The notes beneath the pieces are model-generated. The model made no database searches. It saw only the letters and a list, made by a program, of their open reading frames with translations, and was not told the origin of the DNA. From positions 1 to 50,938 of the forward strand of contig JBGSTX010000118.1 of assembly GCA_041736305.1 (NCBI GenBank): 50,938 nucleotides of DNA, written 5' to 3'. Below are positions 1-50,938 of the stretch, in pieces (position 1 is the first letter of the stretch; every line of letters starts with the position of its first letter). The DNA is from Oligoflexus sp. Its GTDB lineage: Bacteria > Bdellovibrionota_B > Oligoflexia > Oligoflexales > Oligoflexaceae. The translations under genes were made by a program, and so were the position numbers.

Positions 1-1330
1 TCCGCTTGGTACCTTTGAGTGCAACGGGGGCACGATACTTTTGATTCTCAAGTGCTGTATAATCAGGCGAAAACCTTGGCGGCTCTGCCCCGCATGTTTC
101 CATGCCGAAAGATAAGATATTCCAAGCCCCCACCGCATCTCGATGGGCGACTAAACTGCATTCACCGCATTTATAAACTCTGCCTTTAACCCTATTATGC
201 TTGCGGCAATATGGATCCGGACACTGTCTGGTCGAATATCGTTCATTATGCCATTGAAACGAGATTCCGTCCGTCTTCCCCTTATAGCTGAGCATTCCGA
301 AAAAATCGCCTATCGGCCAGGAGCTATTGGCTTGATTTTGTTTCTTGCCACTCTCTTTCTGAGCTACGCTGCGGCAATCGCCGACAAAGACTTCGTTGAC
401 CTTTCTGATGCGTAAAAAATTGACGACCTTTCGCGAGTTTGTATGAAGAAAATTCATCTTTCTATTGTGAAATGTACGAATAACATGCGTCTTTTTTTGA
501 AGTTCTTTTTTTCGATTGCTGGATCCACGCTTTTTTCGATCAATTCTTGATTGCCGAAAGGCTACGTTCTTTGCGTATCCCTGATGAATGGTGCGAAAGC
601 CTCGACCCTTTAAGTTCAGCCCTTTACCGTCTTCCGTTATAATCACAGCCCAACGAATCTGACCAAGATCGATCCCAGCATACTTCACAGGAAGAACTTT
701 ATCTTTTACGTCCGATGGTAGTCTTTCCGCTATCTTAAAGATGAGATAAAAGCGCTTTTCAGAGAGATCGTAATGGATGGTGATGACTTTCGTATTCTTT
801 GGAATGCCAGCGGGAAACGGAGCGAAAAGACTTTCTCTTTTTTTTAGCTTTCCCGGCTTTTTAGGATTAATTTCCCTAGCCCGTGCAAACAATATTCCAC
901 CATTAACATATCGACAGTCACGTCGATCAAAATGGACATCGCGTCCGCCCCTTCTTTGCCGCCATGGATACTTGCAGGTTTTCCATCCTTCTGTATGTCC
1001 TTCCGAGACCGCGTTCTTTCTATTGGTCCGAGCCGTTTCGCATACACCCAAGAATTCTTGAAAGATAAGGTTTTGGGATTGAGTCGTAAGTCCAAGATCT
1101 AAAACATGTGTCATGCCAGTCATTTGCTTGGCTAAATCATACATAGAAAAATAAGGTACAAGGCCTAATCTCGCCCACCGATGATAGTCGACAAGACTAT
1201 TCCATAGCCACGATGCGTCAGCCCGCATGCAAACAAGTTTTTGGAATTCATGATCAGGCATTCCGGGCAAAGGAACTTTTTGGACTCGATGAATCCACTC
1301 TCCCTTTTTTGCACCTTTAGCTCTAACCAT
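1..1330 (-). CDS. tnpB: TnpB-family RNA-guided endonuclease (IS200/IS605/IS607-type), 3' end outside window
   Basis: Manual translation from ATG at 1330 gives 443 codons with no stop before the window edge (MVRAKGAKKGEW...). Motifs: RuvC-I YAGIDLG (D221), EVFVGD (G317), W-x-x-G-x-F-x-x-ML-x-YK, NERYSTRQC (E363), Zn ribbon CPDPYC...CGEC, RuvC-III HRDAVGAWNI (D398). Confidence 0.92.
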   Translation of the reverse strand, partial: MVRAKGAKKGEWIHRVQKVPLPGMPDHEFQKLVCMRADASWLWNSLVDYHRWARLGLVPYFSMYDLAKQMTGMTHVLDLGLTTQSQNLIFQEFLGVCETARTNRKNAVSEGHTEGWKTCKYPWRQRRGGRDVHFDRRDCRYVNGGILFARAREINPKKPGKLKKRESLFAPFPAGIPKNTKVITIHYDLSEKRFYLIFKIAERLPSDVKDKVLPVKYAGIDLGQIRWAVIITEDGKGLNLKGRGFRTIHQGYAKNVAFRQSRIDRKKRGSSNRKKELQKKTHVIRTFHNRKMNFLHTNSRKVVNFLRIRKVNEVFVGDCRSVAQKESGKKQNQANSSWPIGDFFGMLSYKGKTDGISFQWHNERYSTRQCPDPYCRKHNRVKGRVYKCGECSLVAHRDAVGAWNILSFGMETCGAEPPRFSPDYTALENQKYRAPVALKGTKR

Positions 1331-1481
1331 AATTTACTCACTGCTTACTGGTGTATGATGCGAACGCAAAAATAATTGATTCTCGGCATTTAATCACCAT
1401 AATAATTTATGTTTCAACAAGAAGTCTTGTGCGAACATCCTCCAAAAATGTTTAAGAGATTCTGCCTAAGGAAGAATAGGA

Positions 1482-2257
1482 ATGATACTAAGCGACAAAC
1501 AATGGTCTGTCATCGAGAGCTTGCTAAGGTCCTTACAAGAAGCCCGTGATCATCGCATTGGTAGACCGCCTACGGACAAAAGACGCCTCATCGATGCAAT
1601 TATTTGGATTTTGCGTACGGGGACACCATGGAGAGAGCTACCCTCATGCTATCCACCTTAGCAAACGGTGCATCGCTGGTTTCAAAAGTGGACACTTAGC
1701 GGCTTGATTCAAAAGCTTCTGCATATAATCACGGCTGAATTATACGAGAGGAAAAAAATAGATCTCAGCGAATGCTTTATTGACGGAACATTTGCATCCG
1801 CAAAAAAGGGGGGCTTCTGGTAGGAAAAACAAAGCGAGGAAAAGGAACAAAAATCATGGCAATCTCAGACCGCCATGGTCTTCCAATCGCAATCCATATT
1901 GCAAGCGCTTCCCCCCACGAGGTCAAACTTGTGATCAAGACCATAGAACAGCGATTTCTCAACGCCCTACCAAAACGATTGATCGGTGATAAAGCGTATG
2001 ACTCAGATCCGTTGGATAAGCAATTAACAGACCGATATGGAATCGATCTCATCGCTCCTCATAAGAAGAACAGAAAGAAGACAAGAACTCAAGATGGCCG
2101 CACCCTTCGCCGTTATAGAAGAAGGTGGAGAATAGAAAGACTATTTTCATGGTTACAGAACTTTCGTCGACTAGTAGTGAGATACGAATGCCATGCAGAA
2201 AATTTCTTAAGTCTAGTTGCCCTAGCATGTCTGCTTATACTTTTAAGATATTATTGA
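1482..2257 (+). pseudogene. IS5-family (IS427-like group) DDE transposase, two ORFs joined by -1 frameshift, in-frame TAG at codon 60
   Basis: orfA from ATG 1482 reads MILSDKQWSVIE...GRPPTD...WILRTGTPWRELP..YPP*QTVHRWFQKW...[13 protein letters not shown], with TAG at 1659-1661. Slippery A AAA AAG GGG GG at 1802-1813. orfB (-1 frame) reads [22 protein letters not shown]...GDKAYDSD...[18 protein letters not shown]. Confidence 0.9.
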
Positions 2258-2269
2258 GACAGCCTTTAG
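1482..2269 (+). mobile_element. IS5-family insertion sequence remnant; probable right end TTGAGACAGCCTTTAG at about 2254-2269, left end not located
   Basis: Transposase as above. The right-end-like sequence overlaps the orfB stop. No complementary copy was found upstream of orfA within the window. Confidence 0.7.
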
Positions 2270-2271
2270 TA

Positions 2272-3468
2272 TTAGGCAGCCTTTCGCCGTAGAACTCCCG
2301 ATTTTTTAACCCATACCTTCGCGCTATCTCCCCAGTAGAAGAGCGCCAGCCCGAACAGAGGTACAGCCCACTGCAGAAACGCGGCCAGGGGTAGCGGTGA
2401 GATAAGCAGGATAGTACCGAGTAAGGGTGATACTACCTGGCAAAGCGACATTAAGAACGTGATCGCTCCAGAAGCCAAGCCTGGTTCGCTGTCCGGGAAG
2501 CACTCGTAGAACTTGACCTGCTCCCAGGGAATGAAAAGCATCTCCCCAATAGTCCAAACCACGGTAACCAGGAGGAGCGCTGGCAGCGAGCTGAGAAGCG
2601 GTATTGGTGCTAGGCCAAAGGCCAGCAGGAGAGTGCCGACGAAGCCTTTTTCCCCTAGCGACCACTTCCGGCTTAGACGTCGAATAAGCGGCATTCCTAG
2701 TACGACCAGAGTCGTGTTGAGGAGCAAGATCTTGGCGTTCATTTCCGCTGCGGGCAAGCCCTTGCTAGTCAGTAAGAGCGGCAGATATGTAATATGACTC
2801 AAAAAGCCAATTGTGATGAGGCACAGTCCTAAAAGCTTGGAGGCATTAGTTTGTAGGGACGATTTTAAGAGCCTCCGTATGCTTTGGCTCGAAGTCGTGG
2901 AACCTGGAGACTGCAGTCTTTGACGTTTTAAGTAGTAAACAGCTCCGCTAAGCAAAATTAAGGTAGTAGCCAGGTCGAGCCAGAGGAGAGCGGCTCGATG
3001 AGTTTTAAGAAAGGTGAAGGCCAGAACCGAAGCGACTGCCAAAGAGCAGTTGGCCACCAGGTAACGCTTTCCAGCCATTTCCTCACGGTCTTTGCCTTGC
3101 AAACGCCCAATAATTGCTAGTGACATGACTGTTCTTAAAGTTGTCACGGCCAGGCAAAGGGCTAGTGCTCCCAGAATGAGCAGGATGCCCTCCGTGTTCT
3201 CAGGAACAAAGATCATGATGCCAAAGCTATATGCTGAGGCGACAATAAGAAAAGTTAAGAGCACGCGGCCTTGATCGAGCCAGCGACCAACTATCGGTTG
3301 CCAGAATCCGGACAAGAGGGAGGCCAGGGCCAGGACAAGACTGGCCATAATCGGACTCAATTGCCCAGTAGCAGCCAAAAGTGCAGGCATAAGAGTGATG
3401 GCAAAAGAAAAGGCACCGGAAATAAACACCAATAATAAAAGATAAGAACTCGGTCGGATCAAAGACAT
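2272..3468 (-). CDS. MFS transporter
   Basis: 398 aa with about 12 hydrophobic segments, a motif-A-like GRWLDQGR, and WTIGEMLFIP. AGGAG RBS upstream. Confidence 0.85.
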   Translation of the reverse strand: MSLIRPSSYLLLLVFISGAFSFAITLMPALLAATGQLSPIMASLVLALASLLSGFWQPIVGRWLDQGRVLLTFLIVASAYSFGIMIFVPENTEGILLILGALALCLAVTTLRTVMSLAIIGRLQGKDREEMAGKRYLVANCSLAVASVLAFTFLKTHRAALLWLDLATTLILLSGAVYYLKRQRLQSPGSTTSSQSIRRLLKSSLQTNASKLLGLCLITIGFLSHITYLPLLLTSKGLPAAEMNAKILLLNTTLVVLGMPLIRRLSRKWSLGEKGFVGTLLLAFGLAPIPLLSSLPALLLVTVVWTIGEMLFIPWEQVKFYECFPDSEPGLASGAITFLMSLCQVVSPLLGTILLISPLPLAAFLQWAVPLFGLALFYWGDSAKVWVKKSGVLRRKAA

Positions 3469-3622
3469 ACACTGCTCCTAGCTGCCGCCTCTCAATGCCT
3501 CTCAAAAGACTTTTCATCGTTAAGCATTTTCAAACATCATGCCAATGCCAGGCGGTCATCCATTCCGGATGCTTCAGACATGCTATAATAAAAGAAACCA
3601 CAACATTAAAGGCCTCTCTCTT

Positions 3623-4027
3623 ATGGAAGCATCCTCGCGCCTCCTATTGCAGAAGTTGGGACTTAAAGACGGAAAAAGCGCAGTTTTTCTGCATGTTCCT
3701 GAAGAGATTCAGGCTTTTTGTGGAGGCAGAGCTGAAGCTCCTGAAGCTTTGGACAAAAAGCATGATCTTATACTGAGCTTTTACGAGAGCAGCAAGCAGA
3801 TGAAGCTCGAACTGCCGCAGCTGAAAGCGTCGATTAAGCCTGACGGGATGATTTGGGTCTGCTGGAAGAAAGGCCCAGCCTCAGACGTGTCACGCGATCT
3901 TATCTGGCAGCTCGGTGAAGAGTGCGGTCTCAGTTCGGTTTCATCGGTGGCCATCGACGACGTTTGGCTGGCCATGAAACTCATGTATCCCAAGCATCAG
4001 CGGCAAAGAATATTGATCAAGGCTTAG
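3623..4027 (+). CDS. DUF3052-like small protein
   Basis: LLQKLGLK...DLILSF...IKPDGMIWVCWKKG pattern. Start moved from ORF-track 3539 to ATG 3623. Confidence 0.65.
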   Translation: MEASSRLLLQKLGLKDGKSAVFLHVPEEIQAFCGGRAEAPEALDKKHDLILSFYESSKQMKLELPQLKASIKPDGMIWVCWKKGPASDVSRDLIWQLGEECGLSSVSSVAIDDVWLAMKLMYPKHQRQRILIKA

Positions 4028-5829
4028 AATTTGCGACGACCTAGTAGGCTGATGCTCCAGTCTTCATGACTAAGCGAACCTTTGCTGAGGCTCCAAGATC
4101 CGTCGTGCAGAAGGATCTGACCGCCCCACTCCCAATCGTCTGGCTTTCCCCGGACGACAGCTCCCAGCTCGACTTCAAAGGCACTGCCATCCGTGAGGTC
4201 GCGCTTTTTACCAGCTATGCCTGCCGAACCAAGCGCAGCTACGAAATAGTGAAACGCAAAGTCATAGTCGATCGTTTGAACTAGCTCTGCTAGGTGCTGG
4301 CTCCCTTGAACACGAAAACTTGGCCCCACTAGCGCTATGTCCCAGCCACCGAAGGTTTCTCCATTTACACCTAAAGTCTCAATTCGAGCCAGCCCACCCA
4401 AAAGAAGTCGATTGAGGCTGGGCACGGCTGCATTGAGGATAGGAAGTTTAAACAGGATCTCGCTTTGCGCCGAAGCACCGAGATAATCGCCTTTGATTGA
4501 CGAACCCATGCGCAAGGTCGCGGTATGGATACCCATCCATTCGCTAGAGAAATCATGGTGTCCGCGCAAGGATAGGCGATTCAAGAGCCAAGTGGGCAAT
4601 TTGCTGCTTAGCTTGTTGCTGCCTCGAAAGCTAAGACTTTCAATGCCCGGAATGAAGTTGGTTTCAGTAAAGGTCGTAGCGATCCAGTTGCTAATGTCCA
4701 TCTCGTCTCCTCCGCTGGAAGACAAGGGCATGGGGCTTCGTTCATCGTTGGGAATAGGCATTTCAGGCGTGGGTTGAGCTTGCGGAGGAAGCTTCGTTTC
4801 GTTTGAAGGCGCCTCAGCTAGACGGGGCGGATTTGGCTTTTCAACAGGCTTAGGTACTTCGCGAGCTGGCACTGGGGAGGATGGCGGTTCCACTTTCGTC
4901 AAAGGTTTTTGCCAATCTCCCGGCGCCTGAACTATTGCACTATCCTTGTCTACGGGAATATAGCGTTGCTCAGCGGGTGGAGCTGCCTGAAATGATCGGC
5001 GAGTCGCGATACCTGCGACCTTGGCGCCATCGCCCACGCCTAAAGCGTTTTCGTAGGAGAGCGAGGTGATCTGTGCAATGGAAGATTGCTCTTTGCTTTC
5101 GATCACCTTGGCTTTGCCGAGAAGTTTTTGCTCAAAGCTCAGCCAAGAACCGTCCACTGGGTGCTGGGATTTAAGCTTCGTTTCATAGAAGCTCAACTCA
5201 TCACCTTCGAAAACATTTTGTGTGCTACCGCTTGAGAGACTGACGAAGCGCCCTTGGACAGAGGTAATAAAAACATCTATGGGGTAGCGGTTGAGGAGCC
5301 GATAAGTCAAATTTTGCAGTCGTTGATCGATCTCACTGGGGCTGGCGGCAAGGAACCAGCTGTAAGGTACTCTTTCCGTTTCGCTCAGATAGGTCTTCAG
5401 ATTCGGGTCTAATAAGCGGACGCTCCAGAGCATGACATCATTCTGAGCAGTTATGCTGAGATTGAGCATGGCGTCGATCTCGTACTCGTCGGTAAGTTCC
5501 TTCCTGCCTTCAGGAGTGGCCCAAAGATCGGCCGTGATTACATCGTTGGTAAAAATAAAGCGTTTTGACGCCTGGGCTAGTGGCGAGAAAGCTCGATCAA
5601 GGTGCTGACGAAGCGAAGCAAAGGGATGTCCCTCAGGGAATTGTCCCTGCCAATAGACGGGCATCACCGCGACTTGCTTGATCGCCGGCAGACGCTGCCC
5701 GTCAGCGGGGGCTGTAATAGCAGCTGATGCCGGGCTGGAAACAGTCTGGAGACAAAGGAAAGCAAAAGCAGAAGCAGAGCCTAGGGCGCCGAGGCAGCCC
5801 CTGAACGCCCAAAGCCGGCTTAGGGACAT
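4024..5829 (-). CDS. Exported/outer-membrane protein: signal peptide, FlgT-C-like domain, Pro-rich linker, putative C-terminal beta-barrel
   Basis: 601 aa. Signal peptide ends ...PASA. ITSVQGRFVSLSSGSTQNVFEGDELSFY...LLGKAKV resembles the FlgT C-terminal domain. Pro-rich middle, then amphipathic strands ending in Phe. Confidence 0.5.
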   Translation of the reverse strand: MSLSRLWAFRGCLGALGSASAFAFLCLQTVSSPASAAITAPADGQRLPAIKQVAVMPVYWQGQFPEGHPFASLRQHLDRAFSPLAQASKRFIFTNDVITADLWATPEGRKELTDEYEIDAMLNLSITAQNDVMLWSVRLLDPNLKTYLSETERVPYSWFLAASPSEIDQRLQNLTYRLLNRYPIDVFITSVQGRFVSLSSGSTQNVFEGDELSFYETKLKSQHPVDGSWLSFEQKLLGKAKVIESKEQSSIAQITSLSYENALGVGDGAKVAGIATRRSFQAAPPAEQRYIPVDKDSAIVQAPGDWQKPLTKVEPPSSPVPAREVPKPVEKPNPPRLAEAPSNETKLPPQAQPTPEMPIPNDERSPMPLSSSGGDEMDISNWIATTFTETNFIPGIESLSFRGSNKLSSKLPTWLLNRLSLRGHHDFSSEWMGIHTATLRMGSSIKGDYLGASAQSEILFKLPILNAAVPSLNRLLLGGLARIETLGVNGETFGGWDIALVGPSFRVQGSQHLAELVQTIDYDFAFHYFVAALGSAGIAGKKRDLTDGSAFEVELGAVVRGKPDDWEWGGQILLHDGSWSLSKGSLSHEDWSISLLGRRKF

Positions 5830-5831
5830 GA

Positions 5832-7328
5832 TTACATCTTCTCCACGTTATGGCTCGAACCGTCGAAGCTCACACGTCGTTTGACGTCTTCGATGATGGT
5901 TTCGATATGCACCGGTCGCTGCCAGACCTTGAAGAGACTCTTGAGACATTCCAGGGTGAATTCGTGCTTCAAATCGGAGCCTTCGTGAAGGTGCTCGAGC
6001 AGAAGCTCGTTTCTGTTCTTAAAGTTGCCATCCTTCACGCAGATGATGGGCTGGCCAAAGTTGGTCAGTTGCGAAAGAAGCTGGTGCTTGATCTCCGCAA
6101 AGTTGCGATTACTGATCACGTAGCGATTGTTACGGCGATCGAAGTCGTAGAGGAAGAGCTTGTTCTCATGACAGAAATCTTCATCGAGAAAACCATCGAT
6201 GAAGGTAATGTCATTGTGAATCCGTCGTACTTCCATCAACTTTTTGTCGCCGAGCCCGACTTTGGTATCCCAATCAGCGCGCTTTTTGGGGTCGTCGCAG
6301 TTAACGTAATCAATTCCAAACTGCCCCTTGTCCCAACGCCTTTTGATATGGCGCAGAAGCTCCAGACCAAGTTTGTAGGGATTCAATTGTCCAGGGGCCG
6401 CGGCTACCACCCCGGAATGCTGATCGCAGTAGTCAATGATCTCCGAATCCGCCAGAGGATGGATTTCAGTCATCATGCGGCTGTGCCAGTAGGTGGCCCA
6501 ACCCTCGTTCAAAATTTTCGTCTGACCCTGAGGAGCGAAGTAGTAGGATTCGTCGCGGATGATGCCGAGAACTCGCTTCTGCCAGTTGTTCAGGGGGGCA
6601 TATTCGATAAGGAATTTTAGAACATCGCGCTCCAGCTGCTCGGGAAAGGATTTCTTCTTTTTGACCCTATCCTCCTGCTTTTGCACCTGCTGATCTAAAA
6701 AATCCTTAGGGTTGACGTAACTGTCCATATACTTTTTGGACTGGAGCTTATGCACAGGCTCGGCACGGTAGGTCTCTTCTTCGTCGGCCGGAGCTGGCCG
6801 CCGGGTGGCTTGATTAAAGGGAGCATAAATATCAATGAGATTTTCGAGCGACAGAGCGCAGTCGACAAAGTCTTCGACCTCGTCGTGGCCGACGTCTTCA
6901 ATATAGCGGCGCACGATCGAGGCGTGGTTAGCCATCTGATCGAGCATTTTTCTGTTGGTCCGCGTGAACCAATAGTTGTTTTTGAAAAAGTCACAGTGCC
7001 CGAAAACATGGGCTATCACCGTCTTCTGCGAAACCAGGTTATTGGCGCGCAAGAGATAGGCGTAGCAAGGATCGTTATTGATCACCATTTCATAGATCAC
7101 CGACAGGCCGTAGGTATAGCTCTTCGACAGGCGCTCGTACTCCATCCCGAAGCGCCAGTGCGGGTAGCGGGTAGGAAAGCCTCCATAGGCGGCGATCTCG
7201 TTGAGTTGCTTGTAGTCCACTAGTTCAAAAATCGTCTCGAAGACGTCGAGCCCGGCGCCCCGCGCCGCCGCGTGGAGCTGGGAGGCAATATCGCGTAACT
7301 CAGGTGTAAGCTGGGTATTGTAGGTCAT
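5832..7328 (-). CDS. spoVR: SpoVR/YcgB family protein
   Basis: GGFPTRYPHWRFG, IYEMVINNDP, HVFGHCDFFKNN, TKILNEGWATYWH, NPYKLG. Confidence 0.95.
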   Translation of the reverse strand: MTYNTQLTPELRDIASQLHAAARGAGLDVFETIFELVDYKQLNEIAAYGGFPTRYPHWRFGMEYERLSKSYTYGLSVIYEMVINNDPCYAYLLRANNLVSQKTVIAHVFGHCDFFKNNYWFTRTNRKMLDQMANHASIVRRYIEDVGHDEVEDFVDCALSLENLIDIYAPFNQATRRPAPADEEETYRAEPVHKLQSKKYMDSYVNPKDFLDQQVQKQEDRVKKKKSFPEQLERDVLKFLIEYAPLNNWQKRVLGIIRDESYYFAPQGQTKILNEGWATYWHSRMMTEIHPLADSEIIDYCDQHSGVVAAAPGQLNPYKLGLELLRHIKRRWDKGQFGIDYVNCDDPKKRADWDTKVGLGDKKLMEVRRIHNDITFIDGFLDEDFCHENKLFLYDFDRRNNRYVISNRNFAEIKHQLLSQLTNFGQPIICVKDGNFKNRNELLLEHLHEGSDLKHEFTLECLKSLFKVWQRPVHIETIIEDVKRRVSFDGSSHNVEKM

Positions 7329-7330
7329 GA

Positions 7331-8440
7331 CTACCTTCCTTTGCCGAGGAATACTTTGAGCGCATCCATAATCGCGTCACGATCCTTGATTTGACAGGTA
7401 GTGATACCTTCATTGGTCTCACCGAAGTGCTTGTGCAAGTCTCGCAGGAATTGTCCCGACCCATAGCGCGATTCGACCTGGCCGTAGCAAAACATATTCG
7501 AGACGGGCAGTAGGCTACTTTCCAAAATGCGCATACAGTCCGCCGTATCGTTGCCGGACCAGTTGTCGCCATCGGAGAAGTGAAAGAGGTAGATGTTCCA
7601 CTCCATAGGGTTGAAGTGCTCTTCAATAAGCTTAAGAGAAAGCTTGTAAGCGGAGCTGATGAGAGTTCCGCCGGATTCTTTGGTTTTGTAGAAGGTATCC
7701 GAATCGACCTCGCGAGCCGTAGCATCGTGAATGATGTAGCGGCGTTCGAGACCGTTGTACTGGGTGCTCAACCAGGTATCGAGCCAAAAGGCAGTAAGTC
7801 TGACGATTTCCTTCTGCTCGTCGCCCATTGAACCAGAAACGTCCATCATGTAGACGATAACCGCATTGGCTACTTTTTCGTGGGTGATGCGATAGGAGCG
7901 AAATCGCTTGTCTTCTTTGGTCGGAATGACGATGGGATTTTCAGGATCGTAGTCGCCATTGGCGATACTGCGTTTGAGAGCTTCTTTGTAGGTTCGTTTG
8001 AAATGCCGGAGAGATTCAGGACCCTGCTTGAGAATCCCAGAATAGCGATACTTTTTGTCTTCGAGATTTTCTTTGCCGCGTGGCTCGATATTAGGGAGAG
8101 CTAGCTCTTCTCCGAGAATCTGTGCCAGCTCTTCGAGCGTGACATCGACCTCAAGATTGTGCTGGCCTTCCTGATCACCAGCTTCGCCCTGACCTGGCTG
8201 CGGTTGACCTTGACCAACAGTGTCTCCCACTTCACCTTCACCCTGGCCGACGCCACCCTTCTCTTTGCCGCCAAAGCTGAAGTGGGGTATATCGATCCGA
8301 GGTAAGGGAATCGTGATGCGCTTGTTGCCTTGGCGCCCGACCAGATCACCGCTCGAAATGAATCGCCGCAGTTCTTTTTTGATCTTGCCTCGGACTATTT
8401 TTCTGAATCGGTTTAGATCCGATTCCATCTTCATAGCCAT
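7331..8440 (-). CDS. yeaH: YeaH/YhbH (DUF444) vWA-like protein
   Basis: Gly-rich [36 protein letters not shown]; lies between prkA and spoVR. Confidence 0.93.
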
Positions 8441-8478
8441 CGTTCCCCCTTATTGAGCGCTGGAGACAGAGACAGCGA

Positions 8479-8518
8479 AGGGGGGAGGCGCGACATCTCT
8501 GCCGTTCGCTTCCCCCCT
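8479..8518 (-). other. Intercistronic GC-rich stem-loop after the prkA stop
   Basis: AGGGGGGAGGCG...CGCTTCCCCCCT inverted repeat between prkA and yeaH. Confidence 0.55.
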
Positions 8519-8525
8519 CTAAGCC

Positions 8526-10589
8526 TTACTTCTTGTCTTTCTTCATGACATCGCCGCGTGCAAAAACGCTGGCTACAAAGCCCAGCGCGTCATTGGCGCA
8601 TATCTCGCAGTAGCCGTAGTTTTTGATCAGACGGTTCTTGACTACGTCGATCTTGGCTTGAGCCTCTTTGTCGACGACGTTCGACACCAAACTTGTGAGT
8701 TTAATAGTGTCTTTTTGATCTTCGAAAAGCTTGAGCTCTAGGGCTTTGTGGAGGCGCTCATTCATCCGGAAGTCAAAGACCCGACCATCGAGGGCGAGAG
8801 CACCGATGTAGTTCATGATTTCGCGTCGGAAGTCATCCTTGCGAGATTCAGGAATATCGATTTTCTCTTCAATCGAACGCATCAGGCGCTCATCTGGCTC
8901 TTCCGACTCTCCCGTGTAGGGGTTTCGGACCTTTTCCTTCTGAGTGTAGGCTTTTACGTTATCAATGTAATTGCCGCAGAGCTTTTCGATGGCACTCTCG
9001 TCAGCCGAGATTGCGCGCTGCACCTCGTGCTTCACGATGTCTTCGTATTCCATTTTTACCAGCGACAAGAGCTCGCGATACTTCTTCCTGGTTTCTTCGT
9101 CGCGGATAAGCGAGTGAGTCTTCACTCCCGATTCCATCTCGTTGAGCAAGATGAAGGGATTGAGACAGCCGTTACCCTTGTCGACCACGAGAGCGTTCGA
9201 GATCTTGTCTTGGATATAGCGAGGGCTGATACCCTCCATACCTTCGCGCGTCGTCTCTTTGCGCAGCTCTTTGACATTATCCTCGGTAAAACCAGGGATG
9301 TTCTTGCCATTGTAGAGTTTGAGCTTTTGCATGATCGTCAGATTGGCTTTTTTAGGCTCTTCCAGCCTCGTTAAGATAGCCCACATCGAAGCCATATCCA
9401 ACGTATGAGGAGCGATATGGATATGCGGAACCGTCTTGGGATTGAAGTCTTTCTTGTAGATCTCGACCTCTTTGTTGAGGCGCGTGATATACGGAATATC
9501 GATCTTCACCGTTCGGTCGCGGAGAGCTTCCATGAATTCGTTGCTCTGAAGCTTCCGATATTCAGGTTCGTTGGTGTGGCCGATGATGACTTCATCGATA
9601 TCTGTCTGGGCGAACTTCTTCGGCTTAATCTTGTGTTCCTGACTCGCCGTCAGTAGGTCATAAAGGAAAGCGACGTCCAGCTTCAAAACTTCGACAAATT
9701 CGATAATACCGCGGTTAGCGATGTTGAACTCACCGTCGAAGTTGAAGGCGCGGGGATCAGAGTCCGAACCGTACTGTGCAATTTTGCGATAGTTGAGATC
9801 GCCTGTCAGTTCGGTGGAATCCTGGTTTTTCTCGTCTTTCGGTTGGAACGTGCCTATACCCACGCGGTCTTGCTCGGACAGTATCAATCGCCTGACGCGG
9901 ATGTGATTACTGACCATTTTTTGCCAGTCGCCTCGATAATGCTCGAGGAGCTTATTGTTGATGTAACGGCAAGCCGGGCAGAGGTCGCCTTCGATATGAA
10001 CCATATCTACTCGGTCAAGATTCTTGTTGAGCAGTTCGAGCACGTAGCGACGCCGATCGGCTGGAACGAGGTGCAATGGCTCCTCATGCATCGGACAGGC
10101 CATCTCGTTTTCCATCGAGAGAATATCGCCGATATCGGTCCACACGTAAGTGTAGAGAGCACCTTCGTCCTGTTGCGAATAGACTTGCAGACCTTTTTTC
10201 AAAAGGCGAGCAATAGTCGATTTTGCTGATCCAACGGGGCCATGGAGGAGAATGACGCGTTTTTCTGGGCCGTATCTTTGGGCGCCGGCTTTAAAGACGT
10301 TCACCAGCTTATTGAGGTGAATATCCAGACCAAAAACAGCGTCCCGTCCGTTTTCAAATGGATCGTCGAAAAACTTCCAGTGAAAGAGTTCTTTTTTATA
10401 TTCTGTGTAAGTCTCAAAGCCATAGCTTGCAATCATATCGTAGACGCGCTGGAAAGCGGTCCTAGCAATCTCAGGCTGTTCAATCACCATATCCAGGTAG
10501 TCCTTGAAGACACCCGACCAGTGCAGCTGCTGATATTGGTCATGAAATTCGTGCTGCGTGATGGCGCTGATCAACTTGCTCGCATCCAT
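8526..10589 (-). CDS. prkA: PrkA/YeaG serine protein kinase (AAA+ family)
   Basis: Walker [47 protein letters not shown]. Confidence 0.95.
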
Positions 10590-10790
10590 GCTAGCCCCTC
10601 GTTGGTAATGGACGATGTCGCTGCTCTAAATAAACAATAAGCTGTAATAGCCAGTGAAGACAAATACTGTTCGACTCAGAATCCGCTGTTTGAGTCTGAA
10701 AGACAGTCCCGATGCGGGAAAAATCCTGTATCGTGCTGTCGCCACTGTGCATATTAATAGGTGGTCCGCTGGGTGATTGAACCTGATAAC

Positions 10791-10819
10791 AGAATATCGA
10801 GGAAAATTGGGTAAGTCAA
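10791..10819 (-). promoter_or_regulatory. Putative sigma70 promoter for the prkA operon
   Basis: Minus strand TTGACT-N17-TATTCT about 200 bp upstream of the prkA ATG. Confidence 0.45.
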
Positions 10820-11042
10820 AAAATGATTTAGAACCCTTTATCGTGTATGTAACTTGAGTAAGGGTGCCCTTCCTCGCGACATTCTCGATGTCTTCTACTG
10901 CACAAGATAAGGCCTAGTTCTTAAAAATTCGCTAAGACGAAGAATCGTCGGGGGTGAAGCCAGCGCAAACATCAGCCTTGCTTGCTCTTTGCTCTTACTG
11001 GCGTTCTGAAATCTTCTTCGACTTGAGCAGGAAGGAAAAGGT

Positions 11043-12168
11043 TCAATGGCCTACAGCTGCATCGGGTTTGGTGTGCATCGCAGCGAGGTACTCATTGATG
11101 AAGGCGTCTATATCACCGTCAAGGACTTCGTCGGGACTGAAGTTCTCCAGGTCCGTGCGGTGGTCTTTCACGAGTTTGTAGGGATGAAGGACGTAGCTCC
11201 GAATCTGGCTCCCAAAACTCACGTCTGATTTGGCACCCTCAACCACAGCCTGAGCTTTCTTACGCTCTTCAAGTTCGCGTTCGTAGAGGCGTGATTTAAG
11301 GAGTTTCAAACACTGGTCGCGGTTCTGGTGCTGCGATCGATGCATCTGACTAGCGACGACTATTCCAGACGGCATATGCGTCATTCGCACGGCTGAGTCA
11401 GTTCTGTTAACGTGCTGTCCACCTGCACCTGACGCGCGATAGGTATCCACTCGAATATCACTATCAACTAGATCAATTTGAATTTCGTCATCTATGATCG
11501 GCGATACGAATACAGACACGAAGGAGGTATGGCGCCTAGCGTTTGAATCGAAAGGACTTATGCGCACCAAGCGATGAACACCGTTTTCCGCTTTCAGAAG
11601 ACCAAAAGCAAATGGACCTTTGATTTCGATCGTCGCGCTCTTGATGCCGGCTTCGTCACCATCCTGAATGTCGTGGATTTCAACGGCCCAGCCCTTACGC
11701 TCGGCAAAGCGCAGGTACATACGGAAGAGCATCGAGGCCCAATCGCAGGATTCAGTGCCACCGGCTCCCGAGTTGATCGTCAGAAGTCCATCATTGAAGT
11801 CGAGTTCACCGCCTAGCAGACTCTGGACTTCGAGGGCTTTGAGTTCGGTCTCCAGCTTTTCAAGCAGACCATGAGCCTCAAGAGCGTATTCCTCACCACC
11901 TTCTTCTGCCAGCTCCAAGGCGGCATTGAGATCTTCGAGATTGGCGGTGAGTTGGTGTGCTCGATTGACGGCGAGCTCGAGGGCTCTCTTCTTTTTGAGG
12001 ATAGGGGCTGCTACTTGCGGGTCAGACCAGAAATTCGGTCGAGCTTCGATCTCGGCCTCTATATCTTTGAGTTGCTCTTCTTTGATAGCAACGTCAAAGA
12101 AACCTCCATACGCGCTCATACTTCATGCTGGCATCTTTGGCGCGGGTCTGGAGTGCATCGATCTGCAT
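11043..12168 (-). CDS. prfB: Peptide chain release factor 2 with programmed +1 frameshift
   Basis: True start ATG 12168 (MQIDALQTRAKDASMKYERVWRFL), then CTT TGA C at 12099-12093 with an internal SD GGAGG at 12107-12103. The downstream frame has SPF (RISPFD) and GGQ motifs. Confidence 0.96.
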
Positions 12169-12268
12169 GGGGGAACCTCTTAGACGATAAGTTGACTCAA
12201 AAACGGGTCCGAACGTACCATAGTATACCTAGCACCGCCAGTCAAAGACTGGCCCGAGAGGCCTTACG

Positions 12269-12478
12269 ATGATAATGCTGACTAAGCTCGACAATCAAAA
12301 GATCCTCATCAACCTCGAGACGATCAAGTATCTCGAAGCGGTTCCCGATACCTTGATTTTCTTCACCAATGGCGAATCGGTGATGGTCAAGGAAACACTT
12401 GAGAATGTTACCGAAGCTGTCAAAGACTATCATTCGGATCTATTGCGTCGTTCCCAAACATCCGCCCCTCCCCTCTAA
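12269..12478 (+). CDS. flbD: Flagellar protein FlbD (SwrD family)
   Basis: MIMLTKLDNQKILINLETIKYLEAVPDTLIFFTNGESVMVKE matches the FlbD family pattern. Confidence 0.85.
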   Translation: MIMLTKLDNQKILINLETIKYLEAVPDTLIFFTNGESVMVKETLENVTEAVKDYHSDLLRRSQTSAPPL

Positions 12479-12518
12479 TGTTTGGCCGTTTCTGCCGAAA
12501 AAGTAGCAGACCTTTTGC

Positions 12519-14912
12519 TTGGGGTTTGGTGCTTTGCAAAAATCGTGCGCTATCCTCTTGGCTTTACTGCTTAGTCTCTATCAGTTAGCCGAGGCCAAAA
12601 ATCGAAAGCCTGCCGCGAAGGCAGCTGAAGACCCCCTTGCGTCGCGTTCGGTTGAAGACCTTGTCAAAAATTTTATGTTCGTCGGCGACTTCGATGAGAA
12701 GGCCCCTACCAGGTCGAACAGCAAGGAAGTGTTTTGGCGTTATCCCCTTTCCCTGCCGAAAATCCAGTTTAAGTTCCAAGGTCTGGCTCCGCTGCAAGAT
12801 AAGTCGCTGGTTGACGATTTCCCGCAGACTGAGGGTAAGGGAAGGGCCGTACAGCACCTCAACCGCGGACGCAAACTCTTCTTGGATGGTCAGCTCGACG
12901 ACGCCCGAAAAACCTGGTTGAGCGGGAGGGCTCGCTATGGAAAAGACTACGAGCAACATAGGAGAGCCGACTATTTTATCGCCTTTTCATTTCTCTATAC
13001 CGGTCTAGACCTTTTGAAAAGCACTGGCTTTGACTACCACACTCACGACGTGAGACAGAGTTTTGTCAATGCGGCTACTTTCATGTCGTGGGCCTTTGAT
13101 CGGAAAAAAGATCTTCCTGACCCGCTACTCGATCGCATCGCGCCCCGTGCTTACTACAATCAAGCCACCATCTATTACGTTTATGAACGTTGGGCAGGGG
13201 TGGTTGGCGCCACGACGCTCGGCCTCGATTATCTCCGCAAGACCGGCCGAAGCGACTTTCGCACCGACCTGAGACGCATGCTAGCCGAGACCCATATTCG
13301 CAATCACGACTACCTCGAAGCGGTGCGCGAGCTGGATCTGGCTCTCAGGCAGGATTCTAAGCTTGATACCGCCGCCGCAATCTTTGCCCGCATAGGCGAT
13401 ATTTACTTCGATTTAAACAATTTTGAGCTAGCCGAAGAAGTTTATGCGCTCGCGAGTCGCATCGACAGAGAACTGAAATCAGTTCGGCCTTCTCAGTACG
13501 TCTTACGGGGCGAATCCCTCTTTTGGATGGGTCGTTTCGAAGAAGCTATCAAGGTTTTACAGTATGCCCAGGAAGCAGCGGCCATGCCAAGTACCCGTGA
13601 AGATGATGAATGGGCTATGCTGCCGCTAGCCCATGAAGAACTCGACCTCGATATGCAGGCTCTTATCTCCTTGCGCATAGCCGACAGCTGGCTCGCCCTT
13701 GGCAATTACGAAAAAGCCAAGCTAGCCTACTTCAAGCATAGCAATGAATTTCGGCAGCACAGTACGACTCCGTTCGCCAAAATCAGGCTAGCCTGTCTCG
13801 AGCTACCCTTCTACGACGGCAACAATATTGCTCATGCCCGAACCCTCCTCGCTGGGCTCAAAGAAGCGGCCGACTTGATACCTGCTCCAGCGCAGGAGCT
13901 GGCCTGGACCTGTGAGATTGGATCTTACGCTCAACACGAACGAACGGCAGAGATGGTCGATAGGGTTCGGACCTTTGTGTCTCATTATCCGGAATCAGCT
14001 TTTCTCAAAGAACTGGCGACTCCAGTGCGGGAAGTCCAGGCGCGGCATATAGATGGCTATTTTAAGGCGGGGGATGCCTACGGGGCAGTCAAGTTTTTCG
14101 AGGCTACTCAAAAAGTCCTGTTCCCTGTGGTATCTGATCAGCTGGCATCTAAGCTTTTCATGGCCTACGTCGACATCAATCAGTCGGAACGAGCTCTCCC
14201 TTTTCTTTCGGCCTATGCGCGGCAGAATCTCGACGAAACAGGCTGGTTACGATTGGCGACTGCCCTCGTTGAGTTAGGGGCAAAAGCTAAGCCGGGGGAG
14301 CGGAGCCTGTGGGAGCAGAAAAATAAAAGTCTGAGCAAACAGATGGGGAGTTTAGGGTTGGACGTGGAGCCAGAGCTCAAGTATCGCCTGGCGATAAACC
14401 GTATCCTGGCTCAGCCCTTATCTGAGCTTCATCTGGGATGGATTTTGAAATTGGCCATCCATTGGTCTGATCGCGACGTCTCGATCGGCTGCGATCTCGT
14501 CTATCCACTGCTCGACCGTCACCAAAAGCAGAAATCCGAGCGCGGAGGACTCGAGACGGGAGCAGACAAGCTGGCTATTGATTTCATAGATGACAATTTG
14601 AAGGACCTTCTGCGCTTTGAAACCAACTGCGCCTATTCGATCATGGAATTTGAAATTGGACTCTATGAGGGCAGTATCAGCCTCCTGGCCGACAAATACC
14701 TGAGACGCGATTATCTCACTCTCAATCCGACTACGGCGGCCATGATCTGGAACGTAGCCGAGCAGAGCTATCAACAGGGCTACCGGCGTGAAGCCGAGGG
14801 TCTCTGGAAAATTCTGGTAGACAAAGGCGAGCCGGGCTTGCCTGAAGTGCGCTACGCACAAGCTAGGTTAGATAAAGGGCGGACGGAACTGGACGATCTC
14901 TGGCAGCGCTAG
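12519..14912 (+). CDS. Exported tetratricopeptide-repeat protein
   Basis: 797 aa, signal-peptide-like N-terminus, and TPR-like helices (RIGDIYFDLNNFELAEEVY, RGESLFWMGRFEEA, RIADSWLALGNYEKA). Confidence 0.75.
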   Translation: MGFGALQKSCAILLALLLSLYQLAEAKNRKPAAKAAEDPLASRSVEDLVKNFMFVGDFDEKAPTRSNSKEVFWRYPLSLPKIQFKFQGLAPLQDKSLVDDFPQTEGKGRAVQHLNRGRKLFLDGQLDDARKTWLSGRARYGKDYEQHRRADYFIAFSFLYTGLDLLKSTGFDYHTHDVRQSFVNAATFMSWAFDRKKDLPDPLLDRIAPRAYYNQATIYYVYERWAGVVGATTLGLDYLRKTGRSDFRTDLRRMLAETHIRNHDYLEAVRELDLALRQDSKLDTAAAIFARIGDIYFDLNNFELAEEVYALASRIDRELKSVRPSQYVLRGESLFWMGRFEEAIKVLQYAQEAAAMPSTREDDEWAMLPLAHEELDLDMQALISLRIADSWLALGNYEKAKLAYFKHSNEFRQHSTTPFAKIRLACLELPFYDGNNIAHARTLLAGLKEAADLIPAPAQELAWTCEIGSYAQHERTAEMVDRVRTFVSHYPESAFLKELATPVREVQARHIDGYFKAGDAYGAVKFFEATQKVLFPVVSDQLASKLFMAYVDINQSERALPFLSAYARQNLDETGWLRLATALVELGAKAKPGERSLWEQKNKSLSKQMGSLGLDVEPELKYRLAINRILAQPLSELHLGWILKLAIHWSDRDVSIGCDLVYPLLDRHQKQKSERGGLETGADKLAIDFIDDNLKDLLRFETNCAYSIMEFEIGLYEGSISLLADKYLRRDYLTLNPTTAAMIWNVAEQSYQQGYRREAEGLWKILVDKGEPGLPEVRYAQARLDKGRTELDDLWQR

Positions 14913-14994
14913 GTTCAAGTTCAAAAACAAGCGCCTTATCTAAGTAATCTGGGAGTTTAGAAGAGCGGGCCGAGCTTTCACAGGCAGATATTTA

Positions 14995-15021
14995 TCAAGT
15001 GGCAGTCGAGTATACCGATAA
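14995..15021 (+). promoter_or_regulatory. Putative sigma28 (FliA) promoter
   Basis: TCAAG-N14-ACCGATAA, 53 bp upstream of a chemoreceptor gene. Confidence 0.65.
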
Positions 15022-15074
15022 AAGAAACATTGCATTGCATGCTAGGTTTCCTGGTCTCCAAAAGGGGCAGATAA

Positions 15075-16775
15075 ATGTTCAAGACTTTGCGTGATCCCTT
15101 TCTTCTGACTGCTTTGGCAACGCTGCCGGCGGTGACTATAGGCTTCTCAGGAGTATTTGAATATAAGGGCTTCGTTACCCCCGCTCTCATTGCCTTCATG
15201 TGGGGCCTGATGTTCCTGCAGGCGATGAGCACAAAGCCGAGCCAAGGCGCCGAAAAAGGTCCGGCAGAGCAGGAACCAGCCCTCTCTAGCGAAAGTGCGA
15301 GTCAGCTCGACTCCTTGGCTGAGAAAAGAGCCATTCTGCTAAAAAATCAGCTGGAAAAGCGTTTCAATATTGAAAAGTCTGAAATGGAGGCGACCCAGAA
15401 GGCCCTCTCCGAACAGAACCAGCAGTTTCGCCTGCAGCTTGGCGAAAGAAATAGTGAAATCGGCCATCTGAGAAGCCAGTTTAACGAATTGAAAGTCCAA
15501 TGGGAAAGTCGCCGTGGTCGCGATTCTTCAGCGCCGGCTACGGAAGAGGCAGGTCGCCTCAATGATCGTATCAAACAGTTGGAGTCCCACCTTTCCGAGC
15601 GCGATGAGCACCTGGCAGCCCAAGAGAAGCTGATGCGCCATATACTCGAACTGATACCTCAAATTCAAAAGCAGATGGGTGCCGTCGTCGATCATACCGA
15701 AACCTCGGCAATTGAAATCGGCGACAAGGTTCGATCTATTTATGAAAAGGCCCAGGAGCACCTGGCGGAATCCAACGAGATCAATAAGCAGTTCTCGGGC
15801 GACCCGGCACAGCGTAATCCAGAAGACGAAGACAAGCTCTCCCTCTCAGGTGTGATCTCGGTCGCTCTCAAGCTGCTCCAGGACATGACAGCGATGTTAG
15901 AGGAAAACGGTAAACTCAACCTCCATTACTCGCAGTCGATTCAAGCTATCCTCGAAAATACCGCGACTATCAATAAGATCACGGAAGATATTCAGTACAT
16001 CTCCGATCAAACCAACCTCTTGGCCCTCAACGCTGCGATTGAGGCGGCTCGAGCTGGTGAGCACGGCCGGGGATTCAGCGTTGTTGCCGAGGAAGTGCGA
16101 AAGCTGTCCGATAGAACCAATCAGGCTTCGAACGATATTACCCAGATCGTGGGCAAAGTGAATGACTCAGTGGAAGCTATCTCCAAGTCCCTCACCGACA
16201 ACCGATCTAAAACGGAAAGCAAGAAGGACAGCGTTGATAGGGCTGTGAAGTCCTTGCTCTCGACCGCTCGTGAGTCCACCTCGGTCTTCTCGAAGCTAGT
16301 AGATTCTTCGGTCGTAAGCTCCCAAAGTGTTGCCCACAACATCGATCAGATCATCTTAAGTCTCCAGTTTCAGGACATCACGAGGCAGGAGATGGAAGCT
16401 GCCGTTATACCGATTCGTCAGATATCTAATCTGGCAGAGGAAATGGTCTCCAAGCTCACTCTGGCCAAGGCTGATGCCGGTGGCTATCGACTTGCTGTTG
16501 GTCAAAGTTCTGGAGGAGGCGGCTCTTCCTCGCCTTCTCCTGGGCCTGCATCACAAGCCAGCGGCAGCAAATCGCCGGTCAGCCTAGTAAGCACTGAAGC
16601 CGAGGCCCGCGTCCCGAAAGTAGCTACGGAAGCTCCTTCCCTCAAAAAGAGCGATGCGAAACAAGGCGAAGTGCTTGATTTCGATACACCTGACGAGAAA
16701 ATTCAGAAGGACGCAGCACAAACTACCGAGGAAGATGACAAGACCGCTACCCGGGGTGATGTTCTCTTCTTCTAA
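15075..16775 (+). CDS. Methyl-accepting chemotaxis protein
   Basis: [37 protein letters not shown] signalling hairpin, LQFQDITRQ, two N-terminal TM helices and a long coiled coil. Confidence 0.92.
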
Positions 16776-16900
16776 AATCAGTCCATGTCTCTTGCAGATC
16801 TGCAGGGTTTTTGTCATTGATGAGGCTCTCAAATCCACTGTGGTCCTGGCTTTTAACTAAGCGACGGACCCCCAGCGAGCCTCTCATGGAAGGACGCCCT

Positions 16901-17482
16901 ATGGAACATTGGCCTCAAATCCTACTGCAGTACCTTCCCAATACTTCTGACGCATCTCAGCCCTATATCAAGGCGGCCTTAGAGGCGATAATTTTCCATA
17001 TGTCGCCTCGAACATCCGGATTACGTTTCGACGGAAGCCCTCGGCCCGAACCAGAAATCCGTTTGCTTGGTACCAACTTGTGCGTTAACGGAATCTTTAT
17101 TCCACTCGCCAGTCGGCCTTTGACCTTTAAGCTTATCGCGAGCTTCTTCGCAGACGTCAGTCTGCAGGTCGACAGACAGTGCATTTTGCAGGAAGTCTAC
17201 GGATGCCAGAGTCGAGATAAGGGTGCGGCCAGCGAGCGCATGACTCAATCGTACGATTGTAATCTCAATAAACTCATTAGCCGAACCCGCAAGCTGATCG
17301 TAGAGGCTTTGGCATCTGCTGGATGGTCCCATAGCTTGAAGTGGATCGTTTTTGATGCGGAAAGCAAGCTGTGGCGACTTTGGGCCTACAGAGATGGGCG
17401 CGATGATAGTCCCGACTCCGAGCAAGAAGAAGAGGCTTATTCAGACTCATCCTACGAAGAACCTATACTGCTTATGCTTTAA
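16901..17482 (+). CDS. Hypothetical protein with a putative OmpR-type winged-helix DNA-binding domain, no receiver domain
   Basis: PLTFKLIASFF...VDRQCILQEVYG...NLNKLISRTRKLI resembles the Trans_reg_C pattern. Start uncertain (16886 or 16901). Confidence 0.45.
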   Translation: MEHWPQILLQYLPNTSDASQPYIKAALEAIIFHMSPRTSGLRFDGSPRPEPEIRLLGTNLCVNGIFIPLASRPLTFKLIASFFADVSLQVDRQCILQEVYGCQSRDKGAASERMTQSYDCNLNKLISRTRKLIVEALASAGWSHSLKWIVFDAESKLWRLWAYRDGRDDSPDSEQEEEAYSDSSYEEPILLML

Positions 17483-17495
17483 TACGTTCAGCGGG

Positions 17496-19133
17496 CTAGG
17501 ATGCTGACTTTGGGTAGCTCGCGCCTTCGCTGAGGTCTCTGAGTAGCTTCGTCTGATCGCTCAGCTGGCCACGAAACACCAGTTGCAGGCAGTCTAGCAT
17601 CCGAGCCTCATCGAGGTGCAAGACCTGATGAAAAAGCGAGGAGCCGATCATCTCCCCGAGCTGACGGCTCAAAGCGAAGCCGAGTCGGCGATCTTTGTCG
17701 ATGAGAGCTTCTTTGTGCAGAGACTTCATGCGGGAAAGAGGTCCCATAAGTTCTTCGTAGAGCTGCAGGATGGTGCGGTAAGTCTCGCGCCGAGTCCGAT
17801 TGCGTCCTAGAAGGCGCTTTCGCTTCATGAGGAGCGTAGACTCTTCGAGGTCGCGGGCTTTGAGAGTCGGGTGTCTCGGGTTCATGAGAAGAGCAGCTAC
17901 CGTACTGCAAACGTGGCGCTCGACCCTTTCAACCAGAGTCGATTCACGCTCAGCGTTCGACGCATGGCGCAGTGTATCATAGAGAAAATGCCCTGATGCT
18001 TCTGCAAAGTGGCAGAGAGACGCATCCTGTATCAGTATCGAACGGGCAGGGCTCAAGTAGTAGAAGCCCCCAGACTGCAAAGCCTCTTCGGCTGCGGCTA
18101 GCTCGAAGCGATCCAGATTCAATTTGCCCTTGAGGTGGTTGATCATACTTCGATCGGGCCGGAGGTAGAGATCAAACTTGCTCAACTCGCTGCTCGAAAC
18201 GCCTAAACCAAGAAAATCATTGATAGCCTTGCAGATGTGCAGAAGCTGGTAATCAAAATCATAGCGGTGTTCAGTGTAGAGGTCCCCTTCATCGACGAAA
18301 GGTCCTGGATCCATATTTGCGTGCAGCTCTTCCCACATCGAGAGCGATTGCCACTTCAACCAGGGAGCTGTGTTGATTATGCAGTAAAAGTCTTGAGCCA
18401 GCTGGAGGTACTCTGAGCTCGCGAGTGGTAGTTTGAGCGTTTGCAGCGCGTATTCGTCGACATTAGCTACGACACGAATGGTGCGGTGCTGTCGATCGAG
18501 TCGATTAAGAAGGTGGCTGTCTGCGAGGTGGTGTTCACCGATGAGACAAAGCGATAGATATTCGGGATGACTCGAGGCCCACGCATTGAGAGCCATAGCT
18601 GCAAACTCATCGCGTCGAATCAAGCGATTGGGTGAGTCGAACTGGGAATTGATGCCTTTGATCTGAATCCTGCTCTTGATGCAGTAATCAACGATCGGTT
18701 GATAGTTTTCCCAAGGAAATCCCCACATATTGTGATAGTCGATTTTCTTGAGAAACAAACCCTCCGTGATGCGGGCAGACTGAAAATCGTCAATCAGCTG
18801 TTGATCTTTGGCATTGAAAATCTCTAGTGCCACCATCATAGGGCGTTCGGGGTATTGCTCGCGTATCTGACAGAGGAGCCGCAGAAATCCGCGCTGTGAT
18901 TGCTTTAGAGTGTGAAAATCGCCATAAAGTAGGATCTGGGCGCTAGCCAGCTGATTCAAGAGCGATCCGGCATCCGTATGCTCGAAGCTTCCCGGTAGAG
19001 ATCGCTGAAAACTCTGCGAGTATTCAGCAATTTCCTCGGAATTCAAACCGGTGAAGTACCGAGCGCCTTCGAGTGCATGAGCGTTCAGTTCGCGATGAAA
19101 AGAATGTAGTTTTTGCAGTGCGCTGCTCGACAC
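17496..19133 (-). CDS. ChaN-like (haem/iron-uptake family) domain protein with C-terminal extension
   Basis: ILLYGDFHT, VALEIF, WGFPWENYQPI, RRDEFAA, LIGEHHL. Confidence 0.7.
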   Translation of the reverse strand: MSSSALQKLHSFHRELNAHALEGARYFTGLNSEEIAEYSQSFQRSLPGSFEHTDAGSLLNQLASAQILLYGDFHTLKQSQRGFLRLLCQIREQYPERPMMVALEIFNAKDQQLIDDFQSARITEGLFLKKIDYHNMWGFPWENYQPIVDYCIKSRIQIKGINSQFDSPNRLIRRDEFAAMALNAWASSHPEYLSLCLIGEHHLADSHLLNRLDRQHRTIRVVANVDEYALQTLKLPLASSEYLQLAQDFYCIINTAPWLKWQSLSMWEELHANMDPGPFVDEGDLYTEHRYDFDYQLLHICKAINDFLGLGVSSSELSKFDLYLRPDRSMINHLKGKLNLDRFELAAAEEALQSGGFYYLSPARSILIQDASLCHFAEASGHFLYDTLRHASNAERESTLVERVERHVCSTVAALLMNPRHPTLKARDLEESTLLMKRKRLLGRNRTRRETYRTILQLYEELMGPLSRMKSLHKEALIDKDRRLGFALSRQLGEMIGSSLFHQVLHLDEARMLDCLQLVFRGQLSDQTKLLRDLSEGASYPKSAS

Positions 19134-19284
19134 AGCCTATCCCCTCGAGTTCGTGACTCTGGATGGCCGACTATTCGGCAAAGACAAAGAAAGAATGTTT
19201 GTGGCTATGTACTCAGTCTATCACATTTCGGAGAAGCCCTGCGAAGAGGGCCAGACTCCTTACGGAAGAGGGACGGGAAAAAGA

Positions 19285-20370
19285 CTATTTTTTGGGGTTT
19301 TTCAAGTCACTCGGACTGAGATAAAAGCCACCTAGAGGAGAATCCTGCGTTGGGTCCATCCCTGCAACAATAAAATTGCAGCGGAGACCTTGTTTTTCTT
19401 TTAGCCATCCGGCTACCAAAAGGGAAGATCCGCGTTGGAAGCAAAGTTCATGCAGCTTGTGGGTCGACTCATCCGGTGAAACGATCTCTCGGATCAGGAT
19501 GCCGGTACCCTCCTTTGCTAGAAGACCGCCTACGTAGGCGATCGATTGGATTTTTAATTGATCGTTGATGAGCTTCACGATCTGTGGCTGGGTAAAGATC
19601 TCGTCTCGCGCATTGCGTAAGGCGCGCTGCTGAGGGTAAATGACAAAGTCCTCGCCGGCCAGGAGCTTCTGGGCGACGTCGTAAGCAAAGTAGGCTTGGA
19701 TGCGGTTGTTCTTCTGTAAAAAAGTGTCGGCTCGCGTCTTCCACGCTTCCCAGTCTTCGCCAAGCTCGGTCCACTGCTGAATGCGGAAGCCGACTATTTT
19801 CATTTTTCCGTGCTGGGGAGCGACGGCCAACACTAACCGCCCAAGTTCGTTTTGCCCCATTATCTGCAACCAGATTGCAAACTGAGTTTCGTGCCCATAC
19901 TGGGTGATGATGGTTGCGCTCTGGCTTTCCGGGCAGTCCCTCACAAGGCCTTTGCTACCTTCCTTGGACTTTAGGCGCCAAATGCGAAAGACTGAAAACT
20001 GCCAGGGGCGGTCGTAGCGATTCTTCAGAAGCAGTTCAATTTTTTCGCCGACCTTGCTGCCGACTCGAGTGCCAGGGTGAAAAAAATTTGCAAGCTGATC
20101 GTAGTCTTTGCTTCGCAGGGTGCTCAGCAAGTCGGCGAGGAAGGTATGGAGCGTAGCTTCCTGCTGAAGAAGTTGAACATCAGGTCCGCGGGATAGGAGT
20201 TCGCAGCTTATGGATGGAGGCGAGCTTACTGTACTTTCGCCTTGGGCAAAGGCTTTCGTAGAAGGGAGGCAGAGAAAGAGGAATGCGCTAGCGGACTTAA
20301 AGGAAGCGCGCTTAAAGCTATTTCGCCGCGCAGCTCCCACACCCAGAAGTTTTAGCAGAGAGGTCGACAA
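19285..20370 (-). CDS. Hypothetical exported protein
   Basis: 361-aa ORF with a signal-peptide-like KAFA|Q, co-oriented in the operon. Start uncertain. Confidence 0.6.
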   Translation of the reverse strand: MSTSLLKLLGVGAARRNSFKRASFKSASAFLFLCLPSTKAFAQGESTVSSPPSISCELLSRGPDVQLLQQEATLHTFLADLLSTLRSKDYDQLANFFHPGTRVGSKVGEKIELLLKNRYDRPWQFSVFRIWRLKSKEGSKGLVRDCPESQSATIITQYGHETQFAIWLQIMGQNELGRLVLAVAPQHGKMKIVGFRIQQWTELGEDWEAWKTRADTFLQKNNRIQAYFAYDVAQKLLAGEDFVIYPQQRALRNARDEIFTQPQIVKLINDQLKIQSIAYVGGLLAKEGTGILIREIVSPDESTHKLHELCFQRGSSLLVAGWLKEKQGLRCNFIVAGMDPTQDSPLGGFYLSPSDLKNPKK

Positions 20371-20593
20371 GGTCCCAGCTCCCGAATTCTTCGTTGATTA
20401 GGTTAAGCGCTTCGTCTAAATAATCGCATTCAACGGTGAATAATTCTTTCATGATCTTAGTTTCCAGACAATAGGCATTGTAGCTAAACAGCTCGGTGTC
20501 AGGATTAAAGATCAGACTCACCCCGGCTTGTCTATCGTTGAATTGAAAGACCGATTGCATAAAGTTATCGAAAGTGAGTTGTGAAGTGGCCAC
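20318..20593 (-). CDS. Small acidic hypothetical protein with C-terminal CxxC
   Basis: 91 aa, GGAGG RBS before the GTG start, overlaps the purN end, ends SGCGSCAAK. Confidence 0.65.
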   Translation of the reverse strand: MATSQLTFDNFMQSVFQFNDRQAGVSLIFNPDTELFSYNAYCLETKIMKELFTVECDYLDEALNLINEEFGSWDLVDLSAKTSGCGSCAAK

Positions 20594-21227
20594 TAGTTAA
20601 TTCCTCCATTTGTAAGATTCCCCCTTCGGGGAGAGGCAGCTGCCCGCTGCTCAGTCCATCGAGCACCTTTGGATAGAGAACGCACTCTGCTTCGAACACG
20701 CGTGCAGCGACCGACTCGGCTTCGGCAAGGTCTTTGAGATCGACTTTGATTTGGGCAATAATAGTGCCTTCGTCGTACTCACTTGTTACAAAGTGAACAG
20801 TTGCACCCGAGAAAACCTCGCCTGCGGCAAGAACGGCGCGATGAACGTGCATCCCATACATACCTTTACCTCCGTACTTTGGAAGCAGAGCGGGATGAAT
20901 GTTCACAGTACTTCTAGCATAGGATGCCAGAATGGGGAAAGGCTTCAAAAAGCCAGCCAAAGCAACTGTGTCGATTTTTTTGGCTTGCAGCCAGTTATCT
21001 AGCTCATGCGCAAGCGTTAGGGATGCTTCTTTACCAAAAGAACTTTGAAAGATGGGCAGCTGCCTCTTGCGAGCAAAATCCTCAGCTGGACTATGCGGCT
21101 TTGAGCTGATGAGCGCTTCGACTCGATAGTTAAATCGACTCTCTTGCAGGACGAGATTTTGCAGACTGCGGCCCGTTCCAGAGGCGGCAACCGCAACGCG
21201 CAGAGGCCGATGTGATTCGCTCAGCAT
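20565..21227 (-). CDS. purN: Phosphoribosylglycinamide formyltransferase
   Basis: ASGTGRSLQ, LAGFLK, VNIHPALLPKYGGKGMYG, GATVHFV, YDEG. Confidence 0.92.
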   Translation of the reverse strand: MLSESHRPLRVAVAASGTGRSLQNLVLQESRFNYRVEALISSKPHSPAEDFARKRQLPIFQSSFGKEASLTLAHELDNWLQAKKIDTVALAGFLKPFPILASYARSTVNIHPALLPKYGGKGMYGMHVHRAVLAAGEVFSGATVHFVTSEYDEGTIIAQIKVDLKDLAEAESVAARVFEAECVLYPKVLDGLSSGQLPLPEGGILQMEELTSGHFTTHFR

Positions 21228-21236
21228 AGCAATTCC

Positions 21237-22196
21237 TTAGAGGCTGGGCTCGAAGCGTCCCTCGCCTTGCAGGCGGGCCCCGTTCCAAAACGCCATGGCA
21301 TCTAGCGATTTTGAGCCCGCGGGCTTGAGCCTGTAAATAAGTATATTATCGCTGTCACCGCAGGCAACTCGCAGCGCCTTGAGGGTTTTGTCGTAGATAA
21401 AACGGCCCGGTGCCAAGCTCACGTTTCCGGATCCTGCAAGGCGCATATCTTCGATGAGGATCCGCTGCTCCCGAAAAGCTGTAAAGGATCCAGGCCAGGG
21501 TTTAAAAGCCCGAAATTCATTTATAAGTCGGTGCCCGATTTTGGTCCAGAGAACGGCACCATCGGTCTTCAGTATCTTCTTGCAGTGGGTAACCTCAGCA
21601 GTATTTTGCTCTCTACCCTTGAACTCAGGATCCTCAAGTTTCTCGAGAGCCTCCAGCAGGAGCGGGCCTCCGGCATTGAAGAGTCGCGGCGTCAGTTCTT
21701 CAGACGTTTCCATAGGGTCGATGGGAAAAGCTTTTTGAACAATGATCGCACCTGCATCCAAAGCCTTCACTGTAAACAGTATCGTTAGCCCAGTCTCGCT
21801 GCAGCCATCGAGGAGCGCAGCTGGTACAGGCGTAGCACCGCGATAGGCAGGCAGGAGCGAAGGGTGGACGTTAATAGTCGCCCGGCGAGGGATCTGTAAG
21901 AATTTCTCACTCAAAATCTGACCGTAGGCTGCTGTAATAATCACATCTGGCGCGAGCGATTCCAGAGTCGCGAGAAAGTCTGCGCTACTTGCCTTCTCCG
22001 GCTGCCAGAGCGGCAAGTTGTTCTCTTTAGCAAAAGTTGCGACTGGTGGATCGGTAAGAAGCTGCTTTCTACCAGCTGGACGCGCAGGTTGGCTCACAAC
22101 CCCAATAAGTTGATGCTTGCCAGCCTGGCAATGGGATAATAACTGCTCAAGAAGGCTAGTCACTTCAAGAGGGGATCCCATAAAGAGAAGGCGCAT
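21237..22196 (-). CDS. fmt: Methionyl-tRNA formyltransferase
   Basis: FMGSP, SQPARPAGR, AAYGQIL, INVHPSLLPAYRGATP, LDAGAI, PWPG. Confidence 0.95.
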   Translation of the reverse strand: MRLLFMGSPLEVTSLLEQLLSHCQAGKHQLIGVVSQPARPAGRKQLLTDPPVATFAKENNLPLWQPEKASSADFLATLESLAPDVIITAAYGQILSEKFLQIPRRATINVHPSLLPAYRGATPVPAALLDGCSETGLTILFTVKALDAGAIIVQKAFPIDPMETSEELTPRLFNAGGPLLLEALEKLEDPEFKGREQNTAEVTHCKKILKTDGAVLWTKIGHRLINEFRAFKPWPGSFTAFREQRILIEDMRLAGSGNVSLAPGRFIYDKTLKALRVACGDSDNILIYRLKPAGSKSLDAMAFWNGARLQGEGRFEPSL

Positions 22197-22313
22197 AGTA
22201 GTCCCTTCGAACTAAGTCAAAATGCAAGAATGCAGGCGAGCCCGGTTGAAGCAGCAAACTATGCCACGTAGTGAAGCTGCGAGCAAGAAAGCGCAGCTGG
22301 ATAGTCCTTTTTC

Positions 22314-23081
22314 TTATTGGACGCCAGGCGGGAGACCCTTGCAGTCTTCGAATTCTTTCCGCAGCGAGAAGTTGACTTCTTTTAGAAGTTCATACTCTTT
22401 GCCAGAGCGGATACGACCGTAATATTCGGAGAGCTCGACAGAGCGATCGGGATTCATGAGGGCTAGAATCTGCGTCGTCTGCTTCTGGGGAATACTGTTA
22501 AAAAGCGAAACGACAAGGTCGCGATCTAATTTTTCAAAAACTGGCGCGGCCTTTTTCGGCTCCATCTTCTGATAAAATTCGACTAACTTATTCAGGCGCT
22601 CACCCTGGGTTTGCTTTTCTTTCTGCAAAGTTTGCTGGAAATACTGCAACTCCTCCTCAAGCTTTTTGAGCTTTTCATTGACAGAAGACTCGAGATTTTT
22701 GAGCTGCTCCTCGCGCGATCTTAGGACTCCGAGCCGGTTTTCTACCTGGCTCTGCTTTCTTTCGATGAGAGTCATATAGCGGCCAATTTCATCTTTTTTG
22801 AGATCATCGCTGCTGATCTTAGGGAGATTGAGAAGATCGTCCAGAAAGCTCCGACGCTTCTTTTCACCTGGCTCTTCGCTAAGCTCTGGAGTCGACGCGC
22901 TCACCGGTGGGATTTCTTCTGGGGGGGTCTTTGCAGCACCCGCTTGATCGACTCCCATCGCCAGTTTCTCACCAACTTGCAGGTTGATCTTATCACCCAA
23001 AAAAATGTAGCCCAGGACCAAGATCTTGGCGATCAGGATGGCTGGAATGCTAAAGCGAGTAAGAAGCTGAGAAATCGTCAT
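22314..23081 (-). CDS. MotE/FlbB/YlxF-like flagellar protein (MgtE N-terminal-like domain)
   Basis: N-terminal TM, coiled coil, then LVEFYQKMEPKKAAPVFEKL...ILALMNPDRS; follows fliJ. Confidence 0.75.
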   Translation of the reverse strand: MTISQLLTRFSIPAILIAKILVLGYIFLGDKINLQVGEKLAMGVDQAGAAKTPPEEIPPVSASTPELSEEPGEKKRRSFLDDLLNLPKISSDDLKKDEIGRYMTLIERKQSQVENRLGVLRSREEQLKNLESSVNEKLKKLEEELQYFQQTLQKEKQTQGERLNKLVEFYQKMEPKKAAPVFEKLDRDLVVSLFNSIPQKQTTQILALMNPDRSVELSEYYGRIRSGKEYELLKEVNFSLRKEFEDCKGLPPGVQ

Positions 23082-23091
23082 GCTGTCCTCG

Positions 23092-23547
23092 TCATTCAGC
23101 GCCCTTGCGCCTCGCGTTTATTATCGCGAATTCGTCGAGCTGTTTCTGTTCGGCTTTTTTGAGATGCTGAAGATCTTGTTTTTCATAGCGCTCATCGAGC
23201 TTTTCGAGCATGCGCAGCCGTTTTTGAGCTTCGAAAACCTGCTGCATCTGCATCTTCTCGTGATACTCGATTTCACGCAGGGATTTCAGTTTTTGGTACC
23301 ACTGGCTTTTCGCTAGGTCTACCGATCGCTCGAGGGCTTCCAGCATCTTGCGTTCCGGTGACTGACGTTCCTTGTTGAGCTGATCGATGCTGCTCATGTA
23401 CTTGCTTTGCCAGACCTGGAGCTCGCCGATCGCCGCTTGCCGCCTGAGCTGTAGCTGCGAAAGAACAGCCGATTCCTGATCATACTGGATCTGCCTGATT
23501 TTAATCAGGGGTCCGATCTTCTGCTGCTTTTTGCCGGGACTGCTCAC
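23092..23547 (-). CDS. fliJ: Flagellar export protein FliJ
   Basis: 151-aa coiled coil ending LEKLDER...EQKQLDEFA, directly after fliI. Confidence 0.85.
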   Translation of the reverse strand: MSSPGKKQQKIGPLIKIRQIQYDQESAVLSQLQLRRQAAIGELQVWQSKYMSSIDQLNKERQSPERKMLEALERSVDLAKSQWYQKLKSLREIEYHEKMQMQQVFEAQKRLRMLEKLDERYEKQDLQHLKKAEQKQLDEFAIINARRKGAE

Positions 23548-23562
23548 TATCTATATTCCCCT

Positions 23563-24933
23563 TCAGCTTCGCGGCTTCGCTTGCACGTGGGCTTGACCTG
23601 AGAGGACCCGACGAAGGCCGGTCAAGGCATCATCCATATTGGTAGATTCGTGGATGCCTTGCTTCAGGTAAGCCTCCATCAGAGGCATGAGGCGGATAGC
23701 CTCATCGAGACGCGGGTTAGTCCCTGGCTGATAGGCGCCGATTTGAATTAGATCCTGGCTGCTGTTAAAGGTACCTAGCAACTCTCTAAAGTAGTTAGAC
23801 TGCTGCCAGTGAGCCTTGGGGACAATGTCAGACATTACCCGGCTGGCACTGGCTGTGATGTCGATAGCGGGAAAGTGACCTTTCATCGCCAGTTCACGCG
23901 TAAGGACAATGTGCCCATCGAGAATTGAACGGGTCGCATCGGCGATGGGATCATTGAAGTCATCCCCATCGACCAAGACAGTGTAGAGCCCGCTGATGCT
24001 GCCGTAGCCTTTCTTCTGTGGACCGGCCCGTTCGAGCAGCTTGGGTAAGAGGGCGAACACGGAAGGCGTGTAACCTTTGGTTGTTGGCGGCTCGCCAACT
24101 GCGTTACCGATCTCTCGCTGAGCCATCGCCACACGAGTAAGGCTGTCGACCATGAGCATGACGTTTTTATTCCGAGCTGAGAAGTACTCAGCGATGCTCG
24201 TCGCGAGCTTGGCCCCTCTGATGCGCATCAGGGGCGATTGATCACCGGTTACTACTACGACAACCGAACGTTTAAGACCTTCAGGCCCCAGATCTCGTTC
24301 GATAAATTCCCGGACTTCACGGCCGCGTTCACCGATGAGGGCGATTACGTTTACATCGGCGTCGCTCTTCTTGGCTATCATGCCCATCAAGACACTCTTA
24401 CCTACGCCTGATCCCGCCATGATGCCTATGCGCTGACCTAGGCCGAAAGTTAGCAGACCATCCATGGCACGCACACCAAGAGACATCGTGCCATCGATGC
24501 GTTCCCGCTCAATCGGATTAGGTGCTGCCTTATCTATATCGCAGAGCATAGTATGACTGCCCGAAGGCAGCGGGCCTTGATCCAGGCGTTGCATAAAAGG
24601 ATCGATAATATGACCTAGAAGATGCTCACCGATTTCGACTTGAGTAAAGGTCCGGCGAGCCTGCACAGTTGAACCAGGCGACACACCCTGCAAGTGAGAG
24701 TAGGGAAGGAGAAGGACACGCTCCTTGCGAAAACCTACCACTTCGGCGACGATACTATCGCGTCTATCGGGAGCCACAATGGTCACAATGCTGCCGACAT
24801 GACTTCCAGGTAAAGTCGCTTCGATCAGCGTTCCCACAACGTCGGTAACGCGTCCCTTATAATCCCAGGCAATACTATCAAAATCTGAGCGAAGACGCGC
24901 GCCGTTAAACTTGCGAAGGAGGGGGGTGTCCAT
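23563..24933 (-). CDS. fliI: Flagellar export ATPase FliI
   Basis: GIMAGSGVGKS, ALIGERGREVREF, VDSLTRVAMAQREIG, LDGHIVL. Confidence 0.96.
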   Translation of the reverse strand: MDTPLLRKFNGARLRSDFDSIAWDYKGRVTDVVGTLIEATLPGSHVGSIVTIVAPDRRDSIVAEVVGFRKERVLLLPYSHLQGVSPGSTVQARRTFTQVEIGEHLLGHIIDPFMQRLDQGPLPSGSHTMLCDIDKAAPNPIERERIDGTMSLGVRAMDGLLTFGLGQRIGIMAGSGVGKSVLMGMIAKKSDADVNVIALIGERGREVREFIERDLGPEGLKRSVVVVVTGDQSPLMRIRGAKLATSIAEYFSARNKNVMLMVDSLTRVAMAQREIGNAVGEPPTTKGYTPSVFALLPKLLERAGPQKKGYGSISGLYTVLVDGDDFNDPIADATRSILDGHIVLTRELAMKGHFPAIDITASASRVMSDIVPKAHWQQSNYFRELLGTFNSSQDLIQIGAYQPGTNPRLDEAIRLMPLMEAYLKQGIHESTNMDDALTGLRRVLSGQAHVQAKPRS

Positions 24934-26120
24934 TAGCTAGCCCGCTCCATGCTTGCTGGTGCTTCGAAGAGATTGAGATCGGTCCGTTCGAGTAGCCCTT
25001 TGATGATATCGGATAGCTTGGCTTCGACTACTGCGTGTTTGCCATCAACTCGGAATGCGAAGTCACTAAGGCTCTCATCAATTCGCAGGTTCTCACGTAG
25101 AGACTGATTCGACCATTGGGCTAGACTTTTGAAAGCTTTGGCACTCACGTGGATGCGATACTCGTCCGCCGGTAAGGCTTCTGCCACAGCTCGTTCAATA
25201 ATCTTGCCCAAAATTTCCGGATCGATATTGATTTCTCGCTGCAAGAGACCCTCGATAAGGCTTTGGCAGATCATTGCAAAATTGTCCTGGACGCTAGTGA
25301 GGATGCTGGCCTGCATCCCGTGGAGATTTTCTAAGACCATTCCGAGCTGCTCGACTATCTCGACGATTTTTTGCTGAGCAGCTAAGGTGCCCTTCTCTTC
25401 CCCCAGTTGAAATCCATGTTGGTAGCCACTGGCCTCGGCTGTTTTACGGATTTCTTCGAGTTCTGCCTCATCAATTTCCGGGGCCTTGGGCGGAGGAGCT
25501 AGCTGATGCTGAGGGGCCATTGGGATAAAGCTTTCCTGGTGCATAGGTTCATGCGCAGGTGCTTTGAAAATTTCAGTGTCGAGACTGCGGGCAGGGCTGG
25601 CTGCAGCCGGGTTGCTGCGAGTCGCTGCTACCTTAGGTAAAGGGGCCGCTTCTTGGAGCAGACGCCTAGGTGCCGAATGAAATTCAGGCAAGAAATAGAA
25701 AAATGGGTCATATGATTTGATTTCGTCAGCGATCTCACTGTATTTTGCAGCGAGAAGGTCTATAACTGATTCTCGCGACTGCCCATCATCGAGTTCTTCC
25801 TCGTCGTCGAGTCGATGATTTCGGCTCGCCATGCGTTTTTTCTGACGACGCCACTCGTCCGTAAAGTCTAGTGGGCGAATGACTGGTCGGCTTTCATGAG
25901 GAAAAGTTGAATCGATCTCATAGGAGTCCCTAACGCCCTCAGCGAGATCGTCTTCAGAATGCAGGCGCTGATGAATGACATTGGCGGCAGCGTTGTCGTG
26001 ATAGGTAAATGGCTTCTCACAGATGTCCATCAGATTAAAGTCCGTAATGTTCAAGACTTTTCTCACGGGATCATCGTTCTTGATGAAGCGTCCTTGCTTC
26101 TTGTGCGACGTTTGACTCAT
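24933..26120 (-). CDS. fliH: FliH with long N-terminal extension
   Basis: AxxxG(xxxG)xxxA repeat AEASGYQHGFQLGEEKG and a FliH-like C-terminal domain; overlaps the fliI start. Confidence 0.8.
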   Translation of the reverse strand: MSQTSHKKQGRFIKNDDPVRKVLNITDFNLMDICEKPFTYHDNAAANVIHQRLHSEDDLAEGVRDSYEIDSTFPHESRPVIRPLDFTDEWRRQKKRMASRNHRLDDEEELDDGQSRESVIDLLAAKYSEIADEIKSYDPFFYFLPEFHSAPRRLLQEAAPLPKVAATRSNPAAASPARSLDTEIFKAPAHEPMHQESFIPMAPQHQLAPPPKAPEIDEAELEEIRKTAEASGYQHGFQLGEEKGTLAAQQKIVEIVEQLGMVLENLHGMQASILTSVQDNFAMICQSLIEGLLQREINIDPEILGKIIERAVAEALPADEYRIHVSAKAFKSLAQWSNQSLRENLRIDESLSDFAFRVDGKHAVVEAKLSDIIKGLLERTDLNLFEAPASMERAS

Positions 26121-26140
26121 CGACTGCCTGCCGCCTTAGC

Positions 26141-27760
26141 TTAATGTGGTGTCTGATGGGGATTCAGTAAGATCCGTAGAGCCTCTGTCGTCCTGCCTGG
26201 CTCGTGCTTCGCCAGGTAAAGGATCTGTTCCTGGGGCGTCAGCTTCTCAAAGGGGATGTCCTCTTTGATTTGAACATTTTGTATACTGCCCATCTCCAGG
26301 TCGGGCTTGAATTCTTCGACTATCTCTTCCTTCTGCTTCCGCTCAGGATCGTGCGACAGCCAGCGGAAATAAGGTCTAACGATGAAGGCAAAGAAGAAGA
26401 CGAGGGCCAAAGCGATCACACAAGACACCACCAGAGTCGAGATGTATCGGCGGTTCTCCTGCTTTTTCTCCTTGATGGCCTCGACCTGGGTCGGCGCGAG
26501 TTCGAACATCATGTTGTGCACTTTGACTTCGTCACGACTTTCCTTGAAGCCGATTGCCGATCGGACGAGATCCTCTATCTTTTTCATTTCTTCTTGGGTG
26601 CGGGCTGTAAATTCCGGCATCGAGCCGTCGGCGGGATAGACCTGAGACCCATCAACGATGACGGCAGCTGAGATCCGGCGGATCGATCCCACAGGAAGAA
26701 CCTTGTGTCGGTTGGTCTTCGATACCTCGTAGTTGACGCGCTCGCTGGCTCGCTTGCTCTTCGTTGAATTGGAGTTGACGGCTAATTCTTCCTGCTCGCC
26801 AGGTACATTGGATTTTGCACCCGGAATACCCGTGGGATTCATGCCGGCGCCGGCCATCTCTTGATTGGTCGTGTTGGACGAGAGAACGACCACCTTATCA
26901 GGGTCAATATCAGAGATATTCTGCTCTTCTTGAGTGAAATCAACGTCGACATCGACCTTGGCATCGACGCGCTCCTGACCCACTACACGACCGACCAGAG
27001 ACTTGATTTTAGAGCTGAGCTCAGCTTCGATAGTGCGGCGGTAGGTAAGCATTTCTTGAGTCATCTTGGTCGTCGGGTCGTCGGATTCAACTTTGGTCAG
27101 CATTTTGCCTTCCTGGTTGATGATCGTGACCTTATCAGGGTTGAGGCCTTCGACTGAGCGAGATACGAGATGGGTTATGGCTTTAACCTGACGCGTGTTC
27201 GGTTCTTTGCCCCGCGTGTGCTTGATGTAAATGGCCGCGGTGGGTTCCTGTGCATCTTCCTGAAAGAGAGATTTTTTGGGGGTTACGATGTGGACCCGGG
27301 CCGATGTGATGCCGTCCAGCGAACTTATTGTCCGAGCTAATTCGCCTTGTATGGCTCTTAGCTTGTTGATGTTTTGTTCAAACTCGGTTCGAGTAAAATC
27401 TTGATCATCGAATTTTTCCCAGCCGATCATACCGCGTGTGGGCATGCCCTCTTCAGCGAGTTTTAGACGTAGAGGTATCACCTGGTCGGCGGGCACCAAA
27501 ATGCCTTTGTCGTCCATACTAAAAGTCGTCAGACGCTGCTTTTTAAGCTCAGCGACGATCTCGTTGTTATCCTGCTCACTGAGATTCTGATAAAGGTAGT
27601 CCATGTCAGTCGAATCTTTTATGAAAAGAAGCGAAAGCAAGCCACCTAGTACGACTGTAATGGCACCAAGAAAGGCAAGTCTTTTGACGGGACTCAAGCC
27701 CCCCCAAAATCCACCTACTCCTTCGCTGAATTTTCTGAAAAATTCATTTATCTTTTCCAA
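26141..27760 (-). CDS. fliF: Flagellar MS-ring protein FliF
   Basis: Two TM helices, GWEKFD, RAIQGELARTI, SARVHIVTP, VNYEVSKT. Confidence 0.96.
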   Translation of the reverse strand: MEKINEFFRKFSEGVGGFWGGLSPVKRLAFLGAITVVLGGLLSLLFIKDSTDMDYLYQNLSEQDNNEIVAELKKQRLTTFSMDDKGILVPADQVIPLRLKLAEEGMPTRGMIGWEKFDDQDFTRTEFEQNINKLRAIQGELARTISSLDGITSARVHIVTPKKSLFQEDAQEPTAAIYIKHTRGKEPNTRQVKAITHLVSRSVEGLNPDKVTIINQEGKMLTKVESDDPTTKMTQEMLTYRRTIEAELSSKIKSLVGRVVGQERVDAKVDVDVDFTQEEQNISDIDPDKVVVLSSNTTNQEMAGAGMNPTGIPGAKSNVPGEQEELAVNSNSTKSKRASERVNYEVSKTNRHKVLPVGSIRRISAAVIVDGSQVYPADGSMPEFTARTQEEMKKIEDLVRSAIGFKESRDEVKVHNMMFELAPTQVEAIKEKKQENRRYISTLVVSCVIALALVFFFAFIVRPYFRWLSHDPERKQKEEIVEEFKPDLEMGSIQNVQIKEDIPFEKLTPQEQILYLAKHEPGRTTEALRILLNPHQTPH

Positions 27761-27778
27761 AGACTAACCTCACCTCAA

Positions 27779-28123
27779 TTAAACGGGCATGCGCATGACT
27801 TCTTGATAGGCTTCGAGAGCTTTATTGCGGACCTGAACCATAAGATTGAAGTTAAGTTCTGCTTTAGTGGCGGCCAGCATCGTGTCGTGGATGTTGGTCT
27901 CCTTACCCGTTGCGAGATCGGTAGCTTTCTTGTCGGCAAATATCTGTGCTTCGTTGACTTCGGTAACGGCTTCTTTGAGATGATCAATGAAGCTTGATTT
28001 GTTTCCTACCGCTTTATCTTCGCCCATGTTTTGGGGCTTGTTGCGAGACTGCATGTCGCGCAATTCACTCATTATTTCTGAGCCGAAGCGAAGTCCACCG
28101 CCTGCTATTTTACTCATGTTCAA
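27779..28123 (-). CDS. fliE: FliE
   Basis: IHDTMLAATKAELNFNLMVQVRNKALEAYQEVMRMPV. Confidence 0.96.
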   Translation of the reverse strand: MNMSKIAGGGLRFGSEIMSELRDMQSRNKPQNMGEDKAVGNKSSFIDHLKEAVTEVNEAQIFADKKATDLATGKETNIHDTMLAATKAELNFNLMVQVRNKALEAYQEVMRMPV

Positions 28124-28138
28124 GTCCCCTCAAGACCA

Positions 28139-28579
28139 TTACACGCGACCGACTTCGATCGCGGTGTTGGCCATTGACTTGGCCGCATTGAGCGCTGTCG
28201 TGTTTGCTTCGAAAGCGCGGGTCGCAGCTATCATGTTGACCATTTCTGTCATAACCTGGATGTTAGGCATCTCAACGAAGCCGTTCTTATCTGCATCCGG
28301 ATGAGATGGGTCATGTACCTTCCGTGGCGCGTTGGTATCTTTGTGGATATCGACCACCTGAACCTTTTTGAGCTGAGCACCCCAATCTTCGTCCAGCATG
28401 TCTTCAAAGGGTCCACCGTTAGGTGTCGCTGCAAAGACAACATCTTCGCGTTTATAGGGTCCACCTTCCGGAGTTCGGGTGGTATTGGCATTAGCCAGGT
28501 TTGACGAGAGGACGTTCATCCGAATGCGCTGTGCAGATAATCCTGCAGAACTGATATCCATAGCCTTAAAGAAGCTCAT
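28139..28579 (-). CDS. flgC: Basal-body rod protein FlgC
   Basis: SSAGLSAQRIRMNVLSSNLANANTT, DPSHPDAD, EMVNMIAATRAFEAN. Confidence 0.96.
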   Translation of the reverse strand: MSFFKAMDISSAGLSAQRIRMNVLSSNLANANTTRTPEGGPYKREDVVFAATPNGGPFEDMLDEDWGAQLKKVQVVDIHKDTNAPRKVHDPSHPDADKNGFVEMPNIQVMTEMVNMIAATRAFEANTTALNAAKSMANTAIEVGRV

Positions 28580-29013
28580 ACTTGACCTCCGTTACTGATG
28601 GCGTATTTCAAACAGCCCATTTTCTTGTTGATGAGTTCAACAGTCGCCTTGTAAAGAATCTGGTTTTGAGCCATCTGGGCCATTTCCTGGTCGACGTCGA
28701 CAGTGTTACCGTCTTGGCCAACACTTTCTGTTGGGCGAACATAGACCTCGGGTTGGAAGGTCCCATCAGCTTCTGTGTTCGCATTCAGAAAGTGACGAGG
28801 GTCGCTAGCCTTCATGGCCGGCGCTCCGTCCTCCTCTTCACCAGCTATCGCCTGCAGCTGAGCTTCGAAATCATAAGCCAAGGCACGATATCCGGGAGTC
28901 TCTGAATTGGCGATATTCGAGTTCAAGACATCCTGCCGATTCAGACGCATATCGAGCGCTGACATCTTAAGCTGATCGCCTTGGGTGAAAAGCCCGCCAA
29001 TCAAGTGACTCAT
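28576..29013 (-). CDS. flgB: Basal-body rod protein FlgB
   Basis: SNIANSETPGY, DGNTVDVDQEM. Confidence 0.96.
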   Translation of the reverse strand: MSHLIGGLFTQGDQLKMSALDMRLNRQDVLNSNIANSETPGYRALAYDFEAQLQAIAGEEEDGAPAMKASDPRHFLNANTEADGTFQPEVYVRPTESVGQDGNTVDVDQEMAQMAQNQILYKATVELINKKMGCLKYAISNGGQV

Positions 29014-30125
29014 AGTGCTTTACCTGTGGTTGGTTGTGGCACTTCATAGCCCTCGAGAACAAATTCATTGATCTTGTTTCTGAGGGTACGCAGACTGATT
29101 CCAAGGGTCTTCGCTGAGTGAGTGCGGTTTCCTTGATGGGTACGCAGTGTCTCTAGGATGAATTGAGTCTCGACGTCGCGCATTTTTCTACCGATCGGCA
29201 GATGCTTGACCCACTCCAGATCTTCGTCGATCTTGCGCTGCTCGAGAACAAATTCTTTAGCGGTAATCGTATTGCTGTTGCTCATAAGAACAGCGCGCTG
29301 GATTACGTTCTGTAGCTCGCGTACGTTCCCTGGCCATGGATACTTGACTATTTTCTGCATGGCGTCAGCCGTAAGCGTAGCCGCTTCGCCTTTGAACTGG
29401 GTGCTGAAGGACTTAAGGAAGTGACGCGTTAGAACTTCGATGTCCTTGGGGCGCTCGCGCAAGGGCGGTATTTCTAGATGGATGACATAGAGGCGATAGA
29501 AGAGGTCCTGACGGAAGCGTCCATCTTTTACCGAACGCGTGATATCACGGTTGGTGGTTGCGATAATGCGTGAGTTGACCTTGATCGGACCCTGACCACC
29601 TATGCGCTCAATTTCCTGCTCCTGAAGCGCTCTCAACAGCTTTGCCTGGAGATTCTGATCGGTCTCGGTAACTTCATCGAGAAGAAGTGTTCCACCATTT
29701 GCTTGCTCGAACTTACCAATATGCTGCTGATGTGCTCCGGTGAATGCACCCTTCTCAAAGCCGAAAAGCTCGCTTTCCAGCAGGGAAGGAGGCAAGGCCG
29801 CGCAGTTGATAGCCACAAAGGGGTCGTTCTTGCGGTTGCTGCTCATGTGGATCATACGCGCGATGACTTCTTTACCCGTACCTGATTCACCCGTGATCAG
29901 GACAGGCACGTTAGCATCAGCGATTTGCTTGATGATTTCGCGGATGCGCAACATCTTTTCATCGGCAAAGATGAAGTTTGTGGTTTGGGCTGGAGCTGGA
30001 GCCGCCTTGTTTTGCTGTAAGCGTTCACGCCGCTGTTTTTCCTGAATGTAGCTCAAGTAATCGGTGGAATTGTTTTTGTTTTCTTCGATGTCATGGGCGA
30101 TCGCACTGTTGTTGTTCTGACTCAT
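29010..30125 (-). CDS. Sigma54-dependent enhancer-binding protein (AAA+ and Fis-type HTH) without receiver domain
   Basis: ITGESGTGKE, GAFTGA, LLDEV, FRQDLFYRL, WPGNVRELQN, and HTH GNRTHSAKTLGISLRTLRNK. Only about 50 aa precede the AAA+ domain. Confidence 0.93.
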   Translation of the reverse strand: MSQNNNSAIAHDIEENKNNSTDYLSYIQEKQRRERLQQNKAAPAPAQTTNFIFADEKMLRIREIIKQIADANVPVLITGESGTGKEVIARMIHMSSNRKNDPFVAINCAALPPSLLESELFGFEKGAFTGAHQQHIGKFEQANGGTLLLDEVTETDQNLQAKLLRALQEQEIERIGGQGPIKVNSRIIATTNRDITRSVKDGRFRQDLFYRLYVIHLEIPPLRERPKDIEVLTRHFLKSFSTQFKGEAATLTADAMQKIVKYPWPGNVRELQNVIQRAVLMSNSNTITAKEFVLEQRKIDEDLEWVKHLPIGRKMRDVETQFILETLRTHQGNRTHSAKTLGISLRTLRNKINEFVLEGYEVPQPTTGKAL

Positions 30126-30134
30126 CCAGGGCTC

Positions 30135-32453
30135 CTATTGTTGGAGTTGTTCCAAACGTTTCTTGGCAAGCTCGGCGTACAAAAGATTATTGCCATCGTT
30201 GGCAGCCTGCTGAAAGGCAGCGAGGGCTTCTTCGCGGCGTCCTGATCGATAGAGCAGGAGACCGCCTTTATAGAGAGCTTCAGCCCGACCGTCCCATTGA
30301 TTGTTCTCAGAGCCAGTCAATGCATAAAGCCTGCCAGCTTCAAGGTAGTCATTGCTCTTCCTGAGCTCTTCAGCCAATTGGGTTAGTTCTCGTGTCCAGA
30401 CTGATAGCGATTCTTTATCTGTAGCTGTGCCCTTTAGGTTGATGCGGCGTTGGAGGAGTTTAGCGCCCTTTCGCTCATTATCCATTCCAAGCTGTTCGAA
30501 GCGCTTACTCAAGTCGGCGAGAACATGAATAAGTCGAGCGGTGGGTAGCGCTTCACCGCCTGATTTTGTGAGCGAAGACTTAGCATCGGGAGTATCTGTA
30601 GCCAGTCTTTGACTCCATACTTCGAGCAGTATCTTGGGAGAAGTCTTGATAAAGTGTGGCGATTGAATGTTTTGCTCGATGATTTCCTTGCTTTCGGCGA
30701 AGACAAGGGATTTTTCATCAGCAGTCAAAGCCTGCCAGCTATTCCAGCAGCTCTGATCTGAACTTTTCACAATTTTTTGCAGTTTATTAATTTGGTCCTG
30801 AGCCGACTTCTTGGTCTGTTCGTTATCGAGCGCCGCCATCGCTGTTTGCATCAGCCAGAAATTGCTGCGGAACTGATCAGTCTTGCTTTGTGCAGTCTTT
30901 ACAGCGGTTTCATAGTAGGGAACTGCGGCAAGGGGCTGCTGAAGGCGGCGGTACGACTCCGCGGCAGCCCAGCTCAACTCACTGGTTTTGCGAATCTCAT
31001 CAAGCGAACGAGGCAGGCTTTCGACGATCGCGACAAGCTCAGCATACTGCTGGGCTTTCAACTGCTTTTTTATAGATTTTAGCAGGCTTTGTTCCGAAGC
31101 AGCTAAGAGCTGTTCGCGGTAAGGAGAGGTCGCGTTGCCTTTGTATCGCTCGAAAAATTCAGCCGCGAAGGCAGCAGTGGCCGGATCCCAGGGCGCTTCT
31201 TGCAATCGATTGGAAAGCAGTATCGCATCGATAAGGAAAGCCGTGCGAGGGCTATCAGCACCATCTCTGGCTTCTTCGAGCTGGGACATGATATTGGGAC
31301 CGATCTTAGGTAAGAGCTTGAATCCTGGCCATAGGCGTTTCATCTCAGTAGAGTCGATTTGCCAGTAAGCGCGGCGGAGTGCAATTTGCGAGAGAAGCGC
31401 AGGATTTTCACGTGCATTTATGCTGTCCAGCGCTTTAGCTAAGCTAGCGAGTTCAGCAGTCTTTTCTTCACTAGTAGCCCGGATAGCCCTAATATCGAGG
31501 CGTCTTAGAGCCGCGTAGTATGCAAGCGGATGGTCAGGATGTTTAGCCGCAAGGCTTTCATAGTAGCCATCCGCTAGGGTAAGACTGCCCTGACCCAGGT
31601 GTATTTCAGCCAATTTCCAGATATGTTCTGCCTGCTGATCGAAGACGCTGGGATCATCATGCAAGACTTTTTGATAAGCTACCAAAGCTCGGCTCTCGTG
31701 ACCAAAATCAAAAAGCTGAGCTGCATAAGCAGCGAGGGCCTCGGCTGAACTGAGAGCTTTGTTGGCGTTTTTCTTCAACCATTCGCCATAGTTTTTACCG
31801 GTTTTTACAGTAGATGTTTGAATACGGTATACATAGGGAGGAAACGTCTTCCAGTTTTGGCCTATACCGCCGGCGGTATCGTTGAGATTGACGAGCAGAT
31901 CCTGAGGTGTCCGGATACTCTTTGGATCTGGCTGGAGTAGGCGGCGTTTACCTGAAGCTGGTAGCGACTCCGGAGCTGCAGCAGGGGGCGGTGGCGAGAT
32001 TTGCGCAATTGGAGCCGCAGCACCTTCGCTGGATTGGGCCAAAGGATTGAGGGGGAGGCCAGTCGTAGGGTCCGTAGCCTCTTGATAGTCTGCATCGAAG
32101 AAATCGAGGGTAATGCGGAAAGGTTCCTGAAAGCTATTAATCATGACCTTGATAGCATCGTCGCGAAGGATCATGCGAACTTCAGTAGCCTGTGCTCCCA
32201 AATCCTTGAAAAAAACCCGTCGAATCACTGTCTCATCATAGTGGAAAAGAGCTTCGAGTTCGTTTGGATGAGTCTTCTGGACCTCAAGAACTACAGAGCG
32301 ATCGGCAGGCTCAAAGCGGTAGCTGAATATGCGCTCTTCAGGAAAGGCTAGAACGATCTGGCTATACCGCTGCTGGGCTTCCAAGGGAAGCCAGCTTCCC
32401 GCTGACAAAGCGAGAGCAAAGAGCAGCTTAGATGCGATCGCCAGGACGCGCAT
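30135..32453 (-). CDS. Exported protein with an N-terminal beta (AMIN-like) domain and TPR repeats, first gene of the flagellar operon
   Basis: Start ATG 32453 lies downstream of the sigma54 promoter with an AGGA RBS. Signal peptide, FQEPFRITLDFF, and TPR-like helices (AEALYKGGLLLYRSGRREEALAAF). Confidence 0.75.
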   Translation of the reverse strand: MRVLAIASKLLFALALSAGSWLPLEAQQRYSQIVLAFPEERIFSYRFEPADRSVVLEVQKTHPNELEALFHYDETVIRRVFFKDLGAQATEVRMILRDDAIKVMINSFQEPFRITLDFFDADYQEATDPTTGLPLNPLAQSSEGAAAPIAQISPPPPAAAPESLPASGKRRLLQPDPKSIRTPQDLLVNLNDTAGGIGQNWKTFPPYVYRIQTSTVKTGKNYGEWLKKNANKALSSAEALAAYAAQLFDFGHESRALVAYQKVLHDDPSVFDQQAEHIWKLAEIHLGQGSLTLADGYYESLAAKHPDHPLAYYAALRRLDIRAIRATSEEKTAELASLAKALDSINARENPALLSQIALRRAYWQIDSTEMKRLWPGFKLLPKIGPNIMSQLEEARDGADSPRTAFLIDAILLSNRLQEAPWDPATAAFAAEFFERYKGNATSPYREQLLAASEQSLLKSIKKQLKAQQYAELVAIVESLPRSLDEIRKTSELSWAAAESYRRLQQPLAAVPYYETAVKTAQSKTDQFRSNFWLMQTAMAALDNEQTKKSAQDQINKLQKIVKSSDQSCWNSWQALTADEKSLVFAESKEIIEQNIQSPHFIKTSPKILLEVWSQRLATDTPDAKSSLTKSGGEALPTARLIHVLADLSKRFEQLGMDNERKGAKLLQRRINLKGTATDKESLSVWTRELTQLAEELRKSNDYLEAGRLYALTGSENNQWDGRAEALYKGGLLLYRSGRREEALAAFQQAANDGNNLLYAELAKKRLEQLQQ

Positions 32454-32498
32454 GTTCTGTTTCCTAAGGTTACCAGTGAGGAGTTGCCTAGATAGGGA

Positions 32499-32514
32499 AG
32501 CAAAGCTTGTGCCA
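32499..32514 (-). promoter_or_regulatory. Sigma54 (-24/-12) promoter of the flagellar operon
   Basis: Minus strand TGGCAC-AAGCT-TTGCT, an exact TGGCAC-N5-TTGCW consensus. Confidence 0.85.
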
Positions 32515-32718
32515 CCCATTAAGACGTCCGAATCATTATCTAAAAATTGACATCGCCAAAATCCCGTCATTGTGATTAGGCTTTTGAGTCAAAGGGCTGA
32601 CGATTCACGACGCTTGTGTCATCTCTTTGACTTGGGTCGAGTTTTGGTAGTAAGCATAGGAGTACCTTTACGTCATCGTCGGCGTCCCATTTTTTCTTTC
32701 TGCGAACGAGAGATCACG

Positions 32719-34200
32719 ATGTTAAATAAAGATAAGTTACCCTGGGATGAACGCGCCGTCCGGGTCGCGGTAGTCGGCGATTTGATACTCGATGAGTACC
32801 TCGACGGAGTCGTCAATCGCATCTCACCAGAAGCGCCGGTCCCTGTCCATCTCGTCAAAAATTCGAGTGTCACGGCAGGTGGTGCCGCGAATGTTGCGAG
32901 AAATATACAGCTCGCCGGCGGCGAAGCTCTGCTCGTTGGTGTTTGTGGAAACGATGCGTCTGCGGTTCAGCTGAAACAACTTCTTAAAGCCGATCGAATC
33001 GATTTAAATGGCGTCTGCACGGATCCTGAACGACCGACCGTGAAGAAGACGCGGATAACATCGAGCCACCAGCAGCTCGTTCGGATCGACTGGGAAGAGG
33101 TCAAACCTATTGCTGCTGCGATGCAAGACCAGCTTTTTAAACACCTCGAATCTCTAAGCTGGGACGTCCTCCTCCTCAGCGACTATGGGAAAGGCGGATT
33201 GCCGCAGGATTTTCTCAGGCGTCTCATTAATTTGGCTAACGAGCGTCAAAAACCGGTCGTCGTAGACCCCAAGGGAAAAGACTATAGCATTTACGCAGGC
33301 GCCCAGCTCGTCACTCCTAATCGCAAGGAAGCCTATGAGGCTTTGGCAATTGAAGATCAAAGTGAATGGACAGCAGAAGCTCTGGCCCAGACGCTATATA
33401 AAAGGCATAACATCGCCAATATACTAGTAACGTTGGGTGCTCAGGGTATGTTCGGGCTCGAAGGGGCCACGCAGGAGACTCAGCATCTTTCGGCGCTTAC
33501 GCGAGAAGTCTTCGATGTTTCGGGAGCTGGAGATACCGTCGTTGCGATGATGGCTTTGGGCATGGGAGCCGGAATCCACGTGTTCGAAGCAATGAAGTTG
33601 GCCAACGCAGCTGCCGGCCGAGTCGTAGAGAAATGGGGAACTCAGCCTATTAAACGCGAGGAACTCATTGAGGCTTTGGCCCGCGACTTGAGCAAACAAA
33701 CTTTCGGCTTTACTCCAACGAATTCAAAAATCGTAAGCTTGAACGAACTCAAGCAGCTCATAGGCCCTCATGGACAGCGCAAAAGAAAGGTTGTCTTCAC
33801 CAACGGCTGCTTCGATATTCTCCATGCGGGGCACATATCCTATCTTGAAGAAGCTAGATCGAGAGGCCATCTCCTGGTGATCGGAGTCAATAGCGACAGG
33901 TCGGTCAAGGCGCTCAAGGGTGCCTCGCGACCGATTATTCCTGCGGAGCAGCGCATGCGGCTCTTAGCTGCCTTGCAGTGCGTAGATTTTGTGGTGAATT
34001 TCGATGAAGATACTCCAGCCAAGCTAATCAGCGATTTGATGCCAGACGTTCTAGTTAAAGGAGCAGATTACGAAGTGGCGCAAATAGTTGGTGCGGACGT
34101 CGTGCAGGCAGCAGGGGGGCGGGTTGAACGCATTCCTTTCGTCGAAGGCCTTTCGACTTCAGACATCGTGCGTCGGGTGAGAGAGCAGCAGCCGGGTTAA
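32719..34200 (+). CDS. hldE: Bifunctional D-glycero-beta-D-manno-heptose-7-phosphate kinase / 1-phosphate adenylyltransferase
   Basis: VVGDLILDEY, RISPEAPVPV, DVSGAGDTV, then VFTNGCFDILHAGH. Start set to ATG 32719. Confidence 0.95.
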   Translation: MLNKDKLPWDERAVRVAVVGDLILDEYLDGVVNRISPEAPVPVHLVKNSSVTAGGAANVARNIQLAGGEALLVGVCGNDASAVQLKQLLKADRIDLNGVCTDPERPTVKKTRITSSHQQLVRIDWEEVKPIAAAMQDQLFKHLESLSWDVLLLSDYGKGGLPQDFLRRLINLANERQKPVVVDPKGKDYSIYAGAQLVTPNRKEAYEALAIEDQSEWTAEALAQTLYKRHNIANILVTLGAQGMFGLEGATQETQHLSALTREVFDVSGAGDTVVAMMALGMGAGIHVFEAMKLANAAAGRVVEKWGTQPIKREELIEALARDLSKQTFGFTPTNSKIVSLNELKQLIGPHGQRKRKVVFTNGCFDILHAGHISYLEEARSRGHLLVIGVNSDRSVKALKGASRPIIPAEQRMRLLAALQCVDFVVNFDEDTPAKLISDLMPDVLVKGADYEVAQIVGADVVQAAGGRVERIPFVEGLSTSDIVRRVREQQPG

Positions 34201-34209
34201 AGTACTCGA

Positions 34210-34232
34210 CGGGCCCGGGCAATCCGGGCCCG
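34210..34232. terminator. GC hairpin between convergent hldE and nrdB
   Basis: CGGGCCCGG-GCAAT-CCGGGCCCG, a perfect 9-bp stem with no good U-tract on either side. Confidence 0.5.
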
Positions 34233-34239
34233 AAAACCT

Positions 34240-35238
34240 TCAGAAATCCTCGGTAAAACTCACTTCCCCTGAAACACCCACCTGATATGAGGCGACGCGT
34301 CGTTCAAAGAAGTTGGTCAGTTCCTGAACATCCTGCAAATCCATAAAGGAAAAGGGGTTTTTCGCGTGGTACATAGGGGGAATACCGAGCATCGCGAGCC
34401 TTTGATCGGCTACGTATTCAAGATAGGAGCGCATATCCCGCTCGGATAGACCAGCGATGCCCTTGCCCAGAACATCTTGTGCAAATATCATCTCGCATTC
34501 CACGGCTTCATCCATCATTTTCATGATACTTTGTCGCAAAGAAGCATCGAATAGGTCGGGCTCTTCCTGTCGGACCTCATCAATAACTGCAAATGCAAAG
34601 TTCATATGGCAACTCTCGTCACGGAATACCCAGTTAGTTCCTGAAGCCAGACCATGCAAGAGGCCTTTGGAACGTAGGTAGTACACGTAAGCGAAGGCAG
34701 CGAAGAAAAAGAGGCCTTCGATGCAGCAGGCAAAGCAGATGAGGTTCAAGAGGAACTTGCGCCTATCATCCTTTGTCTCTAGGGTCTGAAGATTCTGGAT
34801 CGAATCTATCCATCTAAAGCAGAATTCACCCTTGAGTTTAATCGAGGGAATGTTTTCTATGGCGGCAAAAGCTGCCACACGTTCTTCATCATTAGGTAAA
34901 TAGGTGTCCAGCAGAGTCAGATAGAACTGAACATGCAAAGCTTCTTCGTAGAGCTGCCGTGACAGGTACATTTTAGCTTCTGGGCTGTTGATGTGCTTAT
35001 AAAGGTTCAAAACCAGATTGTTCGATACGATCGAATCTCCGGTGGCAAAAAATGCCACCAGGCGTTTAATCAGGTGCCGTTCGGCCTCACTTAGTTTGTC
35101 ACGAAGATCACCGACGTCGGTAGTCAAATCCACTTCGTCAACGGTCCAGGTATTTTTAATCGCCGACTTATACATATCGTAGAAGAAAGGGTAACGCATC
35201 GGTCTCAGGGTCAGGGACATTCCGGGATTCAGCAGCAT
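34240..35238 (-). CDS. nrdB: Ribonucleotide reductase class Ia beta subunit
   Basis: FFATGDSIV, EEALHVQFY, IEGLFFFAAF, RDESCH, NFFERRV. AAGGAG RBS before ATG 35238. Confidence 0.95.
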   Translation of the reverse strand: MLLNPGMSLTLRPMRYPFFYDMYKSAIKNTWTVDEVDLTTDVGDLRDKLSEAERHLIKRLVAFFATGDSIVSNNLVLNLYKHINSPEAKMYLSRQLYEEALHVQFYLTLLDTYLPNDEERVAAFAAIENIPSIKLKGEFCFRWIDSIQNLQTLETKDDRRKFLLNLICFACCIEGLFFFAAFAYVYYLRSKGLLHGLASGTNWVFRDESCHMNFAFAVIDEVRQEEPDLFDASLRQSIMKMMDEAVECEMIFAQDVLGKGIAGLSERDMRSYLEYVADQRLAMLGIPPMYHAKNPFSFMDLQDVQELTNFFERRVASYQVGVSGEVSFTEDF

Positions 35239-35251
35239 TGTGGTCTCCTTA

Positions 35252-37645
35252 TCAAGTACAGGCTTCGCAGGCATCGGGATTTTCAAGGGAGCAGGCCACG
35301 GCTGCTAGGTTCGAAATCTGAACTGTCGTCTTATTGATACGGGTCGCTGGGCGAGACCGTAAGTAGTAGGTCGTTTTAAGGCCTTTTTTCCAAGCGTAAT
35401 TATACATCGAAGAGAGCTTGCCAATTGTGGGACTCTCGAGGAAAAGGTTGAGAGACTGACTTTGATCGATGAAAGCTCCCCGCTCTGCCGCCATATCTAC
35501 GAGGGCCTTTTGAGGAATTTCCCAGGCTGTTCGGTAGACCTGGCGGACCGCTGCTGGGATCTCCTCGATACCCTGGATCGAACCCTCGGCCAGCTTAATC
35601 TTGTTTTTCACTGAATCGTTCCAAAGTCCGAGCTTCTTGAGCGATTTAACTAGATAGCTGTTCACCTGAATAAATTCGCCCGAAAGAGTTTCTCGCTTAA
35701 AGAGATTAGATATCTGCGGCTCGATACACTCGTAGGCACCACAGATCGAGGCGATCGTTGCTGTTGGAGCAATGGCGATGAGCAGAGAGTTGCGAAGGCC
35801 ATAGCGTTTGATGCGCCCCTGCAGGTTCTCCCAGCGAGCCGCATCAGTCGGTTTTACGTTCCAAAGATCAAATTGCAGCTGACCTGCTGCTGCCCGCGTC
35901 TCTGAAAAACTTGGATGAGGGCCTAGTTCTTGCGCCAGATTGCACGACTCTTCGAGAGCAGCGAAGTAAATTTCTTCCTGGACCCGAGCCGATATTATGC
36001 GCGCTTCTTCACTATCGAAGGCAAGATTGAGGCGGAAAAAAACATCTTGAAGACCCATCACCCCGAGCCCAACTGGCCGCCAGCGGCTATTGGATGCTTT
36101 GGCTTCGGGAACTGGGTAGAAATTAATATCAACAACGCGGTCGAGATACTTGACCGCTATCCTGACGTTTTCACGAAGCTTATCATAATCAAGGCCATGG
36201 TCCCCGACGTAACGAGCGAGGTTGATCGACCCTAGGTTGCAGACCGCAACTTCTCCAGCAGAGCTTACTTCGATAATCTCGGTGCAAAGATTAGAGAGAT
36301 GGACGATGTTCTTGGGATTTTGACCAGTTTGATTGCACTTTCTATTAGAAGCGTCTTTAAAGGTCATCCAGCCGTTACCTGTTTGAGCCAAGGTCTTCAT
36401 CATAGCTGCATAGAGCTCACGAGCTGGCATTTGCTGCTTAGCGAGGCATTCTCGCTCGGCTGCAATATAGGCTTCATTGAATTCGTCGCCGAAAAGATCG
36501 GTCAGATGAGGAACATCGGCGGGATCGAAAAGAGACCAAGCTCCATCGCTTTCTACCCGCTGCATGAAGAGGTCGGGAATCCAATTGGCTAGATTGAGAT
36601 TGTGCGTGCGACGGGAATCATCGCCAGTATTCTCGCGGAGTTGAAGAAAATCTAAAATATCGGCATGCCAGCTTTCGAGATAGATGCACGCCGCACCTTT
36701 GCGTTTGCCGCCTTGGTTGACTGCAGAAACCGACGAATCGAGAGTCTTAAGAAAGGGGATGATGCCATTGGATTTGCCATTGGTACCCCGAATCAATGAT
36801 CCTCGGGCCCGTACTCTGTGATAGGCCAAGCCAATGCCTCCGGCAAACTTGGAGAGCAAAGCTACATCCTTATAACGATCATAAATCGACTCCAGGCTGT
36901 CAGCTGGTGAGTCGAGCAGGTAGCATGAAGACATCTGCGAGCGGCGGGTGCCGGAATTGAAAAGTGTCGGTGTGCTCGGCATATATTCAAAGGATGAGAG
37001 GAGATCGTAAAACTCTATCGCCTCACCTACATCGTGGGCTAAGCCACAGGCAACCCGCAAAAAGAAATACTGAGGTGTTTCGAAAACCAAGCGTTTGTCT
37101 GGATCTTTGAGGAGGTAGCGGTCGTAGACGGTCCGCAGACCGAAGTATTCAAAAAGTTCTGAACGTCTGTGGTCAATAGCCCGATCAAGAGCTTCCTGAT
37201 GTTCCATAACAAAATTGTAGACGTTTTCTGAAAGTATACCGACGTGAAAACCATGACGGATGGATTCAGAAAAGCTGCGAATCTTGAGCTTGGAAACCTC
37301 ATCGAGCACGTACTGATGGAGTTGGCGGGCTGCTAGCTTGGAATATTCGGGCTCTTCGCCTATCAGCATGGCCGTCGTTTGGGTCAGAAGCTGATCAAGC
37401 TCCTCAGTTGTGACCCCGTCGTAGAGACCAGAAATCACCTTATCGACGATAAGATTGATATCGACCTCATGGAGGCCGTAGCACAGGGAGGATATAGCCG
37501 CACGCAGTCGTTCACTGTTAAGTTGCTCCCGTTCACCGTTGCGCTTCCTTACAAAAGTCGGTAGCTCGCGCCGATGGGCGCTGGCACCGAGTTCAGAATC
37601 GCTAGACGACTGACTGTGACCGTTACTATGAAGACTCATGACCAC
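35252..37645 (-). CDS. nrdA: Ribonucleotide reductase class Ia alpha subunit with ATP cone
   Basis: ATP cone VRKRNG, STPTLFNSG, SSCYL, SNLCTEI, VCNLGS, APTAT, TTYYLR, C-terminal CxxC (ACEAC). Confidence 0.96.
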   Translation of the reverse strand: MVMSLHSNGHSQSSSDSELGASAHRRELPTFVRKRNGEREQLNSERLRAAISSLCYGLHEVDINLIVDKVISGLYDGVTTEELDQLLTQTTAMLIGEEPEYSKLAARQLHQYVLDEVSKLKIRSFSESIRHGFHVGILSENVYNFVMEHQEALDRAIDHRRSELFEYFGLRTVYDRYLLKDPDKRLVFETPQYFFLRVACGLAHDVGEAIEFYDLLSSFEYMPSTPTLFNSGTRRSQMSSCYLLDSPADSLESIYDRYKDVALLSKFAGGIGLAYHRVRARGSLIRGTNGKSNGIIPFLKTLDSSVSAVNQGGKRKGAACIYLESWHADILDFLQLRENTGDDSRRTHNLNLANWIPDLFMQRVESDGAWSLFDPADVPHLTDLFGDEFNEAYIAAERECLAKQQMPARELYAAMMKTLAQTGNGWMTFKDASNRKCNQTGQNPKNIVHLSNLCTEIIEVSSAGEVAVCNLGSINLARYVGDHGLDYDKLRENVRIAVKYLDRVVDINFYPVPEAKASNSRWRPVGLGVMGLQDVFFRLNLAFDSEEARIISARVQEEIYFAALEESCNLAQELGPHPSFSETRAAAGQLQFDLWNVKPTDAARWENLQGRIKRYGLRNSLLIAIAPTATIASICGAYECIEPQISNLFKRETLSGEFIQVNSYLVKSLKKLGLWNDSVKNKIKLAEGSIQGIEEIPAAVRQVYRTAWEIPQKALVDMAAERGAFIDQSQSLNLFLESPTIGKLSSMYNYAWKKGLKTTYYLRSRPATRINKTTVQISNLAAVACSLENPDACEACT

Positions 37646-38063
37646 TTCCTCACTTACTGCTGAAAAGAGAACTCTGCTTCGGTCAACGCCGAGAGACTGC
37701 CCGTCAGTCCTCGACGCGGCATGGAAAAATCGACAGTTGCGATAGACGCGTTCAGCTCAAGTTTTAATCTCAGGCAAGGCACCAGAGAAAAAAATAGCTA
37801 GCGATCCGCTGGTATCGCATTCAAAAACATATTCTCAATGAAGCGTGTTGCTGTCGTTGCTGCTGGAGCTTTACCCAGCTCTTTTACTCACCTGCCGTTC
37901 CTGTTCGTGTCTGCAAGTAGAGTCCTGAAACTGCTTTAGATGAGAGAGCTTCTAGGTGTGGCGTGATTCAGTTGTATCAAGCCAAGCATTTTTTTATTTC
38001 AACCTTCGAAGCTTCAGGAAGCTAAGTCTCTTTTTATCTTGGGCAAAAAGCAAGCGACGAAAA

Positions 38064-38111
38064 ATAGCATATATAGTGTGGGTCTTTAGTGTCAACCGCT
38101 AAATGTAGGGT
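38064..38111 (-). promoter_or_regulatory. Tandem NrdR boxes overlapping a sigma70 promoter of nrdAB
   Basis: Minus-strand ACCCTACATTTAGCGG (38096-38111) and ACACTATATATGCTAT (38064-38079), 32 bp apart, resembling acaCwAtATaTwGtgt. TTGACA-N18-TATGCT is interleaved. Confidence 0.7.
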
Positions 38112-38394
38112 ACTCCTGTGTATAAGCTCGGCAATTTTCCCGGAAAAAGAAGCTAGTTTAAACACTTGAAGTAAAGCTCTGCAAAAAACAAAAAACTTAT
38201 CCCCAAGCAAATTTTTTCAAAGGCTTCGCCCGCGTCGATGTTCATTTTTGAATCATTGACTACGCAGTTTCGCTTGAGCACGAATATCATGAGCACATGA
38301 AAAGATTTTCCATATCTTGCCAAAAAAGTTTCTCGATTTAAAGACCTACTTTTTTTGAAAGATATGAACTATCCAAGAAGGCGTAACGTGGAGG

Positions 38395-39099
38395 CTATGA
38401 TTTTTTTCCTGATTTCAGAATTTCTTCCATCGTGAGGCCGGTGAGCTTTTCAATGCCTTTAAGCAGGCGGAAAAGGGCAAAGCCCATGATGGCGGTAGAC
38501 GGGAGAGCGATGACAGGCCAGCTGAGAAAATTCATTTTGCCGAGCTCAGCAGTGAATTCTGCTGTGCCTGGAGCACTGGTTAGAATTATTTTTGCAAGTA
38601 CGTAATTGAGGATAGCCGACAAGAGGAAGGAAGCTGCTAAAAGATAAGAAGATTCTTGAAATAATTTTTCGAAATTTTCTTTGAGACCAGGCTCTTTGAG
38701 TCGGCTTTGGACCAGATCAACATCAACTACAGTGTCATTAAAGAGCATGCGTTTAACCAGAGGGGAAGCCGAACGCATCGATAGCAAGGTCACGATGCCA
38801 ATTATTGTGGGAATTGAGGCCTCTTTCACTGCAATCCAGTCGGGGGGGAGTTTGTAAAGTCCGAAAATTCCTGTCAGCAAGAAGCTGACCAAGCCTAAGA
38901 TCGAAATATAACTGATATCTTTGCGCTTTGCATAATCGTAGAGGATGTAACCCACAGGAAAGATCAAACTGATAATCAGTGCATTTGCAGCACCGAGTCG
39001 GCCCTCTTTGCTTAAAAAAGTTTGTATCGAATTGGGAACAACATAGGTGAACAAGATAGTGAAGAGAGGATTTTCCTGCTTCTGCTTACTACTTACCAT
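38395..39099 (-). CDS. VC0807-like integral membrane protein
   Basis: Multi-TM; SILGLVSFLLTG, WIAVKEASIP, SFLLSAILNY, LSWPVIALP. Confidence 0.7.
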   Translation of the reverse strand: MVSSKQKQENPLFTILFTYVVPNSIQTFLSKEGRLGAANALIISLIFPVGYILYDYAKRKDISYISILGLVSFLLTGIFGLYKLPPDWIAVKEASIPTIIGIVTLLSMRSASPLVKRMLFNDTVVDVDLVQSRLKEPGLKENFEKLFQESSYLLAASFLLSAILNYVLAKIILTSAPGTAEFTAELGKMNFLSWPVIALPSTAIMGFALFRLLKGIEKLTGLTMEEILKSGKKS

Positions 39100-39191
39100 G
39101 CAGCGCTTTCTCCTGATTCGGCCTTAAAAAAATAAGCAAGCAGGTTCTCAAAAGCGAACCTGCGATCAAAGATGAATAATTAGCTTTTAAA

Positions 39192-39950
39192 TCAGGGGGA
39201 CGCGCTAATGCCTGCATCACGGGATTTGTGTCGAGAAGGCGCTGCGTATTTACTCGTGTCGATCTCAGGTAGTTGCCAGTCAATAGGCTCGACGCCATTT
39301 GCTTTGAGGTAGGAATTGGCTTGAGAGAAAGGGCGACTGCCGAAAAATCCGCGATGAGCCGACAAGGGGGACGGATGTGGCGCTTCCAATACAAGGTGAC
39401 GCCTGCGATCGATCGAACGACCTTTAGCCTGTGCATGCGAACCCCAAAGGAAGAAAACGAGATGATCTCTTTTTTCATTCAAAAGTTCAATGATCCGATC
39501 CGTAAAATGTTCCCAGCCCCGTTTCGAATGCGACGCTGCTTGTCCCTTTTCGACAGTAAGGACAGTGTTCAAAAGAAGTACTCCCTGCTCAGCCCAAGAC
39601 TGCAGATAGCCATGCCGGGCTGGAGGTATGCTGAGATCCTGCTTAAGCTCCGCGTAAATATTTACCAGTGACGGAGGAACGGGGGTGCCAGGTTTCACAG
39701 AGAAACACAATCCGTGCGCCTGTCCCGGGCCGTGATAAGGATCCTGACCCAGAATCACAACTTTGACTTGCTCAAAGGGTGTCGAATTGAGGGCGCTGAA
39801 GTATTCTGCGCCACTTGGATAGATGATCTTAGAGGCTGCAATTTCGCTACGCAAAAATTCCCTAAGTTTGATCATATACTCTTTTTCAAACTCTGGTCCC
39901 AGCAGTCTCTTCCAGCTCTCTTCAAGTTGTATGGCGGATTTGTTCGTCAT
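39192..39950 (-). CDS. ung: Uracil-DNA glycosylase (family 1)
   Basis: [26 protein letters not shown]. Confidence 0.97.
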
Positions 39951-40237
39951 GAGCTTCCTCGGGGTGGGCCAAAAGATAAGCTGTTCAGCTCAGTCCAAAG
40001 CACGATCCTTCTATAACTGTCATTAAGCTGCCTGTCCAGTACCTGTCTCCAGATACAAAGTCAGGCTTTGCAAATTACTGTAGCGTAAGCTTTGGGTAAT
40101 TAAAAAAATACGCCTGTAAAATCTCCTGCAATCAGTGGCTTAGAGCTAGATTTCAAGCTTTCGCCTGCTCTGACTGATAAGACTTTAAGATCGCGACAAG
40201 ATGCTTAGCTCTAGAATTTACGGACCGGGAGTTTGCC

Positions 40238-40837
40238 ATGGATAAAAAAAGTGATACGCAAGAACGCTGCCTCGTGATTGACGACAACTACGATATTTTT
40301 TCGATCATTCAGGCCGGTCTTGCGAAACGGTTTGAATGTGTCTATGCAGCGGACGCATTTACGGCACAGGAAATATTCTCGGCTCAATCCTTTGATTTGG
40401 TGCTCTGCGATATCCGTATGCCTCATATGGACGGATTCCAGTTAGTGGAAGAACTGCAGAAAAAGCTTATCAAGATACCCATCATATTTGTGTCGGGCTT
40501 AATCGATTCGGACACGGTAAGGCAAGCTTTTCGTCTCGGTGCTTCCAATATTGTCTCCAAACCTATCGATATGAACGAGCTTATGCAAAAGGCTACGACG
40601 TCTCTTAGTCTGCGTGCCCAGAGACGAGAGGATGCGCAAGAATCCGATCAGGAATGGGGCTATATCTATAATCTTCTAAAAGCCCATTACTACGATATTC
40701 AAGGAATCCTCTATCAGATTCAGCTTCATCGTATTCCGATGGACATCATCAAAGATGAACTCGATAAAAAAGAGCGAATTGGCAAATGCTTTTTGGACGA
40801 CCCTGAAAATATCAAGTTCCTTGTAAGGGCAGCATGA
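40238..40837 (+). CDS. Response regulator (REC plus unrecognised C-terminal domain)
   Basis: LVIDD, LCDIRMPHMDG, FVSG, VSKP. Confidence 0.88.
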   Translation: MDKKSDTQERCLVIDDNYDIFSIIQAGLAKRFECVYAADAFTAQEIFSAQSFDLVLCDIRMPHMDGFQLVEELQKKLIKIPIIFVSGLIDSDTVRQAFRLGASNIVSKPIDMNELMQKATTSLSLRAQRREDAQESDQEWGYIYNLLKAHYYDIQGILYQIQLHRIPMDIIKDELDKKERIGKCFLDDPENIKFLVRAA

Positions 40838-40967
40838 CATACAATGAACGCTGACGAAAAAAATCAAAAGCTCAGCCGCAAGGATTCTTCCTGTCTGCAC
40901 CACGATCTAAGCATTGACATGAAGTCTCATTCGTATCAATTTTTGGGATTGAGCGACGAGGTACGGC

Positions 40968-41951
40968 ATGTCCATGTCCTGGCAAACCCCTGTCAAACTT
41001 GAAGCACTCGGTCTCCTTTCTCTATCTGAGCCTATACTCACGATGGGCTCTTGTTTTGCTGAGCATCTCGGCGATCGTCTGCTCCGTTATAAATGGAATT
41101 GCCTCAGCAATCCCTTCGGCACGCTTTTCCATCCCTTAACTATTTCACGCCTTCTCACGATGGTCATCAAAGGTGAAAGTCTCGCTAGAGATGGATTTAT
41201 CTCTTACGATGGTTCAACCTTTCACTTCGATCTTCCTTCGACCTTCTACGGGCGCGATAGCCGCCATCTAGAAGCGATTTTCAAAGCTACGGCAGCACAA
41301 GTCTGCTCCTTGATGGATCGACCCTTCTGGATTCTCCTGACACTGGGCACAGCTTTTGTCTATGAGAATCTCGAGACTCATCAGCTAGTTGCCAACTGCC
41401 ATCGGCAGCCTGCCGAACTCTATTCAAAGCGACTTTTGACTCTCGAGGAAATCGATCAATCGTTTTGTGAACTCTACGAACTCTTGCCTGAGCATGCTCG
41501 CCTCCTTTGGACATTGAGCCCGGTGCGGCATACCCGCGAAACTTTGCCGCTCAATATGGTGAGTAAAAGCCTTTTGAGAATTTGGATTCACCAGTGGCTG
41601 GAAAAGAATCCAGAGCGCAATTTCTACTTTCCAGCTTACGAAATCCTCCTCGACGAGCTTCGTGACTACCGCTACTACTCTGCCGACCTGATCCATCCCA
41701 GTGAAAGCGCAGTTGAAGAGATATGGCTGCGGTTTCAGGACCATATTTTGGACCCTGAAAGCCGGGACTTTGCCCGCCAGTGGTCGCAAATGCTGCGGAG
41801 GCTTGATCATCGACCCATGCGACCCGAGGCTCCTTCCTACCGGGAATTTCTTAGCGACTCCATTCAACTGCTTGAATGCTTGACCCAGGTAGACGTCAGC
41901 TCTGAAAAGAGCGCTCTGCGGGGACAGCTCAACTCGCTTCCTAGGGCATAA
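40968..41951 (+). CDS. GSCFA-domain protein (SGNH-like)
   Basis: MGSCFAE, NPFGTLFHP, TLGTA, VANCH, TLSPVRH, YFPAYE, DLIHPS. Confidence 0.9.
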   Translation: MSMSWQTPVKLEALGLLSLSEPILTMGSCFAEHLGDRLLRYKWNCLSNPFGTLFHPLTISRLLTMVIKGESLARDGFISYDGSTFHFDLPSTFYGRDSRHLEAIFKATAAQVCSLMDRPFWILLTLGTAFVYENLETHQLVANCHRQPAELYSKRLLTLEEIDQSFCELYELLPEHARLLWTLSPVRHTRETLPLNMVSKSLLRIWIHQWLEKNPERNFYFPAYEILLDELRDYRYYSADLIHPSESAVEEIWLRFQDHILDPESRDFARQWSQMLRRLDHRPMRPEAPSYREFLSDSIQLLECLTQVDVSSEKSALRGQLNSLPRA

Positions 41952-42010
41952 TCCGCCGTCCTTGTGGACTTTCGCTAAACTGCGCCAAAAAAAGCAAGTC
42001 AAATCAGGAA

Positions 42011-42038
42011 GATAATTGATATTGAAATTTATTCTCAA
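42011..42038 (+). promoter_or_regulatory. Fur-box-like operator upstream of bfd
   Basis: GATAATTGATATTGAAATTTATTCTCAA contains the 7-1-7 repeat TGAAATT-T-ATTCTCA. Confidence 0.65.
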
Positions 42039-42096
42039 GATTTGCTAGAAGAAACCCGATAAGATATAGGTATGCAGTGAAGGAGGAGTAAAAAGA

Positions 42097-42279
42097 ATGA
42101 TCATTTGTCTATGCCATGCCGTAAGTACGACTAAGTTAGAGAAAATGAAGCAGGAAGGCTGTGAAACCCTCCGTCAGCTCCAAAAGGAATGCATGGCCGG
42201 TAGCACCTGCGGAAGTTGCGTGCCGGAACTGAAAAAGGTCCTTAAAGATGCGAAGTGTCTCGGAAACCGTGATTCTTAA
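42097..42279 (+). CDS. bfd: Bacterioferritin-associated ferredoxin
   Basis: [10 protein letters not shown]...GSTCGSC, with a strong AGGAGG RBS. Confidence 0.92.
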
Positions 42280-42755
42280 GACTTCTTCTCGTAAATCTGC
42301 TGAGAAAGATAGTTTGGCAGGCTGAGCTCGTTGATCAGTCCGAGCTGTGTTTCAAGCCAATCGATATGTTTTTCTTCTTCTTCCAAAATATGCTCAAAGA
42401 GTTCCCTGGTCGTCGGATCTTTAAGGTCGACGCAGACTTGGATTCCTTTCTTAAGACGGTCGACAGCGTCGTATTCGAGTTTCAAATCGCTTTCAAACTG
42501 CTCTTTCACCGTTTCGCCGATATTGATTTTCAAGAGGCGCTGAACGTTGGGAATGCCTTCGAGAAAAAGAACTCGGTCCATCAGTTTTTCTGCATGAATC
42601 ATTTCGTCAATGGACTCATGACGGACTTTGTCGGCAATCCGTTCATAGCCCCAATCTTTACACATACGGGCATGCAAAAAATACTGATTGATGGCCGTCA
42701 ACTCGCCGGTTAAAACATCGTTCAGGCTCTCAATGATTTTGGGATCGCCTTTCAC
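42276..42755 (-). CDS. bfr: Bacterioferritin
   Basis: GTG start 42755 ([12 protein letters not shown]), [30 protein letters not shown]. Confidence 0.96.
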
Positions 42756-42982
42756 AGGACACCTCTTATCTAATAGTCTGTCTTCGTCGCCGACCATACC
42801 TTAACGCAAGCTGATTCGTCTTGCCAAGGCGAAGAACTGCCCGAAAACAAAGCTTTCATGACTTTAAAATGGCAGAGCTCGAACTTGCAGCGCAGCCAAG
42901 GCAGCACGACTGCAGTGGTTTTGCTGCGATTATCGGTTGACTTTATTGCCTGCAGTTTTTATAGATTAAAGCCCAAACCTGT

Positions 42983-43056
42983 GGCGAGGTAGCTCAGATG
43001 GTTAGAGCGCAGGATTCATAATCCTGAGGTCAGCGGTTCAATCCCGCTTCTCGCTA
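42983..43056 (+). tRNA. tRNA with CAT anticodon, probably elongator Met; CCA not encoded
   Basis: Cloverleaf with acceptor GGCGAGG/TCTCGCT, anticodon arm CAGGA-TTCATAA-TCCTG, T arm AGCGG-TTCAATC-CCGCT. TTGACT promoter-like element at 42937. Confidence 0.93.
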
Positions 43057-43146
43057 CTCTCCTTTACACCGCAAACATTCCGGCATTTTTTGACGCTTGC
43101 TACTTTCATTAGGCAGCTCAATCTCTGCATCTCGTTTAGAAGCCAT

Positions 43147-43185
43147 AAAAAAAAGAGCGACACAGGTCAAAACCTGAGTCGCTCT
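43147..43185 (-). terminator. Rho-independent terminator of the GH5 gene
   Basis: Stem AGAGCGAC.CAGGT/ACCTG.GTCGCTCT followed on the minus strand by a T8 run. Confidence 0.8.
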
Positions 43186-43197
43186 CTGATCTTCAGA

Positions 43198-44613
43198 TCA
43201 AAAAAGCTTCGGGCAGCTTATTGCCGAAAAGAAGCAGGCTTCTTTGGAAGTGGCAGCTACTCCATACGGTGAATTTATAACTGTTTCTCCAAAATCCGAC
43301 AGGCTTGTCCAGTCCGCAGGATCTAGTATATCCAAGTCGAGGTAATTGTTTGAATTCCCCGAAATAGACCAAGCTATCGTGCCAACTTTAAGTGTTGAGT
43401 TCTCTGCTTCCTTCATGATTGCACCGCAGGCGACATTACCACGACTGCCATGCGAGCAAGCAAACTCGCCTACAACAAATGGCAACTTCTTGCTGCGCAC
43501 TGTATCGAAAACGTTTTTAACTGCGGCATCTGAATTGAAGACATCATACATATGGGCAGAAAGCATGACGTTCTTACGAGGATCGGCATTAACCAGCTCT
43601 GAACCGTGTTCGCTGTAACTACTAAAGTCTTGAGCATAACCGCGAAGATCGACCATGAAAACGTGCGGCAAGCTCTCCCTGAGTAATGGGATCACGCCTT
43701 TGTAGGCATCTACGAAATTTCTGGACTTGTCCCAGGTTCCATACCACTCATTAGCTATATTGATAATGAGCATGTCTTGATAGCGAATTAGGATCGACTT
43801 AATTTCTTCTTTAGATAGGTAAGCTACCATGTTTCGCAAATGTTCACGGCTGTCGGAGCCGGTGGCATTTTGCAGATTCAAAACGGCAACCAGCTTTTGC
43901 TTACGGATCTTGCTTAGGAGTTCTTCTAGTTTACTGGCTGGCTTGAAGTCTTTCCGCTCACAGCGATCTGCCCGCTCAAGATTGTCAGCGCACCAGACGA
44001 TGCGAACCGAATTGAAGCCTAAGCGTTTAATGAGAGGGAGAGATTCAACCGACTTATCGTAATAGTACGCTGCGGGAATATTTACTCCTCGCATAATAAA
44101 AGGCTTACCTGAAGGATCGATCAGTTGGCCTTGATTGATTACAAAGCTAAGTCCCTTGGTCGGCTGAATGGGGGTTGAACTGCCTGCTTTGCAAATACTG
44201 ATGGAAGTCGGATTCGGTCCGGCTACGAAAGTCTTGGTGTTGTTCTTTTTATCTTCGGGGCAAAGATCCGCCCCGAAGACAAGCTGCTTGCCTAAAAAAT
44301 AATCGAGGCGGATTTTGTACGTCCCCGGTACTACCTTCACATTAATGGTACTTTGATTGCGCAGAAGATTTATGGTTGGGACCTGGAAATTCGCGTCGCT
44401 TGATTGCATCTCAAATTCTAATCGATCATAGCCTTCAACACCAAGTTCTGCGATGGAAATCTCTGAAACACTTGACTCCTCGTCGGGGGAACTACTGGGA
44501 TTACAGGCAAGAAGCATGAGGGTTGAGAGAACGAAGACGCTGTTGAAAAGAAGCAGTCGACTGTGTGTGGGGGGTGGACTCAGATGTAAAATTCCGAGCT
44601 GGAAAAATTTCAT
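43198..44613 (-). CDS. Glycoside hydrolase family 5 (beta-mannanase-like), probable lipoprotein
   Basis: FIMRGVN, GFNSVRI, INIANEW (acid/base), SAHMYD, VVGEF (nucleophile), lipobox LLAC. Confidence 0.88.
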   Translation of the reverse strand: MKFFQLGILHLSPPPTHSRLLLFNSVFVLSTLMLLACNPSSSPDEESSVSEISIAELGVEGYDRLEFEMQSSDANFQVPTINLLRNQSTINVKVVPGTYKIRLDYFLGKQLVFGADLCPEDKKNNTKTFVAGPNPTSISICKAGSSTPIQPTKGLSFVINQGQLIDPSGKPFIMRGVNIPAAYYYDKSVESLPLIKRLGFNSVRIVWCADNLERADRCERKDFKPASKLEELLSKIRKQKLVAVLNLQNATGSDSREHLRNMVAYLSKEEIKSILIRYQDMLIINIANEWYGTWDKSRNFVDAYKGVIPLLRESLPHVFMVDLRGYAQDFSSYSEHGSELVNADPRKNVMLSAHMYDVFNSDAAVKNVFDTVRSKKLPFVVGEFACSHGSRGNVACGAIMKEAENSTLKVGTIAWSISGNSNNYLDLDILDPADWTSLSDFGETVINSPYGVAATSKEACFFSAISCPKLF

Positions 44614-45007
44614 AGGTACCTCAAATCATAGGGAGCTCAACCAACAACAACCAAGAGGAGATAACGCCCATAGAGGCAGCGCCAAGCCGCATCTTAGTCC
44701 CTTGACGCGTCATTTGGCTGCATCTTCGTTGCGCCCACCCGATTTTTAATCAACTATCAAACAGTTGACTGAGGTTTGGGCAGTTCCAAACTGCATAGAT
44801 TCTTTGCATATACAAAAAGGGTCTCTCGATCCTGGTCGTCGATTTTTGTTCACTATGATCGCACCCTCTAAGTGAACAGCCCCAATGGCTACATTTAAGA
44901 GACCCTGAAAAGTAAAAAAAATCGCGACCTTCTGTTTTAGTGTTATTAGACAAATAATTTTGCTAAAGCTAAGCCCGAATACTAGGGACCTTTCGCAAGG
45001 AATTTTT

Positions 45008-45706
45008 ATGAAAGCGATTTTACTAGGTTTAGGTTTGAATTTGCTGTTGTCGGGTGCTGCCCTAGCAAATCAAAACGGGTACAGCTTTATTTCTGTTCCC
45101 CATGAAGATGTAGATGCACACCTTGTTCCAGGCAGCGATAAGAGTGAAACCCCTGACAGTCTCCAGGGTCTTTGGTGGATGGATGGCAATCCATTGCCAG
45201 ACGAAGTAGTTTCCATGGCAGGCGCAAAATTCACCCCGGTGCTTGAAGACGGTCGAGTAGTTGGCCACGAAGCCTATCTACCGGTCTATGACGAAGGTGT
45301 TTGGACTTGGCATGATTCAAAGGAAGGTGAAGCTCTTTACAGCGCTGTTCGCAAATTTCGCCTGGTTTATCACATAGTCTTCAATACCGATTTCACCGAA
45401 GGGACCGTGTATCCAACTCTCGAAAAATGGCCCACCAATAAAGTGGTAGAGATTCCCGCTAGCATGCTTCTGAGCTTCACCATGAAGCAGGTTTCTCCTG
45501 ATGAATACAGTCGAGACAGTGTTATCTTGGGTCAGCCTTCTCAGTATCGTTTTCGCCGTATAGTCGATAGCCAAGGGCGTCGCCTACCTGTTTACCAAGA
45601 ATACGTAGCTTCGATCAAAGCCAGAGGCCTGACTAATGCCTTGCTCCCTGTCTGTCGCGATCCTCACCTGAAGTCTGATCTTCCAACTGTTTGTGCAAGT
45701 CGTTAA
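45008..45706 (+). CDS. Hypothetical secreted protein
   Basis: Signal peptide MKAILLGLGLNLLLSGAALA; no family recognised. Confidence 0.65.
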   Translation: MKAILLGLGLNLLLSGAALANQNGYSFISVPHEDVDAHLVPGSDKSETPDSLQGLWWMDGNPLPDEVVSMAGAKFTPVLEDGRVVGHEAYLPVYDEGVWTWHDSKEGEALYSAVRKFRLVYHIVFNTDFTEGTVYPTLEKWPTNKVVEIPASMLLSFTMKQVSPDEYSRDSVILGQPSQYRFRRIVDSQGRRLPVYQEYVASIKARGLTNALLPVCRDPHLKSDLPTVCASR

Positions 45707-45892
45707 GTCGAAGGCAACAGAGTTTTGAAACGGCCGAGCTTGGGATGAGCTTTAACTAAAAGTTAACTCGGCCAAGCAGGTCCCCCTTAAGCTACTATGC
45801 GGTTGAGACAAAATTCGTACTCTCCACACTAGTGAAAGCTGTATCTACTTTCTTATGCGATCATGTCGTGAAGGAAGCGAGGTCCCTAATTC

Positions 45893-46849
45893 ATGAAACA
45901 CCATAAATCGCTTATCGCGCTCACTTTTATCGCTGGAACCCTCATCTTCTTCTACTTCGGTCAGAACTCCGATAGACGATGCGAAGGCACCTGTCTCGGC
46001 GAAGTTGTGGCACGCTATGCAAAAGATAATTTTAAAATAAACTTTATCAACGAAAGCACTCAGCCCGGCGAGCCGGAAGAATTTTCGCGTCAGTGGCACG
46101 AGCTCATCCAAGGTGAAAAGCGTAATCCTGAAAGGCAAACGCTAGCAAAAGTCATCATGATCGACCCTAGTGTTCTCAGTACGATCTCAATAAAATCATA
46201 TCTAACAGAGTGGATCATCGTTAAGTCTGAAGACGATAGCGCGAGCGTAAGCTTTCAGGGCTACCTCGAACCTAGTGAATGGACGATAGATCCTCGAGGA
46301 CAAGACCTTTATATCGATACTGAAAAAAAAGGCCCGCTTAAGGCCGAGCTTCGCCTCCCCAAAAATTTTCAAGGCAATCTCAGTTTGGTCAACGAGAAGG
46401 GTGCTTTTCATGTCGAGGAATTAGCCAACACCGATCGCCTTAAAATAATTAACGTCGATGGCGATATCGTCGTCAATAGCAGTCCTCGTCGTGAACTAGA
46501 AATCAAAACGGTCTACGGAAATACTCGCTTTGCGCCCAAGCAAAACAGTGCAGATCTCGAATTGATTTTTGAGAGTGCAAGCGGAGATGTGCTTATCGAT
46601 TTAAGCTTGGCAGTAAAAGATGTAAGAGTAGAAACTCTAACAGGAGACCTTAAATTATTGGCCCCAGCCTCACTCGGCTGGAGCTATGAATTGGAAGGTC
46701 TTTATATTCGGGCTCGGGGTATCCCCGAACTCGACACCCAGAATATTGTTATGGGTTCGCTTCAAGGTACTTGGGGGCCTGAGCCAATGTCGCAGCTTCG
46801 CTATGAGACGCTTAAAGGAAACTTTCTGGTTCAGATAGAAGAAAAATAG
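45893..46849 (+). CDS. DUF4097/adhesin-like beta-strand repeat protein
   Basis: N-terminal TM, then repeated INVDGDI / KTVYGNT / ESASGDV / ETLTGDL units. Confidence 0.7.
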   Translation: MKHHKSLIALTFIAGTLIFFYFGQNSDRRCEGTCLGEVVARYAKDNFKINFINESTQPGEPEEFSRQWHELIQGEKRNPERQTLAKVIMIDPSVLSTISIKSYLTEWIIVKSEDDSASVSFQGYLEPSEWTIDPRGQDLYIDTEKKGPLKAELRLPKNFQGNLSLVNEKGAFHVEELANTDRLKIINVDGDIVVNSSPRRELEIKTVYGNTRFAPKQNSADLELIFESASGDVLIDLSLAVKDVRVETLTGDLKLLAPASLGWSYELEGLYIRARGIPELDTQNIVMGSLQGTWGPEPMSQLRYETLKGNFLVQIEEK

Positions 46850-46968
46850 CTCTCAAGCTAGTCTGTCATCTCAGAAGAAGCTTTTTTGCAAAAAAATCAT
46901 ACGCATTTTTCCTGTTTCGGACCGCAGGTAATTGCTATAGTACCTGTGTACCATAGAAGGACAGATGC

Positions 46969-47766
46969 GTGACGTTTGGAATCATAGTCTCTTGGGTTAT
47001 GCTCGGCATGGGTATAGCCACAATCGGAACTTTAGTCGGAGCTGGCGGCGGCTTTATTCTCGTTCCTATCCTCCTTTACTTCTTTCCCAACGAATCCGCT
47101 GATCATATTACCGGCATTTCCATGGCTGTAATTCTAGGCAATGCTGTATCAGGAACCATAGCCTACGCTCGTATGGGGCGGATTGACTTTGCTGCAGGGT
47201 GGAGATTTGCCCTGGCTGCGCTACCTGGTGCTCTGATCGGCGCTTTCGCCACAGCTCAGATCCAGCGGCATACCTTTGATCTAATCTTCGGGATCTCTCT
47301 TATCGGCATCTCCATTTTCCTCTTTCGCCGCTCGCAGCCAATACAAAAGGTTAGCAAGTCGAGCCAGACCGTGGCGCATGCGACTTTTAAGTTGAATGAT
47401 AGAGGCATGAAGATAGGCACAGCGATCAGCTCGGGAGTCGGGTTTATCTCGAGTTTCCTGGGTATTGGGGGAGGTATAATCCACGTACCGGCCATGGTGT
47501 ATATTTTACGCTATCCCGTGCATATGGCGACGGCCACCTCACAATTTGTTTTAGCCTGTACAGCTCTGGTTGCAGTCATCGAACATATCTACCTGGGTTC
47601 CTACAGCGGTTTCCTCACCCTCACTCTCGCGCTCTGTGTTGGGGCCATCATCGGTGCTCAGGTCGGAGCGAAGCTTTCAAAGCGACTCAACGATCGCATC
47701 ATTATGAAGTGTCTGGCTCTAGTTTTAATTTTGGTGGGAATAAGGACAGTACTGAGGGTTCTATGA
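46969..47766 (+). CDS. Sulfite exporter TauE/SafE family
   Basis: Duplicated GAGGGFILVP / GIGGGIIHVP and ATATS motifs. Confidence 0.9.
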   Translation: MTFGIIVSWVMLGMGIATIGTLVGAGGGFILVPILLYFFPNESADHITGISMAVILGNAVSGTIAYARMGRIDFAAGWRFALAALPGALIGAFATAQIQRHTFDLIFGISLIGISIFLFRRSQPIQKVSKSSQTVAHATFKLNDRGMKIGTAISSGVGFISSFLGIGGGIIHVPAMVYILRYPVHMATATSQFVLACTALVAVIEHIYLGSYSGFLTLTLALCVGAIIGAQVGAKLSKRLNDRIIMKCLALVLILVGIRTVLRVL

Positions 47767-47789
47767 GCGTCCTCGTACTGTCTTAGCTA

Positions 47790-50700
47790 TCAACTGCGAT
47801 AAGGCGGCAGCGAAAGAAGTTCATGTCGGGCGAGAAAATCCGGGCAGCGGTCCAGAGCCTGGGTATAGGCGACAACTATCTCCATATTCGTCAGAAGCGA
47901 GCAGCCGAATTTCACAGCAGCCTGGCGCACGTGTGAACCGCGCGTGAGCTCTTTACGTTGGGAGTTCTTCGGAATGTTGACAACGAAATCAACCTTGCCA
48001 TCTTTTATCGCCTGAATAACGTCATTGGGACCTTCGCCTGGCCAATCCAGTGCCGTTACAGGAATCTCGTGCTCCTGCAGATATTTCGCGGTCCCAGGAG
48101 TCGCGTAGAGTGGGAGGCGAAGCGAGACGAGAATTCTAGCTGCCTGCAGGAATCGAAGCTTATCCTTCTCCGCACCCGAACTTACCAGTACGCCTTTTTC
48201 AGGGCGATAGACGCCGGAGGCTTCCATCGCCAAGAGCAAAGCTTGATCGATGTTTTCACCTATGCAGCCGACTTCACCGGTGGACGCCATTTCCACGCCT
48301 AAGATCGGATCAGCCCCACCGAGTCGCTTGAAGCTGAACATCGCGGCTTTGACCCCAACGTAGGGCAGATCGTCCTCATTAAAACGACTGAGGTTCGGCT
48401 TGCCGCCGATCATCACATCGGTCGCTACATCGGCGAGATTGATACCCACTGCTTTCGAAACGAAAGGAAAAGAACGTGCTGCGCGCGCGTTGCATTCGAT
48501 GACCTTCAGCTCGCCTTCTTTTGCCATAAACTGCATATTGAAGGGGCCATTGAGACCAAGACCCTGGGCGATGGCGCGTCCAGCTGAACGAACTCGCCGC
48601 ACAGTTTCTACATATAGACGCTGCGCCGGTACTACTAGAGTAGCGTCGCCCGAGTGCACACCTGCATTTTCAATGTGCTCACTCACGATAGCCGTGAGAA
48701 TTTCTCCGTTCTTAGCTACCCCATCCAGCTCGATTTCTCTGGCACCCTCGATGAATTCCGATAATACAACCGGATGCTCGGGCGAAAGTTCGATAGCATT
48801 AGCGAGGCAGTTGTGCAGTGATTCGGAGTCATAAGCGACGCTCATCGCTGCACCTGAAAGGACGTAACTTGGTCTGATGAGGATAGGAAAGCCGATCTCT
48901 TCAACGAACTTCAGAATTTCTTCTTTGGATCTGGCCGCAGTCCAGCGGGGCTGGCCTATGCCTAGAGTATCCAATAAGGCCGAAAAGCGGCTGCGATCCT
49001 CTGAGCAATCAATGGTATTTGCACGGTGCCCGAGAAGTTTGAGGCCTGCTTCTGCCAAAGGCTTCGCCAGCCGATTTGGAAGCTGACCGCCCATCGAGCA
49101 AATGACACCTACCGGTCTTTCAATATCTGTGATGTCAAGGATTCTCTCGAGAGAGAGCTCTTCGAAGTATAATCGATCGCTACAATTGTAATCGGTAGAC
49201 ACCGTTTCTGGATTGCAGTTGATGATGATACTGCGCCAGCCAGATTCTTGGAGTTTCCTGCTGCAGCTAACCGCGCACCAGTCAAATTCTACGGAAGTAC
49301 CGATACGATAGGAGCCGCCGCCAAGGACCAAGGCCGAGAAGACTTTATTATCCTCAGGAAGGGGATCGCTGTAGAGCCCGCCATAGGACATATAAAGATA
49401 ATTCGAAGGCGAGGGGTATTCGCCTGCCGTTGTGTCGATCTTTTTAGTCACAGGGCGAATACCGTGCTCGAGGCGCAGCTTGCGGACAGCCAAAGAACCC
49501 TGACGAAGTTCAGGCGCCGAAATCCGCAGGCCCTGTGCTCTGAGGACCAAGCCAGCTATCTGCTCATCACCGAAGCCTTGCAGCTTCCACTTCCTCCATT
49601 CAGAGCTTGGCACCGCCTGGAGCGCTTCGAGGATAATCTGTTCCGCAGATCGTGGGTCTTTAACTTTTTTGCTATATTCCTTAATCACTTCTTCTGAAGC
49701 GACCATGTTTTTCAGATGCGAGAGGAACCACTTATCGATCGTCGTCATCCGACTCACTTGTTCCATAGTCCAGCCGCGTCGGAAAGCTTCCACGACTGCG
49801 AAGAGACGCTTATCGGTCGGGGCTGTGAGTTCGGTCTCAAGTTCTTCCATAGTAAGAGCTGTGCGTGGCATGCTCAAACCTTCGGCTATCTCGGTCACCA
49901 TGCGAGTCGCCTTTTGAATCGCTTCAGGAAAACTGCGGCCGATCGCCATGACTTCGCCCACTGATTTCATGGTCGAGCCGAGGTTCCGGTTGACTCCTTG
50001 AAATTTCAAGAGGTCCCAGCGGGGCATCTTGATAGTAATGTAGTCGAGAGCTGGCTCGAAAAAAGCATAGGTGATTCCAGTAACGGGATTCTTGAGCTCG
50101 AGAAGATCGTAGCCGAGCACGACTTTGGCTGCGATGTAGGCGATAGGGTAGCCTGATGCCTTGCTGGCCAATGCGGAGGATCGTGAGAGTCGCGCGTTGA
50201 CTTCGATGACCGAAAATGCCAGCGATTCGGGATCCAGAGCATACTGCACGTTGCACTCGCCGACGATGCCGAGCGAATTGACTATGGTGATCGCCGCATT
50301 GCGGAGGATCTGATATTCGTCGTCTGACAAGGACTGACTAGGACAGACAACGATCGAATCACCGGTGTGTATTCCCAGGGGATCGAAGTTTTCCATATTG
50401 CAGATGGTGATCGTATTCCCTTCGGAATCGCGCATCACTTCGTATTCGACTTCTTTCCAGCCTTTGAGCGACTTCTCGACCAGGACTTGAGGTGAAGAGG
50501 CGAGAGCGGACTGGACGAGGTTTTTGAGCTCGTCATCGGTAGATGCAAAGCCGCTGCCAAGGCCGCCTAGAGCAAAAGCGGCTCTGACGATTACAGGGTA
50601 GCCGATACTCTGGGCTGCATCGAGAGCTTCTTCCCAAGTTTCGCAGGCTCGGCTAGAGGGGATCGGCATGCCGAGCTCGAGCATCTTTTTCGCGAAATCG

Positions 50701-50938
50701 TCTCTGTCTTCGGTGAGGCGAAGAACGGAGGCTGGAGTGCCGAGGTTCCGGACCTGGTATTTTTCAAGGATACCGGCCTTGTCGAGCTCCATCAGGCAAT
50801 TTAAAGCAGTTTGGCCACCAAAGCCGGCGATGATGGCGTCGGGGCGCTCTTTATCGATGACCTTTTCAACCCAATCGAGTTCAACAGGGTAAAGGTAGAC
50901 CTTCACACCTGGCATAGGATTGGTTTGTACGGTGGCTA
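47790..50938 (-). CDS. carB: Carbamoyl-phosphate synthase large subunit (5' end outside window)
   Basis: GFGGQTALN, ENFDPLGIHTGDS, IEVNARLSRSSALASKA, NCNPETVSTDY, EMASTGEV and an MGS domain. The frame stays open to the window edge (ATVQTNP...). Confidence 0.97.
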   Translation of the reverse strand, partial: ATVQTNPMPGVKVYLYPVELDWVEKVIDKERPDAIIAGFGGQTALNCLMELDKAGILEKYQVRNLGTPASVLRLTEDRDDFAKKMLELGMPIPSSRACETWEEALDAAQSIGYPVIVRAAFALGGLGSGFASTDDELKNLVQSALASSPQVLVEKSLKGWKEVEYEVMRDSEGNTITICNMENFDPLGIHTGDSIVVCPSQSLSDDEYQILRNAAITIVNSLGIVGECNVQYALDPESLAFSVIEVNARLSRSSALASKASGYPIAYIAAKVVLGYDLLELKNPVTGITYAFFEPALDYITIKMPRWDLLKFQGVNRNLGSTMKSVGEVMAIGRSFPEAIQKATRMVTEIAEGLSMPRTALTMEELETELTAPTDKRLFAVVEAFRRGWTMEQVSRMTTIDKWFLSHLKNMVASEEVIKEYSKKVKDPRSAEQIILEALQAVPSSEWRKWKLQGFGDEQIAGLVLRAQGLRISAPELRQGSLAVRKLRLEHGIRPVTKKIDTTAGEYPSPSNYLYMSYGGLYSDPLPEDNKVFSALVLGGGSYRIGTSVEFDWCAVSCSRKLQESGWRSIIINCNPETVSTDYNCSDRLYFEELSLERILDITDIERPVGVICSMGGQLPNRLAKPLAEAGLKLLGHRANTIDCSEDRSRFSALLDTLGIGQPRWTAARSKEEILKFVEEIGFPILIRPSYVLSGAAMSVAYDSESLHNCLANAIELSPEHPVVLSEFIEGAREIELDGVAKNGEILTAIVSEHIENAGVHSGDATLVVPAQRLYVETVRRVRSAGRAIAQGLGLNGPFNMQFMAKEGELKVIECNARAARSFPFVSKAVGINLADVATDVMIGGKPNLSRFNEDDLPYVGVKAAMFSFKRLGGADPILGVEMASTGEVGCIGENIDQALLLAMEASGVYRPEKGVLVSSGAEKDKLRFLQAARILVSLRLPLYATPGTAKYLQEHEIPVTALDWPGEGPNDVIQAIKDGKVDFVVNIPKNSQRKELTRGSHVRQAAVKFGCSLLTNMEIVVAYTQALDRCPDFLARHELLSLPPYRS

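Follow-up and report, generated by a model that had tools for sequence, protein, structure and literature searches.

The window, by which we mean the whole stretch of 50,938 nt analyzed here, opens with most of a tnpB gene whose RuvC-II glutamate is relocated, followed by a divergent DDE transposase gene. With a probability of about 0.65, we read the locus as an Ealt TnpB-omegaRNA module that an IS5-type element either contains or mobilizes. The two parts of this reading are not equally strong. That the locus is a TnpB-omegaRNA module is very probable, and that the IS5-type transposase carries or mobilizes this module is rather probable.

A tnpB gene with a relocated catalytic glutamate

Window 2-1330, minus strand: tnpB codons 1-443 (of an inferred 513), from the frame, the residues and HMMs

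Translation of this segment gave 443 residues without a stop, in agreement with the original prediction, and the frame remained open at its 3′ end, past window base 1. As contig C27 begins at the same base as the window, the truncation is due to the assembly and not to the window. The residues that had been pointed out were all present: D221 in RuvC-I (GIDLG), G317 at the canonical RuvC-II position (EVFVGD), the relocated E363 (HNERYST), D398 in RuvC-III (AHRDAVGA) and a C4 zinc ribbon (C370-x4-C375 and C388-x2-C391), with E363 six residues before the ribbon (E363-x6-C370). The product matched the Pfam families OrfB_IS605 (1.7e-8) and Cas12f1-like_TNB (9.4e-14). It also passed the NCBIfam model guided_TnpB (NF040570), scoring 104.5 bits over residues 153-406 with a curated cut-off of 100 bits; a paralog on contig C314 scored 99.1 bits, slightly below this cut-off.

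The predicted layout of a glycine plus a displaced glutamate is supported by alignment beyond inspection, because a family profile puts G317 under the canonical RuvC-II glutamate of the solved AsCas12f (IQMEDL). E363 aligns with the proline of its DPQYTSQ motif. Among the 127 nearest relatives of at least 300 aa each, 122 carry both G317 and E363, and two canonical relatives within the same alignment have Glu at the first position and Pro or Arg at the second. D221, G317-D318, E363, the four cysteines and D398 are invariant in eight full-length relatives (474-515 aa), and the D-E-D residues with the C4 ribbon are invariant in 9/9 family members. Judged from its motifs, the gene is a tnpB with a relocated RuvC-II glutamate.

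In the AlphaFold model of the protein (pLDDT 93.7), strand 313-318 ends at G317, strand 357-362 stops immediately ahead of E363, and helix 397-412 begins with D398. The best Foldseek matches were AsCas12f, ISDra2 TnpB and Fanzor2, with TMq values of 0.60-0.66 over about 440 columns. An atypical N-terminus had been proposed. This was not borne out by the aligned columns, and in the model the N-terminus has the normal TnpB/Cas12f fold.

Completion of the gene and a predicted omegaRNA at its 3′ end

C67:142-356: last 70 tnpB codons and the stop codon, from an exact overlap and tail homology
C67 about 175-383, same strand as tnpB: predicted omegaRNA, across the last ~70 codons
C67 about 381-383: element end on the tnpB side, from the divergence of copies

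Contigs C27 and C67 overlap by exactly 141 nt, and this overlap is unique to the pair. Their join would complete tnpB to an inferred 513 aa. The tail on C67 shares 74% identity over 116 aa with that of the homolog P0002, and a contig of run X1 bridges the two, spanning C67:1-191 and extending 1360 nt further upstream. The original prediction had expected a C-terminal tail of 45 aa or more, and C67 supplies 70 more codons. It had also pointed to the DNA left of the window for the stop codon, the omegaRNA and the element end; all three were located on C67 (the RNA as a predicted structure), with some 25 nt between the stop codon and the element end.

As expected for an omegaRNA beyond the left edge, a conserved, covarying omegaRNA-like structure is predicted to overlap the 3′ end of tnpB and to stop at the element end. 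Counted on the same five sequences (four lineages) that yielded the structure, its 48 predicted pairs had 85.3% of cells paired, compared with 30-47% with slid partners, and 17 pairs were changed on both sides, compared with 5-7 in the slid controls; none of 500 shuffles attained the observed values. One hairpin, CCCCG/CGGGG, is changed to CCACG/CGTGG in the viral contig L032. As a single sequence, the region had an MFE z of -2.74. For the terminal RNA segment, the pairing partner varies with the alignment, being ACGGACC in one and AGC.UG in the other. A search of Rfam at E <= 1 revealed no omegaRNA family in L001, L002, L003 and L005.

The tail of 70-84 codons that overlies the RNA is predicted to be disordered. 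It is stop-free in four out of four lineages, and its changes are equally frequent at the three codon positions. The alternative suggestion of a CRISPR array at the left edge received no support: none was found on C67, where there are no tandem repeats in positions 1-1640 and no 23-mer occurs three or more times. What lies upstream of the window tnpB is an IS, not a CRISPR array.

Element ends and the neighboring transposase

Window 1331-1481, no strand: spacer between the divergent tnpB and DDE genes, with no inverted-repeat copy within
Window 1482-2257, plus strand: IS4/5-type DDE transposase in two frames (DUF4096 and DDE_Tnp_1)
Window 1482-1820, plus strand: DUF4096 part, interrupted by an in-frame TAG at 1659-1661
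Window 1802-1808, plus strand: A_AAA_AAG heptamer for a -1 frameshift, from the frames and the sequence
Window 1784-2257, plus strand: DDE_Tnp_1 part, in the -1 frame
Window 2247-2266, no strand: transposase-side terminal inverted repeat (...ATTATTGAGACAGCCTT), then TA at 2267-2268

At the tnpB locus, the neighboring genes encode a DDE transposase and an MFS transporter. The earlier statement that no tnpA is in view holds for Y1 TnpA, as Y1_Tnp is absent from C27 and C67 and only four fragments occur on other contigs of the genome. It does not hold for transposases of the IS4/5 type, one of which is encoded at 1482-2257 on the plus strand. This gene is divergent from tnpB at a distance of 150 nt. 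Its DUF4096 match (9.8e-18) covers 1482-1658 and resumes past the TAG, and its DDE_Tnp_1 match is 9.5e-21. Because of the in-frame TAG, this copy could not move itself. A paralog on C9 has 66% identity and ends with a related motif. Two weak sigma-70-like sites, one per strand, overlap the spacer, with 0.8 expected, and they were given no weight.

On the tnpB side, the structure ends at the terminal motif TTGAGACAGGCTG followed by TA. Eight genomic copies are identical through ...GACAGGCTG-TA and then differ. Altogether, the genome has eight strong and four weak omegaRNA-like copies, and the tnpB 3′ ends recur at 98.6-99.3% identity with differing flanks. The same end motif was found in two other records, L005 and L032. 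On the transposase side, four genomic copies (C27, C31, C262 and C343) are identical as far as TAG and then diverge. Both boundaries were set independently, by the point where copies diverge, and the two ends match as inverted repeats in 17 of 20 bases, in register and with TA after both (binomial p 3e-8). Allowing up to three mismatches to the terminal motif, we found no second inverted repeat between tnpB and the DDE gene (window 1-2253). Given the C27-C67 join, one copy has the DDE_Tnp_1 transposase and tnpB both enclosed by terminal inverted repeats. With its paired arms, the unit of about 2.5 kb looks like one cut-and-paste IS that contains tnpB and the omegaRNA.

TA is present on both sides of the unit, within C-TA-G. 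This is no proof of a single insertion because TA flanks every end. No empty site was found at 11 loci of MFS relatives, which were without the C67 flank gene and the window's other neighbors. These relatives of the MFS gene next to the element, with 29-57% identity (55-57% for the closest three), occur in 10 of the 21 other genomes of the taxonomic family; they show no synteny, and the comparison was uninformative.

The two genes might instead be unrelated neighbors: a solo (IS1341-like) TnpB of the IS200/IS605 type, mobilized by a Y1 TnpA in trans, beside which an IS5-type element was inserted by chance. The end motif would then belong to the omegaRNA, and its likeness to an IS end would be coincidence or convergence. 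We consider this unlikely. It must account for the in-register match of two independently defined ends (p ~3e-8), for a DDE gene without an inverted repeat of its own on the 5′ side, and for the related motif at the end of the C9 paralog; moreover, no conserved subterminal left-end hairpin was found among three upstream regions. What speaks for it comes mainly from the other loci. The tnpB-DDE pairing was seen at one locus only, and three other family loci show no such transposase. There is no DDE gene upstream of the C314 paralog. L032 carries a solo tnpB, 62% identical to that of the window, and neither a left repeat nor a DDE homolog occurs in its record. G027 gave nothing beyond a weak DDE match of 42 residues, and its tnpB (L005/L008) is cut at the 5′ side by the contig start. 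The solo copies keep the end motif, as expected if the RNA needs it. Next to the gene of L009, a more distant relocated-Glu relative (same order, 32% identity), is a classical Y1_Tnp gene (4.1e-39), and the genome of the window itself has the four Y1_Tnp fragments.

An ORF of 70 aa, located upstream of the paralog on C314, was also considered as a DDE remnant and rejected, as it gave no BLASTP alignment and no Pfam match.

Distribution of the family

The sub-family of the window TnpB is small and rare. A search of 5.8 billion proteins revealed eight full-length relatives, and a search of 1.84 billion representatives gave only four matches at E <= 1e-30. At the same threshold, the family was present in two of 131 genomes of the phylum, including the window's own. 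No more than three loci came from the search of genome contigs, and a single one of these is of the same family. Among plasmids, 268 records matched; the best match listed had 26.8% identity, and none of the listed matches belonged to the window TnpB family.

The two assembled family genes in the genome, the window tnpB and that on C314, are only 59% identical. Together with the report that most TnpB clusters are immobile (PMC10691335), this divergence might suggest an exapted TnpB that has lost its mobility and works for the host, for instance in guide-RNA-directed regulation or as a nuclease in defence. Such a role is quite improbable here: every catalytic residue is retained, the 3′ ends recur almost unchanged between different flanks, and the family is patchy. 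Least probable of all is a dead nuclease in which loss of the canonical glutamate was inactivating and E363 is non-catalytic, since the glycine and the relocated glutamate occur together in nearly all relatives and are exchanged for Glu with Pro or Arg in the two canonical ones, and since TnpBs and Fanzors of the same layout are reported to cleave DNA, the alternative glutamate being essential in ApmFanzor, where E467A abolishes activity (PMC10530073).

Relation to known systems

By its sequence, the window TnpB belongs to a class published as RIIr (PMC10691335; largest branch RIIr-5), as TnpB2, for example TvTnpB (PMC10530073), and as Ealt (PMC10711439). The catalytic rearrangement is therefore not new, but marks a large known clade. 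The original prediction that this class is active agrees with published results (PMC10530073, PMC10691335). Shared with the class are a Gly in place of the canonical Glu, the retained D...E...D triad and C4 ribbon, and a predicted omegaRNA at the 3′ end of the gene. Also shared is the position of the alternative Glu, 46 residues further along and six short of the first Cys of the zinc ribbon. The window protein differs in its small, rare sub-family and in the disordered tail of 70-84 codons over the RNA.

The DDE association is also in print. TnpBs accompanied by DDE transposases and inverted terminal repeats have been described in branches DDE-1 to DDE-6, the 3′ end of tnpB being at most 250 bp from the element end (PMC10691335), and a review names ISL2, IS630 and IS1031 for this association (PMC13565253). 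Like these, the window tnpB adjoins a DDE transposase and has symmetrical inverted-repeat ends and solo copies with the same end. Its stop codon is some 25 nt short of the terminus, inside the 250-bp limit given for these branches (PMC10691335). Unlike in the described branches, the pairing is found here at one locus, and its transposase gene has an in-frame stop.

The term Fanzor-like, which had been applied to the catalytic site, is only partly appropriate. The relocated glutamate is shared, and a mimivirus Fanzor2 (9b0l_P) matched with TMq 0.63 and a profile E of 6.5e-10. However, DPG in RuvC-I is reported to define pro-Fanzors and Fanzors (PMC10711439), whereas the window protein has DLG, and Pro occurs at this position in 13 of the 127 relatives. 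In addition, no IS607 serine recombinase context was found at the locus, and the host is bacterial, the genome being a prokaryotic bin. In profile E-value, Fanzor2 does not come nearer to the window TnpB than AsCas12f does (1.8e-17). The WED-REC-RuvC-zinc ribbon fold of ISDra2 TnpB and AsCas12f aligns over the whole 443 residues, but both have the canonical Glu on beta-4. ISDra2 TnpB further differs in its pairing with Y1 TnpA and in having no inverted repeats, and AsCas12f in its use of a CRISPR array. Compared with IS200/IS605 elements in general, the window element has no adjacent Y1 (HUH) TnpA and its ends are inverted repeats.

Proposed mechanism and significance

Under the preferred reading of a TnpB-omegaRNA module within an IS5-type element, the window TnpB would be an RNA-guided DNA endonuclease of the RuvC type. 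The glutamate of strand beta-4 is replaced by Gly317, and E363 at the end of the next strand would complete a D221-E363-D398 site. If the omegaRNA is produced as predicted, it ends at the element terminus (C67 about 381-383), so the 3′ guide would come from the flanking DNA. This terminus would be one arm of the inverted repeat, and the other arm (2247-2266) would close the divergent DDE gene. C-TA-G would have been the insertion site of the unit of about 2.5 kb, which has TA on either side. A DDE enzyme would move it, and TnpB would cut the emptied site and thereby restore the element.

A more specific version joins three proposals, and we hold it only tentatively, as somewhat less than an even chance. 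The sequence of about 20 nt may have a dual use, as DNA being the terminal inverted repeat of the transposase and as RNA the guide-adjacent end of the omegaRNA. The TAM would be the element's own C/T-TA target, in which case TnpB could distinguish an emptied (C-TA) from an occupied (G-TA) site. Finally, a tail that is stop-free yet position-neutral and disordered suggests selection on ribosome passage over the RNA-coding stretch, not on the peptide.

With the window TnpB, the relocated-glutamate class gains a compact member (513 aa) that appears to be intact and recently mobile. Eight copies within a single genome show directly where its guide RNA ends. The DDE pairing would provide a natural bacterial case for transposon-restoring cleavage under cut-and-paste excision, a situation that a 2026 review calls rare in prokaryotes (PMC13565253). 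Enzymes of the relocated-Glu class are reported to act without collateral cleavage (PMC10530073), which makes the class of interest as editors.

Observations in sequencing runs

In run X1, the contig over tnpB had a depth of 23.5, compared with 9.68 and 8.75 for the two flank contigs. This hints at two to three copies that have tnpB in common as far as about window 1501, although depth is not the same as copy number. No RNA run was listed as containing C67:1-700.

The run with the best DNA match is labelled as a hot-spring metagenome.

The tnpB gene and its class

The frame at the left edge of the window runs for 443 codons from the ATG at 1330 and is stop-free up to the window end. Its translation matched OrfB_IS605 and Cas12f1-like_TNB in Pfam and guided_TnpB in NCBIfam (104.5 bits, cut-off 100). 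The TnpB frame, the four catalytic-site residues and the zinc ribbon named in the original prediction were all confirmed.

Features of the tnpB protein
Window 2-1330 (-): tnpB, open at the 3′ end
Catalytic-site residues: D221 in GIDLG, G317 in EVFVGD, E363 in HNERYST, D398 in AHRDAVGA
Zinc ribbon: C370-x4-C375 ... C388-x2-C391
Model strand 217-222: ends at D221
Model strand 313-318: contains G317
Model strand 357-362: stops immediately ahead of E363
Model helix 397-412: D398 at its opening

A word-index search revealed eight full-length relatives (474-515 aa, 44-77% identity). D221, G317-D318, E363, the four cysteines and D398 were kept in all nine sequences, the tnpB protein included. Searched exhaustively, 1.84 billion representatives yielded 1407 matches at E <= 0.001 and only four at E <= 1e-30. 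We pooled both searches and aligned the 127 matches of at least 300 aa, leaving out 34 shorter ones. Gly occupied position 317 in 123 of the 127 and Glu position 363 in 123, with both present in 122; the alignment also showed two canonical relatives, with Glu at 317 and Pro or Arg at 363. When the family profile was compared with the solved AsCas12f, VFVGD aligned under IQMEDL and DERYTTR under DPQYTSQ, so that Gly317 lies beneath the canonical Glu and Glu363 beneath a Pro. Both alignments thus bear out the proposed layout of a Gly with a displaced Glu. The window tnpB is a genuine member of the known class of TnpBs with a relocated glutamate; it looks intact and is a candidate compact nuclease.

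Passages of PMC10691335 describe RIIr-5 as the largest rearranged group, in which Gly replaces the Glu and an alternative Glu compensates. According to parts of PMC10530073, the alternative Glu lies at a distance of about 45 residues, TvTnpB cuts DNA, the E467A mutant of ApmFanzor is dead, and collateral activity is absent from alternative-Glu enzymes. An excerpt of PMC10711439 places "Ealt" six residues ahead of the zinc finger and states that pro-Fanzors and Fanzors carry, in addition, DPG in RuvC-I. The window protein agrees with the published layout of this class (Ealt, RIIr or TnpB2) in its spacing of 46 residues and its E-x6-C, but its RuvC-I is DLG and not the DPG of pro-Fanzors and Fanzors. 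Pro was found at this position in 13 of the 127 relatives. The protein therefore belongs to a large known clade, and its likeness to Fanzors, claimed earlier for the whole site, holds only for the Glu position. In RuvC-I the family member P0008 (491 aa) carries the pro-Fanzor signature DPG (GIDPGQ) but P0009, the sequence nearest to it, carries DLG, so this motif switches within the family.

An AlphaFold model based on a 104-row alignment had a pLDDT of 93.7 and a pTM of 0.86. Foldseek aligned it over about 440 columns with AsCas12f, OsCas12f, ISDra2 TnpB, ISFba1 TnpB and the mimivirus Fanzor2 (TMq 0.57-0.66). The N-terminus had been called atypical. This is true of its divergent sequence, but its modelled fold is ordinary.

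The 3′ end and the predicted omegaRNA

The window begins at the first base of its contig, C27. Window 1-141, in reverse complement, opens another contig of the assembly, C67; this overlap of 141 nt is exact, and its 141-mer is present only in these two contigs. Among the 761 distinct 141-mers at contig ends in the assembly, 22 were common to more than one end. On C67 another 70 codons follow in the tnpB frame before a TAG (C67:354-356), giving 513 aa in total. The join was supported by the lengths of the relatives, which bracket 513 aa (474-515 aa), by the 514-aa tnpB product of the viral contig L032 and by the 74% identity over 116 aa between the C67 tail and that of the homolog P0002. In addition, a 1551-nt contig from the metagenome run X1 spans C67:1-191 with no difference and extends 1360 nt further upstream. 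X1, which bears the label of a hot-springs metagenome, was also the best DNA match (0.91 of sampled words) and may represent the source sample; no RNA run was listed.

BLAST and nhmmer searches of the window's own genome with the 3′ region of C67 found eight strong copies (95-159 bits) and four weak ones (20-42 bits).

Copies of the predicted omegaRNA
Strong, sub-family A: C67, C8, C207
Strong, sub-family B: C149, C233
Strong, sub-family C: C200, C222, C49
Weak nhmmer matches: C118:9564-9693; C246:868-939; C219:29674-29727; C285:2844-2932

Copies of one sub-family were 98.6-99.3% identical. All strong copies lose their likeness right after ...TTGAGACAGGCTG-TA(G/A), at C67:369-383, with the variant TTCGGACAGGCTG in sub-family C. 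The same end motif follows the stop codon of a family member in another genome (L005:620-637) and that of the tnpB in L032 (5560-5572). The 20 nt past each end were unique within the genome, as they should be if the guides come from flanking sequence. The four weak matches may be decayed copies. The copy at C222:4480-4749 retained no more of tnpB than the final ~250 nt (tail codons and RNA); it is a 5′-truncated remnant or a solo omegaRNA, because no TnpB homology was found upstream of it.

RNAalifold predicted 48 pairs from five sequences of four lineages. In the same alignment that gave the structure, 85.3% of cells were paired, compared with 30-47% when partners were slid by 1-3 columns. 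Pairs changed on both sides numbered 17 versus 5-7 in the slid controls, and the observed pairing values were attained by none of 500 shuffles, the structure being derived from the same sequences in both comparisons. When L032 was added to the alignment, its sequence had CCACG/CGTGG in place of CCCCG/CGGGG. Folded alone, the C67 sequence had a z of -2.74. An Rfam search returned no family matching the region, and no tandem or CRISPR-like repeats were found on C67. The stop codon, the putative omegaRNA and the element end, anticipated beyond the left edge, can now be placed on C67, and the tail predicted to have at least 45 aa gains the 70 further codons there.

The predicted omegaRNA lies almost entirely within the last ~70 codons of tnpB. 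When lineages were compared, the gene body changed mainly at third positions (145/115/264, 139/109/262 and 107/94/238 at positions 1/2/3); changes in the tail were even (28/29/23, 32/32/26 and 31/30/30). The tnpB frame of the tail had no stops in any of four lineages, and the other two frames had 1-6 each; shuffles kept the frame open in 2.5-21% of cases per lineage. Residues 431-514 of the full-length L032 homolog had no secondary structure in the model and a pLDDT under 50. In our view it is the RNA that keeps the tail conserved, while the frame is simply held open.

An adjacent DDE transposase and inverted repeats

The original prediction saw no tnpA at the locus and overlooked an IS4/5-type transposase gene.

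Features of the transposase gene
Window 1482-2257 (+): IS4/5-type transposase, upstream of tnpB and divergent
Window 1482-1658 (+): DUF4096 (9.8e-18), picking up again past an in-frame TAG at 1659-1661
Window 1784-2257 (+): DDE_Tnp_1 (9.5e-21), -1 frame
Window 1802-1808 (+): classical A_AAA_AAG heptamer, zero frame

The outer end of this gene's element was common to C27, C31, C262 and C343, whose sequences diverge past ...ATTATTGAGACAGCCTT-TAG; the remnants are 231 nt on C262 and 59 nt on C31. Read from inside to outside and kept in register, its last 20 nt before the TA agreed with the tnpB-side end in 17 positions (binomial p 3e-8). A transposase paralog on C9 (66% identity) ends ...TTTTTGAGACAACTTC-TAG. 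A genome-wide scan for the 16-nt motif with at most three mismatches gave 64 matches: 10 known ends, near-matches on C166, C176 and C231, and 51 others. None was found between tnpB and the DDE gene. The ~2.5 kb from C67 ~383 to window 2266 are thus enclosed by inverted repeats, with TA on both sides and C and G outside (C-TA-G). Only 4 nt separate the TA from the end of an MFS transporter gene (window 2272-3468, -), which places the element directly behind that gene's stop codon.

One unit or two

Most likely, tnpB and its predicted omegaRNA ride in, or were moved by, an IS5-type DDE element. ISL2 and IS1031 are groups of the IS5 family. Passages of a review (PMC13565253, 2026) name ISL2, IS630 and IS1031 for DDE-linked TnpBs. 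Parts of PMC10691335 describe six branches of DDE-transposase-associated TnpBs, all with inverted terminal repeats, in which the 3′ end of tnpB is usually within 250 bp of the element end, and report that solo TnpBs carry the same ends as these branches. Because these two sources describe it, given the IS5 grouping, the arrangement is already published; as a bacterial case of a DDE-linked OMEGA element, the locus lends itself to study.

Counted against a single unit is the stop codon in the window's transposase gene. No DDE gene was found upstream of a second tnpB of the family on C314 (L002:2-1369, -, 456 codons, running off the contig; 59% identity), where there are an unrelated 70-aa ORF without a family and a tRNA-Arg(CCG) gene (L002:1892-1966). 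The L032 tnpB is solo and adjoins phage-like genes, and this 43.6-kb record contained neither a left repeat nor a DDE homolog. The DDE evidence in genome G027 was only a weak fragment. A search for an empty site by way of relatives found no synteny at their loci. L009, a more distant relocated-Glu relative of the same order, has a classical Y1 TnpA adjoining, so that the wider clade is IS605-like and the DDE context derived.

The C314 record also had inverted 16-nt arms resembling the IS end motif (CTGAGACTGGCTTT) at L002:2020-2035 and 2510-2525. They are 88% complementary and point outwards from the 474 nt between them; two more elements may end here, or the likeness may be due to chance.

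Distribution

Few genomes carry the family: 3 of the 95 in the order (E <= 1e-20) and 2 of the 131 in the phylum (E <= 1e-30), both figures including the genome of the window. That genome had eight guided_TnpB matches and four Y1_Tnp fragments. Six of the guided_TnpB matches lay outside the family (C83, C150, C1, C259, C79 and C157), three of them in open frames of 550-583 aa. The stretch L007:410-4294 of an Alicyclobacillus kakegawensis record contained a relocated-Glu TnpB with 33% identity. It lies directly downstream of a gene for a Gp3-like recombination directionality factor and is flanked by SSB and BRO/KilAC antirepressor genes, which looks like a prophage context.
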